This document shows positions 1-31,027 of a DNA stretch of 31,027 nucleotides, one piece after another. The stretch's first letter is position 1. Every line of letters begins with the position of its first letter. The notes under the pieces are model-generated. The model worked only from the letters and a program-made list of their open reading frames with translations. It was not told the origin of the DNA and did not search any database. The translations under genes and the position numbers were made by a program. This stretch comes from a virus (lineage: Duplodnaviria > Caudoviricetes). The DNA is taken from the IMG/VR virus record IMGVR_UViG_3300035214_000246, positions 1 through 31,027 of that record; one strand, 5' to 3'.

Positions 1-90
1 ATCACAGCGACAAACTTTCGATAATACTCAATAAATGTGTTTAAAATTACAACGAAATGTAATAAATATTTCATAAGGCAAAGGTGATCT

Positions 91-351
91 ATGAAAAAAC
101 ACACACGTACCATATTAGAAGAAATTAGTAGAGTAGTTCCTACTAGTAGTATGAATAATTTAGTTGAGACTCGTGCTGGCCACGTTATATCATCTGCTAT
201 AAACATTACTAAAATGATCTATGAATCATACGATGAAGCAGTTGCAGAAGACCTGGTAAAGAGATTTGTTAATAGCATAAAGACAGCAGATCCAAAGAAA
301 TTTGAGCGTGGAATAAAAAAGGTAAAAGAGTCCAAAAACAATGAAAGCTAA
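91..351 (+). CDS. hypothetical phage protein
   Basis: 86-aa ORF, AAGGTG RBS-like motif and AATAAATA (61-68) upstream; overlaps the next gene. Confidence 0.7.
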   Translation: MKKHTRTILEEISRVVPTSSMNNLVETRAGHVISSAINITKMIYESYDEAVAEDLVKRFVNSIKTADPKKFERGIKKVKESKNNES

Positions 352-2230
352 TGATCTATTAAACGAAGATCCAAATTTACATCTTACACATTTAGAAGAT
401 TTGGCATTATTTCAAGGTAAAGCAGGTGCCTTAAAAGCTGTCGCATTTTTACGAAACCTTACTGATCTAGCAAAAACATCAAGTACTAAAAAATTCAATG
501 TAACTATAAAGTGGGATGGCTCACCGGCAATTGTGTGTGGTATTGATCCAAGTGATGGCAAGTTTTTTGTTGCTACAAAAAGTGCATTTAATAAAGACGC
601 AAAGCTTAATAAAAGTATAGAAGATATTACAATAAATCATCCAGATGCAAGAGATACAAGTAAGCAAGGATTAAGAGATAAGTTAGTTGTAGCTTTTAAT
701 AGTTTACAAAAATTAGGTATAAAAAATATTTTACAAGGTGATTTACTTTGGACTAAAGGAGATTTAAAAACAATACAATACAAAGGCGAGCCATATGTTG
801 CATTTAAGCCAAATACAATAACTTATGCTGTTCCAAAAAATATGGAACTAGCTCAGCAAATTCAACAAGCAGATTTAGGTATTGTTTTTCATACTAGCTA
901 TTCCGGGAAAAGTTTAGATAGTATGACAGCAAGTTTTGATATTGATTTAGAAAGTTTAGCTAAGATACCTGAAGTTTGGTATGATGATGCTTATATAAAA
1001 GATTTTACTGGAGTAGTAAATCTTACACAAGGCGAGTATGCCAATGTTAATCAGTCAATTGCTGATGCTGAAAAATATATTAATGCATCAGGCAATATTT
1101 TTGATTTTTTAGAAGCTAATGAATTAGGTAAAGATTTTAAACAACTTGTTCACGCAAATCATAACAATATGATTAAAGCTGGAAATATTACACAAGACCC
1201 GTTAACATTTTTTTATAACTTTGCTAAAGACTATGAAGCAAGAGTTGAAAAAGCAATTGAAAAATTAAAAACAGGCACAGAAGGACCAGCTGGCCAAAGA
1301 AGATTATTAGCATTAGAGCAATGGCGAAATTATTATATGGCAAATAAGACTAATATTCAAAATTGGTATAGTGCTTGGTTAAAATTAACAGCAATCAAAA
1401 ATACATTATATCAAAAATTAAAAAATATTAAATCTATTGACGCTTTTGAATTACAAGGCGATGATTATGTAGTCAGAGATCAAGAAGGATTTGTTGCAGT
1501 AGATCACGTAGGTAATGCAGTTAAAGTTGTAGATAGATTAGATTTTTCTAGAAAGAATTTTGCCAAAGAAAGTTTTACACTAGTTAATAATTTAAGTGAA
1601 AGTAGAGCTTTTAGATCAAGACAAGATTTAGGAAAAAATTCAGCATCTGAAAATGGTGAATTAGTTTATGCGTATTGTTTAGCATTATTAGTTTTAACAG
1701 GAGAATACAAATATCAAAAAATTGCAAAAAATTATATTATTAGAAGTATGAGTTATGGTAATTATGATTTCTTTAGAACTAATGGAACAGATTTATATTT
1801 GTTATTACATAGTATTGTAGGCACAGGATCAATAGTAAACTTTACTAATAAGCGAAGCAGTAAAGAGTATATTGGTAGACTACAACGACATTATACAGAT
1901 ATAAATCATTTATTAAGATATATTTCAACAGATACATTTTCAAGAAAACAAACGTCAAGTATGTTGATTAGATTAGAAACACAGTTAGCTGTAAAGTCAT
2001 CTGATTTGAAAAAAATAAGAAGATTTGTTTCTGACTGGGATCGTTTAAAAGAAAAAGAAAAATATAATGTTACTATTGATATAATGCAATATATGAGACA
2101 CAATGTTTCTAGAAGTGAATTATATGGAATATTACAAAGTATGGTTAGAGAAAGAAATCTTAGAGATAGGCATACAGTGAAGCAAAAATCGTTGCCTAGG
2201 AATGTGGCAGTAGGAGCAAGAAGAAGATAA
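341..2230 (+). CDS. phage protein with an N-terminal ATP-dependent ligase/nucleotidyltransferase-like domain and an unknown C-terminal domain
   Basis: 629 aa; motif I-like TIKWDGSP (KxDG), motif III-like LQGDLLW, motif IV-like QEGFV, motif V-like AVKVVDR. Confidence 0.55.
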   Translation: MKANDLLNEDPNLHLTHLEDLALFQGKAGALKAVAFLRNLTDLAKTSSTKKFNVTIKWDGSPAIVCGIDPSDGKFFVATKSAFNKDAKLNKSIEDITINHPDARDTSKQGLRDKLVVAFNSLQKLGIKNILQGDLLWTKGDLKTIQYKGEPYVAFKPNTITYAVPKNMELAQQIQQADLGIVFHTSYSGKSLDSMTASFDIDLESLAKIPEVWYDDAYIKDFTGVVNLTQGEYANVNQSIADAEKYINASGNIFDFLEANELGKDFKQLVHANHNNMIKAGNITQDPLTFFYNFAKDYEARVEKAIEKLKTGTEGPAGQRRLLALEQWRNYYMANKTNIQNWYSAWLKLTAIKNTLYQKLKNIKSIDAFELQGDDYVVRDQEGFVAVDHVGNAVKVVDRLDFSRKNFAKESFTLVNNLSESRAFRSRQDLGKNSASENGELVYAYCLALLVLTGEYKYQKIAKNYIIRSMSYGNYDFFRTNGTDLYLLLHSIVGTGSIVNFTNKRSSKEYIGRLQRHYTDINHLLRYISTDTFSRKQTSSMLIRLETQLAVKSSDLKKIRRFVSDWDRLKEKEKYNVTIDIMQYMRHNVSRSELYGILQSMVRERNLRDRHTVKQKSLPRNVAVGARRR

Positions 2231-2604
2231 TGTATTCTTTAAATACAAGTAAGAATCAATATATGCAAGTGAGTGAAGATCTTGAAGTTTATAAGATAAT
2301 TACAACTTTACCAATAGATTATCAAAATAATGATTTAAATTTTGATAAAGAAAAAGATTTTGATCATTTGCATCAGTTAATTACTATGTATGGAAAAATA
2401 TTATTTTTCTCAAAACCACGTAGATCTACATACAAAGGTAAACAAGTATATGAAGTGACATTTGGAGTTGAACAGAAGAATTTATTTGAGCTAGGAGCAA
2501 ATCCAGTAGGAGTGTTAGAAAATCGTTTAAATAATGTGATTTTGTTTAGTGATACAATATACACTCAAGGAGTAAATACAAACATATGGATTATTAAATT
2601 TTAA
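2230..2604 (+). CDS. hypothetical protein
   Basis: 124-aa ORF coupled to the previous gene by a TAATG overlap. Confidence 0.7.
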   Translation: MYSLNTSKNQYMQVSEDLEVYKIITTLPIDYQNNDLNFDKEKDFDHLHQLITMYGKILFFSKPRRSTYKGKQVYEVTFGVEQKNLFELGANPVGVLENRLNNVILFSDTIYTQGVNTNIWIIKF

Positions 2605-2619
2605 GGAGAAACGAGAGAG

Positions 2620-2889
2620 ATGGAAAAACCAGCAAAACCAGTGATAGCAAGTTCTACAGCAAATCCCAAAGAAACTGTGGAATATGGTAGTTTAGAGGTT
2701 CACGTAGCTTTAAGTCGTGAGCGTCACGAGGTTATCGAAAACAGGTTTGATAGAGTTGAAGCCCATATGGTAAAATTAGAAGATAGTATGGATAAAGGCT
2801 TTGAGAAAATGCAAAAGATTATTTTATGGTCTGCTGGTACAATGTTTTTTACATTAATTTCTATGCTCGTTGCAACAATACTTAGATAA
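2620..2889 (+). CDS. small coiled-coil protein with a C-terminal transmembrane helix
   Basis: AAGGAG upstream; heptad-like RFDRVEAHMVKLEDSM followed by hydrophobic IILWSAGTMFFTLISMLVATIL. Confidence 0.65.
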   Translation: MEKPAKPVIASSTANPKETVEYGSLEVHVALSRERHEVIENRFDRVEAHMVKLEDSMDKGFEKMQKIILWSAGTMFFTLISMLVATILR

Positions 2890-2898
2890 GGAATAACA

Positions 2899-3234
2899 AT
2901 GCTGATAAAAGACATAGTAGGAGAAGGCACACCGCAAATATACGGAAAGTATAAGAATCAGCTTAAGAGACGATATAGATGCCAAATGGGTCCAAGGAAA
3001 GGCAGAATAGTAGCCGACCCAGCCACGTGTACAGCACCAATAAACATTGGTAAAAGAATGCAGATGAGAGCTACTCGTGCCAAACGTGCGACAATGATGG
3101 GCAAGTTATCACAGTTTACTAAAAAATATAATCCAACTTCTAAAATTGTTAAAAAGTTAAATAAACAGATTAAAAAGAGAAGAAAACCTACTCAAACGAA
3201 AAATACTTTGGCAAGGACATCAGGGAGAAGTTAA
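2899..3234 (+). CDS. highly basic virion/prohead-core-like protein, paralog 1
   Basis: K/R-rich; YRC..G..KGRIV..P..C.AP motif shared with the next ORF; AAGGA RBS. Confidence 0.6.
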   Translation: MLIKDIVGEGTPQIYGKYKNQLKRRYRCQMGPRKGRIVADPATCTAPINIGKRMQMRATRAKRATMMGKLSQFTKKYNPTSKIVKKLNKQIKKRRKPTQTKNTLARTSGRS

Positions 3235-3527
3235 TGTTTATTAGTGATATTATAAATGCTGGAATCCGTGAAGCCAAGTTAATATATGGCCGAAAAGGTA
3301 AAGAGGTAGTAAGAAAATATCGTTGTACATTTGGTAGAAAAAAAGGTAGAATTGTTAGTAATCCTTCTGTTTGTAGTGCTCCTTTAGATCTTAAAAAACG
3401 TTTTGTTATGAAAAAAATGAAAGCTAGAATGGGTTCTAGATTACAAAGAAAAATCAGGTTTTCTAAAAAGTTTAATCCTGCTTCACGTAGGGTTAGGGCA
3501 TTAAACAAGTCATTAAGACGAAGATAA
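3234..3527 (+). CDS. highly basic virion/prohead-core-like protein, paralog 2
   Basis: aligns by eye with 2899..3234; TAATG coupling. Confidence 0.6.
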   Translation: MFISDIINAGIREAKLIYGRKGKEVVRKYRCTFGRKKGRIVSNPSVCSAPLDLKKRFVMKKMKARMGSRLQRKIRFSKKFNPASRRVRALNKSLRRR

Positions 3528-3530
3528 TAC

Positions 3531-3559
3531 TTGATCTTTGTTAATAAATTTTGTATATT
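3531..3559 (+). promoter_or_regulatory. sigma70-type promoter
   Basis: TTGATC-17 nt-TATATT upstream of ATG 3570. Confidence 0.45.
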
Positions 3560-3569
3560 AATACTATAA

Positions 3570-4337
3570 ATGAGATATAATAATAGATATAACAAATATA
3601 ATAATAGCAATCCACACGGAAGTGGTGACCCATATGATAGAAATGTACAATATTGTGTGCCAACCTTTCCAGATTACCCTTCTCTTAATTCTGCAATAGA
3701 ACATTTTAAAGTTATGAAAATAATTGCTAGATGGGGTCCTCCAGGAGTGCCACCAGTAAAATTTCTAGATCATATGGAATTGCAGTTAAAGAAATTTAAA
3801 GGACAAAAAGATGTTCATAAAGAAAAAGTTCAACGTATTAGAACTATGTTGGACAAGTTCGATCATATTACTAGTAGAGTTATTAAAGATACTATAGTAA
3901 AAAATATAGATAATCCTGCATTTAATGAAGCAATATCTACTAAAAAACGTGCTGATGGAGTTGAAGTGGGTAATTATATTATTCAAGTTACTAAGAAAAA
4001 ATATAAAAGCTATAATATTATTAATAAATTAAATCAAAATATATTGTATACTGAAATTAGATTGTACGAAACAGCATATATGATTGTAAAAACTTTAATA
4101 AATGGAGCTAATAAAGACTCAGAAGAAATTGAACAGTTGTTAGATGAGAATGAACATTATAATGGAATAGCCAAAAACATATGGTTCGAATCACTTAAAT
4201 TACGTGACAGATCGTTGTCAGAAGAAGAAAAAGGTATGGCTACACAGACTATAAATCAGCTAGAGGAAGAGTTACTCGATATAAAAACTCATATAAAAGG
4301 TAATTACAATGAGGAAATTAATAGCTCAGATGTATAA
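3570..4337 (+). CDS. hypothetical protein
   Basis: 255-aa ORF; no family recognised. Confidence 0.7.
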   Translation: MRYNNRYNKYNNSNPHGSGDPYDRNVQYCVPTFPDYPSLNSAIEHFKVMKIIARWGPPGVPPVKFLDHMELQLKKFKGQKDVHKEKVQRIRTMLDKFDHITSRVIKDTIVKNIDNPAFNEAISTKKRADGVEVGNYIIQVTKKKYKSYNIINKLNQNILYTEIRLYETAYMIVKTLINGANKDSEEIEQLLDENEHYNGIAKNIWFESLKLRDRSLSEEEKGMATQTINQLEEELLDIKTHIKGNYNEEINSSDV

Positions 4338-4340
4338 ATA
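4333..4340 (+). promoter_or_regulatory. T4-type late promoter
   Basis: exact TATAAATA, 8 nt before ATG 4349. Confidence 0.55.
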
Positions 4341-4348
4341 ACATTGTT

Positions 4349-5152
4349 ATGAAACTAAACGATCTTAAATCCACATACGAATCACGAATAGCTAAAGTAA
4401 ATCGTTGGCTTGAAGAAACTTATGGTTTTAAAGTGTTTGACAAAGTTGCTATAGAAAAATTATATGCTACTAGAGAAGCTTTAGACAAGCAACGCGAAGA
4501 GCTTAAAATGAGTTTACCTTTTAATTCTTACCACGAAAATCCTCAATATGCAAAAAACATTCTTTTATCAGAAGCTATTGTTTTAATGATAGGACAAATT
4601 GATGATGAAGAGATGCGAAGAAAACCAGATGATGATAATGAAGACGGTGAAGATAGTCCATTATCAGATGTAAATATTGACGGTCAAGTTCCGGCAAGTG
4701 AAAGCAAACAATCTGTTAAAGAAGACGGTGGTTTAGAACAAGCTGAAACTGTTTTAGCTTCGAAAAATTTAGTTGATGCTTTACAAAGTATGATTGAAGA
4801 TCTTGGTAAAATGCAAAATGATGATTTAGGTGCAATTGTTGATCAAATGCAACAACAATTTGGTGCAGATAAAGCCAGTTCGTTTAATGGAAATGTAAAC
4901 GAAATTATTGACAATTTATTAAATGCGGCTAGAGAAGCCAAAGAGAGTGTTAACAATGAAGTATTAATACTTCAAGGCGAAGCACCTGCGACAGGTAGTA
5001 CAGGTATGACAGACCCAGAAGCAGATGTATCATCTATGGATGATGATTCTTTAGAAATTGAAGAACCAGCAGATAGTGATATAGCATCTGATGGTGACGA
5101 TGCGGCATCAGGACCACTTGATGAGCCTCTTGGTAGAGCCAAGAAGGCATAA
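4349..5152 (+). CDS. acidic helical protein, possible prohead core/scaffold-like
   Basis: 267 aa, D/E-rich, helical; late promoter upstream; function inferred. Confidence 0.5.
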   Translation: MKLNDLKSTYESRIAKVNRWLEETYGFKVFDKVAIEKLYATREALDKQREELKMSLPFNSYHENPQYAKNILLSEAIVLMIGQIDDEEMRRKPDDDNEDGEDSPLSDVNIDGQVPASESKQSVKEDGGLEQAETVLASKNLVDALQSMIEDLGKMQNDDLGAIVDQMQQQFGADKASSFNGNVNEIIDNLLNAAREAKESVNNEVLILQGEAPATGSTGMTDPEADVSSMDDDSLEIEEPADSDIASDGDDAASGPLDEPLGRAKKA

Positions 5153-5475
5153 TGTTAGTTAGAGAAATCTCAGAAAATTATATTTCAAAATTGCGTACTG
5201 ACGCACTTAATCTTCTTGTGAGATTAGTTGCTAAAGGTAATGATGAAATTAACACTGATTCAATGGCAGATGAACTTAATAAAATGGGCCATTCTGTAAA
5301 TGTTAACTCTTTAGCTGATTTGGTAAAAAATATGGCAATGGTTAAGAGCATAAATCAAGATAAAATTACCCTAAAAACAAATTCTAATTTGACACAACAC
5401 AGTAAAGATGCTACAATGGATAATGAAAAGGCAGTTAATAAACTTGCTAAAAAAACCATTGATAGGGATCTTTAA
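5152..5475 (+). CDS. hypothetical protein
   Basis: 107-aa ORF, TAATG coupling. Confidence 0.65.
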   Translation: MLVREISENYISKLRTDALNLLVRLVAKGNDEINTDSMADELNKMGHSVNVNSLADLVKNMAMVKSINQDKITLKTNSNLTQHSKDATMDNEKAVNKLAKKTIDRDL

Positions 5476-6156
5476 TTGACTAAACTACTTGTAGAAAAAT
5501 TTCAATATAAAAAATTAAAAAGAACAACAATAAACGGTAAACGTCATTATGTTGGTGAAGACGGTAATCCTGTTCCGAGTGTTACTACAATTTTATCCCA
5601 TTCAAAAGATATGACAGGTCTTAATGCTTGGAAGAGAAGAGTAGGTTATGCAGAAGCACAAAGAATAGTAACTGAAAGTGCTAATTTAGGTACAGTTACT
5701 CATAAACATTTAGAGTCGTATGTTGAAGGTGTAGAACGCCCTACCGGTACAAATCAAGTATATCAAAAAGCAAAAGGATTAAGTGATATTATTATTGATC
5801 AAGGCTTTGATAAACTAAATGAAGTTTGGGGTGTTGAGCAGGGGTTGTGTTTTCCAAATTTATATGCTGGAACGGCCGATATGGTTTGTGTATATGATGG
5901 ATTGCCAGTTATAGGTGATTTTAAAACAAGTCGTAAAGTTAAAAAGAGAGAATGGATAGATGACTATTTTGTTCAATGTGCCGCTTATGCCTTAGCACAT
6001 AATGAAGTTTATAACACAGATATACAAGCAGGTTTAATATTCATTGTATCACATTCTGGTGAATATCAGCAATTTTTAGTCAAAAATAGCGAATTTAAAA
6101 AATATACAGATATGTGGTTAGACAAAGTTGAACAATATTACAAAGCTACTAAATAG
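5476..6156 (+). CDS. PD-(D/E)XK exonuclease (phage exonuclease/MGME1-like)
   Basis: PSVTTIL, GTVTHKHLE, AGTAD..DFKTS, Q-x3-YA motifs; TTG start. Confidence 0.85.
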   Translation: MTKLLVEKFQYKKLKRTTINGKRHYVGEDGNPVPSVTTILSHSKDMTGLNAWKRRVGYAEAQRIVTESANLGTVTHKHLESYVEGVERPTGTNQVYQKAKGLSDIIIDQGFDKLNEVWGVEQGLCFPNLYAGTADMVCVYDGLPVIGDFKTSRKVKKREWIDDYFVQCAAYALAHNEVYNTDIQAGLIFIVSHSGEYQQFLVKNSEFKKYTDMWLDKVEQYYKATK

Positions 6157-6178
6157 TATTATATAATAGGTTTATGAG

Positions 6179-7489
6179 ATGACAACAACATTTGTAAGAT
6201 TAAAAAATAGAAGAGGAAATCGTACTGATTTACCTCAGCCATTAGCTGAAGGTGAAATTGGCTTCGCATTAGATACACGAGAATTGTATATTGGTGGGGG
6301 TGACCAATCTGCTAGAAACAGAATGGTGCAAGTAGGTAATTTTTTAAATGCACAGGCAACTGTACAGAGTTTAATTAATACTAGATTAGTTGTTTTTCAA
6401 ATGGCATCAACTGAAAGTTTTGTAGGTGATGGAACTAATGGTAGCTCAACAGTTTTAAATGGTGGTACAGCATTAGTATTTCCAACTGGAAAGTCATCTT
6501 TAAATTTTGGTTCAGATGATATTATAGTAACAAAATACAATATTAATAAAATACCAGGTCTAGTTTCAACTAGTTCATACTCAGTTGGTGTAGCAGGTAC
6601 AGATTTAACTATAACATTTAACGCCGCAGGTATACCTGAAAATAATACTGTTTTATGTGTAACTAAATGGCTCGGTACTGAAATAATTGATTATGTTAAA
6701 AAAGCTTATGCAGACGAAATGTCTATAACGATAGCAGATGTAACAACAGCAGTTTCAAGAACCGAAGATGTTATAACGTTTAGTGCTACAGGTCAAGCAA
6801 CATATACTTTATATTCTGATTTAACATCAGGAACAGGATTTATTGATATTGGAGACCACGGTGCTCAACAAGTTGCTAGACAAAATTCATTTGCTACCCA
6901 ATTAGCACAAGAAGATGGAATAGGATCAGCTGGTATTAATACGGCTGTGTTTATACGTGGAACAATGCCAGGATTAGGATATACTTCTGGACAAATTGAT
7001 GTGCCTGGCTCATTATTAATTGAAATGGATAGTCCTCAACAAGCAATATCATTATCTAAATTCTTAAATGATGCAGTTGGTACAGCCGAAGTAACAGTAG
7101 CTAGTAATATTAAAATTTATACGCAAGATAGTAAACCAGAATTTGATAATAACCAATATGTTGGACCAACATTTTTAATTAAAAAAACATTATCTCAAGG
7201 TGGATCGACAGCAGATATAACAAGTTTTGAAGTTACTGAAGCTAACACTTATTTTTTAGATTATTCATTAAAATTAGGTTCTGCTTATGCCGTAGGTTGT
7301 ATTAGAGTTATTTCAGATGGTACTAACGTTCATTATATTGATGATAGAACTGAAACAACAGATACTAGTGAAATTACATTTAGTACTCCTGCAATTAGTG
7401 GCGGATTAGTTAAGTTACAATACACGAATACGAATGCTACTACTGATGCTACACTATCATATGTTTTAAAACGTTGGTTAACAAGTTAA
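6179..7489 (+). CDS. virion structural (tail/fibre-associated) protein
   Basis: N-terminal RRG...LP..LAEGEIGFALDTRELYIG motif typical of tail fibre/Mtd-like N-termini; T/S/G-rich; ACTAAATA at 6148-6155. Confidence 0.7.
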   Translation: MTTTFVRLKNRRGNRTDLPQPLAEGEIGFALDTRELYIGGGDQSARNRMVQVGNFLNAQATVQSLINTRLVVFQMASTESFVGDGTNGSSTVLNGGTALVFPTGKSSLNFGSDDIIVTKYNINKIPGLVSTSSYSVGVAGTDLTITFNAAGIPENNTVLCVTKWLGTEIIDYVKKAYADEMSITIADVTTAVSRTEDVITFSATGQATYTLYSDLTSGTGFIDIGDHGAQQVARQNSFATQLAQEDGIGSAGINTAVFIRGTMPGLGYTSGQIDVPGSLLIEMDSPQQAISLSKFLNDAVGTAEVTVASNIKIYTQDSKPEFDNNQYVGPTFLIKKTLSQGGSTADITSFEVTEANTYFLDYSLKLGSAYAVGCIRVISDGTNVHYIDDRTETTDTSEITFSTPAISGGLVKLQYTNTNATTDATLSYVLKRWLTS

Positions 7490-7519
7490 TTTTTGTCCAC
7501 GATTTTCAAACATTTTACA

Positions 7520-7548
7520 TTGACAAATCCATTAATGTCTAGTATTGT
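7520..7548 (+). promoter_or_regulatory. sigma70-type promoter of nrdAB
   Basis: TTGACA-17 nt-TATTGT. Confidence 0.55.
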
Positions 7549-7590
7549 TATATATACAGAATAAAAAGAGTTTGAAGATAAGAATTAACA

Positions 7591-9930
7591 ATGAATATTA
7601 CAACTGACACCACAGCTGAACTTTATATTATTAAAAGAGACGGAAGAAAAGAATTATTAGATATTAATAAAGTTCATAAAATGACTGAAGCGGCTTGTAA
7701 TGGACTTACAGGTGTGTCATCGTCACAAGTTGAAATGAATTCAGGTTTACAATTTAGTGATGGAATGTCAACAAATGACATTCAAGAAGTTTTAATAAAA
7801 TCAGCAAATGATCTAATTACTTTAGATAATCCTAATTACCAATATGTTGCGGCAAGGTTACTTCTTTTCTCATTACAAAAACACGTATTTGGTAAATGGT
7901 TGCCATTGGATGGTTATATTCCATTAAGATACTTGGTATCAAGAAATATTGAACGTAAGGTATATGATAACTCAATCTTAGAAAAATTCTCTGATGATGA
8001 ATGGAATAAACTTAATAGTTATATTAAGCACGAAAGAGATTGGGATTTTACATACGCAGGTCTTAGGCAAGTTGTAGACAAGTATCTTGTACAAGATAGA
8101 TCATCTGGTGCTGTTTATGAAACACCACAATATATGTATATGATGATTGCTTGTACATTGTTTGCTAACTATTCATCAGACACAAGAATGAAATATATTA
8201 GAAAATATTATAATGCTATTTCTACTTTTAAAATTAATATTCCTACACCGGTAATGGCTGGAGTAAGAACACCTATGAAACAATTTGCAAGTTGTGTTCT
8301 GGTTGAAGTTGATGATACACTTCCAAGCATTTTTTCAAGTGATATGGCTATTGGTAGGTATATTGCACAAAGAGCCGGTATTGGTATTAATGCAGGACGT
8401 ATTAGAGGTATTAATGCTAAAATTAGAGGTGGCGAAGTAGCACACACAGGAGTGATTCCATTTCTAAAAAAATTCGAATCAACTGTAAGATGTTGTACAC
8501 AAAATGGTGTACGTGGTGGTAGTGCAACTGTGCATTTTCCTATTTGGCATCAAGAGATTGAAGACATACTTGTATTAAAAAATAACAAAGGTACAGAAGA
8601 TAATAGAGTTCGTAGATTAGATTATTCAATACAAATTAGTAAATTATTTTATGAAAGACTTTTATCTAATGAATATATAAGCCTTTTTTCACCTCACGAA
8701 GTGCCAGGATTGTATGATGCATTTGGTACAGATCAATTTGATGCGTTGTATGTTAAATATGAAAAAAGTAAAAGTATTAGAAAAATAAAAATACCTGCAC
8801 AAGAATTGTTTAATAATCTTTTAAAAGAAAGAGCAGAAACTGGTCGTATCTATATTATGAATATAGACCATTGTAATAGTCACTCATCTTTTAAAGATAA
8901 AATTAATATGAGTAACTTATGTCAAGAAATTACATTACCTACTGCTCCTCTCCAACATATTGATGGTGATGGTGAAATAGCTCTTTGTATTTTAAGTGCT
9001 ATTAATGTTGGTATTATAAAAGATTTAGATGAGTTAGAAAACTTATGTGATTTGTCAGTTAGAGCTTTAGATGAAATTATTGATTATCAACAGTATCCAG
9101 TTAAAGCGGCTGAAATATCAACTAAAGCAAGAAGAAGTTTGGGAGTTGGATATATTGGTCTTGCACATTACCTAGCTAAACACGGTGCAGGATATAACGA
9201 AAAGAAAGCATTAAAAGTTGTACACGAATTATCTGAAGCATTCCAATATTATTTGATTCAAGCATCAATGAATTTAGCACAAGAAAAAGGTAGATGTGAA
9301 TATTTTAAAAAAACAAAATATGCAGATGGCTTAATGCCAATTGATCATTATAAAAAAGATTTAGATAGTATATGTAATACAACATTAAAATTAAATTGGG
9401 AAAAATTAAAAAAACTAGTAAAAGAGTTTGGTATGAGAAATTCAACATTATCAGCACAAATGCCAAGTGAAAGTTCTTCTGTTGTTAGTAATGCTACAAA
9501 TGGAATAGAACCACCTAGAGGATATTTGTCAGTTAAAAAAAGTAAAAAAGGTCCACTAAAACAAATTGTCCCACAATATAAAACATTAAAAGAGTATTAT
9601 ACCTTGTTATGGGAGATGCCAAGTAATGAAGGTTATATTAACATTGTATCAATTATGCAGAAATTTTTTGATCAAGCAATTTCAGGTAATTGGAGTTATA
9701 ATCCTACGCATTTTGAAAATAATGAAGTGCCAATGAGTGTTATGTTTAAAGACTTATTAACAACTTATAAGTTAGGATGGAAAACTAGTTATTATCAAAA
9801 TACATATGATTTTAAAACTGATGCGTCAGTTGAAGTAGAAGTTGCTCCAATTCAAATTGCGGCACAAGAGTTTGCAAAAGCAAATTTAGAAGTAAAAGCT
9901 GATGAAGATTGTGATTCTTGTGTTATATAG
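7591..9930 (+). CDS. nrdA: ribonucleotide reductase class Ia alpha subunit
   Basis: ATP-cone IIKRDG, FASCVL, SNLCQEI, KTSYY, C-terminal CDSC. Confidence 0.98.
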   Translation: MNITTDTTAELYIIKRDGRKELLDINKVHKMTEAACNGLTGVSSSQVEMNSGLQFSDGMSTNDIQEVLIKSANDLITLDNPNYQYVAARLLLFSLQKHVFGKWLPLDGYIPLRYLVSRNIERKVYDNSILEKFSDDEWNKLNSYIKHERDWDFTYAGLRQVVDKYLVQDRSSGAVYETPQYMYMMIACTLFANYSSDTRMKYIRKYYNAISTFKINIPTPVMAGVRTPMKQFASCVLVEVDDTLPSIFSSDMAIGRYIAQRAGIGINAGRIRGINAKIRGGEVAHTGVIPFLKKFESTVRCCTQNGVRGGSATVHFPIWHQEIEDILVLKNNKGTEDNRVRRLDYSIQISKLFYERLLSNEYISLFSPHEVPGLYDAFGTDQFDALYVKYEKSKSIRKIKIPAQELFNNLLKERAETGRIYIMNIDHCNSHSSFKDKINMSNLCQEITLPTAPLQHIDGDGEIALCILSAINVGIIKDLDELENLCDLSVRALDEIIDYQQYPVKAAEISTKARRSLGVGYIGLAHYLAKHGAGYNEKKALKVVHELSEAFQYYLIQASMNLAQEKGRCEYFKKTKYADGLMPIDHYKKDLDSICNTTLKLNWEKLKKLVKEFGMRNSTLSAQMPSESSSVVSNATNGIEPPRGYLSVKKSKKGPLKQIVPQYKTLKEYYTLLWEMPSNEGYINIVSIMQKFFDQAISGNWSYNPTHFENNEVPMSVMFKDLLTTYKLGWKTSYYQNTYDFKTDASVEVEVAPIQIAAQEFAKANLEVKADEDCDSCVI

Positions 9931-9947
9931 GAAAATAAATAATTTAA

Positions 9948-11048
9948 ATGAGTAAAACAGTATTTAATAGAAACGAAATTGATTTTATAAAAGAACCTAT
10001 GTTCTTTGGTGCAGATCAAAATTTACAAAGGTATGATATATTTAAATATCCGCATTTGGATAAATTAAATCAAACAATGCTTGGATATTTTTGGCGACCT
10101 GAAGAAATTAGTTTGCAAAAAGATAGGGCTGATTATTCTACATTTAGACCTGAACAAAAACATATATTTACAGCAAACTTAAAATACCAAACACTATTAG
10201 ATAGTGTGCAGGGCAGAGGCCCATCATTGGCATTTTTACCTTATGTTTCGAATCCAGAATTAGAAAGTTGCATTGTAACTTGGGACTTTTTTGAAACAAT
10301 ACACTCACGTTCTTATACACACATTATGAAAAATGTTTATGCTAATCCATCTGAAGTTTTTGACACAATTTTAAATGATAAAGAAATCTTAAAAAGAGCA
10401 GTATCAGTTACAAAACATTATGATGATTTTAGTAATGCGGCATTAGATTATACAGTAAAAGGTAAAGGCGATTTATATGAGGTAAAGAAAAAATTGTATC
10501 TTGCAATGATTAATGTAAATATCTTAGAAGGTTTAAGGTTTTATGTTTCATTTGCTTGTACGTTTGCTTTTGGTGAACTTAAACTTATGGAAGGTTCAGC
10601 AAAAATTATTTCATTAATTGCTAGAGATGAATCTCAGCATTTAGCTTTAACTACACACGTTATTAAAAATTGGCAACAAGGTGATGATATAGATTTCATA
10701 AAGATTATCAAAGAATGCGATAGTCAAGTATATGAGATGTTTAAAACTTGCGTTGAAGAAGAAAAGGCGTGGGCAAAACACTTGTTTAAAGATGGAAGTA
10801 TTATTGGTTTAAACGATAGACTATTATTTAAATATGTTGAGTTTATTGCTAATAAAAGACTAAAAGCAATAGGTATGGAGCCAATTTTTGATCAGGTAGT
10901 AACACAAAATCCATTACCTTGGACACAGCACTGGTTATCGTCATCAGGGCTACAAGTAGCACCACAAGAAACAGAAGTTGAAAGTTATATTGTAGGTGGA
11001 GTAAAACAAGATGTAAACAAAGACACATTTAAAGGATTTAAATTATAA
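9948..11048 (+). CDS. nrdB: ribonucleotide reductase class Ia beta subunit
   Basis: FWRPEE, ETIHSRSY, LEGLRFYVSF, RDESQH, APQETE..SY. Confidence 0.97.
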   Translation: MSKTVFNRNEIDFIKEPMFFGADQNLQRYDIFKYPHLDKLNQTMLGYFWRPEEISLQKDRADYSTFRPEQKHIFTANLKYQTLLDSVQGRGPSLAFLPYVSNPELESCIVTWDFFETIHSRSYTHIMKNVYANPSEVFDTILNDKEILKRAVSVTKHYDDFSNAALDYTVKGKGDLYEVKKKLYLAMINVNILEGLRFYVSFACTFAFGELKLMEGSAKIISLIARDESQHLALTTHVIKNWQQGDDIDFIKIIKECDSQVYEMFKTCVEEEKAWAKHLFKDGSIIGLNDRLLFKYVEFIANKRLKAIGMEPIFDQVVTQNPLPWTQHWLSSSGLQVAPQETEVESYIVGGVKQDVNKDTFKGFKL

Positions 11049-11371
11049 TGTTAAAAGAACAAATAAAAAAAGATGATATCGTAGCATTAAAGCTTGTATC
11101 TGGAGAAGAAGTTATTGCAAAAGTTGTTACAGATAACAACTCAATGCTTACAGTTAATAAGCCATTAGCACTAATTCAGACACCACAAGGGATCGCTATG
11201 GGTCAGTATATATTAATGCAAGATATAACTGTTCCAGTAGAAATTTCTAAAGAAAAAATTATAGTAATGACTAAAGCTAATTCAGTAGCCGTAGATCAAT
11301 ATGCTAAAACTTTATTGTCATCTAAAAAAATAGCAGGATCACCGCCAGAAGCTAAAATAATTACAAATTAA
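11048..11371 (+). CDS. small beta-rich (possibly Sm-like) phage protein
   Basis: LKLVSGEEVIAK motif; coupled to nrdB. Confidence 0.55.
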   Translation: MLKEQIKKDDIVALKLVSGEEVIAKVVTDNNSMLTVNKPLALIQTPQGIAMGQYILMQDITVPVEISKEKIIVMTKANSVAVDQYAKTLLSSKKIAGSPPEAKIITN

Positions 11372-11389
11372 TTTACATTAAATAGTATT

Positions 11390-12595
11390 ATGATGGATAC
11401 TATTAAAAACAAATCAATTTGTCCTTATGCCTTTCGAGCAGTTAATATACTCTCAAATGCTGAAGTAACACCCTGTTGTAGATGGGTTACCCGTTATTCA
11501 CCGGTAACTGAATCAGTTGCGAGTAAGTCAACCTCAGTTGTTGATATTTTCCAATCAGAATATTTCAATATTATAAGAAAGAAAATGTTAAATGGAGAAA
11601 AGCTTAAGAGTTGTTGGCGATGTTATGAAGAAGAAGATGCAGGAATTAACAGTATGCGTCTTTGGGCTGGACAACATATGGAAGAAAGTACAGAGTTAAA
11701 TTTAGAATATTTAGAAATCGAATCTGGTAGGTTTTGTAATTTAAAATGTAGATCTTGTAATCCTTACACGTCAAGTGGATTTCATCCAGAGATTAAATCT
11801 TCAAAATTTATGGCTGATCATTTTCGAATGGATGTAAATGATAAAATGCTTGATCCTAAAAATCAATTAAATAATGCTTTCTTAAGTTTATCACGTAAGC
11901 AATCACAAAGTTTAAAGTATTTGAGAGTAACTGGAGGAGAACCTTTTTTAAGTGAATATTTTTTAGAATATATAATAAAGCTTAATGATTGGGGAATTGC
12001 AAAAAACATTACTTTGGAAGTTTTTACTAATTCATCGTTCTTTCCAAAAGATAAATTTTTAAAAGCTTTAGCACAATTTAAAGCAGTTAATTTATCTTTA
12101 AGTATTGACGCTATAGGTAAAAGAAGTGATTATTTACGATCTGGTAGTGATTGGAAAGTAATTGAAGATACAGCAAGAAAATGGTATAGATTTTCAGTAG
12201 AGAATCCAGTTATTAACTTTCATATTAATACTACAATATCTATCTATAATGTATTATATTTGCAAGAGCTTTTTGATTGGATTTATACAGAGTTTCAAAT
12301 ACGTCACTCAAATGAAACATTAGTTCATAAACCACAGTATATGAGTATAACTAATTTTAGTCCAGATGTTAAACAAAAAATAGTTGAATCTTTACAAAAA
12401 AATAAACAAATTTCTGGTAAAAGGATACGAGAAAGGGTTGTACATTTTATTAATGATTCAAGAAAGCTTACAAAATATGCTGTACCTAGTAAAATGAAAA
12501 GCTTTATTAATATAACAGAAACTATAGATAAAATTAGAAATGAAAATTGGAAAACTGTATTTCCTAAATTGGAAGAGTTAATTAATGGATATTAA
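11390..12595 (+). CDS. radical SAM protein with N-terminal SPASM/twitch-like Cys domain, paralog 1
   Basis: CNLKCRSC (CxxxCxxC), TGGEPF, N-terminal CP...PCC...CWRC. Confidence 0.9.
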   Translation: MMDTIKNKSICPYAFRAVNILSNAEVTPCCRWVTRYSPVTESVASKSTSVVDIFQSEYFNIIRKKMLNGEKLKSCWRCYEEEDAGINSMRLWAGQHMEESTELNLEYLEIESGRFCNLKCRSCNPYTSSGFHPEIKSSKFMADHFRMDVNDKMLDPKNQLNNAFLSLSRKQSQSLKYLRVTGGEPFLSEYFLEYIIKLNDWGIAKNITLEVFTNSSFFPKDKFLKALAQFKAVNLSLSIDAIGKRSDYLRSGSDWKVIEDTARKWYRFSVENPVINFHINTTISIYNVLYLQELFDWIYTEFQIRHSNETLVHKPQYMSITNFSPDVKQKIVESLQKNKQISGKRIRERVVHFINDSRKLTKYAVPSKMKSFINITETIDKIRNENWKTVFPKLEELINGY

Positions 12596-13063
12596 TAAAA
12601 GTAAAGTTTTCTGTCCTTATGTCTTTCGAGCAATGGATATATTATCAGATTCATCTGTAGTGCCTTGTTGTAGGTTTGATGGAAGGCCAGAAGTTGATCG
12701 CGAAATAGTTAGTGACCAAAATTCACTAGATAAAATTTTCTCTTCTAGTTATTTCGATAATTTAAGAAAGAAAATGTTAGCTGGAGAAAGAATTAATGGT
12801 TGTTGGAAGTGTTATAAAGAAGATGATTCTGGAGTTAAAAGTATGCGAGTTGGCGCCAAGCAATTTATGGAACAAACTACAGAGTTAAATTTAGAATATT
12901 TAGAAATCGAGTCTGGTAGGTTTTGTAATTTAAAATGTAGGTCTTGTAGCCCTAATGTTTCAAGTGGATTTCATCCAGAGATTAAATCTTCAAAATTTAT
13001 GGCTAATCATTTTCAATTGGATGTAAATGATAAATTGCTTGATCCTAGGAATCAATTAAATAA
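11689..13063 (+). repeat. near-identical direct repeat between the two radical SAM genes (11689-11874 vs 12878-13063)
   Basis: long shared blocks such as tacagagttaaatttagaatatttagaaatcga and tcaagtggatttcatccagagattaaatcttcaaaatttatggct at a constant offset of 1189. Confidence 0.85.
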
Positions 13064-13793
13064 ATCTTTGTTATATATTACACAAAAGCAATCACAAAAT
13101 TTAAAGTATTTGAAAATAACAGGCGGCGAACCTCTTTTAAGTGAATATCTTTTAGAGTATATGCAAAAGCTTAATAGTTGGAATTTATCAAAAAATATTA
13201 CTTTGGAAATTTATACTAATTCATCGTTTTTTCCGAAACAAAAGTTTTTATCTGTTTTAAAAACATTTAAACGAGTTTATCTATTTTTAAGTATTGATGC
13301 TATAGGTAAAAAATCTGATTATATGAGATCAGGTAGTGAGTGGAGTACAATGGAAAAAGTTGCAGATGAATGGTATAATTTTTCAGTAGATAATAAGAAT
13401 ATTGTTTTAGATGTTAGTACTACAATATCTATCTATAATGTAATGTATTTGAAAGAATTATTTAATTGGACAACCGAACATCTTAAAATAAAGTGGCCAT
13501 CTGTAAACTTCGTACACGATCCTTCATATATGAGTGTGCCTAGTTTTAGTGCTAATATTAAAAATAAAATACTTGAAATATTAAAAAAACAATGGAATCA
13601 GAATGATATGACTACAGGTGAGTCAAGTCGATATAAAAAACTTATAAATTTTATTGAAAATACTCATAATTCTGGCCAGATGCAAGAATTTATTAAATTC
13701 ACAGAAAACGTAGATAAAATTAGAAATGAAGATTGGAAAGTTGTATTTCCTGAATTATATAGCTTATTAACTGGGTATAAAAACAGTATATAA
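12585..13793 (+). CDS. radical SAM protein with N-terminal SPASM/twitch-like Cys domain, paralog 2
   Basis: CNLKCRSC, TGGEPL, CP...PCC...CWKC. Confidence 0.9.
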   Translation: MDINKSKVFCPYVFRAMDILSDSSVVPCCRFDGRPEVDREIVSDQNSLDKIFSSSYFDNLRKKMLAGERINGCWKCYKEDDSGVKSMRVGAKQFMEQTTELNLEYLEIESGRFCNLKCRSCSPNVSSGFHPEIKSSKFMANHFQLDVNDKLLDPRNQLNKSLLYITQKQSQNLKYLKITGGEPLLSEYLLEYMQKLNSWNLSKNITLEIYTNSSFFPKQKFLSVLKTFKRVYLFLSIDAIGKKSDYMRSGSEWSTMEKVADEWYNFSVDNKNIVLDVSTTISIYNVMYLKELFNWTTEHLKIKWPSVNFVHDPSYMSVPSFSANIKNKILEILKKQWNQNDMTTGESSRYKKLINFIENTHNSGQMQEFIKFTENVDKIRNEDWKVVFPELYSLLTGYKNSI

Positions 13794-13796
13794 ATA
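13789..13796 (+). promoter_or_regulatory. T4-type late promoter
   Basis: TATAAATA 5 nt before the PAAR ATG, inside the inverted repeat acagtat-ataa-atactgt. Confidence 0.6.
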
Positions 13797-13801
13797 CTGT
13801 T

Positions 13802-14089
13802 ATGCTACAAGTAACAAGACTAGGAGATATATGTACAGGACACGGATGTTGGCCTCCTCGGCCCAATGTAAGTGCTTCTTCAGATGTGTATGTAAATGGA
13901 ATAGCAGTTCATAGACAAAGTGATTCGTGGGATGTTCATTGTTGTGTACTTTTATGTCACGATAGTATATTAGCGGCAGGGTCTTCTACAGTTTTTGCAA
14001 ATAATCTTCAATTAGGTAGAGTTACAGATCCAGTTGCTTGTGGAAGTACTGTAGCACAAGGTTCATCAAACGTTTTTGCAGGAGGATAA
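13802..14089 (+). CDS. PAAR-repeat spike tip protein (T4 gp5.4-like)
   Basis: VTRLGD.CTGH, VHRQSD...H, GSSTVF, GRVTD..ACGS...GSSNVFAG. Confidence 0.93.
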   Translation: MLQVTRLGDICTGHGCWPPRPNVSASSDVYVNGIAVHRQSDSWDVHCCVLLCHDSILAAGSSTVFANNLQLGRVTDPVACGSTVAQGSSNVFAGG

Positions 14090-14091
14090 TA

Positions 14092-15024
14092 ATGTCAAAA
14101 GATATATTTGGGATAGGTAAAGATACATTAAATTTTCCAAATGATATAGTTCCAGTATCAAGTCAGATGAGTGAGACACAAAAGAATTTAATTAATAGTG
14201 GATTACTTGATCAGGTTGATTATACTGACGCTTGGGGAAGAACATCTAAAGCATACCCAGGTTTAAAAAATCCTCACGAACCTGTTTTAAAGAAAATTGC
14301 AAATGGATGGAATGAAAGAATGTCAGTAATGCCAGATAATTGGGATCATACTGATTATAGTATAAGATCTATAGTAGATGGTGCGGCATTAGGTAACGGA
14401 TTTACTTCTAGAAAATTAACTAATACAGAAATAACTGATATAAAATTTTCAGAAGGTATTTTAAAAGATTTTACATTTTTAACTAATAGACAAAGTGGAA
14501 TGGATATTATGGAATATGCCAATCCTTTAAGTATGTGGTCTGTTATGGGAAAAACTGGTACGTATGGTGGTAGAGTAGGTTTGCCGACTACTGCAAGTTT
14601 TCCAAATGGTATTGTTGTTCCAGGAGTAGTGAATTATTTAGGTGTTGCTAGAACTATAAATCAATTAGGACAAATTTTAACTAAAGTTCCAAAAGGATAT
14701 ACATCAGGCCCTTGTAAATGGATAGAAGATATAATGAAAGCATTAATGAAAGGTGGATCTATATTAGCAGATATATTGCAAAAAGTATTAGATGTACTTG
14801 GCATTATTGGTTTGATTAATTCTATACTTGGTATGATTAGATTGATATTGGATATAATACTTGAAGATTTAAGAACTTTAGGTAGTGCTATTGAAAGAAT
14901 GAAACAAGCCGCTTTATCTGGATTATTAGAAATGTTAATGAAAGATCCTTGTATGAGATATCTTATAACAGCAGGGTTGGCAGTAGCTGGTACAATTGCT
15001 ATATTAAAAACCACCTCGCTCTAG
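14092..15024 (+). CDS. hypothetical protein with a hydrophobic/amphipathic C-terminus
   Basis: start moved to ATG 14092, preceded by GGAGG; follows PAAR. Confidence 0.65.
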   Translation: MSKDIFGIGKDTLNFPNDIVPVSSQMSETQKNLINSGLLDQVDYTDAWGRTSKAYPGLKNPHEPVLKKIANGWNERMSVMPDNWDHTDYSIRSIVDGAALGNGFTSRKLTNTEITDIKFSEGILKDFTFLTNRQSGMDIMEYANPLSMWSVMGKTGTYGGRVGLPTTASFPNGIVVPGVVNYLGVARTINQLGQILTKVPKGYTSGPCKWIEDIMKALMKGGSILADILQKVLDVLGIIGLINSILGMIRLILDIILEDLRTLGSAIERMKQAALSGLLEMLMKDPCMRYLITAGLAVAGTIAILKTTSL

Positions 15025-15030
15025 TTTCGG

Positions 15031-15060
15031 TTGACAAATACAAAATATCTGTTATAAATA
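15031..15060 (+). promoter_or_regulatory. sigma70 -35 overlapping a TATAAATA element
   Basis: TTGACA 15031-15036 and TATAAATA 15053-15060. Confidence 0.5.
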
Positions 15061-15113
15061 GTATTAATAAAAGTTTTGTCGTTTTGGCAAAATTTTTTTG
15101 ACTGGAGGAAATT

Positions 15114-15938
15114 ATGACGCAATTAATTAATCCTAAAAAATTTACAGATGTAACGGGCCGTTTACGGTCCTTTTTTTTGGGTAAAAATTTCCAAGAAGTA
15201 CATACACAAAATCGGTTAAGCATATTAGCCGCTTGTGAAGACCCTCAAACAGTCTCAACCTATAATTACTCAGGTCAAGTCTGGCCATTGCCACAAACAG
15301 GCCAGATGTGGCTCGAATATGAATTGCTTAAGAACCCAGCTGTGCCTGGGTTTTTTTGTATTAGCACTTCCTATAGACAAGAACCACATCCTATAAAAGG
15401 ACGACACGATTTAATATTTCCAATGTTTGAATTTGAGTTCCCTGGAACAGTAGTGGAATTAGAAGCTATGGAAAAAGAGTTACTTGAATACTTAGGTTAT
15501 TGCAATAAAAATACTATAGTTGTTAAAAATTATACTGAATGGGCAGATAGCTTTGGAGTAGAAGAATTAACACATAAACACGAAGAATTAATGTGTAAAA
15601 ATAATCGTGTGTGTATGATTAAAAACTTTCCAAATTATACTAGTCCATTTTGGAATATGAAACAAAATGGTAATAATACAGCATCTAAAATTGATGTAAT
15701 TATTGCAGGACAAGAGACAATAGGGTCAGCTGAAAGATCATCAGATCCGGAACAAATGAAAAAACAATTTCATACAATTAGTGGTGGTTTGTATGCAGAA
15801 TTATTGTTTGGACAATTTGGAAAAGATAGAGTAATTAAAGAATTAGATGACTTTTTGGAACTAGATTTTATACCTAGAGTTGGTGGAGGTATAGGATTAA
15901 CTAGATTAATAAGAGCCGACACAATAATGAATAATTAG
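15114..15938 (+). CDS. class IIb aminoacyl-tRNA synthetase catalytic domain only (Asn-synthetase-like or EpmA-like paralog)
   Basis: motif 2 SYRQE..RHDLIFPMFEFE, ETIGSAER, motif 3 PRVGGGIGLTRL; no N-terminal OB anticodon domain; GGAGG RBS. Confidence 0.8.
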   Translation: MTQLINPKKFTDVTGRLRSFFLGKNFQEVHTQNRLSILAACEDPQTVSTYNYSGQVWPLPQTGQMWLEYELLKNPAVPGFFCISTSYRQEPHPIKGRHDLIFPMFEFEFPGTVVELEAMEKELLEYLGYCNKNTIVVKNYTEWADSFGVEELTHKHEELMCKNNRVCMIKNFPNYTSPFWNMKQNGNNTASKIDVIIAGQETIGSAERSSDPEQMKKQFHTISGGLYAELLFGQFGKDRVIKELDDFLELDFIPRVGGGIGLTRLIRADTIMNN

Positions 15939-15996
15939 TTATTTTTAACTTTTATTCTATAAATCTATTAAGCCATTCCTTTTCTTCTTTTTTTCA

Positions 15997-16024
15997 TTGC
16001 ATTATTATAAATTTAGTGTATAAT
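15997..16024 (+). promoter_or_regulatory. sigma70-type promoter of tmRNA
   Basis: TTGCAT-16 nt-TATAAT. Confidence 0.5.
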
Positions 16025-16029
16025 TATTG

Positions 16030-16276
16030 TTGTAACGTTGAAGTTATCATAATAGGTTATATGGACGTCGGGGCAGTACCGACCACCTCCACCAATATTA
16101 TACAAGTTTCGGGGGTGAACTAGGATCGACAGTAATTTAAAAGGTAATGGAGTTGCCCCGATGTAAGCTGGGTTAACGCGAACACACTTATAAATGCAGA
16201 TGAAAATCTAGCACTTGCGGCCTAATTTATAATTAGGTCCGGGGTTGGCAACTTACCTGGCAACAGAAAAGTTGCA
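16030..16276 (+). ncRNA. ssrA: permuted two-piece tmRNA (acceptor piece ~16030-16094, intervening segment 16095-16110, coding piece 16111-~16276)
   Basis: T-arm gtcgg-ggcagta-ccgac then CACCTCC-A-CCA; GGGGGTG at 16111 completes the acceptor stem with G3.U; tag frame 16196-16225 encodes ADENLALAA*. Confidence 0.93.
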
Positions 16277-16290
16277 CTTTGAAAGGGGAT

Positions 16291-16575
16291 ATGAGTAGTT
16301 TTAAAAAAGTTATAGATTTTTGGAAGCAAAGTTATGTGTCAGATCCGATAGCATTTTGTTTTGAAATGGCGTCAACAATATTTGTTATTATAGGGTCATT
16401 TGTTTTAACTATTACAATTTTAGATTTGAAGCCACATATTTTTATTCCTTTTTATTGGATTGGTAGTGTTGCAGGGTTTATTGGAGCATATCGCAGAACA
16501 TTACCTTGGATAATGGTTTTAACTTTTTGGTTCATTATTTTAAATAGTGTTGCCCTTTGGAGATTATTTTTTTAA
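16291..16575 (+). CDS. small membrane protein (about 3 TM helices)
   Basis: hydrophobic segments; ATG 16291 after AAGGGG is preferred to TTG 16279. Confidence 0.65.
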   Translation: MSSFKKVIDFWKQSYVSDPIAFCFEMASTIFVIIGSFVLTITILDLKPHIFIPFYWIGSVAGFIGAYRRTLPWIMVLTFWFIILNSVALWRLFF

Positions 16576-16583
16576 AGAAATTT

Positions 16584-16988
16584 ATGTCGATAAAAAATAA
16601 AATATCTGTATGGGGTGATAATTTATCATTACTTGAAGGTATAGATAGATTGCAGTATCTAGTAGATTTAGCAGATAAGAGAACTTCTTTATCTAGTGAT
16701 AAAAGAGTTGATGAAAATAAAATTGTTGGTTGCATATCTAAAATTTGGGTTGATATTAGATTAGAAAGTAATAAAGTTGTCGCTGATTACGATTCAGATG
16801 CAATGATAACAAAAGGAATAACAAGTGTAATTTGTGATTGTTTTACAGGTGCTACAAAAGAAGAAGCTGGTTCTGTTGTTGTAGAAGATTTTAAAAACCT
16901 TAATATTAAACAATTATTAACAGTACAGCGTCAAAATGGGTTAGGAAACCTTATCAATACAATTATAAACAAGTCCCAGAAGTTATAG
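16584..16988 (+). CDS. sufE: SufE sulfur acceptor protein
   Basis: RLQYLVDLA, KIVGCISKIW (catalytic Cys), DSDAMITKG, QRQNGL. Confidence 0.88.
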   Translation: MSIKNKISVWGDNLSLLEGIDRLQYLVDLADKRTSLSSDKRVDENKIVGCISKIWVDIRLESNKVVADYDSDAMITKGITSVICDCFTGATKEEAGSVVVEDFKNLNIKQLLTVQRQNGLGNLINTIINKSQKL

Positions 16989-17027
16989 TAGCAGTTAATC
17001 CTCGATTAGCATTAGTTTAAATAAACT

Positions 17028-17522
17028 ATGCAGGCTTTAATTAGAGGTATAACCGCAATCTTCGTAGCATTTTTGTTACTCATTGCAACACCATCTTTAA
17101 GTAGTTACTCTAAAGATAATAGTGCATCGTCTGAGAATTTTATTCTGGATTTTAAAATTAAAGAAAATTTTATTCTAGATTTTAAAATTAATATTTCATA
17201 TGGATTAGGTTGGCGAGTAGATGTACCAGATCCAATCGTAATTGTGCCTGGAAAAGAATATAAAATTAATCTTATGGTAATTAATGATCTGGAGTCAACT
17301 AAATTAGCGAGTGTAATGTGGGGATATTTGCCATCAGGAGTTGCAAAGTATATTACTATAAAAGAATGTTTTTGTTATAATATTAATAAGTTAGATGGTA
17401 AAAGAATATCAGAATTACCAATTATTTTAAGTATTGACCCAGCTATATTAAAAGATAGAAAATTTAAAAAAAATAAAAAAATATTAATCAGATTTAATTT
17501 TTATCCATATATAAAACGTTGA
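17028..17522 (+). CDS. divergent CtaG/Cox11-like copper chaperone
   Basis: N-terminal TM/signal, PG..Y, AKYITIKECFCY (CFC motif), ELPIILSIDP, final FNFY strand. Confidence 0.6.
   Translation: MQALIRGITAIFVAFLLLIATPSLSSYSKDNSASSENFILDFKIKENFILDFKINISYGLGWRVDVPDPIVIVPGKEYKINLMVINDLESTKLASVMWGYLPSGVAKYITIKECFCYNINKLDGKRISELPIILSIDPAILKDRKFKKNKKILIRFNFYPYIKR
17133..17192 (+). repeat. in-frame 30-nt tandem duplication
   Basis: gagaattttattctggattttaaaattaaa / gaaaattttattctagattttaaaattaat (ENFILDFKIK ENFILDFKIN). Confidence 0.9.
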
Positions 17523-17547
17523 CTATTATATAATTATAGCATATAAT
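17519..17547 (+). promoter_or_regulatory. sigma70-type promoter of the RNase P RNA/tRNA-Ser transcript
   Basis: TTGACT-17 nt-TATAAT; predicted start ~17553-17554 matches the start of P1. Confidence 0.75.
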
Positions 17548-17553
17548 AAGTTA

Positions 17554-17715
17554 CAATGAGTGTAATCGGACTATCGCTGGAAACAGAGGAAAGTCAGGAC
17601 ACAGGTGGATATGTGCAAGTCCAAATAGAGTGTTAACAACCACCGGGACACAGGGTAGGACGCAAAGGTAGATGATAGTCTAAAACAGAATCCTGCTTAC
17701 GGATTATATTCGTTG
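17554..17715 (+). ncRNA. rnpB: minimal RNase P RNA, catalytic domain only
   Basis: CR-I GAGGAAAGTC and CR-V ACAGAATCCTGCTTA; helices P1, P2, P3, P4 (bulged U), P5, P6, P15, P16 pair by hand; no P7-P14. Confidence 0.88.
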
Positions 17716-17722
17716 CAAACCC

Positions 17723-17812
17723 GGAAGGGTGGCTGAGCGGTTGAAAGCACTGGTCTTGAAAACCAGCAAAGATGCAAGTCTTTCCAGAGTTCGAATCTCT
17801 GCCCTTCCGCCA
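17723..17812 (+). tRNA. tRNA-Ser(TGA)
   Basis: GGAAGGG/CCCTTCC acceptor stem, anticodon arm ctggt-cttgaaa-accag, long variable arm, GTTCGAATC, G discriminator and encoded CCA. Confidence 0.96.
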
Positions 17813-17833
17813 GTTAATAAGGAAGGAAAAATT

Positions 17834-18073
17834 ATGGATGAAAATGATATAAAATTAAGTGAAACTTATGAAGTCATTTGGAGTGAAGTAGGTAAGTTAA
17901 CAAATAAAGGTACAGAACCACTTATGATTGCTGGAACATTAATGGCTCAAGCTATGAGGTTATATAAAACAGCTTTATCAGAAGATGACTATGGTAGAAT
18001 GATGCAGTCAATTATGGATAGTAAAGATGACGTAAAACCGTATGGACCAAATGATAAGACTATGTTGCACTAA
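17834..18073 (+). CDS. hypothetical protein (79 aa)
   Basis: start moved to ATG 17834 after AAGGAAGGA; the longer call overlaps tRNA-Ser. Confidence 0.7.
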   Translation: MDENDIKLSETYEVIWSEVGKLTNKGTEPLMIAGTLMAQAMRLYKTALSEDDYGRMMQSIMDSKDDVKPYGPNDKTMLH

Positions 18074-18103
18074 AATAAATATATATAAGAATAGGAAATA
18101 ATA

Positions 18104-18469
18104 ATGACATATTACGTAAATCAAAATTGTATTAAATGTAAATTGACAGATTGCGTTGAAGTATGTCCAGTCGACTGTTTTTACGAAGGCGAAAATATGC
18201 TCGCGATTAATCCTGATGAGTGCATAGATTGTGGAGTTTGTGAACCTGAATGTCCAATTGATGCAATTAAACCAGATAGTTTTGAAGAACCAGATAAGGA
18301 AAAATGGATAGAAACTAATAAAAAAGTTTCTTCAGGTGAAGATCGTTGGCCAGTTATAACAAAAATAAAAGAACCTATGTTAGACTCTGACACATATAGA
18401 CCAGAGAATTATGGAAAAGATAAGTCTGAATTCTTTTCAGATAAGCCTGGAACCGGAGATAAGAAGTAA
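18104..18469 (+). CDS. fdxA: FdxA-type dicluster ferredoxin
   Basis: [18 protein letters not shown] and [12 protein letters not shown]. Confidence 0.92.
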
Positions 18470-19530
18470 TGGGAAAAAAATTTAGTGAAAAATGGCGTGA
18501 AGAAAAAGAAGCTAAAAAGAAAAAGAGATTAGAAAAAGCAGGTAACACATCTGATCCAGAAGTAGGTAAAGGTTTAGATAAAGTAATAAAAAAGAAAACT
18601 AATATTGATCTAAATACTTTTAAAGATAAGCATTTATTCATTGCCACACCAGCCTATGGCGGTTTAGTTGGCGAAGCATATTTAAAAGCTATGGTAAGAA
18701 TTGGTATATTGTTTAAACAATATAATTTAAATTTTACACTTTGTACAATAGCAAATGAATCGTTAATTACTAGAGGTAGAAATACCTTGACTGCTATGTT
18801 TATGAGTGATCCTAAATTTACAGCTATGATGTTTATTGATGCAGATATTCATTTTGAAGCTGAATCAGTTCTTAAATTATGGGCACATTTAAATAATCCA
18901 AATAATGATGTAGATGTGGCAGTAGGTTCGTATCCAAAAAAATCAATTAATTGGAAACAAATTCACGACGCTGTTAAGAATAAAGGTGCTGATGTTGAAG
19001 AAATGCAAAAGTATCAAAGTTCTTATGTATTAAACATTCGTGCAGATGATAAAGGAAGGATACCATTAAAGGACGGATTGATTCCTGTTTATGATGGTGG
19101 CACTGGCTTTATGATATTTAAAAGAGAAGTAATTCAAGAAATGTTTGATAAATGGCCAGACTTACATTATAAAAATGATTTAAATACAAATCCAAAATAT
19201 GATCCTTATATGTATGCTTTGTTTGATACAATGATTGATCCTAAAACTAGACGTTATCTATCAGAAGATTATACTTTCTGTAGACGTTATCAAGAGCTTG
19301 GTAGAACAATTTGGATGGATCCTTCAATTAATTTAGATCACCAAGGAAATTATTTGTTTAAAGGTAATATTTCTAATCAGTTTACATATACCGGTGAAGC
19401 AACTATGGAAGAAATGAAAACTATTAATGAACAGATGGAAAAAAATACAAGGCCAACACCTAATGAGGGGATAGTTAATACAGAAAAACAACAAGAACAA
19501 AATAAAAATAAAGATGACAAAAACAACTAA
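18469..19530 (+). CDS. GT-A fold glycosyltransferase-like phage protein
   Basis: LFIATPAYGG, NESLITRGRN, FIDAD (DxD), GTGFM, YLSEDYTFC. Confidence 0.75.
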   Translation: MGKKFSEKWREEKEAKKKKRLEKAGNTSDPEVGKGLDKVIKKKTNIDLNTFKDKHLFIATPAYGGLVGEAYLKAMVRIGILFKQYNLNFTLCTIANESLITRGRNTLTAMFMSDPKFTAMMFIDADIHFEAESVLKLWAHLNNPNNDVDVAVGSYPKKSINWKQIHDAVKNKGADVEEMQKYQSSYVLNIRADDKGRIPLKDGLIPVYDGGTGFMIFKREVIQEMFDKWPDLHYKNDLNTNPKYDPYMYALFDTMIDPKTRRYLSEDYTFCRRYQELGRTIWMDPSINLDHQGNYLFKGNISNQFTYTGEATMEEMKTINEQMEKNTRPTPNEGIVNTEKQQEQNKNKDDKNN

Positions 19531-19882
19531 TTGGCATACAGCTGACAGTTTATATATTATTAATAAGAAAAAAATAAAGCATATTCCAAAAAAGGTTGCT
19601 AGTATTAATTGGGTAGGAATAGATTGTGTATATAAAATTAAAATTAATAATAATGTTGTACACGTGGGTCGATCAGATACTTGTAGAAAGCACGGCGGGG
19701 CTGAGAAAACACGTAAAGCATTAGTTCAATTAATGGGTTGGGAAACAACAAATCCAGGAATTTTTACTACAAAGCTTTGGGAAAATATTAAAAAAACGCA
19801 TAAACCTAAAATTGGCAATATTAAAATTGGAATTATAGCGACAAGTGACATTGAAAAAGTGTATAATAAAGAAGTAATATGA
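19514..19882 (+). CDS. hypothetical protein, possibly GIY-YIG-like
   Basis: CVYKI...VHVGRS resembles the GIY-YIG spacing; weak. Confidence 0.45.
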   Translation: MTKTTNWHTADSLYIINKKKIKHIPKKVASINWVGIDCVYKIKINNNVVHVGRSDTCRKHGGAEKTRKALVQLMGWETTNPGIFTTKLWENIKKTHKPKIGNIKIGIIATSDIEKVYNKEVI

Positions 19883-20286
19883 TATTTAAAAGTAAAAAAG
19901 ATCACTTATTACATCAAGTTTTTAAAAGCTTAAATAACTTTGTAGACAAGAAGATGTTTAAACAATATAAAAACGACAATCTAAAATCATTAGAATACCT
20001 AGCTCACAAGACCGGCCAATTAAAATTAGAATATAAAGAATTATGGGTCTGTTGGAAATGGTATAACTATGATCGTCCTAAAAGAATAGCTAAAAATGAT
20101 TTAGCTCATAGTATGATGTACTATGAACAAGATACAAAGATGTTAGCAAGGGCGGTTGCACTAAGAAAATTTTCTGAAAAACTTTTTAAAGGAGGAGATT
20201 ATGAACCAATCATCGGGACTTTTCAAGCGACACGAAAATCTATCACACAAGGTGAAAATGTTGGAAAAGGAGAGACAGTTCAATAG
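19879..20286 (+). CDS. hypothetical protein
   Basis: 135-aa ORF with ATGA coupling. Confidence 0.6.
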   Translation: MIFKSKKDHLLHQVFKSLNNFVDKKMFKQYKNDNLKSLEYLAHKTGQLKLEYKELWVCWKWYNYDRPKRIAKNDLAHSMMYYEQDTKMLARAVALRKFSEKLFKGGDYEPIIGTFQATRKSITQGENVGKGETVQ

Positions 20287-20368
20287 AAGCTTTCAACATA
20301 AAGCTGAGTTACTACGACTTAAAAAAGAAAAATTGTATATTAAGGAGCAAATAGAAAAATTAAAGTAA
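20201..20368 (+). CDS. small coiled-coil protein, DUF465/YdcH-like (55 aa, not in the ORF track)
   Basis: AAGGAGG at 20189-20195; MNQSSGLFKRHENLSHKVKMLEKERQFNRSFQHKAELLRLKKEKLYIKEQIEKLK; stop 1 nt before the next ATG. Confidence 0.72.
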   Translation: MNQSSGLFKRHENLSHKVKMLEKERQFNRSFQHKAELLRLKKEKLYIKEQIEKLK

Positions 20369-20369
20369 A

Positions 20370-20600
20370 ATGAAATTAGATTTACACGGACAGTCAGTAC
20401 ACGATGCTTGGACTACTTTTAAAGATTGGATTTATGAGCAACAAGGAGACAATGATATTAAATCAGTAAATGTTGTTACAGGAAAAGGACAAATTTTTCT
20501 AGAATTTCCAGAGTGGTGTACTGATATGTCTTTTATTAGGGAAATTAGTGTGCATAAGTCAGGTGGTGCATATCAAATTTATTTTTATAGAAAGAGATGA
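20370..20600 (+). CDS. stand-alone Smr-domain protein
   Basis: LDLHG, VVTGKG, SGGA motifs. Confidence 0.88.
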   Translation: MKLDLHGQSVHDAWTTFKDWIYEQQGDNDIKSVNVVTGKGQIFLEFPEWCTDMSFIREISVHKSGGAYQIYFYRKR

Positions 20601-20609
20601 GAATAGAAC

Positions 20610-20638
20610 TTGACAAATCCAATAATCCATTATATATT
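20610..20638 (+). promoter_or_regulatory. sigma70-type promoter of queD
   Basis: TTGACA-17 nt-TATATT. Confidence 0.65.
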
Positions 20639-20650
20639 AGTAAGTAATAT

Positions 20651-20690
20651 GAGGACTTAACGTCAACCCTCTTTAAACATTCTGCCGTTA
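20651..20690 (+). promoter_or_regulatory. candidate H-type pseudoknot riboswitch (preQ1-I-like) in the queD 5' UTR
   Basis: GAGG(20651-54)/CCTC(20668-71); loop TAACG(20658-62)/CGTTA(20686-90); AGGAG at 20694. Confidence 0.5.
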
Positions 20691-20704
20691 TATAGGAGAA
20701 AAAA

Positions 20705-21250
20705 ATGACTAGTGATATTAGTTTTGAAGAAGCAGTAGATAAAATAATTGACGAAGATGCTGATTATGAAAATGTAACAGAAGAATGTTTTACGTCGACA
20801 AAAAGTTTTTATAACTTTCCTTGTGCTCATAGACAATATAGGCACGAAGGCAATTGTCATTTAATTCACGGATACAGTAGAAGTTTTCATTTTGTATTTG
20901 GTATTAAAACATTTACAAAAGAAGGTTTTGCAGTAGATTATGGTGACTTAAAAGAATTAAAAGCACATTTAGATCATATGTATGATCATACTTTAGTTTT
21001 AGATGAAGATGATCCACATATAGATACTTTTAGAAAACTAGAAAATGCAGGTGTATGTAGAATTAGGACTCATCCAATGGGGCCTGGTATGGAAGGTACA
21101 GCTCATTATTTGTGTGAATGGACAGACAAATGGTTGCGTAAAAAAACACGGGGACGTGCTTGGGTTATTAGTGTAGAAGCAAGAGAAAATGATAAAAATA
21201 GTTCAATATATACAAATCCAGATGCTGGGTTTAAAGGCTGGACTGGATAA
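20705..21250 (+). CDS. queD: 6-carboxytetrahydropterin synthase / PTPS family
   Basis: CAHRQ..CHLIHGY, VDYGDLK, YDHT, EAREND motifs. Confidence 0.85.
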   Translation: MTSDISFEEAVDKIIDEDADYENVTEECFTSTKSFYNFPCAHRQYRHEGNCHLIHGYSRSFHFVFGIKTFTKEGFAVDYGDLKELKAHLDHMYDHTLVLDEDDPHIDTFRKLENAGVCRIRTHPMGPGMEGTAHYLCEWTDKWLRKKTRGRAWVISVEARENDKNSSIYTNPDAGFKGWTG

Positions 21251-21292
21251 AGTGCCACTTAACCTTGATCTTAAAACTCAATAAATAATAAT

Positions 21293-22954
21293 ATGTTATT
21301 AACGATACTAACATTATTATCGGCATTATCGATTAGTGCGGTTGCAATTTTCTATTCTATAGCGGGGTTAGCCGCTATTTTTGCCGGCGCGGCCATACCT
21401 ATTATGGTAATGGGTTCTGTACTTGAAGTTGGTAAATTAGTAACTGCTTCGTGGTTGTATCAGAATTGGAAACTCGCCCCTAGATTTTTAAAGTTTTATC
21501 TAACAATAGCTGTTTTAGTTTTAATGTTTATAACATCAATGGGTATCTTTGGATTTTTATCTAAAGCACACGTTGAACAAACAGCACCATCAACTCTTAT
21601 TGTACAAAAAATAGAACAAATAGATGAACGAATAACTCGTGAAAATTTTAAAGTAGAAAGATTTACTAATGATATTGATAGGTTAAACACAGGAACAAAT
21701 GTTAGAGTAGATACATTAATAGATACAGAACAAGATAAATTAGAATCAATTTATGCTCGTATAGATAAAGAAATTGCAGATATTACAGCAATTGCTAATA
21801 CAAATATATCTACACAAAAAGAAAGAATTGAACAGGCTAAAGCAAGAGCCGATAGAGATATTGCACAATTAAATGAAGCTAGAAAGAAAACGTGGGGCAA
21901 GAAAAGAATAGATGATGAAATTAGGAAAATTCGTGATAATGAATTAGCTGTGGCATCAAAAGCTCAAGCAGAAATACTTAAAATACAAAATAAGTTAAAT
22001 GACGATATAAGAGAAATTAAAGATAATTATCAACCTAGTATTGATGCTCTTACAAGTTCTGTATCAGGTTTAACTAGCCAAGCAAATGAAACTACTGCTG
22101 AAATTAGTATTAAAGCAGAAGAGCTTGAAGGTAAACTTCAAATAGCATATACAAATATTAATGAGTTAAATGAAGAAAAGTTTATTTTACAATCACAAAT
22201 TAAACAAATTGAAATAGAAGTTGGTCCAATCAAATATATTGCAGAGTTTGTGTATGGTCAAGAAGCTGATGCAGATATGCTTGAAAGAGCTGTTAGATGG
22301 GTTATTATTATTATTATATTTGTATTTGATCCACTTGCAGTATTATTATTAATTGCGGCAAATTACTCATTAAGACAAAGGTTTGGAAAAGGTTTTGGTG
22401 ATATTGCTGAGGATAAACTGGGAGGTTCAAAATTAGATGACTATTGGAAAGATAGATATCAATCTATGAAAGATGATCTTGGTAGGTTTAATGAACAGAA
22501 AAGCAATGAAGATGTTGCAGTAGATATGCCAGAAGTAACATATAATTTAGGTGAAGTAAATGCAGATACAAGTAATGAAATGCCAGTTGAAGATTATATG
22601 GATGAAATTGCATATGATATAAATGATACAGGTGATTTAGAAATTTCAGCTGAAGATGATGAAGTAGAAATAAAACAAAAGCATTATGAAAAACTAGTAC
22701 GCACTTCAAAGAATTATAGTAATCAACTAGAAGAGTTTAAAAGAAGAGAACAAGAAGAAAAAGAAGTATTAGAGGAAGTTTCTCGTAAAGCTATACAAGA
22801 AGATAATGAATCAGTTGGTAAAAAAGAAGAAGAAGAACCAGTTAGCATTAAAGAAGATGAAGTAACGCCAACAATTATTGAAGATGTTAAGATTACAGAT
22901 TTATCCGATGAAGATGTTAAAAAAAAGACTTACAAATCAGAGAAAGAAGAATAA
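21293..22954 (+). CDS. membrane-anchored coiled-coil phage protein with acidic tail; probable -1 frameshift extension to 23133
   Basis: N-terminal TM helices, long coiled coil, TM VIIIIIFVFDPLAVLLLIAA; AATAAATA 5 nt upstream. Confidence 0.75.
   Translation: MLLTILTLLSALSISAVAIFYSIAGLAAIFAGAAIPIMVMGSVLEVGKLVTASWLYQNWKLAPRFLKFYLTIAVLVLMFITSMGIFGFLSKAHVEQTAPSTLIVQKIEQIDERITRENFKVERFTNDIDRLNTGTNVRVDTLIDTEQDKLESIYARIDKEIADITAIANTNISTQKERIEQAKARADRDIAQLNEARKKTWGKKRIDDEIRKIRDNELAVASKAQAEILKIQNKLNDDIREIKDNYQPSIDALTSSVSGLTSQANETTAEISIKAEELEGKLQIAYTNINELNEEKFILQSQIKQIEIEVGPIKYIAEFVYGQEADADMLERAVRWVIIIIIFVFDPLAVLLLIAANYSLRQRFGKGFGDIAEDKLGGSKLDDYWKDRYQSMKDDLGRFNEQKSNEDVAVDMPEVTYNLGEVNADTSNEMPVEDYMDEIAYDINDTGDLEISAEDDEVEIKQKHYEKLVRTSKNYSNQLEEFKRREQEEKEVLEEVSRKAIQEDNESVGKKEEEEPVSIKEDEVTPTIIEDVKITDLSDEDVKKKTYKSEKEE
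22921..22927 (+). other. slippery heptamer A AAA AAG (candidate -1 frameshift site)
   Basis: in the correct phase for ORF 21293; -1 frame stays open to TGA 23131-23133. Confidence 0.55.
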
Positions 22955-23129
22955 AAAAAATTGACATTAATGATGAAGTTAATATACAATTAAGAGAAAT
23001 AAAAAAGACTATTGATATGGAAGGTATTCACAAAAGAACACAATCAACTCTTAAAGTAGGAGCAAAAGCTGAAACAACCGATTTTGCAACCGATAAGCGA
23101 TGGATGGTTGATTGGGAAAATAAAAACAA

Positions 23130-24392
23130 ATGAGCAACAAAGAACTTAAAATGAAATGTTCGTTTTGCGAAAAGACTAGAGCTGAATCTCATAAATTAAT
23201 AGCAGGACCTAAAGGAACATTTATTTGTGATGAATGTGTAAAGCTTTGCCACGATATTTTAAAAGAAGGAACGGCTGAAAATGAGTCAAAAGAATTTGCA
23301 ATCCCTGATCCAAAGAAGTTACACAGTTTTTTAAATAAACATATTATTGGTCAAGATAGAGCAAAGAAAATTGTGAGTGTAGCAGTTTATAATCATTATA
23401 AAAGAATTGTTAATAATTTAATAAAAGAAGATGGGCAAGATGAAATTGAAAAATCAAATGTATTAATTCTTGGGCCATCTGGTGTTGGAAAAACACTTAT
23501 AGCAAAAAAAGTTGCTGAATATGTAAATGTGCCATTTGCTATTGCTGATGCAACTACAATTACTGAATCTGGGTATGTTGGTGATGATGTTGAAAACATT
23601 GTAACTAGATTATTACAACAAGCAGAATTTAATGTTGGAAAAGCTGAACGTGGAATTATATACATTGATGAAATAGATAAGAAAGCTAAAAAAGGTGAAA
23701 ATGTTTCTATAACAAGAGATGTATCTGGAGAAGGTGTTCAACAAGCTTTATTAAAAATTATTGAAGGTACAACTATTAGAGTTCCCCCACAAGGCGGTAG
23801 AAAACATCCTGGTGCAGAAATGATTGAAGTTAATACAGTAAATATATTGTTTATTGTTGGAGGAGCATTTGTTGGAATAGATAAAGTTATTAATAAAAGA
23901 GCTAACAAGTCGTCGGGAATTGGATTTAATCAATCAGTTACTTTAGTTGATACTGAATTTGACGAATGCGAACCAGATGATTTAATTAAGTACGGATTAA
24001 TACCTGAGCTTGTTGGTCGTTTACCAGTAATAGTAGGATGTCATAGTTTAAGTAAAGAAGATTTAAAAGCAATTATGTTAGATGTAAAGAATTCATTAGT
24101 TAAACAATCTCAACGTTTGTTTAAAATGGAAAAGGTAGATCTAATATTAACTGATGACGCAGTTGACTATGTAGTAGATGAAGCATATAAAAAGAAACTT
24201 GGTGCTCGTGGATTAAGAGCTGTATTAGAGAGTGGGTTATTAGAAATACAGTATGAGTTACCAGAGTATAGCGATAGTGGAGTAAAAGAAATAACAGTAA
24301 GTAAAAAAACATTAAAAGGAGAAAAACCAATGCTCACTTATGAAATGAGTGTTGAAAAAAATAAAGATAACGGTACAGATGCAAAAGTATGA
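23130..24392 (+). CDS. clpX: ATP-dependent Clp protease ATP-binding subunit ClpX
   Basis: zinc finger CSFC..CDEC, Walker [13 protein letters not shown] pore loop, [19 protein letters not shown] loop, IGF loop, GARGLR. Confidence 0.97.
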
Positions 24393-24955
24393 AGCAAAGA
24401 TTTAGTATTAACATTAACAAAAATCAATTCAGAAAACAACAAGCATTAATTAATCATAATATTAGATCTAAAGAAGTTAGGTTAATATTAGAATCATCAC
24501 AAGATATTATTAGTACGCAAGAAGCAATAAGTTTAGCTAAACAACAAGAGTCAGATTTAGTATGTGTTAGTACAAAGTCAAATCCACCTATTTGTAAAAT
24601 TATGGATTATGGAAAATATTTGTATGAGCAAAAAAAGAAGCAAAAGTTGGCAGATAAAAAGCAAAGAGAAGCAATTGTTGATTTAAAAGAAATACAGTTT
24701 AGACCAGCAACAGGTATAGGTGATATAAAAGTAAAAACTAAGAAAATACAAGAAATTTTAGATGGTGGAGATAAAGTAAAATTAATAATGAAATTACGTG
24801 GTAGAGAGAATGCTATGAAAGATTTTTGTATGGAAAAGTTTAAAGAATTCCTTACATTTGTGGAAAATTATGACTTTGATTATAGACCTAGCATTCAAGG
24901 TAATAAAATACTTGCAATTTTAAGAAAGAGTGTTATAATAAAGAACAATGACTGA
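24389..24955 (+). CDS. infC: translation initiation factor IF-3
   Basis: [43 protein letters not shown]. Confidence 0.93.
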
Positions 24956-25304
24956 GAAACCTAGAAAAAAGTACGACATTAAACAGTACAGTAATTTTGG
25001 AAAGTTTGATTCAAAGCCTTTTAAAAGAAAAAGACGTGAACCAGATCCACCAGGGTTAGCTGTTGCAGTTGATGGTGAAGACGTAATGAAGGCTTATCGA
25101 AGGCTTAAAAAGAAGATTCTTAAAGATGGACTTATGGATGAAATAAAAGAGAGAAAATATTATAAGAAGCCAAGTGAAAAAAAACAAATAAAATTAAAAG
25201 AACAAAGAAGAAATATGATGAAAGCCCAAAGAGAACGTGCTATGGAATATGGTATAAGATTTAAAAATTATGATCCTAACACAGCAAGAACTCGTGGCTA
25301 TTAA
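24948..25304 (+). CDS. rpsU: ribosomal protein bS21 with N- and C-terminal extensions
   Basis: VAVDGEDVMKAYRRLKKK...G...EIKERKYYKKPSEKK. Confidence 0.88.
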   Translation: MTEKPRKKYDIKQYSNFGKFDSKPFKRKRREPDPPGLAVAVDGEDVMKAYRRLKKKILKDGLMDEIKERKYYKKPSEKKQIKLKEQRRNMMKAQRERAMEYGIRFKNYDPNTARTRGY

Positions 25305-25612
25305 TGTATTTCCAAGATATTAAATTTCAAAAACATCCAACGTTACCAAATGGTGTACAAGCTCTTTTGGATTTTGGAAAGATTCAATTAAGTATTGTTC
25401 GTACCAAATATTCATATGGTGGTGAAAAAGGTTTGTACGAAGCTGGTTTATTAAATGATGAAGGTATGATGCATCTTAAAGGAATTTGGCATCATAAAGA
25501 TACAGTACAAGGATGGTTAACTGAATCTGATGTAGAAGAATTGGTAGATAAAGTTTGTGAAAAAACAAAACAAACACCTAAAATAGTTAAAATAAGATCA
25601 GCATTTAAATAG
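25304..25612 (+). CDS. hypothetical phage protein
   Basis: 102 aa, SYGG..GLYE..L...V.GWLT pattern; TAATG coupling. Confidence 0.7.
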   Translation: MYFQDIKFQKHPTLPNGVQALLDFGKIQLSIVRTKYSYGGEKGLYEAGLLNDEGMMHLKGIWHHKDTVQGWLTESDVEELVDKVCEKTKQTPKIVKIRSAFK

Positions 25613-25662
25613 GAAAATAAAATGGAACCTACTATCGATATTTGTTTAAATACAAACACTAC

Positions 25663-25738
25663 GGGCGATTAGCTCAGTTGGTAGAGCACCTCGTTTACAC
25701 CGAGGGGGTCATAGGTTCGAGCCCTGTATTGCCCACCA
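25663..25738 (+). tRNA. tRNA-Val(TAC)
   Basis: cloverleaf, anticodon arm cctcg-tttacac-cgagg, encoded CCA. Confidence 0.96.
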
Positions 25739-25739
25739 C

Positions 25740-25816
25740 GGGGGTGTAGCTCAGTTGGTTAGAGCGTCCGCCTGTCACGCGGAAGGCCGAGGGTTCGAGT
25801 CCCTTCATCCCCGCCA
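25740..25816 (+). tRNA. tRNA-Asp(GTC)
   Basis: cloverleaf, anticodon arm tccgc-ctgtcac-gcgga, encoded CCA. Confidence 0.96.
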
Positions 25817-25833
25817 TATAGTTAAATAACATT

Positions 25834-27039
25834 ATGCTTACAATAAGAGAACAATTTCCGATATTTAAAAAACTATTGCCAAATGGTAAGAAGTTAGTAT
25901 ATCTTGATAGTGCTAACTCTAGTCAAAAACCTCAAAGGGTAATTGATAGATTATCAAAATTTTATTCTGAAGAATACAGTAGTGTTGGAAGAAGCATACA
26001 TCAATTAAGTACAATAGCTCTGATGTGTTTAGAAAAAAGTAGAGTAGCAGTAGCAAAGTTTTTAAATGCTCAATCTCAAGATGAAATTGTTTTTACTAAG
26101 AGTGCCACTGAAGCAATTAATACAATAGCAGAAAGTTTTGGAAGGACTCAACGTGATCATTATGAAATAATTTGTTCTGAGTTAGAACATAACTCAAATT
26201 ATCTTCCTTGGCATTTACAAAGAGCTCATAAAAATGCTACAATTAAGTTTATTCCTCTTAAAGATGACTATACATTAGATATGGAACAGTTACCTAAATT
26301 AATTACTGAAAAAACTAAAATAATTACAATTACACATTTATCAAATGTTACTGGAGAAGTAGTTGATATTAAAAAGGTTTGTGAAATTGCACATAGCAAA
26401 GGTATACCAGTTTTTGTCGATGGAACTCAAGGTGCACCACATATGAAAGTTGATGTACAAGATTTAGATTGTGATTTTTATTGTATTAGTGGTCATAAAA
26501 TGTATGGCCCATCAGGTGTAGGTGCCTTATATGCCAAAGAAAAATGGATAGAAGAATTATCACCTTATCAAGGAGGTGGTGGTACAGTTCTTGATGTAAC
26601 GAAAAATGTAATACAATATGCGGATGGCCCAAAAAAATGGGAAGCAGGTACACATCCAGTTGCAGAAATTGTAGGACTTAAAGAATCAATAGATTTTTAT
26701 TCTGATACTGGATTTGATAATATGTTAAATCACGAAAAACAATTAATGGAATACTTATATGAGAAGTTAGCACTTGATAATGATGTTAAAATATTATGTG
26801 GAAATAAACCTAAGGCTGTATTGTCATTTAATACAAAAGGAATACATCACGAAGATATGGCAATATTTCTAGATGCATATGGTATAGCTACAAGGCCAGG
26901 CCAGCATTGTGCTATGTTATTTCATAAAAGGTTTGGTTTAACTGGTTCAGTTAGAGTATCTTTAGGTGTATATAATACTAAAGATGAAATGGATTTTTTC
27001 TTAGAAGCATTAAGTGAAATTAAGAAAAGACTGTCCTAA
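25834..27039 (+). CDS. sufS: cysteine desulfurase, SufS type
   Basis: YLDSANSSQKP, SGHKMYGP (PLP lysine), RPGQHCA (catalytic Cys). Confidence 0.93.
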   Translation: MLTIREQFPIFKKLLPNGKKLVYLDSANSSQKPQRVIDRLSKFYSEEYSSVGRSIHQLSTIALMCLEKSRVAVAKFLNAQSQDEIVFTKSATEAINTIAESFGRTQRDHYEIICSELEHNSNYLPWHLQRAHKNATIKFIPLKDDYTLDMEQLPKLITEKTKIITITHLSNVTGEVVDIKKVCEIAHSKGIPVFVDGTQGAPHMKVDVQDLDCDFYCISGHKMYGPSGVGALYAKEKWIEELSPYQGGGGTVLDVTKNVIQYADGPKKWEAGTHPVAEIVGLKESIDFYSDTGFDNMLNHEKQLMEYLYEKLALDNDVKILCGNKPKAVLSFNTKGIHHEDMAIFLDAYGIATRPGQHCAMLFHKRFGLTGSVRVSLGVYNTKDEMDFFLEALSEIKKRLS

Positions 27040-27045
27040 TTACCA

Positions 27046-27074
27046 TTGACTAATACATAAGTATTTTATATAAT
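27046..27074 (+). promoter_or_regulatory. sigma70-type promoter of rplL-sufB
   Basis: TTGACT-17 nt-TATAAT. Confidence 0.7.
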
Positions 27075-27113
27075 AATATTGGCTATAAATTAAATATAAT
27101 AATAAGGAAAATT

Positions 27114-27578
27114 ATGTCGGACGAAGAAGCAAAAAAAGTTGAAGAACCTAAAGTTGAAGAAAAACCAGCTGAAATTAAAGCTGAAGAAACATCTAAAAAA
27201 ATTACAAGAAATTTAGATGCTATAGTTGAAGAGTTAGGACAATTAACAGTAATGGAAGCGGCTGATCTTGCCAAGAAATTAGCTAAAGCTTGGGATCTTG
27301 ATTTAGACGCTCTTACATCTGCTCCAACGGCACAGGCAGGAGCGACTGCTCCAGCTGAAGAAAGTGCAACAGTAACAATAGTTTTAAAAGAATTTAAAGA
27401 AGGTGCTAAAATTAATGTACTTAAAGCTGTTAAAGTAATTTTAGGAATAGGGTTAATGGAATCCAAAAATTTTATCGAGGATTTACCTAAAGAAATAAAC
27501 CAAGAAGTTCCAAGAGATAAAGCTGAAAAAATTAAAAAACAATTAGAAGATGCTGGTGGAACTGTAGAATTCAAATAA
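27114..27578 (+). CDS. rplL: ribosomal protein bL12 (L7/L12) with an E/K-rich N-terminal extension
   Basis: [16 protein letters not shown], Ala-rich hinge, [14 protein letters not shown]..., [16 protein letters not shown]. Confidence 0.9.
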
Positions 27579-29002
27579 TGTTAGATGAGTTACAAGTAGA
27601 TAAAGAATATAAAGAAGGTTTTACTACAGATGTTGAATCTTATACCCTTCCTGCAGGACTTAATGAAGATGTTATTAAAAAAATTTCAAGTTTTAAAAAA
27701 GAACCACAATGGCTTTTAGACTGGAGATTAGAAGCATATAAAATTTGGTTGAATATGAAACAACCTGCTTGGGCAGAACTTAATATTAATCCTATTGATT
27801 ATCAAGCAATATCATATTATTCAGAACCTAAATCTAAATTAAAATCAATGGACGAAGTAGATCCTGAAATTATTAAAACATTTAATAAGTTAGGCATTCC
27901 TTTAAATGAACAAAAAGCATTAGCAGGTGTGGCCGTTGATGCTGTATTTGATAGTGTATCAGTTGCTACTACATATAAGAAAGATTTAGAAAAAAAAGGT
28001 ATATTGTTTTGTAGCTTTGGAGAAGCAGTACAAAAATATCCTGATATAGTTAAAAAATATTTAGGTAGTGTAGTACCAAAAAGTGATAATTATTTTGCTT
28101 GTTTAAATTCAGCAGTATTTACAGATGGTTCATTTGCTTATATTCCAAAAGGAGTTAGATGTCCAATGGAGTTGTCTACATATTTTAGAATTAATGCGGC
28201 CAACACAGGACAATTTGAAAGAACGTTAATTATATGTGAAGATGATGCATACGTATCTTATTTAGAAGGTTGTACTGCACCAATGAGAGATGAAAATCAA
28301 TTACACGCCGCAGTTGTCGAATTAGTAGCAAAAGAAAATTCTCAAATAAAGTATTCAACAATACAAAATTGGTACCCAGGTGATGAAAATGGAAAAGGCG
28401 GCATATACAATTTTGTAACTAAACGAGGAAAATGTCAAGGACGTAAAAGTAAAATATCTTGGACACAATTAGAAACAGGGTCGGCAATTACTTGGAAATA
28501 CCCTTCTTGTGTATTAATGGGAGATGAATCGGTAGGTGAATTTTATTCTGTAGCAGTAACAACTGGAAAGCAACAAGCAGATACTGGTACTAAAATGATT
28601 CATTTAGGAAAGAATACAAAATCAACAATTATATCAAAAGGTATTTCTGCAAAACAAGGAAAACAAACTTATAGAGGTTTAGTATCAATGGGTAGTAATA
28701 CTGAAAAGTCAAAGAATTTTACACAATGTGATTCACTACTTATTGGTAATGAGTGTTCAGCACTTACTATACCTTATATTAAATGTAAAACAAAGTCTTC
28801 TAAATGTGAACACGAAGCTACAACGTCAAAAGTTTCAGATGAACAATTATTTTATTTGAGATCAAGAGGACTTAAAGAAGAAGATGCTGTAAATCTAATT
28901 GTAAATGGATTTGTCAAAGATGTAACTAAACAGTTACCTATGGAATTTGCCGTTGAAGCTAATAAGCTTTTAACAGTAACATTAGAAGGAGCAGTAGGAT
29001 AA
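27578..29002 (+). CDS. sufB: Fe-S cluster scaffold protein SufB
   Basis: [43 protein letters not shown]. Confidence 0.97.
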
Positions 29003-29223
29003 TGATTGATAATTTAGATTTAAGAACTTTACAAAAAGAATCTGCACGGGCATTAATAGTAATGCAAAATGCTGATAATTTATCATTAGCAGAAATTAAT
29101 CATAAAGTAGATCACGATTCAACTATATTTTATAAAAAAGTTTTAGAAAAATACATAGAATTATTTGGAGACTTACCAAGTCATACAGAACAAGGAAAAC
29201 AAGTAAAGTTAATAATGGAGTAA
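29002..29223 (+). CDS. hypothetical protein
   Basis: 73-aa ORF with TAATG coupling. Confidence 0.6.
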   Translation: MIDNLDLRTLQKESARALIVMQNADNLSLAEINHKVDHDSTIFYKKVLEKYIELFGDLPSHTEQGKQVKLIME

Positions 29224-29225
29224 TT

Positions 29226-30623
29226 ATGATAACTCAAATGGAAAAATATCAATATGAAGAAATAATAAAGACTTCTCAAAAAGCACAAAAAGAATGGGCT
29301 AAAGTTCCAGCACCATTAAGAGGAGAATTAATTAGAGTATTTGGAAATGCATTAAGAGAAAATTTACTTTCTTTAGGTAAAGATGTAACTAAAGAGAGTA
29401 AGAAAATATTAGTTGAAGGAATAGGTGAGGTGCAAGAAGTTATTGATATGTGTGATTTTAGTGTTGGTCTTTCAAGACAACTTTATGGACTTACAATGCC
29501 TTCGGAAAGAATAGATCATCGTTTACAAGAAATATGGAATCCATTAGGTGTAATAGGTGTTATTACTGCTTTTAATTTTCCAGTAGCTCCTTGGGGTTGG
29601 AATTTTTGTTTAGCAATAGTTTGTGGTAATAGTGTTATTTGGAAGCCATCACCTAAAACATTAAAGGTTGCTTATAAATGTAAAGAGATATGGAATAAAT
29701 GTTGCCAAAAATTATGTAAGTCAACTGGTTTCGAAATGAACCTTTTAGAAATTATTGATGGTTACAATGAACCTGCTGAATGGATGGCCGATGATCCTAA
29801 TATAAAATTATTAAGTGCTACAGGCTCAACTGCTATGGGTAAAGCATTAGCACCAAGAGTTTCAGCAAGATTAGGAAAAGCTTTATATGAATTAGGCGGC
29901 AACAATGCAATGATTGTATCTAATAAAGCTAATTTAGATTTATCTATAAGAGCTATTGTATTCAGTGCTGTTGGAACGTGTGGGCAAAGATGTACAACAT
30001 TACGAAGATTAATTGTACACGAAGATATATATGATGAATTATTAGAAAAATTAAAAAAGTCTTATATAAGTTTGCCAGTTGGTAATCCAATTAAAAGAGA
30101 AAATTTAGTAGGTCCATTAATTAATAAAGAAGCATTAGATAAAATGCAAAATGTTTTAGCACAATGTAAAGAAAAAGGATATAAAATTTATGGTGGAGCA
30201 CCATTAACTGAATTAGGTGATTCATATGTAAGACCTGCTATTGTAGAAGTTAATGCACAATGTGAGTTAGTAAAACAAGAAACATTTGCACCTATATTAT
30301 ATGTAATGAAATATAGTTCGTTAGATGATGCAATTGAAATTCATAATGACGTTGAACAAGGATTAAGTTCGTGTATTTTTACTGATAATTTACAAGAAGC
30401 AGAAAGGTTTATTTCTGCACAAGGATCTGATTGTGGAATTGTAAATGTTAATATTGGACCATCTGGTGCAGAAATTGGTGGAGCATTTGGTGGAGAAAAA
30501 GATACAGGTGGCGGAAGAGAATCAGGATCTGATGCTTGGAAACAATATATGAAACGTTCAACAGTTACAATTAATTATGGAAAGACATTACCTTTAGCTC
30601 AAGGAATAACCTTTGATGCCTAA
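29226..30623 (+). CDS. aldehyde dehydrogenase, ALDH7 (alpha-aminoadipate semialdehyde/P6C dehydrogenase-like)
   Basis: ITAFNFPVA, SATGST, ELGGNNA, GQRCTT, ETFAPILY, GRESGSDAWKQYM. Confidence 0.9.
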   Translation: MITQMEKYQYEEIIKTSQKAQKEWAKVPAPLRGELIRVFGNALRENLLSLGKDVTKESKKILVEGIGEVQEVIDMCDFSVGLSRQLYGLTMPSERIDHRLQEIWNPLGVIGVITAFNFPVAPWGWNFCLAIVCGNSVIWKPSPKTLKVAYKCKEIWNKCCQKLCKSTGFEMNLLEIIDGYNEPAEWMADDPNIKLLSATGSTAMGKALAPRVSARLGKALYELGGNNAMIVSNKANLDLSIRAIVFSAVGTCGQRCTTLRRLIVHEDIYDELLEKLKKSYISLPVGNPIKRENLVGPLINKEALDKMQNVLAQCKEKGYKIYGGAPLTELGDSYVRPAIVEVNAQCELVKQETFAPILYVMKYSSLDDAIEIHNDVEQGLSSCIFTDNLQEAERFISAQGSDCGIVNVNIGPSGAEIGGAFGGEKDTGGGRESGSDAWKQYMKRSTVTINYGKTLPLAQGITFDA

Positions 30624-31027
30624 AGGGTTTTATAAAGATCCTAACATTTCTTTTGATATTAAAAAATTACAAGAAGCAGTTAAAGAAGTTGATTCAAGAG
30701 TAGCCAGACAATCCCCATTAGGTGAAAGAGATATTAATGCAATTTGTTTAACACAAGTTCCAGGAGATCCAAATTCTATAACAGGTGGAAATGTTAGAGG
30801 ATTATTTTGGACAACACCCGATAGTACATATAAAGAAGTTCAAAGAGAAGAACCTATTAACGAAGAACAATATTCTGAATTTGTAAAATTATTTGAAGAT
30901 ACCTATTTTAAAGAAGTATATGATACATTACTAACCAAATATAAATTGGGTAGAATTAGATTACTATGGAAAATGCCAAGAACAACATTAAGTTGGCATA
31001 GAGATCCAGAACCAAGAATACATATTC
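30616..31027 (+). CDS. partial 2OG-Fe(II) oxygenase/Asp-Asn beta-hydroxylase-like protein, truncated by the window end
   Basis: MPKGFYKDP...GRIRLL...TLSWHRDPEPRIHI with HxD motif; open to the end of the window. Confidence 0.6.
   Translation, partial: MPKGFYKDPNISFDIKKLQEAVKEVDSRVARQSPLGERDINAICLTQVPGDPNSITGGNVRGLFWTTPDSTYKEVQREEPINEEQYSEFVKLFEDTYFKEVYDTLLTKYKLGRIRLLWKMPRTTLSWHRDPEPRIHI

What the first reader, a model, noticed from the sequence alone, without database searches (positions are those of the whole stretch)
17519..17812. Mini RNase P RNA and tRNA-Ser form one transcript with a 7-nt linker
Seen: one TTGACT/TATAAT promoter, then the ribozyme, then CAAACCC (17716-22), then tRNA-Ser, with no room for a promoter or terminator between them. 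A single RNase P cut at 17722/17723 would mature the tRNA 5' end and the ribozyme 3' end together. Inference: tethering, or intermolecular cleavage between transcripts, could compensate for the missing S-domain, a 5'-side analogue of tRNA-associated self-cleaving ribozymes in phages. A 7-nt linker may be too short for true cis cleavage.
Basis: partly seen in the sequence, partly recalled or inferred. Interest (0 to 1): 0.7.

Follow-up and report, generated by a model that had tools for sequence, protein, structure and literature searches.

The report
Phage mini RNase P leads tRNA
A large phage carries a 160-base gene for only the catalytic half of RNase P RNA (the ribozyme that trims new tRNAs) directly in front of a tRNA gene; related phages keep this layout with four different tRNAs, and the pair is likely made as one RNA and likely cut apart by another RNase P molecule rather than by itself.

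Summary
A near-consensus promoter (17519-47) precedes a ~160-nt RNase P RNA with P1-P6, P15 and P16 but no S-domain, P18 or P19; a 7-8-nt linker and tRNA-Ser follow. 42 of 44 mini-clade loci (redundant records included) run straight into a tRNA (Ser, Ala, Asp or Gln), against 0 of 29 alphaproteobacterial rnpB genes. One marine RNA-library contig spans the junction. The 'tether replaces the S-domain' idea is poorly supported. Full-length viral RNase P RNAs abut tRNAs too, two mini loci have no tRNA, and a complete 328-kb relative has an 85/90-identical tRNA-Ser untethered and 14 of 15 tRNAs untethered. In a published test, 3'-end fusions of archaeal RNase P RNA did not self-cleave. Best reading (0.6, inferred): the RNA borrows host RnpA, works in trans, and uses the tRNA as punctuation for its own 3' end, as S. 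pombe mitochondrial rnpB does. True cis cleavage: about 0.1. Catalysis is untested. I found no paper on phage RNase P RNA in nine searches that could have shown one. This scan noted the same RNA family before on other DNA; one check there marked the claim in doubt, reason not shown.

The parts
17519..17547 (+). sigma70-type promoter (-35 TTGACT, 17 nt, -10 TATAAT); the -35 overlaps the stop codon of the upstream CtaG/Cox11 gene
   Evidence: same position in 43 of 43 mini-clade loci
17555..17714 (+). Catalytic-domain-only RNase P RNA, about 160 nt (162 if it starts at 17554)
   Evidence: RF00010 73.1 bits, E 1.4e-20; 24 of 48 pairs with changes on both sides in 21 homologs
17555..17567 (+). P1 5' strand; pairs with 17702-17714
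   Evidence: 10 of 13 pairs with two-sided changes
17569..17586 (+). P2 5' strand (17569-75, pairs with 17674-80) and 3-bp P3 with GAAA loop (17577-86)
17591..17599 (+). P4 5' strand with bulged U17594; pairs with 17691-17698 (catalytic pseudoknot)
   Evidence: 8 of 8 pairs; recoded but still paired in L385, found without using P4
17600..17615 (+). P5 closing a 10-nt loop that replaces the whole S-domain; 17604-08 is the P6 5' strand, pairing with 17640-44
   Evidence: a 4-6-bp Watson-Crick P6 in 21 of 21 homologs, in several different sequences
17616..17661 (+). J5/15, P15, L15 with the GGU motif (17654-56) that pairs with the tRNA 3' RCCA in bacterial RNase P, and P16
   Evidence: role of GGU from PMC11143913 passages
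17715..17722 (+). 7-8-nt linker: 3' tail of the ribozyme and 5' leader of the tRNA
   Evidence: single-stranded in the fold of the fusion; 3-8 nt and not conserved in sequence across homologs
17723..17812 (+). tRNA-Ser(UGA) with encoded CCA
17834..18073 (+). 79-aa ORF of no known family, likely on the same primary transcript
   Evidence: no Pfam or PHROG hit; follows the tRNA in most Ser-type loci
15981..16278 (+). Two-piece alphaproteobacterial-type tmRNA; points to the host class and is a possible further substrate
   Evidence: RF01849 131.5 bits
25663..25816 (+). tRNA-Val and tRNA-Asp, 1-nt spacer, not tethered to the ribozyme

Best explanation
This is a phage gene for a catalytic-domain-only RNase P RNA placed as the 5' leader of a tRNA, likely co-transcribed with it and likely released by an ordinary RNase P cut made in trans. 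Steps: (1, shown) own promoter, folded C-domain, 7-8-nt linker, tRNA with CCA. (2, inferred, one RNA contig) host polymerase makes a ribozyme-tRNA-ORF precursor, and the tRNA 3' end is formed first. (3, inferred) another holoenzyme, the host's at first and later perhaps the phage's own, cuts at 17722/17723, so the tRNA gets its 5' end and the ribozyme its 3' end without needing a terminator. (4, inferred) the freed RNA binds host RnpA, since the phage encodes none, and cuts in trans. It would hold substrates by the acceptor stem, the 5' leader and CCA:GGU pairing instead of the tRNA elbow. The tRNA link is a biogenesis device shared by phage RNase P RNAs of all sizes, not a substitute for the S-domain.
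For: Fold with covariation. Link in 42 of 44 loci with four partner tRNAs in different gene neighbourhoods versus 0 of 29 cellular alphaproteobacterial rnpB. The same layout occurs in full-length viral RNase P RNAs. Complete relative G001: one ribozyme, 15 tRNAs, all with encoded CCA, only Ala tethered; its tRNA-Ser is 85/90 identical and untethered. No RnpA (0 of 5 records in each), no HARP over cut-off, no separate S-domain in G001 or the window with controls detected. A 254-nt RNA-library contig starts about 2 nt from the predicted start and bridges the junction, so uncut precursor is seen. Literature passages: S. pombe mitochondrial rnpB ends at the 5' cut of the next tRNA (PMC6097661); bacterial C-domains are active, and only 40-fold down with the protein in B. 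subtilis (PMC2475606; PMC11143913).
Against: No catalytic data. The RNA also lacks P18, whose deletion cut E. coli RNA-alone rate over 3000-fold (PMC11143913 passage). The J5/15 adenosine I equate with E. coli A248 is G in 8 of 21 homologs, and the bulged U is A in L385. Invariance of P4 in the main set is circular, because the set was found by a P4 pattern. The mini clade is linked more often (4 of 6 neighbourhoods) than chance placement would give, which leaves room for a function beyond biogenesis. The RNA evidence is one contig from one study, and contigs cannot show strand, ends or level.
Confidence: 0.6

Rival explanations
1. Cis self-cleavage: the ribozyme cuts its own attached tRNA, and the tether makes up for the lost S-domain.
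For: Tight link and short linkers. Tethering at the active site reduced the S-domain deletion penalty to 12-fold in an archaeal construct (PMC2475606). Recalled, not seen: E. coli M1 RNA fused upstream of a pre-tRNA self-cleaved in cis depending on spacer length (Kikuchi 1993). A rough reach estimate does not exclude the window's own 8-nt linker if fully stretched.
Against: In PMC2475606 fusions to the natural 3' end with 25- or 50-nt spacers did not cleave; only attachment at L15 worked. Ala-type loci have 3-4-nt linkers behind 9-11-bp P1, too short by the same rough estimate. Full-length viral RNAs are tethered too. L017 and L385 have no tRNA. One cis cut would serve 1 of 15 tRNAs. Uncut fusion is seen in an RNA library.
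Confidence: 0.1
2. Non-catalytic decoy or scaffold: the RNA keeps the C-domain to bind host RnpA (damping host RNase P) or to shield the attached tRNA, and only the host enzyme cuts.
For: No S-domain or P18; no phage RnpA; changes at catalytic-core positions in some homologs; uncut fusion seen.
Against: L15 GGU, P15, P6 and P16, which serve substrate binding rather than protein binding, are kept with covariation. P4 stays fully paired even when recoded. The phage needs RNase P for its own tRNAs and tmRNA.
Confidence: 0.15
3. Specialist enzyme: loss of the elbow-reading domain retunes it for non-tRNA or awkward substrates such as the two-piece tmRNA, tandem tRNAs with 1-nt spacers, or host hairpin RNAs, while host RNase P handles ordinary tRNAs.
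For: 4.5S RNA processing does not need an intact S-domain (PMC11143913 passage). The window and G001 encode a two-piece tmRNA and tRNA pairs with 1-nt spacers.
Against: No substrate data. T4 tandem pre-tRNAs with a 3-nt spacer are handled by host RNase P.
Confidence: 0.12
4. Decaying remnant, assembly collapse, or half of a split RNase P RNA.
For: Below the Rfam gathering score. Short RNase P-like matches that look like collapsed cellular genes do occur in the metagenome and genome hits.
Against: 29 distinct units share the same deletion with compensatory changes. No S-domain found elsewhere in a complete relative. Present in an RNA library.
Confidence: 0.03

Closest known systems
Bacterial type A RNase P RNA (Rfam RF00010; E. 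coli M1 RNA, rnpB)
   Same: P1-P5, P4 pseudoknot with bulged U, P6, P15, P16, L15 GGU, conserved regions I, IV, V
   Different: 160 nt versus 338-485 nt in the alphaproteobacterial sample; no S-domain, P17, P18 or P19; phage-borne without rnpA; leader of a tRNA (0 of 29 cellular controls)
[quoted passage not shown]
   Same: Natural RNase P RNA with a shrunken S-domain and an intact catalytic core (PMC7191817, PMC13462272 passages)
   Different: Type T keeps a hairpin with one T-loop that reads the tRNA elbow and uses archaeal proteins; here 10 nt remain, 5 of them P6, and the sequence is bacterial type A
S. pombe mitochondrial rnpB between two tRNAs (tRNA punctuation)
   Same: 3' end of the RNase P RNA coincides with the 5' cut of the next tRNA (PMC6097661)
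   Different: Organelle, not phage; its 5' end comes from an upstream tRNA, here from a promoter; the cut here is not mapped
Theta ribozymes of gut phages (PMC10879173)
   Same: Phage ribozyme next to a tRNA gene, tied to tRNA end formation
   Different: HDV-like, proposed to process the 3' trailer in cis; here an RNase P fold on the 5' side, likely acting in trans
Engineered C-domain and pre-tRNA-RNase P RNA conjugates (PMC2475606)
   Same: S-domain-less RNA (135 nt) joined to a pre-tRNA
   Different: Active only when the substrate was attached at L15; attachment at the natural 3' end, as here, gave no cis cleavage
Minimal fungal mitochondrial RNase P RNAs (Saccharomycopsis fibuligera, about 150 nt)
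   Same: Similar size (PMC3790967 passage)
   Different: Those keep little beyond P1 and P4 and lean on large proteins; this one keeps the full bacterial catalytic domain

Membership tests
Bacterial type A RNase P RNA | P4 pseudoknot (CR I/CR V) with bulged U | tested here: met
   8 of 8 pairs, U17594 bulged
Bacterial type A RNase P RNA | P1-P3 with covariation | tested here: met
   10 of 13, 6 of 7 and 2 of 3 pairs change on both sides
Bacterial type A RNase P RNA | P5, J5/15, P15 and L15 GGU motif | tested here: met
   the first J5/15 A is G in 8 of 21 homologs
Bacterial type A RNase P RNA | P6 pseudoknot and P16 | tested here: met
   P6 4-6 bp in 21 of 21; P16 99% paired; P17 absent
Bacterial type A RNase P RNA | S-domain (P7-P14, CR II/III) | tested here: not met
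   155 model positions replaced by 5 nt; none found elsewhere in G001 or the window
Bacterial type A RNase P RNA | P18 | tested here: not met
   24 model positions replaced by 0
Bacterial type A RNase P RNA | RF00010 gathering score of 100 bits | tested here: not met
   73.1 bits
Bacterial type A RNase P RNA | Cleaves pre-tRNA 5' leaders with RnpA | not testable with these tools
   needs an assay; no rnpA in the phage records searched
[quoted passage not shown] | Remnant S-domain hairpin with one T-loop | tested here: not met
   only a 10-nt loop, half of it P6; definition from PMC13462272
[quoted passage not shown] | Best match within the RNase P clan is an archaeal model | tested here: not met
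   RF00010 is the best of the clan
Theta (HDV-like) ribozymes | HDV-like fold at the tRNA 3' side | tested here: not met
   RNase P fold on the 5' side; no HDV-like Rfam hit up to E 1
tRNA-punctuated RNase P RNA (as S. pombe mitochondrial rnpB) | RNase P RNA gene abuts the 5' end of a tRNA | tested here: met
   42 of 44 loci
tRNA-punctuated RNase P RNA (as S. pombe mitochondrial rnpB) | Mature 3' end maps to the tRNA 5' cut | not testable with these tools
   only contigs were available, which cannot show ends

The most novel reading that the evidence does not exclude
A natural enzyme-substrate fusion: the phage's 160-nt RNase P RNA, with no S-domain at all, cuts itself off its own tRNA (in cis or in a precursor dimer) and so replaces elbow recognition with a covalent tether, then goes on as the smallest bacterial-type RNase P ribozyme.
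Probability: 0.12. Interest if true: 0.9.

Novelty: new variant of a known kind. Interest (0 to 1): 0.66.

Why it matters
RNase P RNA is treated as a cellular gene whose S-domain measures the tRNA. Here a virus keeps a natural, covarying RNA with no S-domain, shorter than type T and close to the engineered minimal core. It makes directly testable whether a bare C-domain plus host RnpA is enough in nature, and why phages carry the RNA halves (RNase P RNA, tmRNA) but not their proteins. The family spans 150 to 380 nt in viral contigs, a natural deletion series for structure work. The tRNA link shows tRNA punctuation, known from mitochondria, at work in phages. The narrower claim of the finding, a tether that replaces the S-domain, would be far more striking but is unlikely.

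Tried and rejected
Cultured phages: blastn of 17540-17830 against 50,697 records; the 40 rows listed of 738 cover only the tRNA part, and none covers 80% of the query. Cellular origin: 46 pattern hits in 185,579 species genomes, none of the mini clade. Chance pattern hits were dropped by P4 pairing, e.g. L005/L011/L013. Split gene: no S-domain in G001 or the window. Phage protein partner: RnpA 0 of 5 twice, HARP none over cut-off, SmpB 0 of 5, CCA-adding family absent from G001, G002 and G407 but present in G408 and G409. Host naming by ClpX was uninformative: 51-57% identity across the listed matches, genomes unnamed. The tree of 25 core sequences had 2 starred branches of 22, too weak to count partner switches, so I used gene neighbourhoods. 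Lack of RNA cover on the flanks is no evidence, since flanking proteins of close relatives are only about 50-75% identical. Run X1 did not cover the ribozyme. A hairpin between the linker CCC and the tRNA 5' end was considered; it is not conserved and not in the fold. The reach estimate uses assumed lengths, no coordinates. Kikuchi 1993 was not held and no citing text was found.

Full report
Setting. The window is a whole 31-kb virus record. It carries virion structural proteins, ribonucleotide reductase and a PAAR protein beside bS21, bL12, IF3, ClpX, SufB/S/E and CtaG, and a two-piece alphaproteobacterial-type tmRNA. 34 of its 39 proteins hit G001, a complete 328-kb phage with terminal repeats. 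So this is a piece of a jumbo phage; an alphaproteobacterial host is inferred from the tmRNA type.

Observation. All coordinates are right. The promoter scores 11 of 12. Such sites are common in this AT-rich DNA (45 found, 43.1 expected), but all 43 mini-clade loci scanned have one with a 17-nt spacer just before P1. No terminator-like site lies in or after the unit, and an ORF starts 21 nt after the CCA, so the primary transcript likely runs on.

The RNA. RF00010 matches 17558-17715 at 73.1 bits, E 1.4e-20, below the cut-off of 100 because 155 S-domain positions shrink to 5 nt and P18 to nothing. All 48 pairs I drew for P1-P6, P15 and P16 are standard pairs in the window. In 21 homologs 90.6% of cells pair and 24 of 48 pairs change on both sides; shuffles and slid registers fall far below (related sequences can beat shuffles anyway). 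The 10-nt loop that replaces the S-domain holds the 5' strand of P6, a 4-6-bp pseudoknot in 21 of 21. The L15 GGU is invariant. P4 invariance in this set is circular, so I searched again without P4. That returned the six known viral minis plus L385, a 158-nt member whose P4 is recoded but paired, with A at the bulge, and L380, a ~200-nt variant. The first J5/15 adenosine (E. coli A248 by recalled numbering) is G in 8 of 21.

The tRNA link. Pattern scans gave 10 viral, 119 metagenome and 46 genome loci in the short size range. 43 loci, counting the window and redundant records (29 distinct units), belong to the mini clade; none is from the genome collection. 41 are followed by a called tRNA (19 Gln, 11 Ser, 8 Ala, 3 Asp), one contig ends inside tRNA-Asp, and L017 runs into an ORF. 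With L385, which has no tRNA, the count is 42 of 44. Linkers are 3-8 nt; the Asp group reads 10-11 by strict count and 4-5 if P1 continues past a bulge. Linker sequence is not conserved. Neighbouring genes differ by group: Ser loci lie between CtaG or SufE and the 79-aa ORF, Ala and Asp loci before SufS, Gln loci at the head of small tRNA blocks. By neighbourhood, 4 of 6 are linked. Counting Ala and Asp as one, 3 of 5 placements at about 0.027 each would have a chance near 2e-4 (my arithmetic, rough). Control: 0 of 29 alphaproteobacterial rnpB loci have a tRNA downstream within 1.5 kb (31 loci given, 2 did not match the pattern). The link is real and selected.

Is it compensation for the S-domain? 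Three more scans gave 33, 39 and 75 larger viral loci. 20 of 20 tested loci hit RF00010. After dropping poor P4 matches, truncated loci and near-copies, a tRNA follows within 35 nt of P4 in 2 of 2, 16 of 33, 10 of 26 and 15 of 45 loci by rising size; short versus longest p = 0.12. The longest class includes host genes on prophage flanks, which dilutes it. Among loci with any tRNA nearby the figures are 16 of 25, 10 of 20 and 15 of 28. Of 14 long loci picked for having an adjacent tRNA, 13 pass the full RF00010 cut-off (151-349 bits), and linkers are 8 nt or less in 9 of 17 of the longest class. So RNAs with an S-domain are tethered the same way. In G001 the single ribozyme leads tRNA-Ala. Its tRNA-Ser, 85 of 90 identical to the window's, sits at the syntenic place 20 nt behind an ORF with no ribozyme. 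14 of its 15 tRNAs are untethered; all 15 encode CCA.

Expression. A 254-nt contig of depth 17.8 in a marine RNA library (run X2) aligns from 17558 to 17764 with 9 differences and bridges the junction. It begins 2 nt before 17558. Its 45 loose letters read as the rest of a different tRNA-Ser and by my count end within the CCA; only the first 30 were shown. Two differences turn G-U pairs of P1 into G-C and U-A. This is one contig, one study, from a relative; contigs cannot show strand, ends or level. It fits a precursor with a formed 3' end and an uncut leader, and sits poorly with fast self-cleavage.

Mechanism. No RnpA, HARP or separate S-domain was found in the phage records searched, so any holoenzyme would use host RnpA. 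From passages of PMC2475606: the B. subtilis C-domain is 25,000-fold down alone but 40-fold down with protein; a tether at L15 cut the S-deletion penalty to 12-fold; fusions at the natural 3' end with 25- or 50-nt spacers did not cleave (data not shown there; archaeal RNAs). Against this, I recall that E. coli M1 RNA fused before a pre-tRNA self-cleaved in a spacer-dependent way (Kikuchi 1993; not held). A rough reach estimate leaves the 8-nt Ser linker borderline and the 3-4-nt Ala linkers too short unless P1 frays. In S. pombe mitochondria the rnpB 3' end coincides with the 5' cut of the next tRNA (PMC6097661 passage). I therefore favour release in trans and tRNA punctuation (0.6) over decoy (0.15), specialist (0.12) and cis compensation (0.1).

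Novelty. Nine library searches that could have shown it listed no paper on phage RNase P RNA; I saw listings and abstract starts, and only 26-30 rows where more matched. Term look-ups found no 'RNase P' in the huge-phage survey PMC7162821 and no phage RNase P in the passages shown from PMC8172020, PMC7191817, PMC11143913, PMC10879173 and two preprints. All papers were seen as passages only; supplements were not read and may list such genes, and most subscription journals are not searched. It works like the C-domain of type A RNase P RNA but fails the S-domain, P18 and score tests, and it is not type T or a theta ribozyme. I class it a new variant of a known kind. Earlier notes of this scan describe the same family on other DNA; two carry a remark that the same claim was found in doubt elsewhere, with no reason shown. 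New here are the test of the tRNA link, the controls against compensation, the two tRNA-less members and the junction contig.

Noticed in passing
viral loci L133-L165, L212-L324: A graded series of viral RNase P RNAs from about 190 to 380 nt, many inside tRNA arrays with tRNAs on both sides; most short ones fall below the Rfam cut-off.
   Followed up: partly
L385:343-500 (-): Mini RNase P RNA with a flipped P4 pair and A in place of the bulged U, no tRNA downstream.
   Followed up: partly
L017:388-550 (-): Mini RNase P RNA followed 14 nt after P1 by a ribosome-binding site and ORF instead of a tRNA.
   Followed up: partly
L027, L032, L109 (metagenome contigs): GC-rich ~150-nt RF00010 matches (37-47 bits) with similar flanks and no tRNA; another minimal lineage or assembly collapse.
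   Followed up: no
window 15981-16278: Two-piece tmRNA with tag ADENLALAA, same tag in G001; no SmpB found in G001 or G002, so again the RNA without its protein.
   Followed up: partly
window 25663-25816; G001 100065-100216 and 276800-277031: Tandem tRNAs with encoded CCA and 1-nt spacers (Val-Asp; Arg-Gln; Ile-Val-Asp), which one RNase P cut could separate.
   Followed up: no
window 16557-17522, 18104-18469, 25834-29002: Phage-borne SufE, SufS, SufB, ferredoxin and CtaG/Cox11; relatives show SufC-like and cytochrome b-like neighbours, the latter named from recall.
   Followed up: no
window 24389-25304, 27114-27578, 15114-15938: Translation genes IF3, bS21, bL12 and a class II tRNA-synthetase-like catalytic domain; a bL33-like ORF (named from recall) precedes the ribozyme in some Ala loci.
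   Followed up: no
L090 downstream of tRNA-Ser: The usual 79-aa ORF is replaced by an ORF that looks like the start of an integrase (recalled likeness), suggesting an element inserted at this tRNA.
   Followed up: no
L186, L201 (genome collection): Short RNase P RNAs in tRNA arrays on contigs of an Acidobacteriota and an Elusimicrobia MAG; possibly binned phage DNA.
   Followed up: no

Follow-up and report, generated by a model that had tools for sequence, protein, structure and literature searches.

The window analyzed here is a whole 31-kb virus record (31,027 nucleotides) that is estimated to be 12% complete, and the sequencing runs containing this stretch are marine, seawater or vent metagenomes. 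Its recognizable genes encode virion proteins, NrdAB, a PAAR protein, IF3, S21, L12, ClpX, SufB, a SufS-like aminotransferase, SufE, a CtaG-like protein and a ferredoxin; most of its phage proteins belong to no known family. A dense block of host-like genes, one of them for an aldehyde dehydrogenase, occupies 16557–17522, 18104–18469 and 23130–30623, and a short class II tRNA-synthetase-like gene lies at 15114–15938. The CtaG-like ORF contains, at about 17134–17193, a 30-nt tandem duplication that encodes ENFILDFKI twice. At 17554–17715 lies an RNA gene matching bacterial RNase P RNA, preceded by a putative promoter and followed by a tRNA gene. Its G+C content is 44%, versus 25% upstream and 32% downstream. 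The features of the locus, together with the other RNA genes of the window, are:

15981–16316 (+): alpha-type permuted tmRNA, a candidate substrate (RF01849, 131.5 bits; ARAGORN tag ADENLALAA)
17519–17547 (+): putative sigma-70-type promoter, TTGACT–17 nt–TATAAT, with 11 of 12 consensus letters and a predicted start near 17554
17554–17715 (+): gene for an RNase P RNA reduced to its catalytic domain, 162 nt including both strands of P1, identified by its RF00010 match, helix counts and covariation
17554–17568 (+): 5' strand of P1, pairing with 17702–17715, plus the pair G17568–C17700; two-sided changes in five of eight inner pairs
17569–17575 (+): 5' strand of P2, pairing with 17674–17680; two-sided changes in four of six core pairs
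17577–17586 (+): miniature P3 hairpin (17577–17579 with 17584–17586, GAAA loop); some relatives have a longer P3
17586–17599 (+): CR I and the 5' strand of P4 with bulged U17594; invariant in 27 of 27 versions, partly as set by the search pattern, and fitting the RF00010 consensus
17600–17615 (+): P5 and its 8-nt closing loop, which consists of the P6 5' strand GGTGG and the ATA that replaces the whole specificity domain
17616–17661 (+): J5/15, P15, J15/16, P16 and GGU (17654–17656), with the P6 3' strand (17640–17644) inside the P16 loop
17662–17673 (+): direct junction from P15 to P2, CR IV-like AGGTAGATG continuing into P2, without P18
17685–17699 (+): CR V and the 3' strand of P4, P19 absent; from the model alignment and the family alignment
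17716–17722 (+): 7-nt spacer, serving as RNA 3' tail and tRNA 5' leader, with C at –1
17723–17812 (+): tRNA-Ser(UGA) with encoded CCA (ARAGORN, Rfam), likely co-transcribed with the RNA
25663–25816 (+): genes for tRNA-Val and tRNA-Asp separated by a single base, each encoding its CCA; both tRNAs are candidate substrates

A complete type A catalytic domain is present in the RNA

Counted in the sequence, P1 forms 14 of 14 pairs (17554–17567 with 17702–17715), P4 eight of eight with U17594 bulged (17591–17599 with 17691–17698), P5 four of four (17600–17603 with 17612–17615) and P6 five of five (17604–17608 with 17640–17644), while P15 joins 17619–17622 to 17658–17661 and P16 joins 17630–17634 to 17647–17651. 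A first-pass annotation of this DNA had listed P1, P3, P4, P5, P6, P15, P16 and the GGU of L15, all of which we found in the sequence. Its P2 of 8 bp (17568–17575 with 17674–17681) needs correcting: G17568 pairs with C17700 in 27 of 27 versions of the RNA (the alternative G17568–U17681 is available in 21 of 27) and closes P1, so that P2 has 7 bp in the window and 6 bp across the family. The annotation had also placed about 3 nt where P7–P14 would be and reported P18 and P19 as absent; the site indeed holds ATA alone (17609–17611), and P17 is absent too.

When the RNA was compared with the class A RNase P model (RF00010, RNaseP_bact_a), a check that the annotation had called for, positions 17558–17715 aligned with it end to end with a score of 73.1 bits (E = 1.4e-20), short of the 100-bit gathering threshold. 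In this alignment, the 155 model positions of the specificity domain (S-domain) are met by 5 nt and the 24 positions of P18 by 0 nt. Relatives of the RNA score 63–78 bits, and because these scores lie under the Rfam cut-off, standard annotation skips such RNAs. The archaeal RNase P model gave 57.7 bits on the window. A search of the window with RF00011 (type B) returned no candidate, P6 and P16 being present instead of P5.1 and P15.1, and a first look with RF02357 (type T) returned none either, hence nothing was scored. We also looked in the window for a residual type T-like S-domain stem with a T-loop and found only the ATA. The context differs from an archaeal one in that the window belongs to a virus whose relatives have a T4-like capsid, and in that its translation genes are bacterial and its promoter is of sigma-70 type; Pop5, Rpp30, Rpp29 and L7Ae were all without a match in the Pfam scan of the window.

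The type A features that are present include CR I and CR V, which form P4 with its bulged U and are invariant in 27 of 27 versions, and helices P1, P2, P3, P5, P15 and P16, each with 93.5–100% of cells paired and at least one two-sided change. The GGGTA around the L15 GGU is likewise invariant in 27 of 27; in E. coli, this GGU pairs with the RCCA of the substrate. Missing are P7–P14 with CR II and CR III, and P17, P18 and P19. Judged by these sequence features, the phage RNA is a descendant of bacterial type A RNase P RNA and would work like it.

Folding the window RNA gave a z-score of –3.85, and none of 200 shuffles was equally stable. Its minimum-energy fold contains P1–P3 only, and the pseudoknots were not recovered. 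Taken alone, P6 of the window is weak, as at least five Watson–Crick pairs arose in 637 of 20,000 shuffles; the case for P6 is made by the family, not by the window sequence alone.

The same deletion is found in a family of covarying RNAs

Exact pattern scans returned 4, 7, 15 and 9 viral loci (an earlier scan had returned 2), 61 metagenome loci and 9 genome loci. The core motif pair occurs in 107 sequences, 51 of which are of the window's class, with a core of 111–117 nt; these comprise the window, 15 fetches of six viral contigs and 35 of the 61 metagenome matches, one of which repeats a viral contig. The first-pass annotation had named an absence of homologs with the same deletion as grounds for abandoning its reading; 40 records other than the window have it. 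After one truncated locus was excluded, 27 distinct 180-nt stretches were aligned, with a mean column identity of 74%. Standard pairs form in 95.5% of the 1159 helix cells of these 27 versions, compared with 85.7% in shuffles (0 of 500 as high, a count that is not a probability since the versions are related) and 27–38% in controls with slid partners. Changes on both sides are seen in 18 of the 43 pairs. Run on the alignment, RNAalifold recovered P1, P2, P3, P5 and P16, and not P15 or the pseudoknots.

The annotation had looked to P4 and P6 for covariation, which P6 displays within the class and P4 only in a wider phage set. Examined sequence by sequence, a P6 of 5–6 bp is possible in 27 of 27 versions and takes seven sequence forms, including GGTGG/CCACC, GGTAG/CTACC, GGCAG/CTGCC and GTTGAG/CTCAAC. 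For one version, L040, the script chose another helix for P6, yet GGTGG and CCACC both exist there, and the 76% pairing of P6 on the MAFFT alignment is low because one subgroup is off by a column. P4 is invariant in the window's class, which is conservation and not covariation. In the wider set, the P4 position that the search pattern leaves free is paired, as A-U, G-C or C-G, in all 29 of the RNase P-like loci picked by hand, and in 1 of 11 loci judged to be chance matches, the sorting having been done by eye.

The deletion is also intact at the level of assembly. In sequencing run X12, a 649-nt DNA contig bridges 17404–18052 with one mismatch and no gap, which disposes of the misassembly that the annotation had named as a way in which the S-domain might have been lost, and metagenome locus L097 is identical to the window across 180 nt. 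We conclude that this is a natural, conserved phage RNase P RNA in which the catalytic domain is complete and the specificity domain absent, in line with the annotation's proposal of a natural catalytic-core-only RNA under selection. Its term 'ultra-minimal' should be taken with some reserve, since some relatives are about 153–159 nt (lengths that leave out the Ala- and Asp-type versions, where automatic P1 calls are unreliable) and a degenerate fungal mitochondrial RNA is reported at about 150 nt (PMC3790967). Across this class, the P7–P14 site holds 0–3 spare bases.

Two variations within the family were noted in passing. Loci of the tRNA-Gln type (for example L010) and L040 have CGAG versus CAAG, the G being presumably the base equivalent to E. 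coli A248, and their P5 loop can be wholly taken by P6. At L051 (1247–1426), P3 has an 8-nt insertion relative to otherwise near-identical versions.

The window's class lies at the short end of a size range

A second phage-like set has cores of 142–181 nt with a specificity-domain stub, and many of its members lie in tRNA clusters. As the stub-bearing cores are longer, the window's class forms the short end of a size range. Loci of intermediate size are L011, L014–L028, L047, L066, L078, L083, L086 and L101, the last in G002, which is unpublished.

An exact pattern covering short spacings alone gave nine matches in 185,579 species genomes, none of the window's class. Three lie inside full-size rnpB genes (L100, L104, L106), two are without an RNase P match (L103, L107), two have internal deletions with P15 lost (L099, L102) and two are second copies alongside a full-size gene (L101, L105; for L101 this point rests on the unpublished G002). 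The L105 copy (2985–3161) comes from G001, an Elusimicrobia MAG in which a full-size rnpB is present too. This copy is a 177-nt RNase P-like RNA in a tRNA cluster; its specificity domain is missing, its P15 region is reduced, and P18 is present. The rnpB genes of L099 (2960–3116, G003) and L102 (2985–3181, G004) are each the genome's only RF00010 match and keep P7–P9 while P15–P18 are gone; G003 is a single contig titled complete. Our guess is that these two deletions reflect assembly collapse.

The RNA gene is preceded by a promoter motif and followed by a tRNA gene

The promoter motif ends 6 nt 5' of P1. In this AT-rich region, sites of this kind occur no more often than expected by chance (4 found versus 4.5 expected). 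Across the family, a –35/17 nt/–10 site of sigma-70 type lies 36–47 nt 5' of the P4 motif in 27 of 27 versions, with a spacer whose sequence varies, which favors the promoter of its own that had been claimed for the RNA. The first-pass annotation had missed the tRNA gene that begins 7 nt after P1. In 26 of the 27 versions, a tRNA gene begins 10–23 nt 3' of the P4 motif; it is of Gln type in 11, Ser in 7, Ala in 6 and Asp in 2, and L040 is the sole version without an adjacent tRNA. The surrounding genes change, with at least five gene neighborhoods and no neighboring ORF cluster common to more than 10 of 28 loci. Neighbors of note are an ORF about 740–520 nt upstream of the RNA in L054 and one about 350–1610 nt downstream in L010, which we take by eye to resemble ribosomal protein L33 and cytochrome b, respectively.

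No terminator-like site was found in 17300–18200. On this arrangement, a transcript starting at the RNA's own promoter likely includes the tRNA-Ser as well. Metatranscriptome X24 contains a 254-nt contig whose start lies two letters ahead of 17558 and which extends into the tRNA. It has two differences from L009, its closest relative, and among 24 compared records it alone is at least 95% alike to L009; its last 44 letters match another tRNA-Ser. It reads GGCAG on the P6 5' strand, unaccompanied by any listed change on the 3' strand, and P6 would be disrupted if this were real; the contig may be a mosaic of two strains (the two sites are about 35 nt apart, and the 3' end switches tRNA-Ser). 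Coming from one study, and with contigs unable to show RNA ends, it is a weak hint of transcription and co-transcription. In RNA run X23 no contig closely covers the RNA, and a gap in contigs is not evidence of absence.

Relatives are large phages that encode tRNAs and tmRNA

Among the relatives with the same RNA are G005, rated complete at 328 kb, and the 243-kb G006; each has a T4-like Gp23 capsid gene. The complete G005 carries one RNase P RNA, a tmRNA and 15 tRNA genes, all 15 with encoded CCA. The tmRNA was also found in G006 and G007, and not in the short fragments G008 and G009. One-base tRNA tandems like the Val-Asp pair of the window recur in G005 as Ile-Val-Asp and Arg-Gln (276800–277028 and 100065–100213); with tRNAs one base apart, one 5' cut would separate both and nearly complete the upstream 3' end. 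The terminal repeat of G005 (1–73 and 328075–328147) is the tRNA-Ala directly 3' of the RNase P RNA; given that identity, the repeat may be a circular-assembly overlap and not a true genome end.

RnpA (PF00825) had no match in G005, G006 or G007, and the HARP family had none above the cut-off in G005. The protein partner of the RNA would therefore most simply be the RnpA of the host. A separate S-domain motif was found nowhere else in G005, G006 and G007, with G001 and G002 as positive controls; in the window, the motif search gave seven matches at up to two mismatches, each of them inside a coding region, versus 3.7 expected.

The T-loop is ordinary in 27 of 27 phage tRNAs, and nothing in their sequences points to retargeting of the RNA away from tRNA. 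A U at –1 is found in 11 of 15 tRNAs of G005, 4 of 9 of G006 and 0 of 3 of the window, a pattern that cannot separate a host from a phage enzyme. All three window tRNAs have C at –1, and the adjacent tRNA-Ser combines C-1 with G73.

The alpha-type permuted tmRNA, our sole basis for naming a host, suggests an alphaproteobacterium. Protein searches with IF3 and SufB returned mostly environmental proteins with mixed MAG labels and did not settle the host, and NrdA is nearest to cyanophage genes (71–74%), which names none. Against 50,697 GenBank phage records, blastn of the RNA alone gave eight short, chance-level matches, hence no cultured carrier at that sensitivity; matches obtained with the tRNA included proved to be tRNA-Ser and not RNase P RNA.

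Known RNase P RNAs offer partial parallels

The phage RNA resembles type A RNA (RF00010; E. coli M1, rnpB) in CR I, the CR IV-like stretch and CR V, in P1–P6, P15 and P16, in the bulged U of P4 and in the L15 GGU. It differs in being 162 nt long, versus a reported 340–420 nt (PMC4919922), in being phage-encoded with a tRNA directly 3', and in having no P7–P14, CR II, CR III or P17–P19. Its part list is close to that of the construct Eco CP RPR delP18 P3Mini as described in PMC5839562, which has no S-domain and no P18, a short P3 and a retained P6 and is reported to cut model substrates at the right position whether or not protein is added; that RNA, however, is a laboratory construct assayed on hairpin substrates, whereas the phage RNA is natural, conserved and also without P17.

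Among natural RNAs, the archaeal type T form comes closest. It too is without P18 and most of the S-domain and still has a P6 in models, but according to PMC13462272 it retains an S-domain stem with one T-loop modeled onto the tRNA elbow and works with four archaeal proteins; the phage RNA instead has 0–3 spare bases at that site and a bacterial promoter. Among the fungal mitochondrial RNAs covered in PMC3790967, that of S. fibuligera has the length of about 150 nt given above and S. cerevisiae RPM1 lies between two tRNA genes, but these RNAs are described as AU-rich, reduced mainly to P1 and P4 and inactive without protein, while the catalytic domain of the phage RNA is complete and covarying. 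CPR RNAs also fall below Rfam cut-offs and are reported to be without helices such as P12–P14 and P18, but they are cellular and lose single helices, not the whole S-domain (PMC8172020). Theta ribozymes share with the phage RNA its occurrence in phages beside tRNA genes and have been proposed to make tRNA maturation less host-dependent (10.1101/2023.06.13.544163); as HDV-like self-cleavers at tRNA 3' ends, they are unrelated to it in fold and chemistry.

Discussion

We favor, at somewhat better than even odds, a reading in which the phage RNA is a slow, elbow-blind RNase P that works with host RnpA and removes 5' leaders from phage pre-tRNAs. What the phage gene encodes is the catalytic half of a type A RNase P RNA, stripped of its specificity domain; the gene would be transcribed from its own promoter jointly with the tRNA-Ser behind it, and the RNA would recruit host RnpA as its protein partner. 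Besides pre-tRNAs, the pre-tmRNA is a possible substrate. Because the specificity domain is absent, the tRNA elbow would be unreadable, leaving substrates to be placed by the acceptor stem, the GGU-RCCA pairing and the contact between protein and leader. P6 would brace P15/P16 against P5, and the absence of P8, on which P18 docks, may explain why P18 was lost. Cleavage where the adjacent tRNA begins, probably by another copy of the enzyme acting in trans, would at the same time give the RNA its 3' end. What the phage likely gains is added capacity for tRNA processing, under its own control, when host rnpB output drops.

Activity is suggested by E. coli, whose isolated catalytic domain (C-domain) is reported to cleave at the correct site with and without protein, to need a P6-mimic and to tolerate loss of P18 and a short P3 (PMC5839562). 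The phage RNA has exactly that set of C-domain parts, with a compensatory P6, from which we infer an active ribozyme. The same source puts the rates of engineered C-domains some 100- to 500-fold below that of full-size E. coli RNA, with P18 deletion costing a further 3- to 4-fold in the presence of protein. With such slowness the gain over host RNase P may be small, and this counts against the active-enzyme reading. So does the C-1/G73 of the attached tRNA-Ser, as C-domains are reported to cut such substrates more slowly and partly at the wrong site (PMC5839562). With normal T-loops on the phage tRNAs, moreover, the host enzyme should cope, which speaks against a need for a phage RNase P, as does the fact that cultured phages manage without such an RNA, as far as blastn sees. 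A further point against activity is that the RNase P-like RNA of camelpox is reported to be inactive (PMC3001073).

The RNA might instead be active but retargeted, with the loss of its elbow reader allowing it to cut RNAs that the host enzyme handles poorly, such as permuted pre-tmRNA, one-base tRNA tandems or, during takeover of the cell, host RNAs with a hairpin and RCCA. The permuted tmRNA of G005, G006, G007 and the window and the one-base spacers of the window and G005 would supply such substrates; many non-tRNA substrates of RNase P are reported, pre-4.5S RNA among them, which needs no intact S-domain (PMC11143913). However, the RNA precedes ordinary tRNA genes in 26 of 27 versions and contains no guide and no extra domain. 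A tmRNA of the permuted type would, in addition, already be processed by host RNase P, and on balance we regard retargeting as unlikely. The RnpA-binding surface lies in the catalytic domain around P2–P4, a region that the phage RNA keeps in full. Together with the conserved strong promoter motif, this would suit a decoy with little catalysis of its own, its core kept to sequester host RnpA and slow host tRNA maturation. That role has been proposed for the camelpox RNA (PMC3001073). P15, P16, P6 and the RCCA-binding GGU, however, serve the substrate and not the protein, yet are kept with compensatory changes, and the phage itself needs RNase P for its tRNAs (15 in G005), so a decoy strikes us as improbable, with a chance lower than that of retargeting.

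Could an unrecognized phage protein or a second RNA stand in for the specificity domain or for RnpA? Most phage proteins here belong to no known family, and the reduced RNAs of type T archaea and fungal mitochondria are described as relying on proteins (PMC13462272, PMC3790967). No neighboring ORF cluster accompanies the RNA in more than 10 of 28 loci, however, and RnpA, HARP and the S-domain motif all went without a match in the complete G005, which makes such a helper very unlikely. The proximity of the tRNA gene in 26 of 27 versions also invites a cis-acting module that cuts only the tRNA on its own 3' end, where tethering would offset weak binding and theta ribozymes at tRNA 3' ends offer a phage precedent (10.1101/2023.06.13.544163). 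The tether, though, measures about 4–7 nt where the P1 call is reliable and sits behind the P1 helix, L040 has no adjacent tRNA, and a whole gene for one exchangeable tRNA would be costly. The P1 helix also points away from the active site, and we give a cis-acting module only a slight chance. Slighter still, to the point of being nearly negligible, is the chance that the locus is a misassembly or a decaying remnant of a captured host rnpB. The score under the Rfam cut-off and the collapsed-looking short rnpB copies of L099 and L102 lend it some color, but those copies show the opposite pattern, with P7–P9 kept and P15 lost, the X12 contig and L097 carry the deletion unaltered, and 40 other records have it with compensatory changes.

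A literature search for a phage-encoded or S-domain-less RNase P RNA, with subscription journals and supplements (including bioRxiv) outside its scope, found no description. The main text of a huge-phage survey does not contain the term RNase P (PMC7162821), and in the accessible part of PMC12636597 host RNase P is used as a tool only. Even the reduced archaeal type T RNA is modeled as retaining a stub that touches the tRNA elbow (PMC13462272). The larger picture seems to us moderately probable, namely that marine jumbo phages would harbor the first natural S-domain-less RNase P with a complete core, one that hijacks RnpA, disregards the tRNA elbow and so has a substrate range of its own, releases itself from a tRNA precursor and stands at the far end of a graded S-domain loss across phage RNase P RNAs.

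Only two ribozymes are universal, RNase P among them, and its division into two domains has been treated as a rule. A natural S-domain-less RNA makes an old question testable, namely whether the catalytic domain alone can serve as a working cellular enzyme and what the specificity domain contributes, and its length of 162 nt keeps assays and structural work inexpensive. With this RNA, moreover, RNase P would join the translation machinery carried by large phages.
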